Part shown: in pieces, positions 1 through 64,000 of the stretch
How positions within the stretch are numbered: the first letter of the stretch is position 1
Layout: each line of letters starts with the position of its first letter
Assembly (NCBI GenBank): GCA_016840085.1
Contig: JAEOTA010000022.1
Coordinates: 75,211-139,210 of the forward strand
Origin: Promethearchaeota archaeon
GTDB taxonomy: Archaea; Asgardarchaeota; Lokiarchaeia; Sigyniarchaeales; SOKP01
Reading direction: 5' to 3'
DNA: 64,000 nt
Notes under the pieces: generated by a model
Database searches by the model: none
Told to the model about the DNA's origin: nothing
The model's input: only the letters and a program-made list of their open reading frames with translations
Made by a program: the position numbers and the translations under genes

Positions 1-105
1 TAATACTCCACTTTCATTTTATTTATCTAAACCCTTATATTTATTATTTTAAACTTTATTATATCATTAATAGTTCTAAATAGATTTATAATTTTTATGG
101 TATTT

Positions 106-789
106 TTACATTAATTTTTCAATTACATTAATTAATTTTGAGGGGATTTCCTCTAATTCGATTATTTCTTCTGCTTTATTAAAAGATTCTTGATCAAACA
201 AACCAGCAACATTAGTATTTAAAGCTATTGAGTGAGCCCCAACATTGATAGCTGCTTCAATATCACGGCTAGTGTCTCCAATTACTAAAATTTCGTTAGT
301 TTTTACATTTAGTTGATTACAAATGTAATTTAAATGATCAGGATGAGGTTTTAGATTAGAGACATTATCTCTTCCCACAATTAGATCAAAATATTGTGAT
401 ATATTTACCTTTTTAAGTGAGATCTCTGCATTTTTTTTTGTATTAAATGTAAAAATTGCTTGTTTTAGATTTTTAATCCTCGCAAACTCTAAAACTTCAT
501 CGATACCATTTATAAGGGTAGCATTTAATGCAGCTTCATGTTCTATTTTAATGATCTCATTATCTACTTCTGCTATTATTTTTTTTATTTTTTCTTCAGA
601 AAAACTATTCCTTTCAAAATATTCCCTTGAAAGTCTCACATTTTCCAAAATTGAACTTTTTACAGTAAGAAAATGTTTCGGAACACCAGAATTTTTCAAT
701 ATTTTGATAGCTATTTTGCGTGCTCTTAAGTAGTCAATTTTAAAATGAATGAGGGTGCCATCTAAGTCCCAAATAATTGCACTTATCAT
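106..789 (-). CDS. HAD-superfamily hydrolase (phosphoglycolate phosphatase-like)
   Basis: Motif I WDLDGTL, KPHP, and motif IV IGDTSRDIEAA. Confidence 0.9.
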   Translation of the reverse strand: MISAIIWDLDGTLIHFKIDYLRARKIAIKILKNSGVPKHFLTVKSSILENVRLSREYFERNSFSEEKIKKIIAEVDNEIIKIEHEAALNATLINGIDEVLEFARIKNLKQAIFTFNTKKNAEISLKKVNISQYFDLIVGRDNVSNLKPHPDHLNYICNQLNVKTNEILVIGDTSRDIEAAINVGAHSIALNTNVAGLFDQESFNKAEEIIELEEIPSKLINVIEKLM

Positions 790-798
790 AGGTTTCAG

Positions 799-1371
799 TT
801 AAAAAATTAAATCTGTATATATAGGTCCTTTTGGGGTTAATTCTGATTTTTTAAGTCTGATTTGGTCAATATTGAATTCTCCAAATTCTTTTTTTTTATT
901 CTCTTCTATTATTTTCTTAAAAGAATCAAAAGTTTTGTAATTGATCCTACCTTTCCTCAGCCTTCCAATAGTTAAGTGTGGTTTAAATTGGGTTCTTTTA
1001 TCCCGATCAATTTTTAATCTTTCAAATAATAAATCTTCGACAGTATCTTTAATGTTTTGTAAGAATTGAATGTCACCAATAAGTTTTACCCATAAAACTG
1101 AAAATCTATTGAATTGACCAACACCTTTTAAATAATATGTGAATGTTTTCTCATGAAAGTAAGATTCGTTGACTTCTTTTTGTAATATATTATAGATTTT
1201 AGGTGCTAAGTTCTCAGAAATATTCCCTAAGAACTTTACTGTCATATGTAAATTTATAGGTTCGACTATTTTGAGTTTTGGTTGATTTTTTTTTAGACGA
1301 GAAGTAAAAGTAGTAATATTTTCAATAGTTTGTTTATCTTTTAATTCAAGTGCTATGAATGATCTTATCAT
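799..1371 (-). CDS. thpR: RNA 2',3'-cyclic phosphodiesterase (2H family, 2'-5' RNA ligase-like)
   Basis: RSFIAL start, two HxT motifs (LHMTVKFLG, PHLTIGR), and C-terminal SELTPKGPIY. Confidence 0.92.
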   Translation of the reverse strand: MIRSFIALELKDKQTIENITTFTSRLKKNQPKLKIVEPINLHMTVKFLGNISENLAPKIYNILQKEVNESYFHEKTFTYYLKGVGQFNRFSVLWVKLIGDIQFLQNIKDTVEDLLFERLKIDRDKRTQFKPHLTIGRLRKGRINYKTFDSFKKIIEENKKKEFGEFNIDQIRLKKSELTPKGPIYTDLIF

Positions 1372-2522
1372 TTTTTATCCCAATATTCAAAAATCCTCCA
1401 TTTTTTATTATTTAATTGTTTTTGATGATCTGGAATAATGTGAATTTCATTAAGATCATCCAGAGAAGATGACTGTATAATTTTTATTATATCTTGTAGG
1501 AACATTATATTCATTTCACCCCGTGTATCTGCATCAGCGGAAGCATTATGAGGAATTAAAAGCATCCTGATTTCTGGATTAATTTCTTTAATTTTTTTTA
1601 ATCGGTCAAGTGATCTGGGATCAATTGGTTCTACTGGAAAAACATCAAAAGCGATATTTATTTGAAGTTCCTTAGTTTCAAGCATATCAAGTAAAGCATC
1701 TAAATCCAACAGTTGACCTCGAGCTGTATTTATTAATAAAGCATTTTTCTTCATTAATTTTAATAAATCTCGATTTACTAATTTTTCTGTGGACGTATTT
1801 AATGGAATATGTAAAGTGATGATATCTGATTCTTTAAATACCTCCTTAATGTTTTCTTTAAACTCGATTAAAGGAAATTCTTTTTCAAATTCTTTCATTT
1901 GTATAATATCATAATAAAGAATTTTAATATCCCAAGGATATAGTTTCTTAACCAATTCTTTCCCTATTTCTCCCAATCCTATGATGCCAAGAACTTTATT
2001 TGTAATTACTGAAGATAATGATTGATCTAAATCCCATTTATTATCAGTAGTCCATTTCTCTTCCCAAACATAAGTATGAAGATCAATTAGATTTCTTAAA
2101 TTTGCCATAATTATTGCTATAGTATAATCTGCGACAGTTTCCTGAAGAACTCCTGGGGTATGAGTGATTAAAATATCATCTTTTTTAGTTCTTTGAATAT
2201 GATTATATCCTGCTGTTGATGTAGAAATAGTAAAGATAGTTGATTTTTCTAAAATTTCTGAAGAGATTAGATGACTAAGATGGCACCCGAGAATGTCTGG
2301 GTTGAAACTTTTAATATCATCTTTTATTTCTTCTTCTGAAGGGAATCTCCCATTAAAAATCTTTAATTCTGAGATTTTATTTAATTCATTCCAAAGATTT
2401 CTTATAGTTTGACGAGAATTTTCAGAAATTTTTTCATTAGAGCCAATTTCCTCGGCGGAGAACACATTAGAGGTTAAATATACTTTAGGGGTAAAAGTCA
2501 TTTCCGTATTAAGTAGTATCAA
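1368..2522 (-). CDS. D-isomer-specific 2-hydroxyacid dehydrogenase (glyoxylate reductase-like); true start may be the ATG at 2501
   Basis: GIIGLGEIG Rossmann motif, INTARG, DVFPVEP, PHNAS. Confidence 0.88.
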   Translation of the reverse strand: MILLNTEMTFTPKVYLTSNVFSAEEIGSNEKISENSRQTIRNLWNELNKISELKIFNGRFPSEEEIKDDIKSFNPDILGCHLSHLISSEILEKSTIFTISTSTAGYNHIQRTKKDDILITHTPGVLQETVADYTIAIIMANLRNLIDLHTYVWEEKWTTDNKWDLDQSLSSVITNKVLGIIGLGEIGKELVKKLYPWDIKILYYDIIQMKEFEKEFPLIEFKENIKEVFKESDIITLHIPLNTSTEKLVNRDLLKLMKKNALLINTARGQLLDLDALLDMLETKELQINIAFDVFPVEPIDPRSLDRLKKIKEINPEIRMLLIPHNASADADTRGEMNIMFLQDIIKIIQSSSLDDLNEIHIIPDHQKQLNNKKWRIFEYWDKK

Positions 2523-2630
2523 TCATTTGAATTTTATAATTATAAGAATCTATTTGTATTTTTTGCTAATTATCAAGATTTATTAAAATAAAATATAATT
2601 TATTATTAAAAAGCAAAGTAGTGGTAGAAA

Positions 2631-2786
2631 ATGACAAAAGTGAAATGTCAACAATGTGGAAAAGAAATTATTGGAGGAGTAAAAGTTCAGCATTTCGATT
2701 TTGATGAACCTACCACTATTCATGTCTTTTGTTCAGAAGAGTGCAAAAGTAAATGGATCTCAACAGAAGAAAAAAAGAAGAAGTAA
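2631..2786 (+). CDS. 51-aa TRASH-type (CxxC...FCSxxC) metal-binding protein, not in the ORF track
   Basis: Translated by hand: MTKVKCQQCGKEIIGGVKVQHFDFDEPTTIHVFCSEECKSKWISTEEKKKK; fills an otherwise empty gap. Confidence 0.8.
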   Translation: MTKVKCQQCGKEIIGGVKVQHFDFDEPTTIHVFCSEECKSKWISTEEKKKK

Positions 2787-2799
2787 TTATTCTGATAGA

Positions 2800-3762
2800 T
2801 TATCTTTCAATTTTACCTGGAAGATAATAGTCATATTTTTTTCTCAGTAATTTGGTCTTTATAAACCTATCAAATAATCTCATTCTTTGGTAAAGTTCCC
2901 AAATGAATTTATCAGATTTATAATATTTCTCAATTTCTTTTATATTTAAATGTTCTATATTAAAATCACTAGCTTCTTCCTCCAAAAATTTATTAACAGT
3001 TTTTACCAAGGATGGAATGAGCTCTCTTTTTTGCTCTTTGAAGAAATTAGCAACAAGATCTATAATTACTAACCTCCAATCATAATATCTATCAATTAGA
3101 TCTTGAAGAAAAATTGCTTTTAATAATCCTCTTATAAACGATGGCATACTTTTAGTTAATAATTCTATTTCCATTGCTTCAACTCCATTTTTTCGGTAAA
3201 ATGGTGGAACTGTATCTATATAAATTAGTTTTGAATTCTCATCCACTTTAGGATTTTCTGGATCGTAATCAATCACAGCAAAGTTTGAAATTTGACCATC
3301 CAATCCTACATCGAGATTTTTATTTTCTCTATTAAAGCTCCAGACTTTTTTCATTTCATATAGTGCTTTAAGAACTAAGATCATTATATCCTTCTTTCCG
3401 ACTTGATGAATTATTTTACTCCCAACAGACTCAGGTAAAAGTTTTTCTTGTACAGCATAAAAAATAATTTTTCCTTCGTCATCCTCAAACCATACAATAT
3501 CAAGAGGAGGAGTTTTAATATTTAACTCTTCATTTAGAATTCTATTATATTCTCGAAAAATTTTTTCATGCTTTCGGGCTTGTTCATGAGTCTCAAAAAT
3601 AGGTAATCTTTTATAAGCATAATTTTGAGGGTCATTAATTATTTCAAAAACTAACGTTATCTCTCCATAACCGAGAACTTTAATAGGAACTTTACCTCTT
3701 TCTGGATGGACAGTATCAATTGTTCTTTCTAATTCCTTTAATAAATCAATATCAATTTTCAT
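2800..3762 (-). CDS. Hypothetical protein with kinase-like motifs (DUF6206-like)
   Basis: LGYGEI Gly-rich loop, AYKR Lys, LDGQISNF catalytic-loop-like segment, YIDT; family name from recall. Confidence 0.6.
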   Translation of the reverse strand: MKIDIDLLKELERTIDTVHPERGKVPIKVLGYGEITLVFEIINDPQNYAYKRLPIFETHEQARKHEKIFREYNRILNEELNIKTPPLDIVWFEDDEGKIIFYAVQEKLLPESVGSKIIHQVGKKDIMILVLKALYEMKKVWSFNRENKNLDVGLDGQISNFAVIDYDPENPKVDENSKLIYIDTVPPFYRKNGVEAMEIELLTKSMPSFIRGLLKAIFLQDLIDRYYDWRLVIIDLVANFFKEQKRELIPSLVKTVNKFLEEEASDFNIEHLNIKEIEKYYKSDKFIWELYQRMRLFDRFIKTKLLRKKYDYYLPGKIER

Positions 3763-3908
3763 AATTAATCAATAAGATTGAAAAAGATTAAATATATTTA
3801 ATTTAACATTAATTTTTTTTAATTTTATATAATTTGTTCTTTTCACATAGTAGTGAAAAAATATATTTTTTTTCTAGGTTTAGAGAGTTTCACAGAATAC
3901 ACGCAAGA

Positions 3909-5393
3909 TTAAATGTAAATTTCTTTTCTATCAAGGATAATTCTTACTAACTCTCCCCTATCTGATTTTTTTAACCTTTTTAAATAATTTTCCAACTGGC
4001 CACGTGTATGATAAGGACCACCTTCTCCTAAAACAGTTTCCATAGGATCTATTGTAGATGTTGATTTACCCATCATTTCTTTGTGCCAAGAATTGAGTAA
4101 GCTTAATCCTTTTTGTATAATTTCAGGTTTTTCGTCTGCGAGATTATTAAGCATATGAAAATCTTTTTCATAATCAAAAAGCATAATTTCAGGAAAATTT
4201 TTTAGTCCTGTATGATAGGTCTTGATAAGCGTCCAGTTTTTAAATCTTACAGTCCGCTGACAGCTCCATGCATTCTGACTAATAACAAGAAATTCTCTTC
4301 CATATTTCTCGTTATTATCAATCTTATTTAGGAAACTTTTTCCGTCCCAGATTTCAGGCACTTTTAATCCAACCTCCTCTACAATTGAGGCAGCTATATC
4401 TGTTTGGTATATTAATGAATTTTCTTCCTTATTCCATTTTTTATTTGGCCATTTTATTATCATAGGAACCCTATTAGTTATATGACAAGCAGTTGCATGA
4501 TCCCCATAAATATTTAATTCTCCTTGATTTTCGCCATGATCTCCACTAACAATTATTAACATATCATCATAAATACCAAGATTTTTCAGTATATTTATAA
4601 TTTTACCGATATAATCATCAGAATATCTGATTCCAACATCATAACCATCAACCCATTGTTTAAAATCGTCTAAATTTCTTATTTCCTTAAGGTTTTCTAA
4701 TCTAGAAAACGATTTAGATGGAATTTGTGATGTAAATCCATGTAGTTCACAGGCAGAATGGGGTCCATAGCTTTTTCTATGATTATTTATTATTTCTTGA
4801 GTTATCCATAAAGGTGGTGACTCATTCTTAAAAGGATTTCCATAAGACATAGGTGTTCGGTAAGGAGTGTGTGGATCCCAAAAATTTATGTGTAAAAACC
4901 AATTTTTCCTAAGTGCATTTTGATTTAACCATTTTTCTACATAAGGAAAAATTTGATCTGCTCTTTCAAACCCACCCCATCCAGGATTATATATTTCTCT
5001 CCATCCAGAATAAAACCAGAAAGCAGAATGTCTTTCAGCATATGGGGAAATTGAGACGGGATAAATTCTTGCTCTTCTAAGTAGACTAACCCAGCTTTGG
5101 TTTAGAAGTTGATCTTGAAATTCTCGTTTTTTTCCAGTTAATCTTAAATCTGCTGCTGTTCCACCATGCCCTACTATTCCTGTATGTATACCAAAACGCC
5201 CTGTAAAAAGGGAAGCTCTAGAAGGTAAACAGGGTGCATCTGAAACATAACAATTGGTAAATATAGTACCATCTTTTGCTATGCTATCAATATTTGGAGA
5301 TGTATTTCGATGATAACCATAACATCCTAAATGATCTGGTCTTAATGTATCAATATCAATATAGAGAATTCTCATGTTCTTAACATAAAGCAA
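3909..5393 (-). CDS. Formylglycine-dependent sulfatase
   Basis: DTLRPDHLG, CLPSRASLFTG (CxPxR), DPHTPY, GDHGE. Confidence 0.93.
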   Translation of the reverse strand: MLYVKNMRILYIDIDTLRPDHLGCYGYHRNTSPNIDSIAKDGTIFTNCYVSDAPCLPSRASLFTGRFGIHTGIVGHGGTAADLRLTGKKREFQDQLLNQSWVSLLRRARIYPVSISPYAERHSAFWFYSGWREIYNPGWGGFERADQIFPYVEKWLNQNALRKNWFLHINFWDPHTPYRTPMSYGNPFKNESPPLWITQEIINNHRKSYGPHSACELHGFTSQIPSKSFSRLENLKEIRNLDDFKQWVDGYDVGIRYSDDYIGKIINILKNLGIYDDMLIIVSGDHGENQGELNIYGDHATACHITNRVPMIIKWPNKKWNKEENSLIYQTDIAASIVEEVGLKVPEIWDGKSFLNKIDNNEKYGREFLVISQNAWSCQRTVRFKNWTLIKTYHTGLKNFPEIMLFDYEKDFHMLNNLADEKPEIIQKGLSLLNSWHKEMMGKSTSTIDPMETVLGEGGPYHTRGQLENYLKRLKKSDRGELVRIILDRKEIYI

Positions 5394-5443
5394 ATTGTTT
5401 TTTAAGTTTTTTAGATTTTAATCCACAATTTAAGAATATTTAA

Positions 5444-8611
<3,168 letters not shown>

Positions 8612-8690
8612 TCACTATTTAACAATGTTATTATATTAAATTATATTTACAATTATATTTGGATACTTTTTTAAGGAATTTGGTGTTTAA

Positions 8691-9506
8691 ATGGCTCGTC
8701 CTCTATGGTTTGTTAAATTATTAAAAAAAACATTTCCAAATGTAAAATTTATTGCCAAATTGACGAATTTCCCAATCTTAGGCACTATTTTTGATCATCT
8801 CCTTTTTAAAGGCGATGATATTATTTATCTCCCTCAAGATAATGTAATTGATGTTAATAAACCAATAGGAGAATATCAAGAATATGTTTTGCCATCTCAG
8901 GTGTTAGAATATTTTATTAATAAAGCTAACCATCACTGGATCATGAATTTCTGTATTTGTCGGTCAAGCATGAATTGCAAAGACTATCCTAAAGATTTAG
9001 GGTGTTTATTTCTTGGAGATGCTGTTCTTGATATCAATCCGCAATTGGGAAGATTAGCAACTAAAAAAGAAGCCTTAGAGCATTTAAAAAAATGCAGAGA
9101 TGCTGGACTAGTTCACATGATTGGGAGAAATAGATTAGATGCGCAGTGGCTTGGAGTTAGCCCAGGAGAAAAACTTTTGAGTATATGTAATTGTGATCCA
9201 TGTTGCTGTCTCTGGCGTGTATCTTCAATACTAGCCCCAAAAATTGGATCTAAGATTAAAAAAATGCCTGGAGTTATAGTGAAAGTAACTGACAAATGTA
9301 TTGGATGTGGAACATGTTTAAAAGATATATGTTTTGTTAATGCGATAAGTTTAAAGGATAAACACGCATTTATAAGCGACCAATGTAGAGGATGTGGTCG
9401 ATGTGTAAGCATTTGCCCTCAAAATGCAATAGAACTAACAATAGATGATACCCAATATATAAAGAAATCAATACAAGAAATAGATAAAATAATAGATGTT
9501 ACTTAG
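8691..9506 (+). CDS. 4Fe-4S binding protein with C-terminal dicluster ferredoxin domain
   Basis: CICR..C, CNCDPCCC, CIGCGTC...C, CRGCGRCVSICP. Confidence 0.85.
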   Translation: MARPLWFVKLLKKTFPNVKFIAKLTNFPILGTIFDHLLFKGDDIIYLPQDNVIDVNKPIGEYQEYVLPSQVLEYFINKANHHWIMNFCICRSSMNCKDYPKDLGCLFLGDAVLDINPQLGRLATKKEALEHLKKCRDAGLVHMIGRNRLDAQWLGVSPGEKLLSICNCDPCCCLWRVSSILAPKIGSKIKKMPGVIVKVTDKCIGCGTCLKDICFVNAISLKDKHAFISDQCRGCGRCVSICPQNAIELTIDDTQYIKKSIQEIDKIIDVT

Positions 9507-9585
9507 TAAAATTTATTTAAAAATTAAAATTTGTTTCCTTTTATACAAAAAAGTATATTAGGATAGTTGTATATAAATAAAAGCA

Positions 9586-9894
9586 ATGAAAAGAGATAAA
9601 CAAATTTATATTCGCATTACTCTTATTATAATAGGAATCTTAAATCTAATACAAATCCTAATTGCTCTTTTTATTCCAAATTCTCTTTTAAGTTTGGATT
9701 TAGCTGGTGGATTACAAATTATTAATCTCCTCATTATCGATCTACTAATTGCACTTCCCCTATTTATAGTTGCATTTGGCATATTTTCGAAAAATATTAA
9801 AACAAACCTATTCCTCTTATTTAGCGGCATAATTCTTATGATTTTTTACTTTAATTTTACTCTAACACCAAGTATACTAGCACCTTCCTCATAA
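9586..9894 (+). CDS. Small membrane protein (about 3 TM helices), function unknown
   Basis: Three hydrophobic stretches; ATG start in a gap. Confidence 0.55.
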   Translation: MKRDKQIYIRITLIIIGILNLIQILIALFIPNSLLSLDLAGGLQIINLLIIDLLIALPLFIVAFGIFSKNIKTNLFLLFSGIILMIFYFNFTLTPSILAPSS

Positions 9895-10024
9895 TGAAAA
9901 AGACTTCTTGTAGGAGTTTACTATAACTAATGTGTATCAATTACAATTTATTAAATTGCAAAATCCTAAAAAAATTAAGAAATACAAAATAACAGAAGTT
10001 TCTTAAAAATAATAAATCCGTTTT

Positions 10025-11473
10025 TTACTCCCAAAAGATATTTTTTAGTTTTAAATTATCTACTCGAGTTCTTTCTTTTAATGCGGATACTGCTTGAACA
10101 CTTTCTTTAATTGAATGAAAAACAGGTATATTCGCAAGTTCTAATGATTCTATTATCAAGGAATATTTTGGAACATATGGAACAAAACATACAACTGGTT
10201 TATTTTTAGATGCAATAATATTTGCAATTCTTCTTCCAATTTGAAAGGATATATTCGGGGGATAAGGAAGTAAAAGCAAAATGATGCATTCGATTCTTTC
10301 TATATCAGATAAATATCTAATAATGTTCTCAATATCAGTATCTAATACAGAGCCTGTTAAATCAATAGGGTTATTAAAGGATGCAATTTCTGCAGCGATA
10401 GGATTCATAAGATTTTTTAATTTTCTCTTTTCTTGTTGTGAAAATCGAACAGCATTCAAACCATATTTTTTTAATATGTCAGATGCTAACACAGCATGCC
10501 CTCCAGAAACAGACACGATTGCTACATCTCCAAATGTTATAACATTATCACCGAATGGGTTTCTTCGATGGGATAATACATCATATACTTTTAAACAAGT
10601 TAGTAATTCTCGTTCTGAATGCGGTTGAATAATATAATGTTGTCTTAAAGCATCATAAATAATTTTGTAATCTCCTGCTAAACTTGCTGTATGTGATTGA
10701 GTTGCAATTTTTCCTTCTCTTGTTTTTCCTCCAAAAAATACTATTACTGTATCTTCTGATTCTTTTGCTAATTGCAAAAACTTTCTTGCTCTCCCTTCTT
10801 TAAAACCCTCTAAATAAAAGGCTATATTTGATGTTTCTGGATCCACACGGCTAAAGTATTCTAAAAGCATCACCTCATCCACAACAGCCCTATTGCCAAT
10901 TGAAACTGCAGTGGATACACCGATATTTCTTTCATTGAATTTTACAAAAAATTGATCAACCAAGACCCCTCCACTTTGGCTTATAAGCGCTACAGAGCCT
11001 TTTGGTGGTCTTGTAATACGTTCTGTCGGTAGAAATATTGTATCTACAATTGGTGGTGCATATACCCCGAGACAGTTTGGGCCTAATACTGCAATATCGT
11101 TTTCAAATGCGATTTTTTCAAGTTTTTCTTGTCTTTTTTTACCTTTCCCGCCAATTTCAGCGAATCCCCCTCCAATGATTACACTTGAAGGTATTCCCAG
11201 ATCTGCACATTCTTGAATGTATTCTATAGTATCATCTGGTCCAACTGCGATAATTAAAAGATCTGGAATTTCAGGAAGGCGTTCTAACCGTTCATATAAT
11301 TTTATTCCCTCAATTTCTCCTCCTGTTGGATAAATTCCATAAACTTTCACATTCATCTCGTATTGATTTTTTAATAGAACTATCCTACCGGGTGATAAAG
11401 GATTCTTTTTCGAAATTCCTACAACTGCTATTGATTTCGGTTTAAATAATTTCTCTAAATCCATGTTAACCAA
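10025..11473 (-). CDS. ADP-forming acyl-CoA synthetase alpha-subunit-like (CoA-binding)
   Basis: PKSIAVVG, GGFAE, LGPNCLG, SQSGG, phospho-His motif SHTASLAG, NPIDLTG. Confidence 0.88.
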   Translation of the reverse strand: MVNMDLEKLFKPKSIAVVGISKKNPLSPGRIVLLKNQYEMNVKVYGIYPTGGEIEGIKLYERLERLPEIPDLLIIAVGPDDTIEYIQECADLGIPSSVIIGGGFAEIGGKGKKRQEKLEKIAFENDIAVLGPNCLGVYAPPIVDTIFLPTERITRPPKGSVALISQSGGVLVDQFFVKFNERNIGVSTAVSIGNRAVVDEVMLLEYFSRVDPETSNIAFYLEGFKEGRARKFLQLAKESEDTVIVFFGGKTREGKIATQSHTASLAGDYKIIYDALRQHYIIQPHSERELLTCLKVYDVLSHRRNPFGDNVITFGDVAIVSVSGGHAVLASDILKKYGLNAVRFSQQEKRKLKNLMNPIAAEIASFNNPIDLTGSVLDTDIENIIRYLSDIERIECIILLLLPYPPNISFQIGRRIANIIASKNKPVVCFVPYVPKYSLIIESLELANIPVFHSIKESVQAVSALKERTRVDNLKLKNIFWE

Positions 11474-11607
11474 AATAATATATGGTTTTCATTATTGTAT
11501 ATTTGTTAAAAATTTAAGTCATATATATTTTTATTTTAAGTTAGATTAGAAATAGAACTTTAATATAAGAAAATGTTTTAGATTAAGAAAAAAAATGTAG
11601 TTAAATT

Positions 11608-11642
11608 TTTATTAGGAAAAAATAAATAATATCAATTTAAAA
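11608..11642 (+). promoter_or_regulatory. Conserved upstream element, copy 1 (shared by both MFS paralogues)
   Basis: TTTATTAGGAAA...AAATAATATCAATTTAAAA recurs at 13250-13286. Confidence 0.45.
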
Positions 11643-11651
11643 AAAATAAAT

Positions 11652-13061
11652 TTGATTTATATGAGTATTATAGAAAAAAAAGATGAGAGAGAAAAATTTT
11701 CCTATAAAAGGAGTATTTCTTATGGTGTCGGTCAATTATCAGATATAACTGCTTATCAAACATTCACATTCTTAGTATTTACATTTTACTATGCTGTTAT
11801 TGGAATTAATATTATTTCAATTATGGTAGCATTTATAATATGGGCGTTATGGAATAGTTTTAACGATTCTCTAATAGGGTTTGTTTCTGATAGGACCCAT
11901 ACGAAATGGGGTAGACGTATGCCATGGATAATGATCTCACTAGCTCCATTAGCGTTAGTTGTTTTTCTTTTATTTACACCGCCTATTTCGATTGGTATAA
12001 CTAATGAGATTGCAAATTTTGTGTATTTTATGATAATTATTGTAATTTTTGAATTGTTTTTTACGATCTATGATTTAAATTTTACAGCTTTATTTCCAGA
12101 GCTTTTTATAACTGTCGAAGAGAGAACAAAAGGTAATAATATTAGACAGATTTTTGCGATATTAGGGTTAATTATGGCATTTGTCTTACCAGGATTATTT
12201 ATTTCGGATTATTCAGATCCTGCATCACTAAGAGAATACCAAATTTTTGGGATTATCGTTGCTATAATAATCATTATCCCCGGACTTATCTTTTTGAAAT
12301 TTTCTCCAAGAGAGAAAGCAGAATTTCGAGAAGATTATAAAAATGCTCCAAATTTTATTGAATCTGTTAAAATCTGCGTAAAAAATAAGTCTTTTGCTTG
12401 GTATATCCCTGCTGAAGTTGCAAATTGGTTTGTTTATGGTATGCTACCTGCAATTGTACCTCTATATGGGAAATATGTCTTAAATATTACAGATACATTG
12501 CTTTTATCTTTATTATTAGGAATTGCTTTTATCTCCGCGGCTATTTTTATGACAATATTATGGAAACCTTTGGTCCAAAAAATTGGTCCAAGAAAATCTT
12601 GGTTGATATCAATGTCAATCTGGGCAATAATACTATTTTTCCTTATGGTAATTGGAGATCCAATCTCTGGAATGATAGTATTTTTTCTGATGGGTATTGG
12701 CTTGTCTGGTTCCTTATACATTATTGATATAATCATTTCTGATATTATTGATGAGGATGAAGTTAATACAGGAACTCGTAGAGAAGGTGCATATTATGGA
12801 GTCAATATGTTCCTTATGCATTTATCCACTGTAGTAGTGTTTTTAGTTATTGGTCCAGTATTTCTCATCTCTAATTGGTATGAATTTAATCCTGCTGACG
12901 TTCCAATTTCAAGTCTCCGAATTTTAATTTCAATCTTTCCGATAATTGCGTTGCTAATTGGTATTTTTGTTATCTACAAATATCCTTTAGATGGGGCACG
13001 ATTAAAAAAAGTTAAGGAACAATGTGAAAAATTGCACAAAGAAAAGAAATCAAAATTATAA
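11652..13061 (+). CDS. MFS transporter, glycoside-pentoside-hexuronide (MelB-like) family
   Basis: NDxLIGFVSDRTHTKWGRRMPW, DEDEVNTGTRREGAYYG, about 12 TM. Confidence 0.92.
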   Translation: MIYMSIIEKKDEREKFSYKRSISYGVGQLSDITAYQTFTFLVFTFYYAVIGINIISIMVAFIIWALWNSFNDSLIGFVSDRTHTKWGRRMPWIMISLAPLALVVFLLFTPPISIGITNEIANFVYFMIIIVIFELFFTIYDLNFTALFPELFITVEERTKGNNIRQIFAILGLIMAFVLPGLFISDYSDPASLREYQIFGIIVAIIIIIPGLIFLKFSPREKAEFREDYKNAPNFIESVKICVKNKSFAWYIPAEVANWFVYGMLPAIVPLYGKYVLNITDTLLLSLLLGIAFISAAIFMTILWKPLVQKIGPRKSWLISMSIWAIILFFLMVIGDPISGMIVFFLMGIGLSGSLYIIDIIISDIIDEDEVNTGTRREGAYYGVNMFLMHLSTVVVFLVIGPVFLISNWYEFNPADVPISSLRILISIFPIIALLIGIFVIYKYPLDGARLKKVKEQCEKLHKEKKSKL

Positions 13062-13249
13062 TTCTATATTCCTTTTTCTAATATATTTTAACACGTTTGC
13101 CACTTTTAGTCTAATTAGCTAGAATCTTAAAGATATATTTATCTTTCTTTTTACATACAAATCTATATTATCTTATCGAAAATAAAATGAATAAATCCAC
13201 AAATTAAGTATTTTATTTTGATTTCCTAGGTTTATTTAAGATTAATATA

Positions 13250-13286
13250 TTTATTAGGAAAGAAAGAGAAATATTATCAATTTAAA
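13250..13286 (+). promoter_or_regulatory. Conserved upstream element, copy 2
   Basis: TTTATTAGGAAA...AAATATTATCAATTTAAAA. Confidence 0.45.
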
Positions 13287-13337
13287 ATTATATCAAAATT
13301 TTAAATATTAAAAAAATATTAAGAGAAAGAAATAATT

Positions 13338-14747
13338 ATGACTGAACAGAGAAATCAAACAGAAGAAGAATTTAGCTTAATAACTGCTGTAAAGTTTGGT
13401 ACTGGCCAACTTTCGGATATAGTTGCGTATCAAACATTCTTTTTTTGGATATTTACATTCTATTATACAATTGTAATCCAGAATACAACACTTATTGCCA
13501 TAGCTTTTATAATTTGGAGTGTTTGGAATGCTTTTAATGATCCAATCTTAGGATATTTATCAGATCGTACTCATACTAGATGGGGTCGAAGAATTCCCTG
13601 GATTATCGCTGCGATTGGACCATTATCCTTAATTATGTTTTTATTATTCAGTCCTCCTAAAACTTTTGGCATAGATTCAATATTAGTAAATTTCATCTAC
13701 TTCTTTATAATTATTATTGTTTTTGAACTATTTTATACAATGTTTTCAATAAATCAAACAAGTCTTTTTCCAGAACAGTTCATTAATGAAGGCGTAAGGG
13801 GGAAAGTTAATACTGTGAAACAAATATTTTCTGTACTCGGATTAATAGTTGCAGCTATTTTACCCTCCCTTTTCATGGAAGACCCCATGGTTGAGGAATC
13901 ATTGCCTAATTGGTCTATATTTGGAATTTTTCTTGCTGCTTTAACATTTGTTTTTGGGTTTTTCTTTATAAAATGGGGGGCAAAAGAAAAAAAAGAATTT
14001 AGAGAGGATTATAAGGAAGCTCCAAAAATATTTGAGGCAATAAAGTTATGTGTTAAAAGTAAAAGCTTTAGGTGGTACATTCCTGCAGAAATCGCGAATT
14101 GGTTTGTTTATGGAATGCTTCCAACAATAATCCCCCTCTATGGAAGATACGTTTTAGGGATTGAAGCAGGTTCTATGGAATTATCAATACTACTAGGAAT
14201 TGGTTTTATTTCTGCAGCAATATTTATAAATTTCTGGAGATGGGTGGCTAAAAAGATAGGTCCAAGAAAAGCTTGGATGGCTTCATTGTCCGCTTGGATA
14301 TTAACATTATTACCTTTCCTATTTATTAGCTCATTCGAAGAAGGATTAATTTTCTTCTTTATAATGGGTATTGGATTAGCGGGATCAATGGTTCTTATAG
14401 ATTTGATTGTTTCTGACATTATAGATGAAGATGAAGTTAATACAGGGACTCGTAGAGAAGGTGCATATTATGGTGTAAATGCCCTATTTTTACGCTTTTC
14501 TACGGTATTTGTATTTATTGCTGTAGGGGTTGTTTTTGCAGGTTTTGGATGGGAAGAGTATGATCCATTAATTAATGACCCAGATGCACTAGTTATTGCT
14601 CTAAAGATTTTGATGGTTGCCTTACCCGCAATTGCAATAGCAATAGGAATAATATCACTTTACAAGTATCCACTAGACGGAGAAAAATTAAAACAAGTGA
14701 AAGAAAAGCTAAAGCAAATTCATCAGGAAAAGAAAATAAAAGTATAA
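13338..14747 (+). CDS. MFS transporter, GPH family (tandem paralogue)
   Basis: NDPILGYLSDRTHTRWGRRIPW and the same RREGAYYG motif. Confidence 0.92.
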   Translation: MTEQRNQTEEEFSLITAVKFGTGQLSDIVAYQTFFFWIFTFYYTIVIQNTTLIAIAFIIWSVWNAFNDPILGYLSDRTHTRWGRRIPWIIAAIGPLSLIMFLLFSPPKTFGIDSILVNFIYFFIIIIVFELFYTMFSINQTSLFPEQFINEGVRGKVNTVKQIFSVLGLIVAAILPSLFMEDPMVEESLPNWSIFGIFLAALTFVFGFFFIKWGAKEKKEFREDYKEAPKIFEAIKLCVKSKSFRWYIPAEIANWFVYGMLPTIIPLYGRYVLGIEAGSMELSILLGIGFISAAIFINFWRWVAKKIGPRKAWMASLSAWILTLLPFLFISSFEEGLIFFFIMGIGLAGSMVLIDLIVSDIIDEDEVNTGTRREGAYYGVNALFLRFSTVFVFIAVGVVFAGFGWEEYDPLINDPDALVIALKILMVALPAIAIAIGIISLYKYPLDGEKLKQVKEKLKQIHQEKKIKV

Positions 14748-14850
14748 TTTTTCATTCTTTTTTTTTATATATGATTGTAAAATACGAAATTGTAAAAAAT
14801 TATTGAAAATAGTATAATTGTTAGAAGTGAAGTTATTGGTACGAATAATT

Positions 14851-16161
14851 TTAAGTTTTTAATTTCTTTAATTTAGCCACTCCACCGCGTATTCTTGATA
14901 GAATTTCATCAAGTTCTCGTTTTTGAACAACTAAAGGAGGTAAAATTTTGAGAGTATCTTTTTTATTATGGCAATAATCAAGAAGAACTCCTTCTTTAAT
15001 GATAGATAACATACCTAACTGGCTATCATCCTCTTTGTAGAATTCTACACCCCACATTAGACCTCTCCCTCTTACATCCTTAATCAAATCAGGAAATTCA
15101 TTTTTTATCTTTTCTAATCCTTTCTGGAAAACAGCTCCCATCTCCTTAACATGAGCTAAAAACTTAGGATCTGATTGGATTTCTAACATTTCTGAAGCGA
15201 TTGCACATCCGATATCAGAACCACCAGTAGTCGAGATTTGTATAAACGGTTCATCTTTATATACAGCTTTTTCAATAAAAGGTCTGTAACTACAGACGGA
15301 AAGGGGATAAATTCCCGCACTCATTCCTTTTCCTAATACTATAAAATCAGGAACAACTTTTTCATTTGGATATAATCCTCCATAAACAGCCCATAATTCC
15401 CCCGTTCTACCAAGCCCTGCTTGAACTTCATCTATAATCATCATTGTACCTGTATCATCACAAATCTCTCTTACTTCCGCAAAATATCCCTCAGGAGCAA
15501 TTAATATACCCGCTGTCGCTGGAATCGTTTCCAATATTACACACGCAATCTTATTTGTTACTGCTTTTCTCAATGCATTAATATCACCAAAAGGAATTTG
15601 TTTAAATTCTGGAAGATTCCATAGAAAAATATCTCTGAAATCTGGATCTCCTGTCGCTAAAGCAAAACCAGTATGTCCATGATAACCACCTATAGCAGAC
15701 ACACATCCTTTTCTTTTTGTAACAGCTCTCGAAAACTTAATCGCACAATCTATTGCTTCTCCTCCACTAACTCCAAATGTAGTTTTACTAATATCACCCG
15801 GCATTAAATCTGCTAATTTTTTTCCTAAAAGAGCTCTTTGCTCAGATAATAGAATATGATCACCTAAATCTAATCCACCATCTAACGCATCTTTAAGAAT
15901 TTGAAGTATTCGTGGATTTCGATGACCTAAATTAAATACTCCTCCAGAAGTACGACAATTATATAATTCTAAGGGAGGTTCACCCACTCTTGAACCTTCT
16001 AACGTTTTTAATTTGACACCCTCTCTTTCACCTGGAATAAAACCTAATCCAAAACCCTTGAAAAATCGTACTTTTGGAGCATTCACATATTTTGAATATA
16101 ATTTTAGTAATTCTTTCTGAGATAAAGTTCCAATAAATTTGTTTTTATGGTTTTCATTCAT
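14851..16161 (-). CDS. Class III PLP aminotransferase (acetylornithine/putrescine aminotransferase-like)
   Basis: SGGEAID, GYHGHT, DEVQAGLGRTG, LGKGMSAG, RGRGLM. Confidence 0.9.
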   Translation of the reverse strand: MNENHKNKFIGTLSQKELLKLYSKYVNAPKVRFFKGFGLGFIPGEREGVKLKTLEGSRVGEPPLELYNCRTSGGVFNLGHRNPRILQILKDALDGGLDLGDHILLSEQRALLGKKLADLMPGDISKTTFGVSGGEAIDCAIKFSRAVTKRKGCVSAIGGYHGHTGFALATGDPDFRDIFLWNLPEFKQIPFGDINALRKAVTNKIACVILETIPATAGILIAPEGYFAEVREICDDTGTMMIIDEVQAGLGRTGELWAVYGGLYPNEKVVPDFIVLGKGMSAGIYPLSVCSYRPFIEKAVYKDEPFIQISTTGGSDIGCAIASEMLEIQSDPKFLAHVKEMGAVFQKGLEKIKNEFPDLIKDVRGRGLMWGVEFYKEDDSQLGMLSIIKEGVLLDYCHNKKDTLKILPPLVVQKRELDEILSRIRGGVAKLKKLKT

Positions 16162-16285
16162 GATTGATATTTAAAACTCAAAAATATATTAAAATTTGCT
16201 TATATCATTTTTGAAAATAATTCTATATAAATTTTTAAATATCTAATTATCTAATCTTAAAATATTCTAACAAAATTTAATTAAA

Positions 16286-17905
16286 ATGAAAATGAAAACT
16301 TATAAACAATTTTTTATATCAATTATAATTTTTTGTTTTGCTTTAAATCTCATACTAGCAAATTCTTTTATATTCAACCATTTAGGCAAAATTGACACAC
16401 AAAGAGATTTTCCTAAGTCAGCTACTATTCCAGAACTAAATGATGAATGGTATGTTACATGGAGTAGTCACAGCTATTATGGAGAAGGAGCTCATGATGT
16501 AGCAATAGATTCCTCAGGCGATATATATATAGCAGGCTATACATTTGGTATTGGTGCGGGTCATGCGGATTTAGCATTAGTTAAATTTGATAAAAATGGG
16601 GGATTATTATGGAATTTAACATATGGATATCCAGAACAAGATCGTGCTCGCGCTGTTGCTGTAGATTCTGATGATTGTGTTTATATGGCAGGATTTACTG
16701 ACACGATTATGGGATTTGATAAGGATCATGATTTTTGTATAGCAAAGTATTATAAAAATGGTACTCAAGCATGGAACTCAACATGGGGATCATATCTCAG
16801 CGAAGAAGCCTATGATATGGTAATTGACTCATCAGATAATATCTATATTGCAGGGTTTAGATATGTTGAACCAAATGATTTTTGTTTTGTCAAATATGAT
16901 AAATCTGGACATGATCAGATGGGTAGAGTGTGGGCTTCTGCGGGTTGGGATCAGTGTTATGGTATAGCTGTAGATTCAAAAGGAAATATTTATTTAGCAG
17001 GAGATAAATATGGCGGAGATTCTTTAGGTTATGATATGTGCTTAGTAAAATATAACAGTAGCGGTGATTTCCAATGGTATCAATTATGGGGTGGTATTGG
17101 CTATGAAAGTGGTAAAGCAATTGCAATAGATAGCTCAGATAATATATACCTTGCGGGAGTCACAACTACGTTTAGTGAAGCAAAAGGAGATATATGTCTA
17201 GTAAAATATAATTCTGGAGGTACTCAACTGTGGAATACTACGTGGGGTGGAGATGAGGAAGAGGTGGTGTCAGATATTGTATTAGATTCTTCGGGGAATG
17301 TTTATCTGGTCGGAAATACAGATCTTGATGGAGATGAATTTACTTCAGTTACTGTAGCAAAATTCAACAATCTTGGCCAATTACAATGGTATGATTTATG
17401 GGAAGAAGGATGGGCGTACGATTTACAAGGAATCGCATTGGATTCTTCTGGAGACGCTTTCATCGCTAATGATTTTAATGGAATGACTTTAGTAAAATTT
17501 AGCTCAGTTCCGAAGATTGTAATTAAATCCCCTAAAGTAAATGGGACATATAATTCGATTGCCCCAAACTTTACATTATCTATTTCAGAACCTGATTTAG
17601 ATAAAACATGGTATACTCTTGACGAAGGTATTACAAATATTACATTTACGGGATTGAAAGGGCAAATTAATCAAGCTGAATGGGATAAATTTGGAAATGG
17701 CAGTACCGTTAATATTCGATTTTACGCACAAGATACATTTGATTATATAGGTTCTGCTAATGTAACTGTTATAAAGGAAACTACCGCTGGAGGAAAAAAG
17801 TCACCAATTATTCCAAGTTATCATATTTTTATAATTATTGGGATTATTGGAACAATTTCTATAATCATAACTCGGAGGTTAAAAAAATATGAAATCCAAA
17901 GTTAA
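16286..17905 (+). CDS. Secreted beta-propeller (SBBP-type repeat) protein with IPxY-TM-basic C-terminal anchor (Loki-CTERM-like)
   Basis: N-terminal hydrophobic segment; about 7 repeats of AIDSSxNIYxAG...LVKY; tail IPSYHIFIIIGIIG...RRLKK. Confidence 0.82.
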   Translation: MKMKTYKQFFISIIIFCFALNLILANSFIFNHLGKIDTQRDFPKSATIPELNDEWYVTWSSHSYYGEGAHDVAIDSSGDIYIAGYTFGIGAGHADLALVKFDKNGGLLWNLTYGYPEQDRARAVAVDSDDCVYMAGFTDTIMGFDKDHDFCIAKYYKNGTQAWNSTWGSYLSEEAYDMVIDSSDNIYIAGFRYVEPNDFCFVKYDKSGHDQMGRVWASAGWDQCYGIAVDSKGNIYLAGDKYGGDSLGYDMCLVKYNSSGDFQWYQLWGGIGYESGKAIAIDSSDNIYLAGVTTTFSEAKGDICLVKYNSGGTQLWNTTWGGDEEEVVSDIVLDSSGNVYLVGNTDLDGDEFTSVTVAKFNNLGQLQWYDLWEEGWAYDLQGIALDSSGDAFIANDFNGMTLVKFSSVPKIVIKSPKVNGTYNSIAPNFTLSISEPDLDKTWYTLDEGITNITFTGLKGQINQAEWDKFGNGSTVNIRFYAQDTFDYIGSANVTVIKETTAGGKKSPIIPSYHIFIIIGIIGTISIIITRRLKKYEIQS

Positions 17906-19799
17906 CAATGTAATATTTATCGTAATTATAGGCATGCTACTTGGATTAACAATGTCAGTAAGCTATTGTTCAACCTTTAATCCAGATTTTCTTGTTTTAA
18001 ATATAAAAGTTGATGATCAGACAAATAATTTAATGATTTCAGCACCGTCAGAAAATGGAATACCAATATGTGATAAAGTCCGTACCCAACGTGAACCAAA
18101 AATAGCCATAGATGGTTCAGGAGGTGCCTTTATTTCTTGGTCGGATCATAGAAATAATGAGTATTATTCTGATTTATATTCTCAACGGATTGATTCTGAT
18201 GGTAATTTTCATTGGCTACAAAGAGGGATACCTGTTGATTTTGGCGCTGCCGCTTATGTTAACATAATTAACGATGATATGGGGGGAGCAATCCTTATAT
18301 GGGAGGATTATCATCAATCTAATTCCGGGATTTTTGGAATGCGAATCGGATCAAATGGTGGGAGATTATGGCCAGGACTTCGTGTTGCTGTATGTACTGC
18401 CGTTAATGGAGGAACAAATTATGGAACTCAAATAATAAATGATGAAACAGGCGGAGTTATTGCCACTTGGGTTGATGAAAGAGTAGAGTATACTCTATAT
18501 ATTTATGCTCAAAGAGTGAATGCAACAGGGAATGTCGTATGGAATCCTACCGGGGTTCCTATTTGTACGGCAGCTAATTATCAATATAGTCCAACAATTT
18601 GTAATGATGGAGAAGGAGGCGCAATCATAACTTGGGAGGATACTAGGGGAATAGGAAGTGATAATGATATATATATTCAACATATCAATTCTACTGGAGG
18701 CGGTAATTGGACAGTTAACGGTGAACCTGTTTGTACTGATCCTTATCAGCAAAATAACCCTAAAATTTGTAGTGATAATAATAATGGTGCGATTGTTGCT
18801 TGGATTGATGGGAGGAATTCCTATAATGCTGACATTTATGCTCAGAGGATCGATAAAAATGGACAAGCACAATGGACAACAAATGGAATTGAAGTCGCTT
18901 TAACGGATGGAGACATTTATGATTTTAAGATTTGTAGTGATGGCGCGGGAGGTGCAATAATTGTATGGAATGATCTAACTTCAAACAATTATGGTATTTA
19001 TGCTCAACGAATTGATTCAAATGGAGCTACATTGTGGAATACTGATGGTGAACCTATATGTACAGTAAACACTTCCATACAAAATCTTCAAATATGTAGT
19101 GATGGAGGGGGAGGTGCGATAATTGCGTGGGAGGATGGAAGATCAGAAGAATATTACAGTGATATTTATGCCCAACGAATCGATTCAAGTGGAAATGTAC
19201 AATGGACAAAAAATGGTATTCCGATAGTCAAAGCGCTTTATGATCAAAAATACTCAGATATAGTCTCTGACGGTGAGGGTGGAGCAATAATCACATGGGA
19301 GGATTGGAGAAGTGGCAACGATGCAGATATCTATGCACAAAGAGTTAATTCTGATGGAGAGCTTCAATGGCTGCGTGAAAATGAGGCTCCAATCTCAAAT
19401 CATCCTGAAGATATGTCATTTCCAGATTATCACCATGACACTATAAACTGGACAATATATGATGATTCCGAGAGCGGCACTTTTCGAGTATTAATAAATA
19501 AATCTGCAGATGATTTTTTTGTATGGATGGATTGGTATACTTGGTTTAACGATACACTGATTCAAGTTCCTATCAATAATACTTATACAGGGATTTATGA
19601 TTATACTATTGAATATTATGATAATGAATTTGTTTCTGGCGTTTCTGATACAGTTAGAGTCGACTTTGAAACTCGAGATGGGGGAAGGAGAATACCTTTT
19701 AAGATAGCATTTGGTAACTATCATCTATTGTTTAGTTTTCTTGGTATAATTGCAATTGTGATTCTTACAAAACATAGAATTTCATCTAAACCTAAATAA
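17889..19799 (+). CDS. Secreted repeat protein (DGxGGAIIxWxDxR...DIYAQR repeats, probable propeller) with C-terminal TM anchor
   Basis: About 8 repeats; signal-like N-terminus; FGNY-TM-basic tail; overlaps the upstream gene. Confidence 0.8.
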   Translation: MKSKVNNVIFIVIIGMLLGLTMSVSYCSTFNPDFLVLNIKVDDQTNNLMISAPSENGIPICDKVRTQREPKIAIDGSGGAFISWSDHRNNEYYSDLYSQRIDSDGNFHWLQRGIPVDFGAAAYVNIINDDMGGAILIWEDYHQSNSGIFGMRIGSNGGRLWPGLRVAVCTAVNGGTNYGTQIINDETGGVIATWVDERVEYTLYIYAQRVNATGNVVWNPTGVPICTAANYQYSPTICNDGEGGAIITWEDTRGIGSDNDIYIQHINSTGGGNWTVNGEPVCTDPYQQNNPKICSDNNNGAIVAWIDGRNSYNADIYAQRIDKNGQAQWTTNGIEVALTDGDIYDFKICSDGAGGAIIVWNDLTSNNYGIYAQRIDSNGATLWNTDGEPICTVNTSIQNLQICSDGGGGAIIAWEDGRSEEYYSDIYAQRIDSSGNVQWTKNGIPIVKALYDQKYSDIVSDGEGGAIITWEDWRSGNDADIYAQRVNSDGELQWLRENEAPISNHPEDMSFPDYHHDTINWTIYDDSESGTFRVLINKSADDFFVWMDWYTWFNDTLIQVPINNTYTGIYDYTIEYYDNEFVSGVSDTVRVDFETRDGGRRIPFKIAFGNYHLLFSFLGIIAIVILTKHRISSKPK

Positions 19800-20034
19800 A
19801 AAGTAAAATTTAAAAATTTTTTTTTAATATATTATTTCTGTTTGTTTTAGAGTCATTTTAAAAAAGAATATATTATAAATTAAGAGAGTCTTGAGGAATA
19901 AGTATTGAAACTTTTTAATCATGCTAGCTAAAAAGAATGATTATATTATAATTATAATATTAGAAAATAAAAAGGAATATTAAAAAAATCATAAATAATA
20001 TTTTCCAGATTAACGATCTAGAAGTGTTCTTCGC

Positions 20035-20862
20035 TTAAAACTCATAACCACATTTTTTACAAACATGTTTCTTAGCGTACATAGGGATATGTCCAACATA
20101 GCTTAAGACTTTACTTTTATCTTCAACAGTTTTAATGTCTTGACCAACTGCACCGCACATGGGGCATGTAATTCGCTCATCGCTAATGAAACCACCTGCA
20201 CCTATTTCTGGGGGTTTTAATTCGTCCAATTCAGTTTCAACTTCTTGGAGGTGAGCAGTTGTAGATTCAATTGCTTGGTCCTTTTCTGTAAGTGCATCAT
20301 TTAATTCTTGAATTTGAGTATCTCTTTGTAATAAGGTATTATTTAATTCACTTAATTGAGAATTCAAATTGGAAAGCTTCTTACTTAAATCTTCATTTTC
20401 AGATTTTAATTTATTTATTTCATCTTGATTTGAGGAAATTGAATTATTGGTTTCATTTAGTGTGGATTCTAAATTAGTGATAGTTGATTTAGCAGCTTCT
20501 ATCTCTGACATTAAACTATTAATTTTTTCATCTGATTCGCTAATTTTGGTTTTGTGTTTTTCTATTTCTGCATTTAAGTTATTGATTGTTTGATCTTTTT
20601 CAATAACATCTGCTCTAGTTTCTTCTAGTGTATTTTTAGTTTGAATGAGTTCACTTTCAGTATTTTCAAGCTGTATTTTAGTATCAGCAAGGTCATTTTT
20701 AATATTTCCAAGTTCCTCTTTAGTACTTGATAATTCGGATTTTGTATCTGATAATTGTTTTTCTAAATCATTTACTTTATCTCTAAGGTCTAATAAAGCT
20801 TTACCTATAACTGAAACCTTCTTGTCGGGTTTTTCTTCTGCCTTTGCCCAATCTATAGAAAT
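20035..20862 (-). CDS. Long coiled-coil protein with C-terminal Zn ribbon; ORF extended 117 codons upstream of the track call to a probable ATT start
   Basis: Frame is open from an in-frame TGA (20871-20869); AGGTGA SD-like motif 6 nt before ATT-TCT-ATA-GAT-TGG; heptad pattern continues; CPMC...CKKC. Confidence 0.75.
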   Translation of the reverse strand: MSIDWAKAEEKPDKKVSVIGKALLDLRDKVNDLEKQLSDTKSELSSTKEELGNIKNDLADTKIQLENTESELIQTKNTLEETRADVIEKDQTINNLNAEIEKHKTKISESDEKINSLMSEIEAAKSTITNLESTLNETNNSISSNQDEINKLKSENEDLSKKLSNLNSQLSELNNTLLQRDTQIQELNDALTEKDQAIESTTAHLQEVETELDELKPPEIGAGGFISDERITCPMCGAVGQDIKTVEDKSKVLSYVGHIPMYAKKHVCKKCGYEF

Positions 20863-21067
20863 AATTTTTCACCTTATTTAGATAATTATTAATTTTATAT
20901 TGAATTTATGAATTAATTTTTTTAATGATATATAAATCATATTGAATTAAGATTTTAATTGTTTTTCTTTTTGACATTTAGAGAAGTCAAAATATATATG
21001 ATGATTTAATTAAAAGCAAGGCTATAATATAATATAGAGAAAACTTAATTAAAGTTCAATTAGTTCA

Positions 21068-21940
21068 ATGGAAAATAAAATTGATTCACAATTCAGAATC
21101 GAATATATTTCCACCTCAGGAGTATATAAAACTCTTTTTACGCCAATTATCATTTTACAGTTGTTTGTAGGCTGGATTACCGTCCTTTTCATTAATCTAT
21201 GGTATTATAATGATCTTTACTATCTTCTAACAGGAAAAAGTTTTTTACCCTTTATTTTAATTGGTCAATGGTGGGAATGGCTTTTACTCCCTTTGAATCT
21301 TTATGGCAATCTTTTTCTATTTGTATTCTCAATAATTTTGTTTTCAGCAGGAATATATAAAGTTTTAAATAAACTAAATCCACCGAAAGAAGGTGTATTT
21401 GAAAAAGGAAGTAAAGAATGGAAATATATTCACCGTAGATTCTGGACAGCATATTTTCCAATCTGGTTAACAAGGGCTTTACCTATACCTTGGTCAGATA
21501 TTTTTGTGTATCGATTCTTTGGGGTCCCAATTGGGAAAAATGTAGTAGCTTATGAAGGTTATATTGATCCTGAGTTTGTAGAAATAGGTGATTATACAAT
21601 GACTTCTCTAAATATTTGTATTTTTTCTCATCTGATATATCATGATAAGGTAATAGTTAAAAAAGTAAAAATAGGGAAAGCCTGTGTTGTAGGACCTCAA
21701 AGTATCATCAATCCAGGCACTATAATGGAAGATAATGCCGTTTTGGGAGCAAATAGTTATACATGGGTAGGACAAGAATTGGAAGGAAATTTAATTCATG
21801 TTGGAACGCCTGTGAGTATGAAAATTCCAATACAAACTTTAGAGGAATCGCAAGAAAAAGTAGAAAAAATCAAAGACGAAATAAGCGATAAGAGGTCCAG
21901 CCTAAATCATAAAAATAAACGTGGGGGTTCTGATAACTAA
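21068..21940 (+). CDS. Membrane protein with left-handed beta-helix (hexapeptide) acyltransferase-like domain
   Basis: TM segments, PPKEGVF, FFGVPIGKN, VKIGKACVVG hexapeptides, GTP end motif. Confidence 0.78.
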   Translation: MENKIDSQFRIEYISTSGVYKTLFTPIIILQLFVGWITVLFINLWYYNDLYYLLTGKSFLPFILIGQWWEWLLLPLNLYGNLFLFVFSIILFSAGIYKVLNKLNPPKEGVFEKGSKEWKYIHRRFWTAYFPIWLTRALPIPWSDIFVYRFFGVPIGKNVVAYEGYIDPEFVEIGDYTMTSLNICIFSHLIYHDKVIVKKVKIGKACVVGPQSIINPGTIMEDNAVLGANSYTWVGQELEGNLIHVGTPVSMKIPIQTLEESQEKVEKIKDEISDKRSSLNHKNKRGGSDN

Positions 21941-22678
21941 ATGTTTCAACCTGCGAGCTTAAAGGGCGACTCTCCAACACCTATAGATGAGAGAATTAGG
22001 AATAAATATCTTTTTCTTTATGTGATGATAATAATTTTGAGTTTAATTCCTTGTTCGATTTTTGAATATTTTTACATTTTGCTTTTTTGGAAGGCTAGAA
22101 TGTATTTATTCTTCTTTCTATTAGTACCCTTTAATTTAGTCATAGTTTTCTATATTCTTCAAGTATCTGCTATTTTATTTTCAGTGTTATTTTTAACTAT
22201 TTTAAGATTACTATATCCTCCTAAAGAGGGAATATTTACCCGAGATATTAAAGATAAAAATTATTTTTTCTGGAATCTGCGAAATATTGCAAAAAAGTGG
22301 GCTCTTTTTGTTACAGCCTCTAATCCCTTTCCTTGGTTAAAAAATCGATTTACACTGAGATTCTTTGGAGTAAAAATTGGTAAAAAGGGAATTTGTGATA
22401 ATAGTTGGATCTCTTCAGAATTTGTGTCTGTAGGTAAAAATGTTATTATCGGGATGAATAGCACCCTATTAAGTTTTGGAATTGAACAAGACAAATTCAT
22501 TTTAAAAAAGATTATTATTGAAAATGATGTGATAATCGGAGCTAAATGTATAATATTACCAGGCACCCATATAAAAAAGAATGCGAAATTATCTGCTCAT
22601 TCATATACTAATTTTAATGAAATATTAAAAGAAAATTTAATATATTCAGGCCATCCAGCAAAATTAAAAGAGAATTAG
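21941..22678 (+). CDS. Paralogous membrane left-handed beta-helix acyltransferase-like protein
   Basis: PPKEGIF, FFGVKIGKK, IIIENDVIIGAKCIILPG, SGHPAK. Confidence 0.78.
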   Translation: MFQPASLKGDSPTPIDERIRNKYLFLYVMIIILSLIPCSIFEYFYILLFWKARMYLFFFLLVPFNLVIVFYILQVSAILFSVLFLTILRLLYPPKEGIFTRDIKDKNYFFWNLRNIAKKWALFVTASNPFPWLKNRFTLRFFGVKIGKKGICDNSWISSEFVSVGKNVIIGMNSTLLSFGIEQDKFILKKIIIENDVIIGAKCIILPGTHIKKNAKLSAHSYTNFNEILKENLIYSGHPAKLKEN

Positions 22679-22683
22679 TCAAT

Positions 22684-24279
22684 ATGATAACAGAAAGAAT
22701 TGTTAAATTAAATTCTAGAAACAGGGAAAATTATAAAAAAAGAATAGTAATAATATCAGATACTCATATAAGTCGGTCAATGGGAGCATTCAATCTACAT
22801 GCATTTAATTTAGGTATAGAACAAATTAATAAAATCAAGGATGTTTCCCTCTTTCTTCATCTTGGAGATATTACTCACTTGGGAACTCTATTAGAATATG
22901 AATATGCCTTAGAACAATTTAAAAAGTTTAACCCTATATCTAAATGCCCTTTAATGATTCTAATTGGTAATCATGATGCTTTGAATGTTGGGTATTTGCT
23001 TTTTGAAGAAATGATTGGTAGAAGGCATTATGAATATGAGGATGATAATATATATGTAACCGGTATAGATAGTACTAAACCAGATTTACCTGGGGGAATA
23101 ATTCATCATAATATTATTGAATCTGTTCGAAAAGATTTAGAGAAACCTGAAAGAGAAAATAAATTTAAGGTAGTCTGTTTTCATCATCAGCTTATACCTA
23201 TTCCTAACACTGGAAAGGAGAGATCTGCTATCGATGACTCAGGAGATATGCTTAAAATGCTTTTAGAGGCAAAAGCAGACTTAGTTTTAAATGGTCATAG
23301 ACATACTTCAAATCTGTATACTGTTAGTAGTAGCGAAAAAGACTTATATATTTTCAATGCAGGCACATTTAGCTGTAATAAAACAAGATACCGAGATTTA
23401 TTTTCCTATTCAATAATAGATATTGAAGATAATAATATAATTTTTAAAGTTATACCAATATTAGATTCTAACTCTAAACGTGAAATTCATCGTGAAGTTA
23501 ACTATTATCTCCCCTTAGAAATAGAAAAGGGTCAAACACCATTATGTAGGTTTATACAATTATCGCATTCATTAATAAATGAACAATCAGAAAACGAGAT
23601 TACAAATTTAGACAGAGCTATTGAGAAAATAAATACAATCAAGAATATAGACTTAGTTGTGCATACTGGGAATGTAACTAAAAATAGTTTTAAAGAAGAA
23701 TTTAGAATAGCAAAAGAAAAATTAAATAAATTAGAATATCCTTATTTAGTCGTACCTGGATATACTGATTCAAAACCGCCAGCTTGGGAATATTGGAAAC
23801 AGTATTTAGGTGAATCTGATCCACTATATGAAAACGAGAAAATATATTTTCAAGGGCTAAACTCCACAACTCGAGATTCTACTGAGGGATTTATTGGGAG
23901 AAAGAGAATGAACAAGTTTATAGAAAAAGTTTTATCTCTTAGTCATCAAAAAATATTTGGTGTGTGCTGCTTTCATAGTCTAATTCCCACCCCCTTAAGT
24001 GTATGGAGAACAGAGCTAAATGATTCCGGAGATGTACTTTCACAATTTGCTCATTCCCAAATTGATCTGTGCCTAAATAGTTCTCCAAGTATTGCATTCA
24101 ATGTAAAAATTGATCATACAGTGTTCTCTAATGGTGGAAATTTAAATCCAGAACGGTTTGAGGAGGCTTTTGTTGAAACAGAAATTTATAAAAAAGGTTT
24201 TGTAATATTAAAAGAGCATAACTTAAAAACTGGCCACATTAAGAAAGTTGGTAATTATAATATTACAATTTTTATATAA
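22684..24279 (+). CDS. Tandem-domain calcineurin-like metallophosphoesterase (second domain degenerate)
   Basis: Domain 1 SDTH, GDIT, GNHD, HH, GHRH; domain 2 SHS, GNVT, GYTD, HS, SSPS. Confidence 0.85.
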   Translation: MITERIVKLNSRNRENYKKRIVIISDTHISRSMGAFNLHAFNLGIEQINKIKDVSLFLHLGDITHLGTLLEYEYALEQFKKFNPISKCPLMILIGNHDALNVGYLLFEEMIGRRHYEYEDDNIYVTGIDSTKPDLPGGIIHHNIIESVRKDLEKPERENKFKVVCFHHQLIPIPNTGKERSAIDDSGDMLKMLLEAKADLVLNGHRHTSNLYTVSSSEKDLYIFNAGTFSCNKTRYRDLFSYSIIDIEDNNIIFKVIPILDSNSKREIHREVNYYLPLEIEKGQTPLCRFIQLSHSLINEQSENEITNLDRAIEKINTIKNIDLVVHTGNVTKNSFKEEFRIAKEKLNKLEYPYLVVPGYTDSKPPAWEYWKQYLGESDPLYENEKIYFQGLNSTTRDSTEGFIGRKRMNKFIEKVLSLSHQKIFGVCCFHSLIPTPLSVWRTELNDSGDVLSQFAHSQIDLCLNSSPSIAFNVKIDHTVFSNGGNLNPERFEEAFVETEIYKKGFVILKEHNLKTGHIKKVGNYNITIFI

Positions 24280-24442
24280 TTTAGAAATAATATAATTTCA
24301 GAGAATTCCTCTCAGTTCAAGAATTCATCTAATTTTAATAAAAAATAAACTTAAAAAGCATATTTTTTTTATAAAATTAAAAAAACGTTGTTGAATACTG
24401 TTTTACAACTTAAATAGTTATAAAAAAAAATAAGGCAATTTT

Positions 24443-24724
24443 ATGGCAAAAGTGAAATTGAATCTATTGAACATATTCCAGTTGAAAATTAATAAGAAGT
24501 TTATTGAATATGATGGTAAAACTGTTGGTGATATTATCTTAAAATTCTTAAATGAATATAAAGAAAAACTTGATGATGCCTTATTAAGCAAAAATAAGAA
24601 GAAGTTCAATCCTCAGATTCTCATATTGCTAAATGGACGGAATATAAAATATCTTAAAAATTATAAAACACGCCTGAAAGATGCGGACGATATTTATTTA
24701 TCTTTTGCATTAGCAGGAGGATAA
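24443..24724 (+). CDS. MoaD/ThiS/SAMP ubiquitin-like protein
   Basis: ILLNGRNI...LKDADDI and C-terminal AGG. Confidence 0.88.
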   Translation: MAKVKLNLLNIFQLKINKKFIEYDGKTVGDIILKFLNEYKEKLDDALLSKNKKKFNPQILILLNGRNIKYLKNYKTRLKDADDIYLSFALAGG

Positions 24725-24870
24725 ATATAATAAGTCTATATACAATAAGCTTAAATAGTAGAAATTTCTTATTTTTTTTACAAAATACGATTATTTATTA
24801 GAATTATTTAATATTGAATACCTTAGATTATTATCTTTTTATTATAATTTAGTAGGTGATATTTAATAAC

Positions 24871-25809
24871 ATGGCTCTCCACAAGGTATCGTTCTGTGGT
24901 CTAGATAATGCAGGTAAAACCAGTATCATAACAGCAATTACAAAACGCTTCGGTTTTGAGGAAGAGGTTGCGAGGTTAGCACCAACAAGAAGAATTGCGA
25001 GGGATACCTTCAGATTTCTAGGTGTTGAGTTTACAAGAATGGATTTTGGCGGACAAAAGCAATACAGGGAAGAATATTTAAAACGCCCAGAAAAATATCT
25101 AGCTGGAACAGATTTAATGTTTTATGTTATAGATGCTCAAGATTTTAATAGATACATTGAATCTATAGACTATTTAGAACAGATATTGCTCTTCTTTAAA
25201 GAAGAACAGGAGTATATTCCGATTTGTATTCTTTTTCATAAGTTTGATCCTCAACTTGTGGATGATGTGCAAATTAATAAGAGAATCCTTACCTTAAAAC
25301 AAGCATTAACAAGATATTCAATTGATTTTGATATATTTTTCTTTGAAACTACGATATTTGATATAAAATCTGTTATGGATGCTTTTTCAAATGGATTATC
25401 AATGCTATTTGAGAAAATGGAAATGGTATCTAATTTATTTTCAGAAATAAGTGAAAATTACAATGCTATTTTAATAGCTTTATTTGATGCTAAAGGGATC
25501 ACGCTTGGAGAATATTATCGCCCTCATCTTCAATTACAAGAGAAAATAAAGATTTATAAAATATATTTAGAACTTCAAAAACGGGTTGTTGCTGAAAATC
25601 GAGTTTTATATGAATTTTCTGATACATTTGAAAGTGGAGAAAGGTTTTCTGGAATCATTGAAGTTTTGAAATTTGGTAAACTTGATTTCTATTTATTATT
25701 TATTGTAGAAGAGGATGAAAAGAATTTAGAGCAAACAATTGTTCTTTTAGATAAAATTGAATCAGCTAAACCTCAGATGGAAAATCTGATTTTACAGATT
25801 ATCCAATAA
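24871..25809 (+). CDS. Small GTPase (Rag/Arf-like) with C-terminal roadblock/longin-like domain; the track's GTG at 24856 is more likely part of the SD
   Basis: G1 GLDNAGKTS, G2 PT, G3 DFGGQ, G4 HKFD, G5 ETTI; AGGTGA upstream of ATG 24871. Confidence 0.85.
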   Translation: MALHKVSFCGLDNAGKTSIITAITKRFGFEEEVARLAPTRRIARDTFRFLGVEFTRMDFGGQKQYREEYLKRPEKYLAGTDLMFYVIDAQDFNRYIESIDYLEQILLFFKEEQEYIPICILFHKFDPQLVDDVQINKRILTLKQALTRYSIDFDIFFFETTIFDIKSVMDAFSNGLSMLFEKMEMVSNLFSEISENYNAILIALFDAKGITLGEYYRPHLQLQEKIKIYKIYLELQKRVVAENRVLYEFSDTFESGERFSGIIEVLKFGKLDFYLLFIVEEDEKNLEQTIVLLDKIESAKPQMENLILQIIQ

Positions 25810-25890
25810 AAAAATTGCTATTAATAATTAATTTTAACTAAATTTATCTTATACTTCTAGATTTAATTTCATTTAGGAAATTTAAAATAA

Positions 25891-25995
25891 CGCAGCTGGA
25901 GGGATTTGAACCCCCGAGCGCTTTCGCGCACCGGCTGTCTTGGTTATTAAAGAAATCACTCGAGGCCGGCGTCTTACCAACTAGGCTACAGCTGC
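25891..25995 (-). tRNA. tRNA-Ser(CGA) with 22-nt intron at 37/38 (25937-25958); CCA not encoded
   Basis: Acceptor GCAGCTG/CAGCTGC, G73, anticodon arm CCGGC-CT-CGA-G/A-GCCGG, long variable arm GCGC-GAAA-GCGC, T loop TTCAAAT. Confidence 0.93.
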
Positions 25996-26100
25996 AATTC
26001 CTTATGAAACTTAAAACATAATAAATATAAATTTCTTACTCTTTCCAACAAGAAAGATTGATTAATAAGAATATTCTTGAATTAGTAATTCAGTAAATAA

Positions 26101-26400
26101 TTAAGACGACGGAACATATATTTTTAATTTTAAAGTAGGATCTAACAACTTTATTATCCCTTCTTGTTTATATTGTTTTAAAAGCAACTTAGCTGTAGAT
26201 ACTCTTATATCATATTTTAAGGCAATTTCCGTAGCTAAGATTGTTTTTTTCTTTAAAATTGATTCTTTTATTTCTTTTTCTAGGTTTTTTGGTATATAAG
26301 CATCTCTCTCTACAATATTGATTTGCTTGGTTCTTCCGTACTTTCTTCTAAGATTTAAAGTAGCTTTTCTTACTAATAGCTTTTCTTCTTTTTCTGACAA
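26101..26400 (-). CDS. rps25e: Ribosomal protein eS25 (S25e)
   Basis: Basic N-terminus plus winged helix TILATEIALKYDIRVSTAKLLLKQYKQEGIIK; TTG start. Confidence 0.8.
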   Translation of the reverse strand: MSEKEEKLLVRKATLNLRRKYGRTKQINIVERDAYIPKNLEKEIKESILKKKTILATEIALKYDIRVSTAKLLLKQYKQEGIIKLLDPTLKLKIYVPSS

Positions 26401-26548
26401 TGAAAATCACTTTATATTTAATAAATTTCAAAGAATATTAGCTGAATGAAATTATAAATATTTAAAATTTAATAAAATTTTTGATTTATTATTGAAAGTT
26501 TAATTTCAGCATTGAATCGCTGAGTAAAATATTAAAATTCAATAGAAT

Positions 26549-27184
26549 TTGAATAATAATTACGATTTTAATGTAAAAAGGAAAAGACCAGAAGAGATAT
26601 ATAGTGATGTCTCAGATTACTTTAAAGGAGAAGTCCTAAAACAATACGCTGCCTCTAAAAGTATGATGAAAACGCAAGAAAAAATTACTATCAGAGCTAT
26701 AGAACTTTTAAATCTTGAAAGAGATGATGCATTAATCTTAGACGCTGGTAGTGGCCCAGGATTTACTGCGATGTATTTAAATGAAATAGGATATAAAGCA
26801 GTGGCTATTGATCTTATTTCATCATTCTTAAATTATTATGATATAAAAGAATTAAATCCAATTGTAGCAGATATGTGTTTTCCTCCATTTAAACCTAACA
26901 CTTTTGATGCTATTATCTCTATTTCTGCATTACAATGGATATATAGAGATATTAAAAATGAACAAATGAATAAGATGTTAATAAATTTGTCTAAATCTTT
27001 TTTTCAGATCTTAAAACCTGATTCCCGAGTTGTTATTCAATTTTATCCTAAAAATAAGAAAATTTTAGAAAATATCGGCAAAATTATAGCAAAAAGCACA
27101 ACTTTTCATGGAAATTTCATAATAGACAATCCAAATAGCCAAAGAAAGCGAAAAATCTATCTTTTATTAGATAAGGAGTTATAA
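26549..27184 (+). CDS. SAM methyltransferase, Bud23/WBSCR22-like (putative SSU rRNA m7G methyltransferase)
   Basis: RPEE, QEKITIRAIELLNL, LDAGSGPG, PFKPNTFDAIISISALQW, QFYPKN, DNPNSQRKRKIYLLL follow the Bud23 motif order. Confidence 0.8.
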   Translation: MNNNYDFNVKRKRPEEIYSDVSDYFKGEVLKQYAASKSMMKTQEKITIRAIELLNLERDDALILDAGSGPGFTAMYLNEIGYKAVAIDLISSFLNYYDIKELNPIVADMCFPPFKPNTFDAIISISALQWIYRDIKNEQMNKMLINLSKSFFQILKPDSRVVIQFYPKNKKILENIGKIIAKSTTFHGNFIIDNPNSQRKRKIYLLLDKEL

Positions 27185-27365
27185 TTAGAAAGATAAATTT
27201 TTTGAGTAAGAAAAATCCTTAATTAAATTTTAATAAGAAAATTTAATTATAAGCATAATATTTTATTTAACTTCCATTATAATATTTTTAACAATTTGTT
27301 CTAAAAAATTTTAGATCAAAAATTTTTAAAATACAAAAATTTGAAAAAAATCAAAATGATGATTC

Positions 27366-30300
27366 ATGAATAACATACCAAAATTGAAACATCGAATAAA
27401 AGTAATTTCATTAATCTTAATTATCTTGTTAACTGGTACTTACACGATTGTTTCAATGAGTTTTTTCGATTCTCTTTCTAATGTGAATAAAGTAGAGAAT
27501 GAAAATGATCTAGTAGACAACCCAAAAACAGGTGGTACTCATGTTTGGTGGGATTTAGATTTTCGATCCAGACAAGCAATAAATATTACAAATCCTTATA
27601 ACGTACCTCTTAATAATTTCACAACAAACATAGAATTTAATTATACTACGCTTGTAGATTCGGACAGAATGAATTCCAGCTTAAGAGATATAAGAATCGT
27701 TGAATATGACGACTTAGGTGTCCCACATCTAAGAAAATATTATTATCAAAAAGATTATCCTTCAACAAATCTTGTAACTGTATGGTTTGACACGAATATC
27801 CCTGCTGATACCTCTCAATCAGATACATATTTATATTATGGAAATGATAATGTTTGGCCTGATGAAGCCTATTTTATGAATGAATCTTCGAGTTTAAAAG
27901 CTAAGAATTTTGGATGGATTAGAAATGGTGATTTTGAATTAGATTACAAGTCAGATACGGAAGTTTTTAATGTTTTTGGTTGGAACTTTTCTACTGATGT
28001 TCCTAATAACGTTTTTTCAACAGGTTATTCACCACGTACAGGAGCCATAGATGCTGGTTCCCAGCACAATTTAAGCACTTCTGACGATTATCAAGAGAGA
28101 ACTTTTGATTCTTATTCATTTAAATGGGGTGATAAAGATCACTATATTGTGGATAATGATGAACCTACTGATGGGCATGATTATGTAGGATCATTGTATA
28201 GCTATCCTTTTATCGTTCCAACAGTAACCGGAGCTGATACAGGGGAGATTTATTTAGAGGCTTATCGTAATTTTAGAGTCTATGACTATAAAGCTGGGGA
28301 AGATGTTGGATTTTTTGCTGTGATTTCGAAAGCTTATAATCCATACTTTGATGGTACATTACAAGATCCAAACTTTGACTATTTTGATCATTGGTTAAGT
28401 ATAGGAAAAAACACAGGAACCCCAAGCGAAAGAAAACCAACTTATGCAATAGATAAATTAAATGGGGATGCGGAGGGAAATACTATTATAGATACAACGT
28501 CAGATGGCGCCGCAACTGGCTGGGTTACTATTGATGTGTCTGAATATCAAGGTCAGTTAATTACTTTACAATTTGGATTGTATCCCCTTAGTAGTGAAAT
28601 TATCGATATTGCAACATTTGGTCAGGTTGATGAAATAAAATTTACTTATGAACTAACAACAGAATTAGAAGCAGTTGAAGAAGTAATGTCAGTCGTTTCA
28701 GTAATCGTAAAAGATGTTGATGGGAGGATTGTTCCTGGTGCAAAAGTATCTCTAGCAAATAATTCGGCAGAATATCTAGCAGCACACCAAAATAATCCGA
28801 TAGTAGATACAGAATTTTCTGGGGAAAATAATGGGACTGCATATTTTACAAGTGTGGGATATGATACATATGATATATGGGTCAATTACACGATACCTTA
28901 TACAAATAACGAAACTGTTGTGTATAATAGTACCGGAGTAAAAAGTTGGAAAATTGACCAAGCTACACGTATTATTAAAGTAGAAGTAGATATATGGACC
29001 ATTGATTTTGAGATAGTTGATTATGGTGAAGAACCAATGAATTCAGGGTATATTGAAATTAATTATACAAAAGGAGGAGCACTATTAGATAATTTAACGC
29101 TTGACTCAAATGGAAAAGCTACATTCCGCTGGAAAAAACATTCCAGGTATTACTACAAAGTATATTATCGTAATGTTGATTATAATATTTTTACAACTAC
29201 AGCATTAAATGAGAGTTATATATCTAGGTCTGATTATGAACAAAATAAATTAAACCCACATACATTTCTTATAAATCAAACCAACCTTAATGGTACTGGA
29301 ATGCCTAAATTTAGTGTTTATCAACGTATTTATACAAATGGATCACTAAACGAACTCGGAAATAAGAAAATCATTAATGCTACTATAAATATAACTCTAA
29401 CGGAGGACAGTTCTTTTGACAAGGTTCAAGTTTTTTATATTGATAAGGATAATTCAACATATGGTAATCTTATTTATGAAAAAGCAGAAGGTTATGGCAT
29501 AGATCTATCTAGTGAATTTGAAATAGAGATTAGATCACCTCCAATAATATCTGCTAATTTAGAGGGAGATTCCTATGAAGCTTATGGTTTATATGTTAAG
29601 GTTTTCGGTTCCAATTCATCTACATGTAATGGAATAATCGACATTAAATTAACTGAAACATGTAATATCTATAACGTTACAGATTTATGTAAAGTGAACA
29701 TTACAATTATTGATTCTACTGGGACAGGATGGCCTAATTGTTGGGTCAAAGTAAATGGTACAATTAATACACGAATGGACTTTAAAGTTGATTTATACAC
29801 CGATCCCACTGGAAGAGCTTATGGTTATCCAACAAATACAGATCTCCCACTTTGGTATTTAAAAGGATATCCTTTCAACTTTTCCTTAAACTTTGGGGGT
29901 GAGCATAGATATTTAATTGTAAATAAATCAGATCAATATAAACATCATGGAAATCCGATTTATTATTACAATTACAGTGTTGAACAACCAGCAGATCTTA
30001 TTTTTGAAATTTATTTTACTAGTGGGGCAAATCTTAGTTGGTTTCAAACTAGGTTTGAAAAATATAGCGGCCCAGAATCATTAATATGGAGTCAAAATGC
30101 TACAATTCAAGTAAACTTCACATCAACAGATGATAATTGGGTTAGTTCAGAACCAGTTTCTCTTCCAGCAAACGCATATTGTTATATTAAAACAACTGGA
30201 TCAGGAAGCTATATTGTAAAGGAATATAGTATGAAATCAAAGGGACAAGGAATATTTGAAGTAAGTTTTAATTCTTCTCAATTATCAGCAGGTGAAAGAG

Positions 30301-31718
30301 GTGTACTTTATAGTATCATTATCTCTGGAAGTAAATTAGGATATAGCACTCCACCAAATTTGAGTGATTCAATTTTTATAGACACTTTCCCGACTAATAT
30401 TAGTATGCATGATTATTATGATTCTTTCAATGAAATTATTGAATTTTCTCAAACATTTGGAGAGTTTGTTAATTTATCAATAAAATACTCTAATTTATAT
30501 ACTAAAGTATCATTAAAGGCTGCTATTTTGACTTATGAATGGCTTAATCTTGATCCTGTTCAATTTTATGAAGATCCTTTTAATGATGGATATTATACTG
30601 CGACAATTGATACATCAATAGCCGAAACGTGGGGTTTAAAATCAATCAAGATTATTGCCAAGTTAGAGAACTTTACTACACAGACTCTTATAACTTCTCT
30701 CAGTATTACAGAAAGACCAACAACCCTTAATGGAGAAACTGACTTAGTTTATACTAGCTCGAAAGTATGGGTAGAAGATCCTAATCCTTTCGAATTTCAA
30801 TATTATGATGTAATTGGAAATGAGATTGTAGGAAATTTAACTACTGCTACTTACATTTGGGAAAAGTTATATCCAAATGGAACTAGAATTCCAGGAATAC
30901 ACGGTACTGGAACATTGGTTCAAAATGAAAATAAAACTTATATACTAGATTTTAACACTGAATTAAAACCTGTTGGCTATTATTATTTATATCTTACATT
31001 ACAAAAACAAAACTATGAAGCAAAGTCTGCTCTTATCAATTTAGAAATAATGTTAAGAAACTTTACGACTACTTTAGACGCAACTGGATTGGGGGATAAC
31101 AATCAAATTAAGGTAGATCAAGGTGATGATATTGATTTTGAAATTACTTTATGGGATGAAACTCGCAATGTAGATCTAGAAAATGCGTCAGTTACACTTA
31201 CTATTAGAGGTGTTGAGTACGTACTTCAAGAGACAGCTTCGGGTGTATATGGATTAACATTTAGAACGAATGATATTGATGTGTTTATTACTTCTAAAAC
31301 ATTATCAGGTAAAATTACTATCCAGGCAGCTAATTTCACAACAGAAGAAATTATTATTACTGTGGTGGTTCAAATGGAAGAAATTTTCCCTGGAATGCCA
31401 ACATTTTATTTCATCTTGATTACCGCATCAATTATAGGTGTTGTGGGGAGTTTGGTAGCCTATAGAGTTATCCAACAAGCAAGAATACCTAAACATGTTA
31501 AGAAGATCAGAAAAGTTAAAGGTTATATCAAATCAAAGAAGAATATCACTGAGGCAATTTCTATTCCAACAAAAGAAAAAATGATAGCTAAATTGATTGG
31601 AGACGATTGGAAAGATATTGGCCTTTCAATTGAAGAAATCCTAGGAATAGAAGAATTGAAACCTAAAAAACCACCAATAAAAGATACAAGATATAAAGAG
31701 GGAGGTGAAATTGATTAA
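27366..31718 (+). CDS. Large single-pass surface protein: DUF2341-like N-domain, jelly-roll-like insert, Ig-like stalk, TM, about 85-aa cytoplasmic tail
   Basis: Signal-like N-terminus, WW...INITNP...DIRIVE...VWF...YYGN, many NxS/T sequons, EIFPGMP-TM-YRVIQQARIP. Confidence 0.8.
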   Translation: MNNIPKLKHRIKVISLILIILLTGTYTIVSMSFFDSLSNVNKVENENDLVDNPKTGGTHVWWDLDFRSRQAINITNPYNVPLNNFTTNIEFNYTTLVDSDRMNSSLRDIRIVEYDDLGVPHLRKYYYQKDYPSTNLVTVWFDTNIPADTSQSDTYLYYGNDNVWPDEAYFMNESSSLKAKNFGWIRNGDFELDYKSDTEVFNVFGWNFSTDVPNNVFSTGYSPRTGAIDAGSQHNLSTSDDYQERTFDSYSFKWGDKDHYIVDNDEPTDGHDYVGSLYSYPFIVPTVTGADTGEIYLEAYRNFRVYDYKAGEDVGFFAVISKAYNPYFDGTLQDPNFDYFDHWLSIGKNTGTPSERKPTYAIDKLNGDAEGNTIIDTTSDGAATGWVTIDVSEYQGQLITLQFGLYPLSSEIIDIATFGQVDEIKFTYELTTELEAVEEVMSVVSVIVKDVDGRIVPGAKVSLANNSAEYLAAHQNNPIVDTEFSGENNGTAYFTSVGYDTYDIWVNYTIPYTNNETVVYNSTGVKSWKIDQATRIIKVEVDIWTIDFEIVDYGEEPMNSGYIEINYTKGGALLDNLTLDSNGKATFRWKKHSRYYYKVYYRNVDYNIFTTTALNESYISRSDYEQNKLNPHTFLINQTNLNGTGMPKFSVYQRIYTNGSLNELGNKKIINATINITLTEDSSFDKVQVFYIDKDNSTYGNLIYEKAEGYGIDLSSEFEIEIRSPPIISANLEGDSYEAYGLYVKVFGSNSSTCNGIIDIKLTETCNIYNVTDLCKVNITIIDSTGTGWPNCWVKVNGTINTRMDFKVDLYTDPTGRAYGYPTNTDLPLWYLKGYPFNFSLNFGGEHRYLIVNKSDQYKHHGNPIYYYNYSVEQPADLIFEIYFTSGANLSWFQTRFEKYSGPESLIWSQNATIQVNFTSTDDNWVSSEPVSLPANAYCYIKTTGSGSYIVKEYSMKSKGQGIFEVSFNSSQLSAGERGVLYSIIISGSKLGYSTPPNLSDSIFIDTFPTNISMHDYYDSFNEIIEFSQTFGEFVNLSIKYSNLYTKVSLKAAILTYEWLNLDPVQFYEDPFNDGYYTATIDTSIAETWGLKSIKIIAKLENFTTQTLITSLSITERPTTLNGETDLVYTSSKVWVEDPNPFEFQYYDVIGNEIVGNLTTATYIWEKLYPNGTRIPGIHGTGTLVQNENKTYILDFNTELKPVGYYYLYLTLQKQNYEAKSALINLEIMLRNFTTTLDATGLGDNNQIKVDQGDDIDFEITLWDETRNVDLENASVTLTIRGVEYVLQETASGVYGLTFRTNDIDVFITSKTLSGKITIQAANFTTEEIIITVVVQMEEIFPGMPTFYFILITASIIGVVGSLVAYRVIQQARIPKHVKKIRKVKGYIKSKKNITEAISIPTKEKMIAKLIGDDWKDIGLSIEEILGIEELKPKKPPIKDTRYKEGGEID

Positions 31719-32830
31719 TGCCAATAGGATTAGTAATAATGAGATGGGATATCAAAGTAAGCACTGAAATTCTTGCGAAATATCCTGAAGAACTAGTTAT
31801 AAGCGAAGAAACTTTAATGCAAATATATGCCGCGCATGAATACACCGGTGAACCAGGAATGATTAGCTTATTAGTTGGACCATTAAACATTGCATCATAC
31901 TATACTGGTCGAGAAAAACCTATTTATATAATTCTACTATTAAACTTAGATGAAGACGCAGATGTTTATGAAGGAGGTTTATCCGATATTTCAAGAGTGA
32001 TATTCCAAAATTATGAAGACAATGCATATCTTGAGATGATTCCGTTCCTTTTTCAGCGTTTATCGACCTATCCTCATTTAAATAATGAACAAAGTTTAGC
32101 TATTACATACATTGATGGTGTAAATAGATTAATTATAAATAGGTTAAGAGATGAGGGAGTTATTTCGAAATCAGAATTAAAAATTTGGTTAAAGGACCAA
32201 TATAGGGAAGGATTCTTCGATGTGGATGCGATTCTTATGGAGTTAATCAAAAAAGAGATAATAAAGGAAGCCTCTGTTAAAGGAATGCCTTCAGAATTAA
32301 TCTTCCTCATAAATGATCTACTTATGATTAGAAGACCTCCAATTAAACTCTTAAAAAATCCAGTAGAACGCGGTCTTCCTGAGAAATTTGTTGAAGAGTA
32401 TAACGTAGCTGTTAAAAATTTCTTCCAAAAATATCGGCCATCAGATGGAGATAACCTTAAAATTTTAGATGATATTATAGCCGATCCCCAAGTTTATGAA
32501 ATCCTTAAATTATTAAGAATCTCAATTGTCACGAAGAATGTTCTAGAGAAACTTAGAAAAAAGGGAGTAGATGATATCGATGGGGGATTGAAAAAGTTGT
32601 GGGATTGCCAGATGATTCATGTATTTCAAGATACTAAAGGAAATGAATATTATGCTTTACTCACTGACTTCTATAATTCATTACTCTACCCAAAGTATAT
32701 GTTAAATACAATAATTTATCAGTATGGTGTAAAATCAAAGTCAGAAGGAGTATTAGTCGAATATCTGAACGTACTTGAAGATACATATCAGCCTACTAAA
32801 TTGCCAGTAGAGGAAGAGATTGAAGATTAA
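31718..32830 (+). CDS. Cytoplasmic protein, predicted N-terminal longin/uDENN-like fold plus winged-helix repeats
   Basis: TAATG coupling to the upstream gene; beta-beta-alpha-beta-beta-beta-alpha pattern in the first ~120 aa; wH-like segments (fold is inference). Confidence 0.65.
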   Translation: MPIGLVIMRWDIKVSTEILAKYPEELVISEETLMQIYAAHEYTGEPGMISLLVGPLNIASYYTGREKPIYIILLLNLDEDADVYEGGLSDISRVIFQNYEDNAYLEMIPFLFQRLSTYPHLNNEQSLAITYIDGVNRLIINRLRDEGVISKSELKIWLKDQYREGFFDVDAILMELIKKEIIKEASVKGMPSELIFLINDLLMIRRPPIKLLKNPVERGLPEKFVEEYNVAVKNFFQKYRPSDGDNLKILDDIIADPQVYEILKLLRISIVTKNVLEKLRKKGVDDIDGGLKKLWDCQMIHVFQDTKGNEYYALLTDFYNSLLYPKYMLNTIIYQYGVKSKSEGVLVEYLNVLEDTYQPTKLPVEEEIED

Positions 32831-32898
32831 TTTTCTTAATTTTTATTTTTATTTTTTTTCTTTTAGGATATTAGAAATATAAAATATTAACAAATTTA

Positions 32899-33933
32899 TT
32901 ATTTGTTAGGTAAATAACCCTTTAATTTTTGAGCTTTTTCAGAAAATTCCTTATAAAGAGAATCATCTCCTAATTCAAGACATAAATTAGAGATTTTCTC
33001 GAAATATTCAGCAGTTTGAGCAATATTACCATTTTCTAAACAAACTCTAGCTTTGTTGATTAATTGTTCTCTTTCAAATAACGGTTGTAATAATGGAGAT
33101 GTGTCAGTACTTATTTCTAAGATATCTGCGATTATTTGGATCATTTTATCACGATTTTCAGGATCAATTGCTACCATTGAATAAGTCTTCAAACCAAGAA
33201 TTTCTTGTATTTTATCAATACTTAAAACCTCATGTAAATCTTGTTTATTCCCTATTACTGCAGTATGTGCATAAGGCGCATGTTCTTTTACTAATTCAAT
33301 AAAAAATTTACTTTTTTCTACATTTTCTAAGGAGGAATCCGTAATTATAAGAACTGCATCACTGCCAAGAATGAAATCATTCCATAAATAGCTGAATTGT
33401 TCTTGTCCTGCGAAATCCCATAAGTGAAAATATAATTTTCCTATTTTTACTGTTGAGATCTTTCCTGTAATGGTAGGTATATGAACAGAAGGGATCTCAT
33501 TTAAGCATATTAATTTTGTAGTCGTCGTTTTTCCTACTCCTGAAAAGCCAACCAATGAAATTTTAGTTTTAAGATTTCTATGAGTTGTATCTATTATCGG
33601 ATCCAATATCTCCATGAGAGCTGGATCCAAATTTTCGACTTCAATTCCGAATGTATCCAAAAATTCTCTCTTTAAACTTTCCAATTGTCTTTTAGTCCGT
33701 TCGCTATCATCATTGATATCAGTTATATATATAAATGTTAATCCGGTATCCTTCAACTGGGTATAAACAATTTTGAATTTAAAGAAATCATATCTATCAA
33801 GGCTAGTTCCCTTATCGGCTTCTTCTAAGATTTCTTGATATAATTTTTGAAAATCTTCAATAGAAAGTGCTCTCCCAAAATTCTTGTTATATAAGACTTT
33901 CTCATCTTTTAATATATACACTTGCCTCAACAT
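32899..33933 (-). CDS. Longin-domain-fused small GTPase with C-terminal helical (TPR-like) region
   Basis: G1 GFSGVGKTT, G2 PTI, G3 WDFAGQ, G4 NKQD; ~120-aa longin-like N-terminus. Confidence 0.88.
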   Translation of the reverse strand: MLRQVYILKDEKVLYNKNFGRALSIEDFQKLYQEILEEADKGTSLDRYDFFKFKIVYTQLKDTGLTFIYITDINDDSERTKRQLESLKREFLDTFGIEVENLDPALMEILDPIIDTTHRNLKTKISLVGFSGVGKTTTTKLICLNEIPSVHIPTITGKISTVKIGKLYFHLWDFAGQEQFSYLWNDFILGSDAVLIITDSSLENVEKSKFFIELVKEHAPYAHTAVIGNKQDLHEVLSIDKIQEILGLKTYSMVAIDPENRDKMIQIIADILEISTDTSPLLQPLFEREQLINKARVCLENGNIAQTAEYFEKISNLCLELGDDSLYKEFSEKAQKLKGYLPNK

Positions 33934-34365
33934 AATTAATAACCTTAACGTTTTAAGATGCTTAACCCTAACTAACTAACATTTCCTAATCTTAAAAAAA
34001 AAAAATTTGTTTTTATTCTTTGATCCTTCAATCTAAATCAATATATTTAAATTTTTAGAAACGAAAATATTCAAAATATTGAAATAATTTTATGATACAT
34101 AATTTTCAAAAAGTTAGAGTTTAAAAAAAATACAAAAGATATTAATATGATAATCGAATAATAAATATCTTTTTTCAATCTCATTGTTTTATATTTGTAA
34201 TCTTTTAGTAAATATTTTTATTTACACACTTTATTATTTTTATACATTTTTTAAAAATAAATCATTAAGAAAAAGTTATATACCAAAAATGGGATCTATA
34301 AATTAAAAAAATCTAATTTTTGGTATTTAAAAAAAAATAATTTAGTTATAAAAAAGGTATTTAAT

Positions 34366-37300
34366 ATGATAACTAAAATGCAAAACAAGAAAAAAAACCT
34401 GAAAATAGCAATGCTTTCATTGATACTTACCGTTAGCTCTTTTCTTTCTATTTTACCAGTATTTAACATTAACTCGGAGAATCTTAGTGAATTCGAAAGT
34501 GAACATAAAATGGTTGAAGTAGAACCACTGTCTTTGAGTACCTTAGGTGATGATCAATGGTGGAATAAATCGTTTACTTATAGAAAATTAATTAATATAA
34601 CAAATCCTTACGATAAAGCTTTTACCAATTTCATAGTAAATGTTACATTTAATTATACATATTTAGTAAGTCAAGGAAATATGAATCAAAGTTTAAAAGA
34701 CATTAGAATCATAGAAAATGGTGAGTTAAGGAATTATTACATTGAAACAGATTTCCCCAAAAAAGATCTTGCCACTGTTTGGTTTGAAACTGATATATCT
34801 GCTGGTCCAGATTATTTGGACCAAGACACCTACATGTATTATGGTAATAATAATGTTAGTTTCGCCTCTAATTACTTAATGGACAGCAATCCTGATGGTT
34901 TAATTTGGTATAAATTTGAGGAAGTCATTAGTAATGAAGTAGTAGATTCAATGAAAAATTATAATGCAACTGTAAATGGGGCTGTGCAATCTGCTGATAG
35001 CGCTCTTGGAAGCTATGCACTTAGTTTTGATGGAAGTAACGATTATTTAGCAATACAGGAAAAATATTACTCGGAGAAAAATGAAATTCCTGAATTGACC
35101 GTATGTGTTTGGTTTAAGACAAGTCAATCTGGTGGTTCTTATAGTAGTAATTGGGCTTTTTTTGATTTTGACAGATCAGAAAACTTCAATTTTTATATCC
35201 GCCCTAATGGTGGAACGTTAGGTTTTTCATCAATTGCTGAAGGTTGGGATGAAACAACAAATCAATGGGAGTATGATACTACTGATGATAATTATGATGA
35301 TTTTTATGGCTCAACGACAGGTTTAAATGATGGTTTAAATTGGCATTTTGGCTGTGCACTTTATGATGGTTTAAATAAAGTTTTATATACTGATGATGGT
35401 GTTGAAGATGCGAGAAATGATTATGCTCACAGTGGATATGCTATAGGTCGTGGTCGTTATGACCGTTATGGAATTATAGGTGATGGTTCTGAAGCAACTT
35501 CAGAAGGAACTCCAAGAAATAATATTTATTATAACGGTTTACTTGATGAAATTAGATATTTTGAAGAATCACTCTCACCTAAAAGGATAGAATGGCTTGC
35601 TAAAAAATTTGTAAAATTAGATACAAATTTGAATGAAGAACAAGAAAAGAAAGCTACCATAACGATAATAGCAAAAGATATTGATGGAAGAGTTGTTCCA
35701 GGATTAGAAATTCTTATGTTCAATAAGACACAAGAAAGTTATAATGATACTACTGGACAACTAGGCTACGTAGAATTTCCAGATGTAAATCGTTCATTGT
35801 ATTCTATTATTGCAAATTATTCAATTACAAATGGAACCCATACATTCGAAAAAGTTGTGTTTAATAGTAGTACCCATAATATTGTTTATGATTTTACTGG
35901 TGGAGATGTTTTTACTGTTTATATCAATGTAAGTTTGTGGAGTATTGATTTTGAAATCGAAGATTGGAATAAGGAACCAATGGGATATGGGTATGTATTA
36001 GTTTACAATAAATCTGATTATACTGATCTAATAGCTAATCTTACGCTAAATAAGGAATTGGGAACTACGACGTTCAGATGGATCAATACATCAAATGACG
36101 CAGCGTATTATTATAAAGTGTATTACAATAATGAGGATTATGACAAACCACGTCCTCTTTTAAAAACAGGTACTGTAGACCGTGCTACATATTTAACAAA
36201 CAAGTTAAACAACATCCCGGTTATAGAAGTAAATAAAACTAATAAACATGAAATTCAACAAAAATATCTTGTAGAAGAAAAAGTTTATGCAACTGGTTCA
36301 AATGAAACCCATATTGGAAATACAAAAATCATTAACACTACTATTGTTATGAGCAATATGGTTGAAACATTAGATGAGATATCTATATATTATATTGATG
36401 TTAATAATACCGTCTCATCAGATCCTATATTTAGCCAAACATATACTTCTCAAACCGATGAGACAATTAACCTTAATGTGACAGAATCTGCTGAAGCTTA
36501 TGGTCTTTTAATTTATGTAGAAGGTACAAACACATCTGTTGTTTGTCATGGAACTATTGATATTTATTATAGTGAAACTTGTAATCAATATGTACAAGTC
36601 AACATGTCCAAATTGATAATTAAAGTATACGATACAGATGGTATATGGAAATCAGAGTATGGAAGTGTTCGAGTTAAAGTAATTAACGGTACTTCTGGTG
36701 ATGACATTATCACTTTAATTACTAACGATCAAGGCATAGCGAAAGGAGATGTAAATTCTGACCTAGATTTCTGGTATATTAGGAATACATTATATAATTT
36801 TACTTTAGAATATGGTGGAGCCGCCAGAGAATTTAATGTATCTTCTGATCAATATACAACTCCCCTTACAGTATGGTTAGACCACTTTAATTATACCTTA
36901 TACAAAAATGCTACTATCGAATTCAGAATTCGAACTAGCATAGCTGATTTTGCAACTAAGTTCGATAGAATTTATTGGGATCCTAGTAACGAATGGGGTC
37001 AAGATTTTACTTTTAGAGTTCAATTTATGAGCACCGACAATTTTACTGATCCTATTCCTTTATGGAAACCAGTTATTTTCGCTGATTTCGTAGATTGGGA
37101 AATTACCGATCTGCTTGGCGATCTTTCGTTTGATAGTGGACCAATGAATCCTGAATTAGATGGATATTTCAACTATACCATAAATTCAGGATTTTTAATT
37201 GGAGGTGAACAATATTATTTCAAAATTTATGGTGAAAAAAAGGGATATCAAAATCCAGCACCTATTCAGCTTCTTTTTGAAGTCACTGGAAAAAGTACGA

Positions 37301-38634
37301 GTATAGATGTATATGATACTAGTGATCTCACAAACTTAGGTAATAATGTTACTCAATATTATGGTGAAACACTTGATTTAACTATTTTTTATAGTTCAGG
37401 TGGTACATTATTAGAAGGAGCAATAGTTTCTTATGAATGGCAGTTCGTTGATAATCCAATTGTCATAAATGAAAATCCACCAGGCTATTACTCATTTATA
37501 ATTAATACATCTATTGCTGATGTTGGTACATATCAAATTAGAATAAATGCTGAACTACAGAACTATTCTTCTTTCCAAAACTATAGATTTGATGTTACAA
37601 TTATTCATAGACCTACTTCTCTTAATGGAGACACATCACTACATCATATATCAAAAATAATATGGGTTAGACAAGCTTATAACTTCACCTTTGAATACAA
37701 GGATATCTTATCTGATCCTCATATAAGCCTAACTGATTTAGATGAAGTTTATTATCAATGGTATGAAGTATCAGCTAATGGAACAATTATTGGTGGTATA
37801 AGCGAAAAAATTGATTTAATAGAAGGTCCAAACTCCATATATATATTAGATTTCGGAACCGCTTTGAGAGAAGTTGGAGATTATGCAATTTTTGTCACCT
37901 TACAAAAGAATAACTATGAAGTAAGAACCGCATTGATAGATCTAACAATTAAAAAGAGAATTATAACTTGGGATCTAACAGCTACTAATCTAGTTCAAAG
38001 TCAGATAAAAATCATCCAAGGTGAAGAAGTTTATATTGAACTTACATTAACGGATTTATCAGATCCAACGGATCCACAGCCAATTACGGGTGCTATTGTT
38101 GTATTAAGATTCGGATCATTAGAATATGAATTAACCGAAACTGAAAATGGTACTTATACTTATACATTTACAACAGGGAATATTAATACTTTCATCGCAG
38201 CGCGAGTTTTTACTGGAGAGATTAGTATAACAAGGGAGGATTATATTTCTGAGTCAATCCCTCTCACAGTTATAGTTGGGATGACTGAAATCTTCCCAGG
38301 TATGCCTATGTTCTATTTTCTATTGATTGTAATTGGTATTGTAGCAGTGGTGGGTAGTTTAGTCACATACCGACTTGTTCAGCAAGCCAGGATTCCTACT
38401 TTCGTTAAAAAAGCAAGAAAGATGAAAAAAGAAATCAAAGGCAAAAAGGCGATATCAGAATCATTATTATACCCATCAAAAGAAGAGTATCTTATAAAGC
38501 AATTAGGTGACCATTGGGAAACACTAGGAGTATCTTTAAGAGACGTGTTAGGCGTCGAAATTAAGAAAAAGAAAACAATACCAGAAGTAAAAGAAGAAGT
38601 AAAATTCAAAGAACCTACGGGAGGTGAAGAATAA
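34366..38634 (+). CDS. Paralogous large single-pass surface protein: DUF2341-like plus LamG/concanavalin-like domain, Ig-like stalk, TM, cytoplasmic tail
   Basis: Same N-domain; LamG motifs WYKFEE, ALSFDGSNDY, TVCVWFK, WHF, GLLDEIRYF; EIFPGMP-TM-YRLVQQARIP. Confidence 0.82.
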   Translation: MITKMQNKKKNLKIAMLSLILTVSSFLSILPVFNINSENLSEFESEHKMVEVEPLSLSTLGDDQWWNKSFTYRKLINITNPYDKAFTNFIVNVTFNYTYLVSQGNMNQSLKDIRIIENGELRNYYIETDFPKKDLATVWFETDISAGPDYLDQDTYMYYGNNNVSFASNYLMDSNPDGLIWYKFEEVISNEVVDSMKNYNATVNGAVQSADSALGSYALSFDGSNDYLAIQEKYYSEKNEIPELTVCVWFKTSQSGGSYSSNWAFFDFDRSENFNFYIRPNGGTLGFSSIAEGWDETTNQWEYDTTDDNYDDFYGSTTGLNDGLNWHFGCALYDGLNKVLYTDDGVEDARNDYAHSGYAIGRGRYDRYGIIGDGSEATSEGTPRNNIYYNGLLDEIRYFEESLSPKRIEWLAKKFVKLDTNLNEEQEKKATITIIAKDIDGRVVPGLEILMFNKTQESYNDTTGQLGYVEFPDVNRSLYSIIANYSITNGTHTFEKVVFNSSTHNIVYDFTGGDVFTVYINVSLWSIDFEIEDWNKEPMGYGYVLVYNKSDYTDLIANLTLNKELGTTTFRWINTSNDAAYYYKVYYNNEDYDKPRPLLKTGTVDRATYLTNKLNNIPVIEVNKTNKHEIQQKYLVEEKVYATGSNETHIGNTKIINTTIVMSNMVETLDEISIYYIDVNNTVSSDPIFSQTYTSQTDETINLNVTESAEAYGLLIYVEGTNTSVVCHGTIDIYYSETCNQYVQVNMSKLIIKVYDTDGIWKSEYGSVRVKVINGTSGDDIITLITNDQGIAKGDVNSDLDFWYIRNTLYNFTLEYGGAAREFNVSSDQYTTPLTVWLDHFNYTLYKNATIEFRIRTSIADFATKFDRIYWDPSNEWGQDFTFRVQFMSTDNFTDPIPLWKPVIFADFVDWEITDLLGDLSFDSGPMNPELDGYFNYTINSGFLIGGEQYYFKIYGEKKGYQNPAPIQLLFEVTGKSTSIDVYDTSDLTNLGNNVTQYYGETLDLTIFYSSGGTLLEGAIVSYEWQFVDNPIVINENPPGYYSFIINTSIADVGTYQIRINAELQNYSSFQNYRFDVTIIHRPTSLNGDTSLHHISKIIWVRQAYNFTFEYKDILSDPHISLTDLDEVYYQWYEVSANGTIIGGISEKIDLIEGPNSIYILDFGTALREVGDYAIFVTLQKNNYEVRTALIDLTIKKRIITWDLTATNLVQSQIKIIQGEEVYIELTLTDLSDPTDPQPITGAIVVLRFGSLEYELTETENGTYTYTFTTGNINTFIAARVFTGEISITREDYISESIPLTVIVGMTEIFPGMPMFYFLLIVIGIVAVVGSLVTYRLVQQARIPTFVKKARKMKKEIKGKKAISESLLYPSKEEYLIKQLGDHWETLGVSLRDVLGVEIKKKKTIPEVKEEVKFKEPTGGEE

Positions 38635-39749
38635 TGCCTGTTGGATTAGTTTTAATGAAATGGGACGATAGAGCAGGAACTGAGGTTTTATCTAAGTATC
38701 CTGAAGAGATTGTTCTAACTGAAAAAACGCTCATGCAGGTATATAGTACTCATGAATACAGTGGAGAATCGGGGATGATAAGCCTAATGATTGGTTCCCT
38801 TAACATTGCTTCCTACTACACTGGCCCTGAACAAAATTTTTACATTCTTTTACTGTTAAATCTAGATGATGACCCAGATGCATATGAAGAAGGATTAATT
38901 GATATTTCAAGGATTATCTTACAGAATTTGGAGGATAATGCGTATTTAAAGATGATCCCTTCATTATTTCGACGATTATCAGTATATCCTACTCTTAATA
39001 CTGAACAACGACTTGGGATTACCTACCAAGATGAAATAAAACGGATGATAATTAACCGTTTAAGAGATGAGGGTGTAGTTTCTAAGTCAGAATTGATGAT
39101 TTGGTTAAAAGACAGATATAAACAAGGTTTTGTTGATATTGATGGAGTTTTAATGGAACTGATTAAGCGAGAGATAATAAAAGAAGCCTCCGTAAAAGGT
39201 ATGCCCTCAGAATTAATTTTTCTAGTAAAAGATGTTTTGATTTTGAGAGTACCTCCCGTAAAAATCCTCACTGATCCTTCTGCCCAAGGGTTACCCTCTC
39301 AATTTGTAGAGAACTATAGAACTGATGTTAAACGATACTTCCAGACTTATCGTCCAACTGAAGGGGATAATTTGAGAGTAATAGATGTTCTTAGCAATCC
39401 TCAAGTGTATGAAACCTTACGTTTACTTAGAACTGCAGTTGTTACAAAAAATGAACTTGAAAAACTTAGAAAGAAAGGAGTCGAAGATCTTGATGGTGTA
39501 CTTAAAATGTTATGGGATACACAATTAATTCAGGTATACAGAGATGAGCGAAATATCGAATATTATGCACTTCTTTCAGACTTTTATTTAGATATTATCT
39601 TTCCAAAATATCTATTAAACATTATAAAAACAGTGTATGACCAGAAATCTAAAGCTGATCAGGTTTTAATGGAATATCTTACTGTACTTGAAAATTCATA
39701 CCACGACATAAGAGCCGCTAAAAAAGAAGCAGCGAAAGCTGAAGAATAA
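38634..39749 (+). CDS. Paralogue of the 31718-32830 longin/winged-helix protein
   Basis: TAATG coupling; long shared blocks (LNIASYYTG, IINRLRDEGV, KEASVKGMPSELIFL, PQVYE). Confidence 0.65.
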   Translation: MPVGLVLMKWDDRAGTEVLSKYPEEIVLTEKTLMQVYSTHEYSGESGMISLMIGSLNIASYYTGPEQNFYILLLLNLDDDPDAYEEGLIDISRIILQNLEDNAYLKMIPSLFRRLSVYPTLNTEQRLGITYQDEIKRMIINRLRDEGVVSKSELMIWLKDRYKQGFVDIDGVLMELIKREIIKEASVKGMPSELIFLVKDVLILRVPPVKILTDPSAQGLPSQFVENYRTDVKRYFQTYRPTEGDNLRVIDVLSNPQVYETLRLLRTAVVTKNELEKLRKKGVEDLDGVLKMLWDTQLIQVYRDERNIEYYALLSDFYLDIIFPKYLLNIIKTVYDQKSKADQVLMEYLTVLENSYHDIRAAKKEAAKAEE

Positions 39750-39868
39750 AAATATTATAATTTTTTTCCTTTTTTTTTGTTTTACCTTTTCTAATTCTAT
39801 CATAAAATTTTTGAATTCATTTCCATTACTCTATATTAATATAATCAAAAATAATTTGTGAAATTAAT

Positions 39869-41203
39869 ATGGATAAAATTTTTGAAAGCTGTGAACAATA
39901 TTTAGATACTCCAGAGGCAATAGGCTTAGATGGGATTGATTTAGAGAAATACGTTATTGCAAGTTATATAATAAAACGACCAAGAGGTATGAATGTTAAC
40001 TATTTAGCTCGTTTTGCTGCGATTGAACAGTCAACTGGAACTTGGATAAGAGTACCCGCAGAGACTGCTGAAGTAAGAAAACACCATGTAGCACGAGTTC
40101 TAGGTGTCTATGAACTTCCTCATTATGAGTATGTTTTACCCTCTAAAGCTGAAAAACCAGATAGATTATATTTCGTACAGATTGGATTTCCTGTTGTAAA
40201 TATTAAGAATCTAGGCATCCCAATGTTGTTCACTACCGTAATCGGAAATATTTCCATTACACATGGTTTAAAGTTAGTAGATTTAGCATTTCCTAAAGCT
40301 TGGTTAGAAGATTTCAAAGGACCTAAGTTTGGAATAGATGGAATAAGAAAACTCATGAACATTCCTGAAAGACCTCTTTTAAATAATATGGTGAAACCTT
40401 GTACTGGACACACCGCAGATGTCGCAGCAGATTTAGTTTATAAAGCTGCAGTTGGAGGTTGTGATGTGGTAAAGGATGATGAATTGATTTCTAATCCTTC
40501 TTTTAATACTTTAGAAGAAAGAATAGTAAAAGTTATGGAAGCGGTAGACCGCGCTGATTCAGAGAAGGGAGAAAAAACATTATATACCATCAATATAACT
40601 ACTAAATTCCCAGAAATGTTTGATTACGCCGATAAAATGATAGAATTAGGAGCAAATGCGTTAATGATAAATTACTTGGCTACTGGTTATGAGGCATTAA
40701 GACAAATTGCGGAAGATCCTTCAATTAAAGTACCAATTCTTGGACATATGGATTTTGGGGGTGCTTATTTTGGCGGAGAATGGACAGGAATGACAAGTAT
40801 GTTGACATTTGCGAAATTACCAAGAATATGCGGAGCAGATTCGGTAGTAATTCCTGCACCTTATGGAAAAGCTGAGATTTTAGAGGAGAGATATGAACAA
40901 AATCTTAAAGCATTAAGATTTCCATTACAACACATAAAACCTACTCTACCTATGCCATCTGGAGGTATCACTCCAGGAATGGTTGAAAAATGTATAAAAG
41001 AAGCGGGAACAGATATCTTAATCGGAAGTGGTGGGGGAATTCATAGTCATCCTGATGGTCCAATTTCCGGTGCTAAAGCATTCAGACAAGCAATAGATGC
41101 GGTATTGCAAGGAAAGAAAATAAAGGAAGTTGCTAAAGAGAAAAAGGAATTAGGTATAGCTTTAGGAGTATGGGGGACTGGGAAAACAGCCTTAGTTGAA
41201 TAA
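39869..41203 (+). CDS. RuBisCO-like protein (form IV)
   Basis: EQSTGTW, GPKFG, KP-C (K177 replaced), GCDVVKDDE, GH-M (R295 replaced), PSGG, GGGIHSHPDG. Confidence 0.88.
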   Translation: MDKIFESCEQYLDTPEAIGLDGIDLEKYVIASYIIKRPRGMNVNYLARFAAIEQSTGTWIRVPAETAEVRKHHVARVLGVYELPHYEYVLPSKAEKPDRLYFVQIGFPVVNIKNLGIPMLFTTVIGNISITHGLKLVDLAFPKAWLEDFKGPKFGIDGIRKLMNIPERPLLNNMVKPCTGHTADVAADLVYKAAVGGCDVVKDDELISNPSFNTLEERIVKVMEAVDRADSEKGEKTLYTINITTKFPEMFDYADKMIELGANALMINYLATGYEALRQIAEDPSIKVPILGHMDFGGAYFGGEWTGMTSMLTFAKLPRICGADSVVIPAPYGKAEILEERYEQNLKALRFPLQHIKPTLPMPSGGITPGMVEKCIKEAGTDILIGSGGGIHSHPDGPISGAKAFRQAIDAVLQGKKIKEVAKEKKELGIALGVWGTGKTALVE

Positions 41204-41216
41204 ATTTTTTTTTCTT

Positions 41217-42179
41217 TTATTTTAATAATAGATAATCATTTAAAAGAACCCTAATATTTTGATTAAAATCATTTAGATTAATTTTTTTAGCAATATCGTT
41301 ATAACGCAAATCTAAATACTCAAGGTTCGTTAGCTTTTTTATATATTCGATGTTCTCTAATTCGCTAATTTTATTATTAGTTAAGATTAGATGGGTTAAT
41401 TTTTCCAAATTAACTAAGTCTTTTATATTTTCAATTTGGTTATTTGAAAGATCAATTTTTGTAAGATTGTGTAAATACTTTAAACCAATCACTTCTGATA
41501 ATGATTTTATATCATTTTTCCATCCCCAAGGAGTTCCTTTTACATCGTATTCAAGAAAATCTGACAAATCTAATTCTTTTACTAATCCATTTTGAGAATC
41601 TAATTCATAAAAGGCGTTAGGAAACAGTTTAGTTAAATGTTTAACAATAAAAAAATTAATTAAAATTTCAGACAATTCCTCATTGGTAAAATATTCGAAT
41701 TTCTTTATTTTTAACAATTTCTTAATAACTTTTTTAAATCTTTTATTCTCAATTCTTCTTTCTTTATTTATGTATTTGATTTTTGTAATCTTCTTTACTT
41801 CATTAAATAGAATCAATTTAGATTCATGATTATTAATTTTCTTCAAAATGTTGATTATTGTAATTAAACAGGTAAAATCAGACTCATGGGTAATAACCCA
41901 TTTCAAAGGCGTTAACGCCTTATTTAAGAATCTTTTTTCTATGAATTTTGCAGCAATATTTCTTATGTTTTTATTTGAATCAGATATGAGTATATTCTCT
42001 AAAATCGTAAAGAGTTTATTATTATATATGCCAATTTTATCTAGAATTATGATAGCATCTATTCTAAGATTCTCATTTTCACTGTTTTCTATAAAAGAGA
42101 TTAAATGTTCATAAGCAGTGAACTTATTTATATTCTTATTTGTAAAAAGTTCAAAAATCTTATCTGGAGTTAAATTCAT
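41217..42179 (-). CDS. HEAT-like N-domain plus short leucine-rich-repeat protein
   Basis: LENILISDSNKNIRNIAA; LxxLDLSNNQI repeats. Confidence 0.85.
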   Translation of the reverse strand: MNLTPDKIFELFTNKNINKFTAYEHLISFIENSENENLRIDAIIILDKIGIYNNKLFTILENILISDSNKNIRNIAAKFIEKRFLNKALTPLKWVITHESDFTCLITIINILKKINNHESKLILFNEVKKITKIKYINKERRIENKRFKKVIKKLLKIKKFEYFTNEELSEILINFFIVKHLTKLFPNAFYELDSQNGLVKELDLSDFLEYDVKGTPWGWKNDIKSLSEVIGLKYLHNLTKIDLSNNQIENIKDLVNLEKLTHLILTNNKISELENIEYIKKLTNLEYLDLRYNDIAKKINLNDFNQNIRVLLNDYLLLK

Positions 42180-42180
42180 T

Positions 42181-44652
42181 TTAGTAATTAAGATTAATGG
42201 TTACTTGAATTTTATCTTTAAATTTTACAAAAATTTTCCAAATATTTTCGCTTATATTTATTTTAGTATAATTAAAATTGGATTCTATAATTTCTTTATT
42301 TTTTGGAAGTTTTAGAATTAAGTTTCCTTCTCTTTCACCCATTAATCCTATTTGAATTAGTAATCTATTCAATTCCTCATCAAATTCAAAATTTTTTATT
42401 TCACAACATCCTTGGGTAATATGCAAATTAGTAGAAAGAAGAATAGGTGAAATATTTGAGTTTTTAGTTAAAGGAATTATAGTTAAATATTTGCAAGAAT
42501 GGGCTTTAATTTCTTTTAACTCAAAAATATCACTTTTTTTGTATTTCCCTAAAAGAATTTCATTCCAAAAATCGAATACATAAAATTCTTTATTATTATC
42601 AGTAAGAGTGGGAATCAATTCAGAAATTTTAACTATTTTTGAAGTTAAATGGTTTTCCCAGTTTATAATAGCCGCTAAATATCTTTTTCCTATAACTTCT
42701 TCTGTTTCGAGCATGTAAATTGATGGAAATTTTGAGATAAATGTGTCAACAGGAATAGGACTATAATCTTCCGGATTATAAGGGGGTATTAAGAGTTTTG
42801 CATCGTCAATTTCTTCCTTAGATAATTTTGTCATGTCATCTGATATTAATATTTGCCCCCCAGATAACCCAAAAATAGTCATTTGCAATTTAATTTCATC
42901 AAGGGTTAATTTTGTATGACTTCGTCTTATCATTAAACAATCTGGATCATTTATCCAAAAATGATTATGCATAAATGACCGATATAACGTGTTTAAAAGA
43001 GCTGCTTTTAAAGAGATTTCGGATAATTCACTTTCATCGATAGGACCAGCATCCCAAATCGGAGCAGTATCACAGCTTATACGCATAGCGTCAACTAATC
43101 CCACACAAGGTCCTAATGGAGCTCCACATCCTAGTAAAAATGTATCATTAGTTATTGCTTTTCTTATTAGTTTTACGCCATTATATAATATTTGTGCTCT
43201 TGTTAAATTTGATTTTTTATAGTCTGCCCCATAAGGGACAGCAGCGTGAAGAAAATCGATCTTAATAAAATCTATTAAGGCTTCATTTTTTTTTTTAATA
43301 TTTTTTTCATTTGCGTTTAAGAGATTCCTAAAATATTCACTGAGATAATGAAGTACATCTTCATTCGATAAATCAAGACTGTATTCAAATGATCTCCAAT
43401 TGAATAGTACTGGCAATAATTTATCTGCTTTTGTTAAGAACCAATTTTTATGATTTTTGAATAAATTAGATCTTTTTATTGCTATAAAAGGTGCTGTCCA
43501 GATACCTCCTTTAAATCCATATTTTTTTATATTTGTGAATAACCATGGTAATCCATCAGGAAATTTTTCATTTATCTCGGTAAAATCACCGATTTTAGTA
43601 AAATATCCATCATCTAATTGGATAAAATCAATAGGTAAGTCTCTATGGTCATTAAAAAATTCCAAATTCTTGATCAATTCTTCCTGTGTAATTTTTGTGA
43701 AATAATAATACCAGCTACACCAACCTATAGGAATCTTGTTAATACGAGGGTTTTTTATATACAAATTAACGATTTCAGCATACTCAATTAATCCATAATA
43801 TCCTTTATTTAACTCTTTAAAACAGATAAATAATTCTTCTGAAGAATCAATCTTAGTCTCATTAAGTTTAACATTATCCATAAAACCAAATGCAGTTAAT
43901 AATTTCAATTCATTATCATTGTCATAATCAAGAATGATTCTTGAAAATTGGTCTTTTAGGGTAACAAATCCTAAGATTAAAGAATTGTTAGAATCTAAAT
44001 CTGTGATTACGGTACAACACTCACTATAAAATCTTCCTGTAATTTTGTAATCTTGGTTGTCATATATCAAATTTAATACTTCTATCTGTGATCCTTTAAC
44101 ATCTTTCTCTCTTCCGAAGAAAACTTTACATGGGCTCCAACTTTGCCAGCCATTTTTAAACCAAGTTATATTATTTAGATTGGTAGGAATAGTTTTACCT
44201 GATAAATATAAAGAGCTATTTTCTATTCTTAGGGGAGATATACTATGTACCGATAATTGATTTTGCTTTGGATCTCGAATATTTATTATTTTAATCAATA
44301 TAAAATCGCTTTTTTCATATATCTTAAACTGAATCTCAAATGAAATTTCTTGATTTCTATTTTGTTCAAATAAAAAAACAATTCTTAATCCTTGTCCAAT
44401 AATATCATCAATGGTTTGAGTTTTACTATTAAAATTATTATTATAAGAAGAAATTTCAAACAAATTTTCTGTATTTTTTTCATTAAAATTTATCACAGAA
44501 AAACAATCTTTGAGTAAACATTGTGATGATTTTTTTCCTTCCAAATAAATCTCAAATTTTCCTTGAATTTCACCTTTCTTATAAAATTTTAATCCTATTA
44601 CCCCATTTGTAACCTGAAATATTTCTGCATTGTCTTTTAATATTTCTATCAT
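42181..44652 (-). CDS. Alpha-galactosidase, GH36
   Basis: NGWQSWS, GWCSWY, QLDDGY, KIDF nucleophile, RISCD acid/base, NDPDC. Confidence 0.9.
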   Translation of the reverse strand: MIEILKDNAEIFQVTNGVIGLKFYKKGEIQGKFEIYLEGKKSSQCLLKDCFSVINFNEKNTENLFEISSYNNNFNSKTQTIDDIIGQGLRIVFLFEQNRNQEISFEIQFKIYEKSDFILIKIINIRDPKQNQLSVHSISPLRIENSSLYLSGKTIPTNLNNITWFKNGWQSWSPCKVFFGREKDVKGSQIEVLNLIYDNQDYKITGRFYSECCTVITDLDSNNSLILGFVTLKDQFSRIILDYDNDNELKLLTAFGFMDNVKLNETKIDSSEELFICFKELNKGYYGLIEYAEIVNLYIKNPRINKIPIGWCSWYYYFTKITQEELIKNLEFFNDHRDLPIDFIQLDDGYFTKIGDFTEINEKFPDGLPWLFTNIKKYGFKGGIWTAPFIAIKRSNLFKNHKNWFLTKADKLLPVLFNWRSFEYSLDLSNEDVLHYLSEYFRNLLNANEKNIKKKNEALIDFIKIDFLHAAVPYGADYKKSNLTRAQILYNGVKLIRKAITNDTFLLGCGAPLGPCVGLVDAMRISCDTAPIWDAGPIDESELSEISLKAALLNTLYRSFMHNHFWINDPDCLMIRRSHTKLTLDEIKLQMTIFGLSGGQILISDDMTKLSKEEIDDAKLLIPPYNPEDYSPIPVDTFISKFPSIYMLETEEVIGKRYLAAIINWENHLTSKIVKISELIPTLTDNNKEFYVFDFWNEILLGKYKKSDIFELKEIKAHSCKYLTIIPLTKNSNISPILLSTNLHITQGCCEIKNFEFDEELNRLLIQIGLMGEREGNLILKLPKNKEIIESNFNYTKINISENIWKIFVKFKDKIQVTINLNY

Positions 44653-44747
44653 AATTTAACCTTATTATTTGGAAATTATTCATAATTAAATAATAGTAAA
44701 AAATATAGTAATAAATACAAAAAAAGCATAGTTTTAATTTAAATTAT

Positions 44748-45941
44748 CTAATCAAACTTAAAAGGAGGAAATTTCCTTCGTTTCTCAAATTTTTTTTCTA
44801 AAGTAGATTTTAATTCATTAAAAGGTTTTAAATTTCCTGAAAAAACCGTCTTTGTAACCTTATTAATAGGCTCCAATAACTGTTCAACTTGTTTTATCTT
44901 CTCTAAATTGCCTTCTGATAATAAAGATAAAAAATAATCATTCTGATATTTTTTAAAGGTTAGAAATCGATAATTTTGAAATCCTAGTTTTACAGCAATC
45001 CATCGAGGAATAGCACGAGTATTACCTTGAGTATTTGCAGCTATCGCTTCAATTTTTGCTGTAAGCATTGACTCTTTCATTTCTTTTTCTTCTTCAGGAC
45101 TTTCGAATTCTCCAGGAAATTCTATATTAAGCTCATCTCCTAATAAGAGAGATATAACACCAATTGACATGGAGGATAATCCCAAATAATCAATTCGGAT
45201 AGAATCTTCTACATATGAAAAATCTTGATCTGTAAATACTTCTTGCAATTTATTTGCATATTCATTTAAAATAAAATGGGCTCTTTTTTTGAATTCTAAC
45301 TCGATTTCATATTTTTCAAGTTTGTTTAATTGATCAACATCCTTATCTCCTAATAATTCAGAGAAATTGTTTGACATCTGTTCAAGAAGCCATTTACCTT
45401 TCTTATCAGGAAATCTACCGTATACAAGATATATGATTTTATCTTTAACATAAAATTGGCATTTTTCCTCTATATTATTTTCCTCAGATATTAGAAGCAT
45501 CTTATCAAGTTCTCCACCTAATATGCTTGTAGCTATAGAGTCTAAATTATTTGAAAGCTCTAATAAATAAATTAATTTATCATTACTGCAGAAAAGTTGA
45601 GTTCTCTCAAGTGATGTTATACCAAGTAATTTTACATATTCTTCTTTTTTTAATTCAATTTTATCTCTATCTAAGGATATACCCAATTGGTTATCTTTCT
45701 TAATTTTTACTTTACTCTTTAGTTTCGAAGATAATGTTGTAGTCTTTGTTTCAAACTGCTTTGGTTCAGATCTTCCTTGTTTTTCTGTAGTTATATCAAA
45801 TAATTCAGGTAAGAATTTACGACATTGAGGACACATTTGATCTTTAGGAAAAGGTTTTATAACTTTATATCCACAGTATTGACATTGAACTAAATTCTTA
45901 GGTTTATTGGGTGGAGATGAAGTATTTGGAATTCTTACCAA
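44748..45941 (-). CDS. Zn-ribbon protein with possible tandem longin/roadblock-like domains
   Basis: CQYC...CPQC; C-terminal alpha/beta pattern (fold is inference). Confidence 0.6.
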   Translation of the reverse strand: MVRIPNTSSPPNKPKNLVQCQYCGYKVIKPFPKDQMCPQCRKFLPELFDITTEKQGRSEPKQFETKTTTLSSKLKSKVKIKKDNQLGISLDRDKIELKKEEYVKLLGITSLERTQLFCSNDKLIYLLELSNNLDSIATSILGGELDKMLLISEENNIEEKCQFYVKDKIIYLVYGRFPDKKGKWLLEQMSNNFSELLGDKDVDQLNKLEKYEIELEFKKRAHFILNEYANKLQEVFTDQDFSYVEDSIRIDYLGLSSMSIGVISLLLGDELNIEFPGEFESPEEEKEMKESMLTAKIEAIAANTQGNTRAIPRWIAVKLGFQNYRFLTFKKYQNDYFLSLLSEGNLEKIKQVEQLLEPINKVTKTVFSGNLKPFNELKSTLEKKFEKRRKFPPFKFD

Positions 45942-45997
45942 CTCACCATAGATTCAATAGTAATTAAACAAAATTTTAAATATTATAATTTTTGTAA

Positions 45998-47095
45998 TTA
46001 TAAATATTTATTAGCAATTTCCTTAAAAGCGTCCAAAAACTTATCATTATCTTCTTCTGTCCCGATAGTTACTCTAATGTAATTATAAAGACCAGGTTTG
46101 CTAAAATGTCTTATTAATATCTTCATTTCCCTTAAATCCCAAACAAATTTTAAAGTTTTAGACTTATCCTCAAATTTTATAAATATAAAATTGGCATCAG
46201 AAGACAAAACGCTTACTCCGTTAAATTTATCTAGTTTATCACTCAATCTTTGTCTTTCCGATATAATTTTCTTATTTTGTTCAAAAATCTTGTTATTATG
46301 CTTAATACAAGATAATGCTGCAATTTGACCTAGGTAATTTGTGTTATAAGGTAATTTAACTCTATTCATTTCTTTAATTATCTCTGGATCAGCTAAAGCG
46401 AAACCAATCCTTAATGAAGCAAGTGAAAAACTTTTTGAAAATGACCGATTCACAATAATATTTTTTGCTTTTTTTAATAAAGATAAACAGGTTTGGTTAG
46501 AAAAATCAGCATAAGCTTCGTCAACTACCACTATTCCAGGAAAACTTCCACATAATTTAAGAATAGTTGCGTTCCCAAATGATTTTCCGTTAGGATTATT
46601 TGGAGAATTAATAAACATTAATTTTCCCTTTACAGAATAAGCAGAATCAGGTATGGAAAAGTCTTCATTTAGAGGGATTTCCTTAATTTTTGCATTGTAA
46701 AGCGTTCCTAAGACTTTATATAATCCATATGATGGATAAAAAATAATAATTTCATCACCGGGATCAATAAAAACTTTAAAAATGATGTCTAAAATCTCAT
46801 CTGAACCATTTCCGATAAATATTGAATTTCTATTTGTAAGCGTATCTTTATCTCTTAGTAGTACATTAAGAATTTCTTTGCGAAGTTCAAATGAAGTAGG
46901 ATCAGGGTAAAGTCTAAGTTTATCATTTATGGCTTTTTTAATATCTTCTAAAATTTCTGGTATTGGTGGATATGGATTCTCATTTGTATTTAATTTAGTC
47001 CATCCTTCTTCAGTTGGCTGTTCTCCAGGTTCATAAGATGTGAATTTTTTGAGATTTTCTCTCAATAATACATTTAAGTCCATTTTATATACCAT
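45998..47095 (-). CDS. hisC: Histidinol-phosphate aminotransferase
   Basis: KLNTNENPYPP, GNGSDE, SPNNPNG, DEAY, SFSKSFSLASLRIG. Confidence 0.95.
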   Translation of the reverse strand: MVYKMDLNVLLRENLKKFTSYEPGEQPTEEGWTKLNTNENPYPPIPEILEDIKKAINDKLRLYPDPTSFELRKEILNVLLRDKDTLTNRNSIFIGNGSDEILDIIFKVFIDPGDEIIIFYPSYGLYKVLGTLYNAKIKEIPLNEDFSIPDSAYSVKGKLMFINSPNNPNGKSFGNATILKLCGSFPGIVVVDEAYADFSNQTCLSLLKKAKNIIVNRSFSKSFSLASLRIGFALADPEIIKEMNRVKLPYNTNYLGQIAALSCIKHNNKIFEQNKKIISERQRLSDKLDKFNGVSVLSSDANFIFIKFEDKSKTLKFVWDLREMKILIRHFSKPGLYNYIRVTIGTEEDNDKFLDAFKEIANKYL

Positions 47096-47172
47096 CTACT
47101 TTTTTTACCGATATTGAACATTTGGTATAGATTTCTAAAAAATTTTATGTAAAAATTAAATTTTAATATAAT

Positions 47173-48486
47173 TTAATTCTTATTTTCTAATCTTTTTTCT
47201 ATAGATTTTTTATGGGCAGGTAAACCCTCAAAATCAGCTATAATAGAAGAAGATTTACTCAGTGTTTTTAAACCATCTATATCACAATCTAAAACTTCAA
47301 TTATCTTTAAAAAATCATATAAATTCAATCCCGAATATTTTGCAGCATTACCCCCTGTAGGTAATACGTGATTTGTTCCTGCGGAATAATCTCCTAATGA
47401 TACGGGTGTATTCGGCCCAATAAATATAGCACCCGCATTTATTATTTTTGGTACTATATTTTTAGGATTTTTAATCATAATTTCAAGATGTTCTGGTGCA
47501 ATTAAATTACAAAGCCTAATACAGTCATCTATATCTTTCGCTTCTATAATGAGAGTGTTATTTCTTAAAGCTATTTTGATTATATCTCTCCTCTCTGATT
47601 TTTCTAGGTATGGTTCTATATTATTCATGATATTTTGAATTAAATCTGTAGATGTTGATATTATTATTCCCACATTGTCAGAGTCATGTTCGATTTGAGA
47701 AAGTAAATCTACAATGACAAGGTTATAATCAGCAGAATTATCAGCAATTATTAAAATTTCACTTGGACCTGCTGGAGTATCAATAGCTACAGTATTAGAT
47801 AAGATTTGTTTTGCTGCATTCACCCATTTGTTTCCTGGACCTACAATTTTCTGAACTTTGGGAATTGTATTTGTGCCCAATGCCATCGCAGCTATTGCTT
47901 GAGCGCCTCCTATCTTATATATATCATTAATATTAAATTCACTCGCAGCCACAATAATTTCAGGTGCGATTTTTTTATTCGATTGAGGTGGTGAACATAT
48001 AATAATTTCTTTTACACCTGCTACATATGCTGGAGCTGCTGTCATTAGGACTGTACTGGGATATATAGCTCTACCACCGGGAATATAAATTCCAATTCTT
48101 TCCAAAGGCCGATATATTTGTCCCGCATTTACTCCTTTTTCTATTTTTATCATCCACTCTTTTCTCATCTGAGCTCGCTGAAATTTTATTAAATTCTTTT
48201 TTGCGTATTGTAATGCTTTCAATAAAGTCCTATCTATTATATTATAAGCATCGGAAATCTCTTCTTGAGTAACTTTAATTTCTGATTCAAATAATTCTAC
48301 ACCATCAAATTTTTTTGTAAATTCAAGAATTGCTTTATCCCCATTTTTGTTAACTTCTGCAATAATACCTACTACAGATTCTCTAATAGATTCAATTTGA
48401 AGAAAATTTCGAGGAATAAATTCAGATAAATTATTTTCATTTATTTCATCTGATTTCACTATTCTCAGAGTATTTATAGAAATCAC
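47173..48486 (-). CDS. hisD: Histidinol dehydrogenase
   Basis: YIPGG...YPSTVLM, GGAQAIAA, GPGN, AGPSE, APEHLE, GDYSAGTNHVLPT. Confidence 0.96.
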   Translation of the reverse strand: MISINTLRIVKSDEINENNLSEFIPRNFLQIESIRESVVGIIAEVNKNGDKAILEFTKKFDGVELFESEIKVTQEEISDAYNIIDRTLLKALQYAKKNLIKFQRAQMRKEWMIKIEKGVNAGQIYRPLERIGIYIPGGRAIYPSTVLMTAAPAYVAGVKEIIICSPPQSNKKIAPEIIVAASEFNINDIYKIGGAQAIAAMALGTNTIPKVQKIVGPGNKWVNAAKQILSNTVAIDTPAGPSEILIIADNSADYNLVIVDLLSQIEHDSDNVGIIISTSTDLIQNIMNNIEPYLEKSERRDIIKIALRNNTLIIEAKDIDDCIRLCNLIAPEHLEIMIKNPKNIVPKIINAGAIFIGPNTPVSLGDYSAGTNHVLPTGGNAAKYSGLNLYDFLKIIEVLDCDIDGLKTLSKSSSIIADFEGLPAHKKSIEKRLENKN

Positions 48487-49463
48487 CTAATCCCTTCCAA
48501 TGGAAGTATTTGTCTTGGTTCATGAACAACCAAACCTTGTGCATATTTCCTTAGCAAAGGAATTAAACTTAAAAATTCCTTCTTTTTGATTATTGTATTT
48601 ATTGCAAACCAATCAACTTCACCAGCTAATTTTGAAACAGTTGGGCGTTTTAAAGCAGGAAGTTCTTCTAAAATTTTATTTAAATTTTCTTTCTTTACAT
48701 TCATAAATATATGAAGCTTCTTTGATGCTTCTATAACACCCTTTAAAAGAACTAGAATATCCATTATTTTTTCTCTTTTCCATTCATTTTTTAAAGCATT
48801 TTTGTTTGCTATTAACACCGCAGTAGAAGTATCAATTATACCTATGATTTTTAAATTATTTGCTTCCAATGTAGAACCTGTTGATGTATTATCAATTATA
48901 ACATCAACTTCTTCAGGGGGTTTCGCTTCTGTTGCTCCAAATGATAAGAAAATTTTAACTTCCTTATTATCACCCCAATATTTCCAAGGAGTGATAACTA
49001 AAGGTGCTTTTTTACCATATAGTTTTTGATAAGTTCCATTATTTTTTAAATAGTTCATTGATAATGTTAAATATTCAGTTGAAATCCTTAATGTTTTATT
49101 TTCAGCAGAAAATTTTAGCAGAATATCGTCAAGGGATGTAATATTATCCCAATTTTTTGGAACACATAAGACAATTGAAACAGCACCTATTTCTAAATCC
49201 AATAAAATTTCTACATTTGCGTTTGTTTCTTTGATCCAATCCCTCCCTGAAATTCCTAAGTCAAATTGATTTTCACCTATCAAGTAATTTGGTATCTCTT
49301 GAGGCCTTAATAGTTTAAGATATATTTCAGGATCACCTACAGAAGGTCTATAATCTCGTTTTGATCCAAAAGACAATTTTAATCCTGCTCTTTCAAAAAA
49401 AGAAGATATCTCTTCTTGTAGACTTCCTTTTGGAATTGATATTTTCAATACTTTTTCTTTCAT
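48483..49463 (-). CDS. hisG: ATP phosphoribosyltransferase, long form
   Basis: IPKGSL, RPQEIP, GATEA, DNTSTGSTL, C-terminal regulatory domain (PTVSKL). Confidence 0.95.
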   Translation of the reverse strand: MKEKVLKISIPKGSLQEEISSFFERAGLKLSFGSKRDYRPSVGDPEIYLKLLRPQEIPNYLIGENQFDLGISGRDWIKETNANVEILLDLEIGAVSIVLCVPKNWDNITSLDDILLKFSAENKTLRISTEYLTLSMNYLKNNGTYQKLYGKKAPLVITPWKYWGDNKEVKIFLSFGATEAKPPEEVDVIIDNTSTGSTLEANNLKIIGIIDTSTAVLIANKNALKNEWKREKIMDILVLLKGVIEASKKLHIFMNVKKENLNKILEELPALKRPTVSKLAGEVDWFAINTIIKKKEFLSLIPLLRKYAQGLVVHEPRQILPLEGIR

Positions 49464-49734
49464 TTAAAATCAATAACCCATGTATATTTAATAATTTAAT
49501 CATGCAAAAATTTATAAGATTAAAGTCTACATTCTCAATTTCTGAAATATATATACTGAATTAAATTTCCTATTATGTATAGCTTAAAATGATCATAAAA
49601 GAGGATTTTTAATTATAGTTAATAGTTTCTTTTAGATTAATCTTTTAAACAAAATATTTTATTATATTATTATTAATATTATGCAGTGATAATTTTATTT
49701 TATTGAAACAACAAATAATAAATGGTGAACGAGG

Positions 49735-50601
49735 TTGAATCTTGCTCTAATGTTCAATGTTAAACCAGGTGGGGAAATTGAGGCCATAAAATGGGGTAAG
49801 GATAATTTTTTACCAGATACTTCAATAATCGTATTAGATGAGGGTTCTGAATCATTATATTTATGGCATGGAATTCAGCAAGGATTAGTCGCTCGAAGAA
49901 CAGCTCTAAGACAAGCTGAATCACTTAAAGGACATGGTTATACAGTAGGTAAAAGTATTATTGGACGAGATATCAAACAAATAAAAGAAATGGATGGAAG
50001 AAAGATAGGTAAAGTTCCAGAAGATAGTGCTTTAAATGAAGAACTTCAAGCGTTATTAGATATGAAATTTAGAGAATTAGATAATTTTATTGTTACTTTT
50101 GAAGCAGGTGCGGTTAAACCTGTAGCTGCAACACAAAAAGGAAAAGTAGAACCAAAAGTTGAAGCTAAGCCTGCTCCAATTCCTGCTCCGGCTGTTTCAA
50201 AGCCAATTGAACCTGTAAAATCAGTTGAACCAAAAAAAGTGGTTTCGCCTGCTAAATCTGTTGAAACAGCTTCTGAATATGAAGAGGCTGGATCCTTACC
50301 ATCCATTAAACCTGAATCAAAACCAGCACCTTCTATACACGTTTCAAAAACAAGCTTAACAACTGATGCTAAAGTAGGATTTGTCTTCTCGGGAATCTTA
50401 GAGCATTTTGAGGATATTTGGATTTCAAAGAAAAAAGATAGAAGTTATTCTGTTGAAATGATGGATGGTCCAATCTGCACATTCTCGATAAAAGAAGGGA
50501 GTAAATTAAATTTCACAGCAAATAGTTTCTCGGGAATTGATACGAAAGTCAAAACCGCAATTCAGAAGAAATTTATAGAACTCTCTAAATTGTTAGTGTA
50601 A
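49735..50601 (+). CDS. Gelsolin-like domain protein with Pro/Ala/Lys-rich linker and unknown C-terminal domain
   Basis: IIVLDE...LYLWHG...RRTALRQAESL matches the gelsolin repeat pattern; GGTGA SD before TTG. Confidence 0.72.
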   Translation: MNLALMFNVKPGGEIEAIKWGKDNFLPDTSIIVLDEGSESLYLWHGIQQGLVARRTALRQAESLKGHGYTVGKSIIGRDIKQIKEMDGRKIGKVPEDSALNEELQALLDMKFRELDNFIVTFEAGAVKPVAATQKGKVEPKVEAKPAPIPAPAVSKPIEPVKSVEPKKVVSPAKSVETASEYEEAGSLPSIKPESKPAPSIHVSKTSLTTDAKVGFVFSGILEHFEDIWISKKKDRSYSVEMMDGPICTFSIKEGSKLNFTANSFSGIDTKVKTAIQKKFIELSKLLV

Positions 50602-50719
50602 TTTTCTAAATGTAATGTATTTTTTTATATACAATTTTTATAATTATCTTTTTTTATATTTATAAGGATGATACTAAAGATATTATTCCTGTTTTTAAAA
50701 TACATATAATAATATTCTT

Positions 50720-52477
50720 ATGAAATTTAATAAATTAGCACATTTATTTTCAGAATTAGAAGCTACTACAAAAAGACTTGAAATGATTGATCTATTATCA
50801 AGTTTTTTTAGTAAAATTAAAAAAAATGAAGAATATGAAGATTTAGACAAGGTTATTTATCTCTTACAAGGTCAACTAGCTCCAAACATTAAAAAATTTC
50901 CAAAAATGGGATTGGCTGAGAAAATGATAATTGAAGCATTATCTGTGCATTCTGGATTAGACGCTAAAAAAATTAAAGAATTTTTAGTTAAACAAGGTGA
51001 TATCGGGGCAACAGCAGAATTAATTTTGTCAAAAAAAAAGAAACAAAAATCATTATTTGATTATAATGAAAGTAATGATACTTTAGAAAGTTCTTTAGAG
51101 ATTTCTGATTTGTATTCAGAATTAATGAAAATAGCGTTGACTGATGGTGCTGGTTCTCATGATATAAAATTGGGAGTATTGAGGGGATTAATGAGAAAAT
51201 GTTCTCCATTAGAAGTAAAATATTTATTACGAACAATAACATCTACGTTAAGAGTAGGGGTTCAATCTCCAACCATAATAGAAGGTTTAGCTCTAGCATT
51301 CACAGGTGTAAAAGATAATAAAAATTTTATTGAAAGAGCTTACACATTGCATCCAGATTTAGGTGAGATCTCAAAAATATTAGCAGAATCTGGTTTAGAA
51401 GAGGTGAAAAAGATTGATATAGAATATGGAATTCCTATCCTTAGTATGCTTGCCTCTCGAGAAGTTTATACTGAATTCATTAATAGATTAGGGGTTCCAT
51501 TTATAGCTGAATACAAATTAGATGGTGAACGACTTCAAATCCATAAAAATGGTGACGATATAACTCTATTTTCACGACGTTTACTTGACATTTCAGATCA
51601 ATATCCTGATGTTTGTCAAAAAGTAAAAGAAAGCATCAAAGCAGAAAATGTTATTTTTGAAGGAGAAGTTGTTGCTATGGATCATTTCTATGAAAAAATG
51701 CTTCCATTTCAAGTTTTAAGTAAAAGAAGAAGAAAGTATGATGTAGAAGATATTTCTAAAGAAGTTCCTGTATGTTTATTTATATTTGATCTTTTAAAAT
51801 TAGAAGATGAATCATTTGTTAATAAACCACTTCCAGAACGAAGACAAAAACTTGAAGAAATGGTTGAAGAAAGAGATGAATTGCGTTTAGTTAAGTCTAT
51901 TCAAATTAATTCTACTGATGAATTATTGGATTTCTTTAATAAGGCTAGAAAAGAAGGAACTGAAGGTATTATGGCAAAATCAATCAAAGATGATTCAATT
52001 TATCAAGCAGGAAATCGCGGTTATAAGTGGCTTAAGTTGAAAAGTCTAGAAGGAGGTAAACTTAAAGATAATATAGATGTTGTCCTAGTTGGTGCTTTTT
52101 ATGGTAAAGGTCGAAGAACAGGGGTATATGGAACTTATATTGGTGCAGTGTATAATCCTGTAAATGATAATTATATAGCATTTACTCGCTTCTTCTCAGG
52201 AATAGGTGATGAATTATCAGATTCTTTAACGAAAGATATGGAAGAATATAAACGGGAAAAAAAACCAAATAATGTCATTTGTGAAGATAAACCTGATATA
52301 TGGTTAAAACCAGAAGTAGTAATGGAGATAATGGGGGATGAAATAACAATTAGTGATAAATTTGCTACGCTAGGATATTCTATGAGATTTCCAGTCTATA
52401 AGAGACTACGTCCTGATAAAGGTCCAAAAGATATAACAACAGTAGAAGAGATTAAAGAATTATATGAGACTCAATAA
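50720..52477 (+). CDS. lig: ATP-dependent DNA ligase
   Basis: EYKLDGERLQIH, FEGE, FDLL, EGIMAK, WLKLK, MRFP. Confidence 0.96.
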   Translation: MKFNKLAHLFSELEATTKRLEMIDLLSSFFSKIKKNEEYEDLDKVIYLLQGQLAPNIKKFPKMGLAEKMIIEALSVHSGLDAKKIKEFLVKQGDIGATAELILSKKKKQKSLFDYNESNDTLESSLEISDLYSELMKIALTDGAGSHDIKLGVLRGLMRKCSPLEVKYLLRTITSTLRVGVQSPTIIEGLALAFTGVKDNKNFIERAYTLHPDLGEISKILAESGLEEVKKIDIEYGIPILSMLASREVYTEFINRLGVPFIAEYKLDGERLQIHKNGDDITLFSRRLLDISDQYPDVCQKVKESIKAENVIFEGEVVAMDHFYEKMLPFQVLSKRRRKYDVEDISKEVPVCLFIFDLLKLEDESFVNKPLPERRQKLEEMVEERDELRLVKSIQINSTDELLDFFNKARKEGTEGIMAKSIKDDSIYQAGNRGYKWLKLKSLEGGKLKDNIDVVLVGAFYGKGRRTGVYGTYIGAVYNPVNDNYIAFTRFFSGIGDELSDSLTKDMEEYKREKKPNNVICEDKPDIWLKPEVVMEIMGDEITISDKFATLGYSMRFPVYKRLRPDKGPKDITTVEEIKELYETQ

Positions 52478-52487
52478 ATTTTGCGAT

Positions 52488-53846
52488 CTATAAGTAGATT
52501 TGAACCCCTTTTTTTTTTAAAGCATTTAAAATATCTGGAGTTTCTTTAAAATTATTTTCAGCTACATATATTTCTTTTAATGATTTAAGCGATAATATTG
52601 ACTCTGGAATTGACTCAAGCTTATTTCTTGACACATTTAAGTACTGAAGAGATTTCACGTTATTTATGCTCTCTGGAATCTTTTTTAGTTTATTATCACT
52701 AACATTTAATATTTCTAGAGCGGAAAGATCCCTAATACTTTCTGGTAGGGTAGTTAATTCATTTCTTTCTAAATTCAGAATTTTTAAAGAAGATAGAAAC
52801 CCTATTGATTCAGGGAGAGACACTAAACTATTCCAACTTAAATTTAAATCATCTAAATTTACTAGATATTTAATAGATTCTGGTAATTCTTTTAATAAAT
52901 TATCATGTAAATTCAATTCTTTTAAAGATAATAAATTCCCTATTGTTTCGGGTAAACTAGTTAATTGATTTAGTCTAAGATTAATTATTTCTAATCGCAC
53001 TAAACCTTCAATTGATTGAGGAAGTATTTTTAATTCATTCTTCCATAAAAATAGTTCTTTTAATGATTTTAGATTTCCAATTGATTTTGGTAGAGTTTTT
53101 ATATTATTAACGTTTAAATTCAAACTTTCAAGAGAATGAAGAGATCCAATCCAATTTGGGAGGATGGTTAATTGATTATATCTTAAAATTAATTTTTTTA
53201 ATGAAGATAAATATTTAATAGGGGTCGGTATAGATGTTAAACCCTTAAATATGAAATTCAATTCAGTGATTTTACATTTTTCAATTTTATATTTTAATCG
53301 CCAATATGATTTTTTGAAAAGCATTAGTGTAAAATAATTAATCAGGATATCTGCCAATTCTTGATTTGTAAAAGTTTCAATATACTTAGATTCACATAAA
53401 ATCTCGAATCCTAATTTAAATTCTTTATATTTAATTTTTTCTACTTCTCTAAGCAATAGGGATTTAACCATAGGATCAGTGTTTTTTGCCCAATTATTTA
53501 TAATTTCAATAAGAACCCTATGTATCGTTCTTAAACATGAAGGTGATTCTTCATGAATTAGTGCCCACTTCATTGGTTCAAATGTTTTATCAATAAACAA
53601 ACTTTTTAAAATTAAGGCAGCAGTATTTCTTACTGTTAAACTAGAATCAGAAATAAGTAGATTTTCTAAGACTTTAAAAGTATAATTATCAGCAGCTCCT
53701 ATATGTTCCAATTCTTTTATGCTATCAACCCGAACTTTATTACTATCACTCTTCTCTATTAATGATAACAATAATCTAACTGCAGAAAGTTTATCTAAAT
53801 TCTTTTTTAGAAATTCTTGGTATATTTTTTCAGGACTTAATTCCAT
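52488..53846 (-). CDS. HEAT-like N-domain plus leucine-rich-repeat protein
   Basis: About 10 LxxLxLxxNxLxxLPxSI repeats. Confidence 0.9.
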   Translation of the reverse strand: MELSPEKIYQEFLKKNLDKLSAVRLLLSLIEKSDSNKVRVDSIKELEHIGAADNYTFKVLENLLISDSSLTVRNTAALILKSLFIDKTFEPMKWALIHEESPSCLRTIHRVLIEIINNWAKNTDPMVKSLLLREVEKIKYKEFKLGFEILCESKYIETFTNQELADILINYFTLMLFKKSYWRLKYKIEKCKITELNFIFKGLTSIPTPIKYLSSLKKLILRYNQLTILPNWIGSLHSLESLNLNVNNIKTLPKSIGNLKSLKELFLWKNELKILPQSIEGLVRLEIINLRLNQLTSLPETIGNLLSLKELNLHDNLLKELPESIKYLVNLDDLNLSWNSLVSLPESIGFLSSLKILNLERNELTTLPESIRDLSALEILNVSDNKLKKIPESINNVKSLQYLNVSRNKLESIPESILSLKSLKEIYVAENNFKETPDILNALKKKGVQIYL

Positions 53847-54028
53847 TATTTTTAAGAAATTGATTTAAATTTTTTAAATTACTGTCTTTAATTTATTCTA
53901 ATATAATGTAAAATTTAATCTAATAATTTGTAATATACAAAAAATCAATATTTCAACAAATAATGAAGAATCTTATATCGATATATCAATAAGGATTAAA
54001 TCTGAATGACTTTAAAAATCTAATAATT

Positions 54029-54454
54029 TTAAAGATGAGACTTTCTTGCTGTTTTTAGTAGTTTTTTATAAGCTATTAAATTACATTTCCATTTTAATAG
54101 TTTTTTCGCTTCTTTTTTATTACACCATTTATATTCATCATGTTCATTGCTTAATTTAACATCAAATAAATTATCTATTTCAGCAGCAAAACAAATATCT
54201 CTCATCCATTTTCGACTTATAGGTGCTTTAAATGTAAAAGTGTAATCCAAATCAAAGACATTTTTTATATCTTGAATTCCAGTTTCTTCAAAAACTTCCC
54301 TTTTAATTGTATCATAAGAGTTTTCACCTTCTTCAATTCCTCCACTTAAAGGTTGCCAAAATCCCCCTTTTTCTGGGGTTCTTTTCAGGATTAATACTTT
54401 GAATTCTGAATTTCTCGTAAATAGAAATATTTGAACATTAGTTCTTTCAATCAT
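54029..54454 (-). CDS. NUDIX hydrolase (NudB-like)
   Basis: FWQ, GGIEEGE...REVFEETG, LSNEH. Confidence 0.9.
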   Translation of the reverse strand: MIERTNVQIFLFTRNSEFKVLILKRTPEKGGFWQPLSGGIEEGENSYDTIKREVFEETGIQDIKNVFDLDYTFTFKAPISRKWMRDICFAAEIDNLFDVKLSNEHDEYKWCNKKEAKKLLKWKCNLIAYKKLLKTARKSHL

Positions 54455-54562
54455 TTACACTAGACTCAATTTATTAAATAAAAATAGGAATAATATTGAT
54501 TTTTATAATAACATAAAACTCTAAATTATTAAATTTTTTTTTTAGTCCAGTATAATCTAATT

Positions 54563-55900
54563 TTATTCATTTAAGGAAAAAAATGAATCACAGAAATCAA
54601 AGCGTTCTTCGATCCAATCATACAGAAAATAAATTTTTTCATTCAAATCAAATTCTTCATTACTATAAAGATATTGATCTGGCCATTTCGGTGAAATATA
54701 TCCTTCAACAGTTATGGGTTTCCACATTTCAAGATCAATTTCTAAAACCTTCTGAATTTGAGTATACATTTTTGTAATTAATCCTAAAATATATTCTTTT
54801 GTCCATAAATCGGCTCTTAATTCTGCCCAACGAATATTTACCTCTTGTACAAATTCTTTATTATGAACTAACCGCTCAAATAGTACATTCCCGCTACCAA
54901 AACAATTTGTTTTCTTCGAATCATACTCTTTCCAACCAAGTTGCCCAAATGAACCATCAAAGTCCCAGGGAATTAAAAAAAATTTGCTAGGCATAGAATT
55001 TCTTACTAGATAATAATTTTTACTCCAAAAATCTTTATGGAGAATAAAGAAGTTAAAAAGATAAAAATCAATTAAATTCATCTTATCAAATTTTGAAAAG
55101 ATTCCCGTAGTTTCATTAAAAAATTCCATGTTGGATGTATTATTTATAAAAAGTGTCAAATCCTCTATTATTTGATCAGTGATATAAATTCCATCTTCTT
55201 TATTAGGATAATCTTGCGCCCAATGTGCTATAACTTTAAAATGGTGATGGTGTCCTGGAGCCTGAAGGATTAAACTGCTATTTAGACTGTTTTGTGCATC
55301 ATCAAGCCCAAATAATCTTCTATCTTGTTTTTCTGAGAGTAAATATAGTCCTTGGAATTTGTTATTAAGAAACAGTTTTACATATTTAGATCTAGGTAGG
55401 ATTGCTGTTGGGTTTGATGGAAGGAGACTACGCCATAAATCAAAAGCTAACTTAGTTCTCATTCGAGTATGATCGAAATAATTTGCAAATAATTGCCAAT
55501 CATCATCCAATCTCATTCCAAGTAAAGAACATTCATTAAAGAATTCTAAACGATAACCCTTTTTGGCAAAATAAATATTTGTACGACCTCTATATTTTAT
55601 TTTAGATGATATTATGCATTTATTTAATTCTACTACCGCTACCACATAATTTTTAGAATTTATTGAATAAGGACAAGAAATAGATATTTCAGGTAAAAGA
55701 TTAGGCAATTCGAAAGATTCTTCTTCTATTGAGCTAAGATATTGAGTAATAATTGAAGTAGGAGTTACTATTAAAATAACAATAAATAAAAACAAAAAAT
55801 CTCTTCGATTTTTATTTTTTGGTGCTTTACTAATTTTATTCAACAAAACTTCACATTTTATATTAAATCTACTATAATTCTTCAGCAGAACTTCCATCAA
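54563..55900 (-). CDS. cotH: CotH-family kinase with N-terminal membrane anchor
   Basis: KYRG...KKGYRL, GLYLLSEK, D...KNYYL, IPWDFDGSFG; TM segment FLFLFIVILIV. Confidence 0.85.
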   Translation of the reverse strand: MMEVLLKNYSRFNIKCEVLLNKISKAPKNKNRRDFLFLFIVILIVTPTSIITQYLSSIEEESFELPNLLPEISISCPYSINSKNYVVAVVELNKCIISSKIKYRGRTNIYFAKKGYRLEFFNECSLLGMRLDDDWQLFANYFDHTRMRTKLAFDLWRSLLPSNPTAILPRSKYVKLFLNNKFQGLYLLSEKQDRRLFGLDDAQNSLNSSLILQAPGHHHHFKVIAHWAQDYPNKEDGIYITDQIIEDLTLFINNTSNMEFFNETTGIFSKFDKMNLIDFYLFNFFILHKDFWSKNYYLVRNSMPSKFFLIPWDFDGSFGQLGWKEYDSKKTNCFGSGNVLFERLVHNKEFVQEVNIRWAELRADLWTKEYILGLITKMYTQIQKVLEIDLEMWKPITVEGYISPKWPDQYLYSNEEFDLNEKIYFLYDWIEERFDFCDSFFSLNE

Positions 55901-56636
55901 TTAACTTAATATCAAAAATAAATTCATTTTCTTGAATTTTTAAGAGTAGCGAAGATTTAGTTTTTATTGAATCCCTAAAAATTTGTCTCCTTTTTTTTAT
56001 CAATGATAATTTAGGTCTTTTAAATGTTATAATAAAACTTAATCGATTATTTTTTTCATCAATTGAACTAACACTTAAAAGAGAGTAATATTTTAAATAT
56101 TGGTTAAAGATAGTACTTAAAACTTCAGTATATTCTTTTGATTTAGGTAAATTCATTTCTAAAATATCTTGAGCTAAATATTTTTGTCCAAATTTAGTAA
56201 TAGTCATTAGATACATTAATAGGCACCCTAAAATGGTTATCATTATTGCTATGGGAATAAATCTCGTTCCACATGCCATACCCATTGCCATAGTAAAAAA
56301 AATAAAACCTAAATCTCGAGCATCTTTTATTGCACTCCGAAATCTAACAATAGATAAAGCACCAATCAATGTAAAAGCCCGTGCTATATTTGATCCGATT
56401 ATTAACATTATTACACTGACAATTAATCCCAATAAAACTAAGTTTTGAGTAAAATTATGTGAATATGATACACTTCTATGAGTTCCTCTGTATGTTATTG
56501 CTATTATAAATGATAATAAAATTCCCCAAAATAACACAATAATAACATCTACAATATTAAAATCAGTTCCGAAATTTGTAAATGAATCTTCTAGAAATTT
56601 CTCAATGAAATCACTGATCGCCATTAATTTACTCAT
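55872..56636 (-). CDS. DUF4956-family membrane protein (MgtC/SapB-like)
   Basis: IGSNIARAFTLIGALSIVRFRSAIKDARD...GMACG. Confidence 0.88.
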   Translation of the reverse strand: MSKLMAISDFIEKFLEDSFTNFGTDFNIVDVIIVLFWGILLSFIIAITYRGTHRSVSYSHNFTQNLVLLGLIVSVIMLIIGSNIARAFTLIGALSIVRFRSAIKDARDLGFIFFTMAMGMACGTRFIPIAIMITILGCLLMYLMTITKFGQKYLAQDILEMNLPKSKEYTEVLSTIFNQYLKYYSLLSVSSIDEKNNRLSFIITFKRPKLSLIKKRRQIFRDSIKTKSSLLLKIQENEFIFDIKLIDGSSAEEL

Positions 56637-56799
56637 AATTAATTATTTTAAAAAAAGTTTTCCGAAAATGTATAATGTAGGATAAAAAATGGAATAACAG
56701 GAATCGTTTTCTATTGGTTAAATTATGAATTACCGAAATCTAATCGAATAAAAATTAATAGGTTTAGATAATTGATAATTTCATATAACTCAAATTCAT

Positions 56800-57576
56800 C
56801 TAATCTATAACACTAAATATCTTCTTTTGCAGGGAGAGTTGGTATTTGATATCTAATTTTTCAATTCCACTAACAAATTTAGACATCTTTTCTCTGACAA
56901 AATTATTTCTTTGTATTATATTGATTGCCCATTTAGGGATAAATTTATTGAATTTTATTTCCATAATACATACGTTTGGAGATTTAATATAATACGAACC
57001 TCCACCATAATGAAGATTAAAATTGTAATTCCGAATCCTTAAATTTGTATCAAAAGTAATTCTAAATTTCGATATGAATTCACTATTAAAAGCTTGTCTT
57101 TCATAGCAGATAACATTAACTGGTTTTAAATGAAATCTGTTATAATTAAACCATATCTCATTTAAAATATTTTTATTTTGAGGTGAAAGATTCTTATAAA
57201 AATCTCTTGCGTCTTGAGTTTTATTGTTTATAATTTTAAAAGCCGTATTGAAAGGTACTTTAATTCGTTCTTTTGAAAGTGTTTCATTTAATCTTTTCTT
57301 AAGTTCAATAAAAACATATTCTCTATCTCTATTAGCAAAAAAATCTGGATAATAACGAATTCTAAATTTCATTCTAATATTTAAACCACTTTTCTTGTTA
57401 TAGTAAGATTTTCCGAAGGGAGAATCAAAATATATACTTCTTACTTCATAATTATGATTATTATTAATATATTTATCGTGTTTCATAAAAAGTGTTATTT
57501 CTTTTATAAATTTATCTCTTTGTATCAAAGAAATGAGATATTTTAGCTCAAAACGATTAAATTTCGCTTGGATCAT
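56800..57576 (-). CDS. VTC-domain (CYTH/TTM tunnel) polyphosphate polymerase-like protein
   Basis: RFELKY, RSIYFDSP, KFRIRYY, ELKKR, YERQAF, RITFD, MEIKF, SKF. Confidence 0.9.
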   Translation of the reverse strand: MIQAKFNRFELKYLISLIQRDKFIKEITLFMKHDKYINNNHNYEVRSIYFDSPFGKSYYNKKSGLNIRMKFRIRYYPDFFANRDREYVFIELKKRLNETLSKERIKVPFNTAFKIINNKTQDARDFYKNLSPQNKNILNEIWFNYNRFHLKPVNVICYERQAFNSEFISKFRITFDTNLRIRNYNFNLHYGGGSYYIKSPNVCIMEIKFNKFIPKWAINIIQRNNFVREKMSKFVSGIEKLDIKYQLSLQKKIFSVID

Positions 57577-57714
57577 TGGATTCCTATACTTTCTTATAAA
57601 TTTAAGATGCTATATAATTAATAAACAGAATTATAAATTGAAATATATCTTTATAATTTTATTAAACATAAGATTATCAAGTATTCATATAAAGAAAAAT
57701 ATATATATTCTCTT

Positions 57715-58299
57715 ATGAGCTGGTTTAGAAATTTAATTCAAAGCTTATCAAATAAATTTAGAGAGGGTTTCCAAAGAGATCTGAATTATATACAAATGCG
57801 ATTACCAGTAAATAAAATCACAAGAGATTTTGAAGAATCTCTACAAAATAAGATCAAACACAAAGTAAAACAAGCAAAAATACGAGAAGCTGTTGAAGAT
57901 GATATTGAAGACTTAATTATTATACATGACCAAGCATGGCATTCAACGCCTATGCCATATCATTCACTCTCGAAAGATAAGTTATTTGAAATTATTAAAG
58001 ATCCTGATATTACGGTACTAATAGCAGAAATTAATTCAATTGAAATTGGGTTTATTATTTTATACTTTACAGGAGAAAATAATATTATAGGTGTAATCGC
58101 AGGATTAGGCATATTGCCAGAATATCAACATAAAGGTTTAGGCACTTTTCTAGGAATAACAAGTTGGAATTATTTTAAAGGAAAAGGTGTTAAGGAACTA
58201 AGATGTAAGGTGTTTAAAGATAACAAAATATCATATAATTTTATAAAAGGTCTTGGATTTGAGGAATACAGCTTGGATTTCCCAACTTGGAAATTATGA
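57715..58299 (+). CDS. GNAT acetyltransferase
   Basis: ILPEYQHKGLG acetyl-CoA motif; NKISYNFIKGLGF. Confidence 0.87.
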   Translation: MSWFRNLIQSLSNKFREGFQRDLNYIQMRLPVNKITRDFEESLQNKIKHKVKQAKIREAVEDDIEDLIIIHDQAWHSTPMPYHSLSKDKLFEIIKDPDITVLIAEINSIEIGFIILYFTGENNIIGVIAGLGILPEYQHKGLGTFLGITSWNYFKGKGVKELRCKVFKDNKISYNFIKGLGFEEYSLDFPTWKL

Positions 58300-60201
58300 T
58301 TAAATATAATTTTCTAAACCAAGATCTTTTAATTTTGCTTGCGTTGGGGTTCCACTTTTTTTATCCCATCCACGTTCATCATAATAATCGTCAAGTAATT
58401 GGTTAGCAATTTCAGGGGTAATTGTTATTTCTCCGAAAAAATCTTGGAAGGCAAGTATATTATGTCCAAATTTCAATGGTTTAAACCAATCTTTTGGAAA
58501 TTTATCGTCTTTTCGAGAAAATCCTTCTTTCACATTTAAAATTTTAAATAAATTCCAAGATCTTTCAGCTGCTATACGTAAATCCTCTGGTTGCATATTG
58601 AATCCTGTTACTGCATTGAAAAATTCTGTCGCTGATTCTAAACCGTAAAAACGATTCATTTGAGCTCTTGCACAGAGTCCTAATGAAGTTAAAACAGTAT
58701 ACCAATCCTCTGAATATCTTGTTAATCTTCCTACATTCACAACCATTTCTTTTATTGGAGGAGAAAATATTCGATCGACTGCAGATTTAGGAATACCCAT
58801 ACGTGAAAAATGTATATTAAATTTTTCTCTTGAGCTTCCAGCACCTAAATAAGTTGGAGAACCTCCAGATGCAACATGAGCCCCTTTAGGGTTTACGACT
58901 TGTTCAAATTCCATGGTACCAAGGCGTAAGAATCGTGGTTCGAATATAATATCTAAACCTTTCACAGTAAGCATTTCTTCTTCAATTGAATCATAAGTGT
59001 CTGCTAATTTTTTCCATCCATCAGCTAATATATTACCAAATCCTTTTCTATAGGTTATCATTTCTATAAATTTTACGAGAGTATTGTAATCTGTTTTCCA
59101 TTCTATTCCTGTACTTTCTTTTGTAAAGATACCTTTCTCATATAGAAATTTACAAAACTTCAGTAAGGCAGTAATCGTCAAAGAATCTAATCCATATCTA
59201 TTAACGATATCAAAACCTTTAATAGCCTCATCAAAGTTTACTAAGTCTTCAAGCGTATACATTAAAAAGGGATTAATTACCGAAGATGTATAATTTAATA
59301 ATCCAGAATGAATTCCTTCTTTGAGTTCAAGAATATCTTTATCACCCATAGGACAAGAAGGACAGGCAATTCGCCGTTTTTTCAATTTTTTAAGATAAAC
59401 GCGTTCGCTACATTGTCGAGCCTTTTTGTTTTGACCTGAAGCTTTTAAAATCATACCTACAGGCAGACTCCTCAACATTCCTAAACTATGCCAGGATTCT
59501 CTCTGAGGATAATTTTTAATACGATTAAAAAGCTTATTAAATAATTCATTAAATATTATAGGATTGGCAATTGAAACACCTTTAGTTCCTTTTACTGCTA
59601 TTGCTTTAAGGTTTTTAGACCCCATAACTGCACCAAGCCCCCCTCGTCCAAATGTAGACGTTTTATCGATTAAAGCTAAAGAAATGCTTACCAAATTTTC
59701 ACCGGCTTGTCCAATTGCAATTATTCCGCAATCTTCATACTTTTTTTGTAAAAAATTTGTTGATTTTATTATGTCCTGGCCCCAAATTTCTTTTGCATTT
59801 ATTAATTCGATATGATCGTCCAAGATTAATAAATATACAGGTTTATCTGCTTTACCTGAGATGATTACATTGTCGAATCCTGCTTGTTTTAACTGGAAAC
59901 CAAAACTCATGCTACCACATGAAGAAGCAATTGCACCAGTTGCGGGAAATTTGCTTGTACCGACAGTTCTGGAGGAACCTGGGGTGATTGTACCTACCAA
60001 AGGACCTACTCCGATTATTATATAATTTTCAGGAGATAATGGATCAATATGTGGCTTAATCAATTCAGCAGCAATCCTAATATTTATTCCAAGTCCACCA
60101 ATAAATTGTGTAATATCATCAGTATTTTGTGTAGTAATAGTAATTTTTTTGTTGGTCAGATTAATAGTGAGAATGTTTCTAGTATAACCACTCAATTCCA
60201 T
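58300..60201 (-). CDS. aor: Aldehyde:ferredoxin oxidoreductase family (W/Mo-pterin); start moved to MELSGY at 60201
   Basis: GGLG, IGQAGEN, GRGGLGAVMGSKNLKAI, CPSCPMGD, YYDERGWD; TAATG coupling to the ferredoxin gene. Confidence 0.9.
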   Translation of the reverse strand: MELSGYTRNILTINLTNKKITITTQNTDDITQFIGGLGINIRIAAELIKPHIDPLSPENYIIIGVGPLVGTITPGSSRTVGTSKFPATGAIASSCGSMSFGFQLKQAGFDNVIISGKADKPVYLLILDDHIELINAKEIWGQDIIKSTNFLQKKYEDCGIIAIGQAGENLVSISLALIDKTSTFGRGGLGAVMGSKNLKAIAVKGTKGVSIANPIIFNELFNKLFNRIKNYPQRESWHSLGMLRSLPVGMILKASGQNKKARQCSERVYLKKLKKRRIACPSCPMGDKDILELKEGIHSGLLNYTSSVINPFLMYTLEDLVNFDEAIKGFDIVNRYGLDSLTITALLKFCKFLYEKGIFTKESTGIEWKTDYNTLVKFIEMITYRKGFGNILADGWKKLADTYDSIEEEMLTVKGLDIIFEPRFLRLGTMEFEQVVNPKGAHVASGGSPTYLGAGSSREKFNIHFSRMGIPKSAVDRIFSPPIKEMVVNVGRLTRYSEDWYTVLTSLGLCARAQMNRFYGLESATEFFNAVTGFNMQPEDLRIAAERSWNLFKILNVKEGFSRKDDKFPKDWFKPLKFGHNILAFQDFFGEITITPEIANQLLDDYYDERGWDKKSGTPTQAKLKDLGLENYI

Positions 60202-60446
60202 TAAATATCTTCCTCCATAATTTTTAAGGCACCATATAGACATTTTTGGACACATTGTCCACATTGGACACATGTGTCTAAGAAAATAATTTCTGGGGCT
60301 AAGCCATACCTGTCTTTAATTTCTAGATTTGCTTTTGAGGGATTAAATATCTTATGATGAGTGTATGAGCACCACAGCATACATAAAATACACCCACTAC
60401 ATTTTTCCTCATTAATGATTATTTCAATTTTTTTATTTTTTACCAA
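60201..60446 (-). CDS. 4Fe-4S ferredoxin partner of AOR
   Basis: CSGCILCMLWC and CVQCGQCVQKC. Confidence 0.9.
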   Translation of the reverse strand: MVKNKKIEIIINEEKCSGCILCMLWCSYTHHKIFNPSKANLEIKDRYGLAPEIIFLDTCVQCGQCVQKCLYGALKIMEEDI

Positions 60447-60472
60447 TATTTTTCGTACCTTATTTCTTTTAA

Positions 60473-61963
60473 TTATAATTTTATAATAAGTCCAGTTTTA
60501 CTTTCTAATTTTTTCAATAATGGTGGTAATTGTTCAAATTTGTTGAAATTTAAATCTAAAACTTTTAATGACGATAAGGAAGTAATCGAATAGGGAAGAG
60601 TTTCAAGTTTATTGCCCCATAAGTTTAATTCTTCTAAAGATGATAGTTTTCCTATCCATTCTGGAAGAGAAGTAAAATTGTTCCAACTAAGGTTTAAAGA
60701 TTTTAGTGACTTAAGATGGATAAATGAGGGGGGAAGTCGTCTTAATTGGTTATTTCTTAAATTTAATTTTTGTAAAGTAGTAACCAAACCTAATGATTGA
60801 GGCAATTTTTCAATTCTATTATCATACAATTCTAATTCCTTCAAACAACTTAAAGAATCAATCCACTTTGGAATTTCTTTTAATTTATTTCCGCTTATAC
60901 CTAATTTTTCTAATGATGTAAGAGATTTTATGCTAGGTGGAAACTCTAAAAAGTTATTCCACCCTAATTCTAGTTCTCTAATAAACCTATTAAATTTAAG
61001 ATCAATTGATTTTAATTTATTTCCATGTAAGTCTAAAACCTTAAGCTTTTGGAGAGATTTTAATGATTCAGGAATTTTTGCCAATAAATTGTTTCTTAGA
61101 TTTAGTTTTTCAAGTGAAGATAAATTACCGACCGACTTAGGAAGGGATCTTAATCTATTAGATTTCAAATTTAATATTTTTAAGGATTTTAATTTATCGA
61201 TGGATTCTGAAAGAGTAATTAAATTATTATAACTTAAATCTAAGGATTGGATTGAATCTGATTCATTTGAGATATCTGATAATTTTAACAAATGATTAAA
61301 CCTTAAGTCAAAAAATCTAAGATGTTTAAGGGAGAATATTAAATCAAGCAAATTTGGCAAAGAAATGCCTTGTGGATCTACATTAGACAAATCTAATTTT
61401 GTAATACAACCCCAATCATCTAATTCATATTTTATATAACCATATTTAATTTTTAGAAATGAGATGAGATAATAATTTAATAATATATCTGCAAGTTCCT
61501 GAATATTAATACTTTCTAATTTCTTCTTTTTAAAAATCTCTTTAAAATTATATTTAGATTCTTTTTTGCTAAGCTTTCTTAACTTTTCAACTAAAATTGA
61601 CTTAGATTCATCTATATTTATCTCACTTAAAACAGATACGGCAGTCACCAAACATTTTATAGATTTTTCATGTTCAAGTAGCCAAGATATTGGAGCTAAA
61701 GCTTTATCTAAATAGTGGTTTTTTAAAACTTTACAAGTTAAAATCCTAATTTCTTCATTTAAATCAGAGATTAATAGATGTTCTAAAAATTTGAAATTTA
61801 CATCATCATTAAATGGAATCTTATCTAAAACTCTAATGCTTTCTATTCGAGTTTCAATACTTTCTGTGTGTTCAATTAATGTTTGTAATAACTCAAGAGC
61901 GAAGTATTTATCTAATTCATTATTCATGAAATCTTCATAAATCGCTTTAGGAGTTAAAGGCAT
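60473..61963 (-). CDS. HEAT-like N-domain plus leucine-rich-repeat protein
   Basis: About 12 LRRs; N-terminus homologous to the 41217 and 52488 genes. Confidence 0.9.
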   Translation of the reverse strand: MPLTPKAIYEDFMNNELDKYFALELLQTLIEHTESIETRIESIRVLDKIPFNDDVNFKFLEHLLISDLNEEIRILTCKVLKNHYLDKALAPISWLLEHEKSIKCLVTAVSVLSEINIDESKSILVEKLRKLSKKESKYNFKEIFKKKKLESINIQELADILLNYYLISFLKIKYGYIKYELDDWGCITKLDLSNVDPQGISLPNLLDLIFSLKHLRFFDLRFNHLLKLSDISNESDSIQSLDLSYNNLITLSESIDKLKSLKILNLKSNRLRSLPKSVGNLSSLEKLNLRNNLLAKIPESLKSLQKLKVLDLHGNKLKSIDLKFNRFIRELELGWNNFLEFPPSIKSLTSLEKLGISGNKLKEIPKWIDSLSCLKELELYDNRIEKLPQSLGLVTTLQKLNLRNNQLRRLPPSFIHLKSLKSLNLSWNNFTSLPEWIGKLSSLEELNLWGNKLETLPYSITSLSSLKVLDLNFNKFEQLPPLLKKLESKTGLIIKL

Positions 61964-61988
61964 ATTTTTTTATATTTTTATTTTTTTT

Positions 61989-63557
61989 CTAAATTTTCTC
62001 TAGTACCATTCCACCTAATGTTACAGGTCCTCCTGATGCATTATATATCTTTTCTGCTTTTTTTAATTTAGATTGACTATGAGAATAAACTCGAAAAATA
62101 AGATCTCCCTCCTTTAATCTTGCACCTTGTTTTTTTATGATTTCTACACCCGAACTTTTGGAATTAGGACATCCTACTGCTTTTGCAATTTGATTTATTA
62201 TCGAATTTTTTACCTCAACAATATAACCTTCTTTAGTAGCAAAAAATTCTTTTATATGAGGCCCTAACTTAATATCATCTGGTTTAATCTCCGGATTTCC
62301 TCCTTGGATTTTAATAATACTTTTCATTTTTTCATAAGCTTTACCAGTTCTCAATATCTCTTTCGCTAAGTTCTGACCTGATCCTTTTTGAGCTTTACCA
62401 CCCATCTCTAATAGCATGCCTGCTAAATCAGTAGATTTTTCGATTAAGGAATTTGGACCTGCAGAATAATCCATTAGCAATGTTAATGCTTCCTTTGCCT
62501 CGATAGCAGGTCCAATAGCATGACCTATTGGTTGATGAGCTAATGTTAACGCACATTCTGCTTCAATTCCTACATTAGCAGCAATTTCTTTAAATAAATA
62601 AGCAAATTGTTTTCCATTATCTGAAGTAGGAAATTTTGTTCCAGCACCAACAGGTATATCAAGAACTAGTTTTTTCACTCCCAGAGAAAGTTTTTTAGTT
62701 AAAATTGAAGGGATCATAAGACCTACCGGATCCATATGTAAGGGTCGTTCTATTTCAATTAGCACGTTATCTGCAGGTGCTGTTTCAAGAGCTCCACCCC
62801 AAATTATACAAGCTTTTTCTTTATTTACAATATCATTTAATTCTTCTGGAGTAAATGCAACGGGAGCTAAAACTTCCATAGAATCTGCTGTTCCTGACGG
62901 TGAAGTTATTGCTCTAGTAGAAGATTTGGGTATAACTAAACCCGCAGCAGCTACAATTGGGACAATAATCAAGGAGACTTTATTTCCTGGAACGCCACCT
63001 TTTAACAAAATTTACTAGATGTAAATTTTTGTGCTATGTTTATCATAAACATCCATTCCGAAATAAAATATCTCACCACTCCTAGTTTCAGCTAGAGTTA
63101 GAGCTGTCATCTCCTCGTTATCCATTCCGTTGATTGAGACACCTGTAATAAATGCTGCTAGATCTATACGAGATAGAGATCCAGAAACCGCGTCATTAAT
63201 TATACTAGAGATCTCTTCACTAGATAATTTTAGTCCTCTAATTTTTTTTTGTATAAATTTAAATGAATCAGGAGGATCTGCTGGTTTTACAGAAAGCATC
63301 GTATTTTCATTTAAATCCTTTTTCTCTCTTAAAATATCTAAAAATATTCCAATTTCACCAGATTGTACGATAGAATCCGAATAATCAATTTGTATAATTG
63401 CTACCCAATATTTTTCTTCTATAGATTTTGATTTTAAATTTTTAATATATAAGCGTTCTCCCGCTTTTTGTCCTAGTTCCTGAGCATCCTTAATATTTAA
63501 CACAACATCTTTGGTGTTTCCTGTCTCGAAATTAATACTTTTTACTTTAAGCTTCAT
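61989..63557 (-). CDS. deoA: AMP phosphorylase (thymidine phosphorylase family), join(63557..63031,63000..61989), 512 aa after removing the 30-nt insert
   Basis: Both track ORFs are in the same frame; the joined protein reads VYDKHSTGGVPGNK...KSSTRAITSPSGTADSMEVLA. Confidence 0.88.
63001..63030 (-). other. Candidate bulge-helix-bulge mRNA intron (30 nt)
   Basis: UAGC-[AC^A]-AAAAUUUAC-AUCUA-GUAAAUUUU-GUUA-[AA^A]-GGU; contains in-frame UAG UAA. Confidence 0.8.
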
Positions 63558-63678
63558 AATTATAATCTGATTTTATGATATATGAGTATTTTTAATTTCC
63601 CTTCATTATTAATTTTCTTTTATCAAATATAAATCTTCAGTCTCTTTTCTTTTAAATCTGACACTTTCCTTCAATATA

Positions 63679-64000
63679 ATGGGAATGAGGCTGACAGAAC
63701 AGATTCAATTAAAGAACACTCCACAATTATCTTATCTATGTCACTTGTCCAAAAATCTCTATAATCTTACCAATTATTATGTAAGACAAGAGTTTTTTTA
63801 TTTAGGAAATTGGTTGAGATATTACGATTTATGGTATATGCTAAAAGAGAAAGAATTGTATAAAAAGCTCCCCTCACAAACTGCTCAACAAACTTTAAAA
63901 CTCGTGGATAAGAATTGGAAATCATTTTTCCAATCTTTTAAAACCTATAAAAAGCATCCAGAGAACTATTTAGGAGCTCCAAAACCGCCACGTTACAAAA
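63679..64000 (+). mobile_element. tnpB: IS200/IS605-family TnpB, 5' part (runs off the window end)
   Basis: Translated by hand: MGMRLTEQIQL...LCHLSKNLYNLTNYYVRQEFF...YKKLPSQTAQQTLKLVDKNWKSFF...PKPPRYK; no tnpA upstream. Confidence 0.88.

What the first reader, a model, noticed from the sequence alone, without database searches (positions are those of the whole stretch)
63001..63030. Candidate tRNA-type (BHB) intron inside the AMP phosphorylase mRNA
Seen: the two half-ORFs are in the same frame, separated by exactly 30 nt carrying tandem stops (UAG UAA), in the middle of the conserved DKHS-T-GG motif. The RNA folds as a 4-bp helix UAGC/GUUA, a 3-nt bulge ACA, a perfect 9-bp stem AAAAUUUAC/GUAAAUUUU with a 5-nt loop, and a second 3-nt bulge AAA. 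Established: the archaeal splicing endonuclease (EndA) cuts after the second nucleotide of each bulge. Applied here (AC^A, AA^A), this removes 63030-63001 and gives AGC-ACA-GGU-GGC = S-T-G-G and an intact 512-aa enzyme. Archaeal mRNA introns are rare, the classic case being crenarchaeal cbf5. Inference: an Asgard metabolic gene depends on EndA/RtcB splicing, possibly as a regulatory switch for nucleotide salvage, and conceptually parallels RtcB-ligated XBP1 splicing. Caveats: the exon-side outer helix is relaxed (A.G, then C-G, A-U), a competing exon hairpin UGUUUA/UAAACA exists, and the A-runs make the junction position somewhat ambiguous.
Basis: partly seen in the sequence, partly recalled or inferred. 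Interest (0 to 1): 0.95.

Follow-up and report, generated by a model that had tools for sequence, protein, structure and literature searches.

The report
tRNA-type mini-intron in AMP phosphorylase gene
The only AMP phosphorylase gene of this Loki-type (Asgard) archaeon is broken inside a conserved active-site motif by a 30-base hairpin shaped like a tRNA intron, and comparison with relatives indicates that the message must be cut and rejoined by the tRNA-splicing enzymes, which the papers I could search report for only two archaeal genes.

Summary
Observation confirmed. A 30-nt insert (63030-63001, minus strand, in-frame UAG UAA) splits the genome's only AMP phosphorylase inside DKHS-T-GG; removal at the EndA cut sites gives 512 aa. 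Relatives in one Promethearchaeota family carry 38 distinct same-site inserts (34 of 30 nt, 2 of 29, 2 of 31). The 4-bp helix is complete in 36 of 38, exon wobble bases covary with insert bases, and both halves have dN/dS 0.03-0.10, as in intronless copies. The 29/31-nt forms exclude readthrough; a restart codon is not conserved. A gene tree implies about 13 precise losses. The motif is relaxed (HBh'), a minor fold in naked RNA, and not enriched genome-wide, so the case rests on comparison. The same genome has such inserts in purA, EF-2 (two) and an acyl-CoA synthetase (checked against relatives). RtcB and the EndA beta subunit are present; the catalytic alpha subunit is missing from this assembly but present in five congeners. 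Splicing was not observed here, and nothing supports a regulatory switch. This scan noted the same intron before in other genomes. Verdict: new variant of the cbf5-type mRNA intron, part of a multi-gene set.

The parts
63031..63557 (-). Exon 1 of AMP phosphorylase (codons 1-175 plus two bases of the Thr codon)
   Evidence: (TIGR03327 1-165)
63001..63030 (-). 30-nt BHB-type (HBh') intron
61989..63000 (-). Exon 2 of AMP phosphorylase (third base of Thr, then GGVPGNK to the stop)
   Evidence: (TIGR03327 167-500)
63033..63036 (-). Exon strand of the 4-bp central helix (UAGC: His wobble base plus Ser codon)
   Evidence: 100% of cells paired in 21 species, 2 of 4 pairs with changes on both sides
63030..63032 (-). 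5' bulge AC^A, predicted 5' cut between 63031 and 63030
   Evidence: cut rule from PMC2738675
63007..63029 (-). Intron hairpin: 9-bp stem and 5-nt loop
   Evidence: 97.4% paired, 5 of 9 pairs with changes on both sides; pairing probability 0.86
63012..63017 (-). In-frame UAG UAA that end translation of the unspliced message
63003..63006 (-). Intron strand of the central helix (GUUA)
63000..63002 (-). 3' bulge or open loop AA^A, predicted 3' cut between 63001 and 63000

Best explanation
The insert is a protein-spliced (EndA/RtcB-type) pre-mRNA intron. Shown: the insert, its site, its conserved stem and exon-intron helix, an intact 512-aa frame after removal, and selection on both halves. Inferred: the transcript folds the 9-bp hairpin; the four intron bases after it pair with the last His base and the Ser codon; the heteromeric (alpha-beta)2 splicing endonuclease binds this relaxed HBh' motif and cuts after the second base of each bulge; RtcB joins the exons, restoring the ACN Thr codon and the DKHSTGG loop. 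Unspliced message yields a 180-aa dead fragment. The intron entered once in an ancestor of this family and has been lost precisely many times. It is most likely a tolerated, near-neutral passenger, one of several such introns in unrelated genes of this genome, not a dedicated switch.
For: 38 distinct same-site inserts, helix complete in 36. In 21 species 98.2% of cells pair, 7 of 13 pairs change on both sides, 0 of 500 shuffles reach this and slid controls pair 31-50% (related sequences inflate this). The His wobble base switches U-A to C-G with the intron base in 6 of 21. Ser is AGY in 31 of 31 intron-bearing genes, TCN in 6 of 23 intronless ones. 29- and 31-nt variants shift the frame, and removal restores it. 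All 31 full-length intron-bearing genes are otherwise open (one needed its start trimmed). dN/dS 0.034-0.099 with intron, 0.034-0.102 without, both exons alike. Single copy; RuBisCO and an R15P-isomerase-like gene are present. RtcB intact. Five congeners have two EndA paralogues, one with the Tyr-His-Lys motif positions; Asgard EndA is reported as (alpha-beta)2 with the L1 loop that allows relaxed motifs (PMC5829648). Same-shaped inserts split conserved motifs of purA, EF-2 (two) and an acyl-CoA synthetase and are absent from some relatives.
Against: No spliced molecule or cleavage was seen here. The catalytic EndA alpha subunit is not in this assembly, although the matchable neighbouring DNA seems missing too. 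The central helix is a minority fold in naked RNA (0.15-0.19 here, mean 0.21 over homologues at 20 C). The second bulge is not closed by an exon helix. The motif is not enriched genome-wide, and one well-scoring motif (CysRS-like gene) proved to be plain coding sequence.
Confidence: 0.88

Rival explanations
1. Same intron, but kept as a regulatory switch that ties nucleotide salvage to EndA/RtcB activity (for example through the competing folds).
For: The helix is marginal against alternative folds. All 34 distinct 30-nt variants keep an in-frame stop, against about 0.53 expected per sequence under a structure-preserving shuffle, although these are few independent lineages. A negative-regulator role was proposed for the cbf5 intron (PMC2738675).
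Against: About 13 independent losses with unchanged dN/dS. Inserts sit in functionally unrelated genes with patchy presence. The competing exon hairpin is not conserved.
Confidence: 0.15
2. No splicing: a split enzyme made as two chains by re-initiation at the UUG in the insert, or a full chain made by stop readthrough or ribosome bypassing over the hairpin.
For: An in-frame UUG follows the stops in this genome, and gene callers annotate a 339-aa ORF from it. The hairpin is the dominant fold.
Against: Only 22 of 34 30-nt variants have a start codon after the last stop. 29- and 31-nt variants change the frame. UAA, UAG and UGA all occur, up to four per insert. The break falls inside a motif that is continuous in the solved homologue 4GA5. 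It does not explain exon-intron covariation in exact EndA spacing.
Confidence: 0.05
3. Pseudogene inactivated by a small insertion.
For: In-frame stops in the only copy; related genomes lack a detected copy in some cases (7 of 54 at genus level, incomplete assemblies).
Against: dN/dS below 0.13 in both exons and no second lesion in 31 genes spanning dS up to 1.0.
Confidence: 0.02
4. The element is excised at the DNA level or by another RNA enzyme, not by EndA.
For: EndA alpha is missing from this assembly; precise intronless alleles exist among close relatives.
Against: G-U pairs are used freely in stem and helix, which points to RNA; spacing matches the EndA rule in five unrelated sites; no skip of 63001-63030 is listed among joints in four DNA runs (contigs show presence only); no second copy or terminal repeat.
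Confidence: 0.04
5. Assembly artefact.
For: Genome is a metagenome bin with 7.6% contamination.
Against: Present in 21 separately assembled congeneric species and in contigs of other studies.
Confidence: 0.01

Closest known systems
cbf5 (pseudouridine synthase) pre-mRNA intron of Desulfurococcales and Sulfolobales (PMC2738675)
   Same: Short (16-44 nt there, 29-31 here) non-coding insert in a conserved active-site motif, relaxed BHB, cut after the second bulge base, host group with heteromeric EndA, single gain with later lineage-specific losses.
   Different: Different phylum (Asgard) and a metabolic gene; many more losses (about 13 against at least 2); one of several intron-bearing genes in the genome; splicing shown by cDNA for cbf5 but not here.
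HVO_1309 transcript of Haloferax volcanii (reviewed in PMC10485636)
   Same: Non-tRNA transcript cut by the archaeal splicing endonuclease and found spliced.
   Different: Homodimeric enzyme, single gene; the review counts only these two archaeal genes.
Non-canonical tRNA introns of Asgard archaea (bioRxiv 10.64898/2026.10.13.758758; PMC11291895)
   Same: Same size range and BHB shape, same predicted enzymes; most tRNA genes detected in this genome also carry introns.
   Different: Those papers treat tRNA only (no mention of mRNA or cbf5 in the preprint), in other Asgard classes. The insert has no close copy elsewhere in this genome (best 24 of 30 in A/T-rich DNA).
XBP1/HAC1 non-spliceosomal intron of eukaryotes (own knowledge)
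   Same: Short mRNA intron removed by a protein nuclease and joined by a tRNA ligase (RtcB in animals).
   Different: Cut by IRE1 at two stem-loops, stress-regulated, frame-switching; no homology or regulation shown here.
Archaeal AMP phosphorylase (TIGR03327; PDB 4GA5/4GA6)
   Same: Spliced product matches the family over its full length.
   Different: Gene interrupted in part of one family; no insert at this site in the other Asgard families searched.

Membership tests
Archaeal EndA-type (BHB) intron | 4-bp central helix between exon and intron | tested here: met
   100% paired in 21 species with two-sided changes; complete in 36 of 38 variants
Archaeal EndA-type (BHB) intron | 3-nt bulge closed by an intron helix (h') | tested here: met
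   9-bp stem, 97.4% paired, 5 pairs with two-sided changes
Archaeal EndA-type (BHB) intron | Removal at the second base of each bulge restores the functional RNA sequence | tested here: met
   DKHSTGGVPG and an open frame for 29-, 30- and 31-nt forms
Canonical hBHBh' motif | Exon-side outer helix closing the second bulge | tested here: not met
   Mismatch then at most two pairs, both fixed by codons; adding them costs 2 kcal/mol. Filed as relaxed HBh'.
Archaeal EndA-type (BHB) intron | Host encodes an EndA able to cut relaxed motifs | tested here: inconclusive
   Only the non-catalytic-type subunit in this assembly; two paralogues in 5 of 5 congeners
Archaeal EndA-type (BHB) intron | Host encodes RtcB | tested here: met
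   Full-length, no stops
Archaeal EndA-type (BHB) intron | Cleavage by EndA and ligation seen in RNA | not testable with these tools
   No RNA data for this stretch were available to lay
Self-splicing group I/II or homing-endonuclease intron | Catalytic RNA core or encoded ORF of hundreds of bases | tested here: not met
   29-31 nt in all 38 variants
AMP phosphorylase (TIGR03327) | Score above the curated cut-off over the full model | tested here: met
   545.8 bits against cut-off 535, positions 1-500, read through the stops
AMP phosphorylase (TIGR03327) | Enzyme activity on AMP | not testable with these tools
   No assay

The most novel reading that the evidence does not exclude
This Asgard family runs routine, genome-wide splicing of protein-coding messages with its tRNA endonuclease and RtcB: many unrelated genes, some essential (EF-2, purA, ubiquitin-system genes), carry about 30-nt introns that are gained and precisely lost at a high rate and keep in-frame stops so that unspliced messages give no full-length product. 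This would be a non-spliceosomal intron system in the archaeal group nearest to eukaryotes.
Probability: 0.7. Interest if true: 0.88.

Novelty: new variant of a known kind. Interest (0 to 1): 0.74.

Why it matters
A 2023 review counts two archaeal genes spliced by the tRNA endonuclease (PMC10485636), and my searches found no report for Asgard protein-coding genes. Here at least five sites in four unrelated genes of one genome pass a comparative test, so mRNA splicing may be ordinary in this lineage. That bears on what RNA processing the archaeal relatives of eukaryotes had, gives a tractable case of intron gain and precise loss in prokaryotes, and corrects annotation: databases list the downstream half as a 339-aa 'hypothetical protein' in many genomes, so metabolic reconstructions miss intact enzymes. 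The prediction is sharp and cheap to test.

Tried and rejected
No RNA holder listed for this stretch; no evidence either way. An exact search for the spliced junction with intron-bearing synonymous bases in JGI contigs found nothing; uninformative. Full-length 512-aa close homologues were traced in the hope of spliced transcripts; they lie on genome or metagenome contigs with flanking genes, so they were treated as intronless alleles (the JGI sample types are not shown). Three de novo BHB scans gave no excess over control bulge sizes and no length peak (one search timed out), so I give no genome-wide intron count. The CysRS-like candidate (C60) was rejected as ordinary coding sequence. Stops in two AMP phosphorylase matches of another Asgard family lay outside the motif; no insert there. 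The sigma-70 promoter scan is not suited to archaea and showed nothing beyond shuffles. No source copy of the insert in the genome. One Pfam call failed on a wrong frame. The register hint from intronless sisters is mixed (one close sister fits the EndA register, others do not) and was not used.

Full report
OBSERVATION. On the minus strand an ORF from 63557 ends after 180 codons at UAG UAA (63017-63012), and the same frame continues to 61989. The halves match AMP phosphorylase TIGR03327 at positions 1-165 and 167-500. Read through, the locus passes the family cut-off and is the only such gene in the genome. The 30 bases 63030-63001 fall inside DKHS-T-GG, which is continuous in the solved homologue 4GA5; that this loop binds phosphate is my own knowledge of the thymidine phosphorylase family. 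Contigs from two other studies bridge the insert without gaps.

IS THE SHAPE MORE THAN CHANCE? On its own, no. The region folds no better than shuffles. In this 29.5% GC genome, motifs with 3-nt bulges that join ORFs are as frequent as those with 2-, 4- or 5-nt bulges. The central helix is a minority state in naked RNA (0.15-0.19 at 37 C), the stem a majority state (0.86). There is no real exon-side helix, so this is the relaxed HBh' form. The case therefore rests on comparison.

RELATIVES. Matching contigs are labelled mostly Promethearchaeota. Among 54 genomes of the genus, 21 species examined carry a 30-nt insert at the same codon and 17 have none. Pattern searches built on the flanks alone added other genera of the family and metagenome contigs: 38 distinct inserts, 34 of 30 nt, 2 of 29, 2 of 31, helix complete in 36. 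Other Asgard families searched show no insert at this site. In the 21-species alignment 98.2% of cells pair and 7 of 13 pairs change on both sides, against 31-50% pairing in slid controls (the sequences are related and the structure came from one of them, so these figures overstate). The most telling pair joins the wobble base of His to an intron base: U-A in 15 species, C-G in 6. Ser is AGY in all 31 full-length intron-bearing genes but TCN in 6 of 23 intronless ones. The third base of Thr comes from exon 2 and varies (A, U, C, G) while always giving Thr.

RIVALS TESTED. Pseudogene: dN/dS is 0.034-0.099 in ten intron-bearing pairs and 0.034-0.102 in eight intronless pairs, alike in both exons, and no second lesion appears. 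Readthrough: the 29- and 31-nt forms shift the frame, and all three stop codons occur. Re-initiation: a start codon follows the last stop in only 22 of 34 variants. All 34 variants of 30 nt keep a stop, where a structure-preserving shuffle expects one about half the time; with few independent lineages this is only a hint.

HISTORY. In a tree of the intron-free coding sequences (60 rows; three partial rows left out; rooted on six genes of a sister family), intron-bearing and intronless genes are interleaved, and AU tests reject either as one clade (p 2.8e-84 and 1.1e-14). One gain at the base of the family with about 13 precise losses fits best, since the inserts are alignable. This is a gene tree with weak deep nodes; allele exchange between congeners could mimic some losses or spread the intron. 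Loss through a spliced copy is inference, as proposed for cbf5 (PMC2738675).

MACHINERY. RtcB is intact. The assembly holds one EndA gene (C79, 202 aa) that lacks the catalytic His by my reading of its motif. Five near-complete congeners hold two paralogues, the second with Tyr, His and Lys at the catalytic positions. That gene is not found in this assembly; a gap is likelier than loss because most detected tRNA genes carry introns, but this is unproven. Asgard EndA is reported as (alpha-beta)2 with the L1 loop, the type that removes relaxed HBh' introns (PMC5829648). RuBisCO and an R15P-isomerase-like gene lie close together on C60, so the pathway that uses this enzyme seems present.

NOT A LONE CASE. 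My scans also ranked inserts in purA, EF-2 (two) and an acyl-CoA synthetase (families); the purA and EF-2 leads had been noted by earlier readers of this genome. Against congeners: purA 16 with and 14 without (30-32 nt); EF-2 first site 4 and 25, second site 14 and 15; acyl-CoA synthetase 1 and 19 (loci are the best-scoring ones, so not unbiased frequencies). Each splits a conserved motif and has the 4+3 spacing. A fifth candidate was plain coding sequence. Two further leads hold at sequence level only: removal of 30 nt restores the C-terminal Gly-Gly of a ubiquitin-like gene and the nucleotide-binding motif of a 482-aa E1-like gene.

MECHANISM. Shown: insert, conserved pairing, restored frame, selection, ligase, EndA pair in the genus. 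Inferred: EndA binds the HBh' motif, cuts after the second base of each bulge, and RtcB joins the exons (0.88). Patchy presence over unrelated genes and repeated loss point to tolerated passengers; a regulatory role is possible but unsupported (0.15).

KNOWN CASES AND NOVELTY. It works like the crenarchaeal cbf5 intron (PMC2738675) and meets every testable feature of an EndA-type intron except the exon-side helix of the canonical motif, which cbf5 also relaxes. A 2023 review counts two archaeal genes spliced this way (PMC10485636). A 2026 preprint on Asgard introns covers tRNA only, and seven searches found no report for Asgard coding genes (the library is incomplete). This scan has noted the same intron in other genomes and similar ones in other genes, one with RNA support that I did not check; these are not independent evidence. 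Verdict: a real, very probably spliced intron; new variant of a known kind; interest 0.74, held back by the lack of RNA evidence for this site.

Noticed in passing
G000 C49, first intron base 147258, minus (L103): 31-nt BHB-shaped insert splits the WGDEGKG motif of purA; present in 16 and absent in 14 congeneric loci.
   Followed up: yes
G000 C4, 16302 and 16173, minus (L104): Two 30-nt BHB-shaped inserts in EF-2, one in the HIDHGKT motif; each patchy among congeners.
   Followed up: yes
G000 C6, 14028, minus (L106): 30-nt BHB-shaped insert in an acyl-CoA synthetase, absent from 19 homologous loci: a candidate recent gain.
   Followed up: yes
G000 C19 about 6047-6018 (L237) and C78 about 56854-56825 (L238), minus: 30-nt inserts whose removal restores the terminal Gly-Gly of a ubiquitin-like gene and the GxGxxG motif of an E1-like gene; not compared with relatives.
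   Followed up: partly
G000 C79:3618-4223; L210-L214: Only the non-catalytic-type EndA subunit is in this assembly; the catalytic subunit of congeners has an extra N-terminal segment that may be the L1 loop.
   Followed up: partly
window 63679-64000, plus: Start of a TnpB-like gene, divergent from AMP phosphorylase and cut by the contig end (below the family cut-off).
   Followed up: no
window 60473-61963, minus: 496-aa protein with HEAT-like N-terminus and leucine-rich repeats directly downstream of AMP phosphorylase; this neighbour recurs in relatives.
   Followed up: no
window about 25890-25996, minus: tRNA-Ser(CGA) with a predicted 22-nt intron; 18 of 24 tRNA genes detected in the genome have intron calls, some doubtful, and the set is incomplete.
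   Followed up: no
window about 40331-41173, plus: Second, weaker RuBisCO large-subunit match, probably a RuBisCO-like protein.
   Followed up: no
P0001-P0200: The downstream half is deposited in many assemblies as a 339-aa hypothetical protein starting at the UUG inside the intron; some 90% clusters mix 339-aa and 512-aa members.
   Followed up: partly
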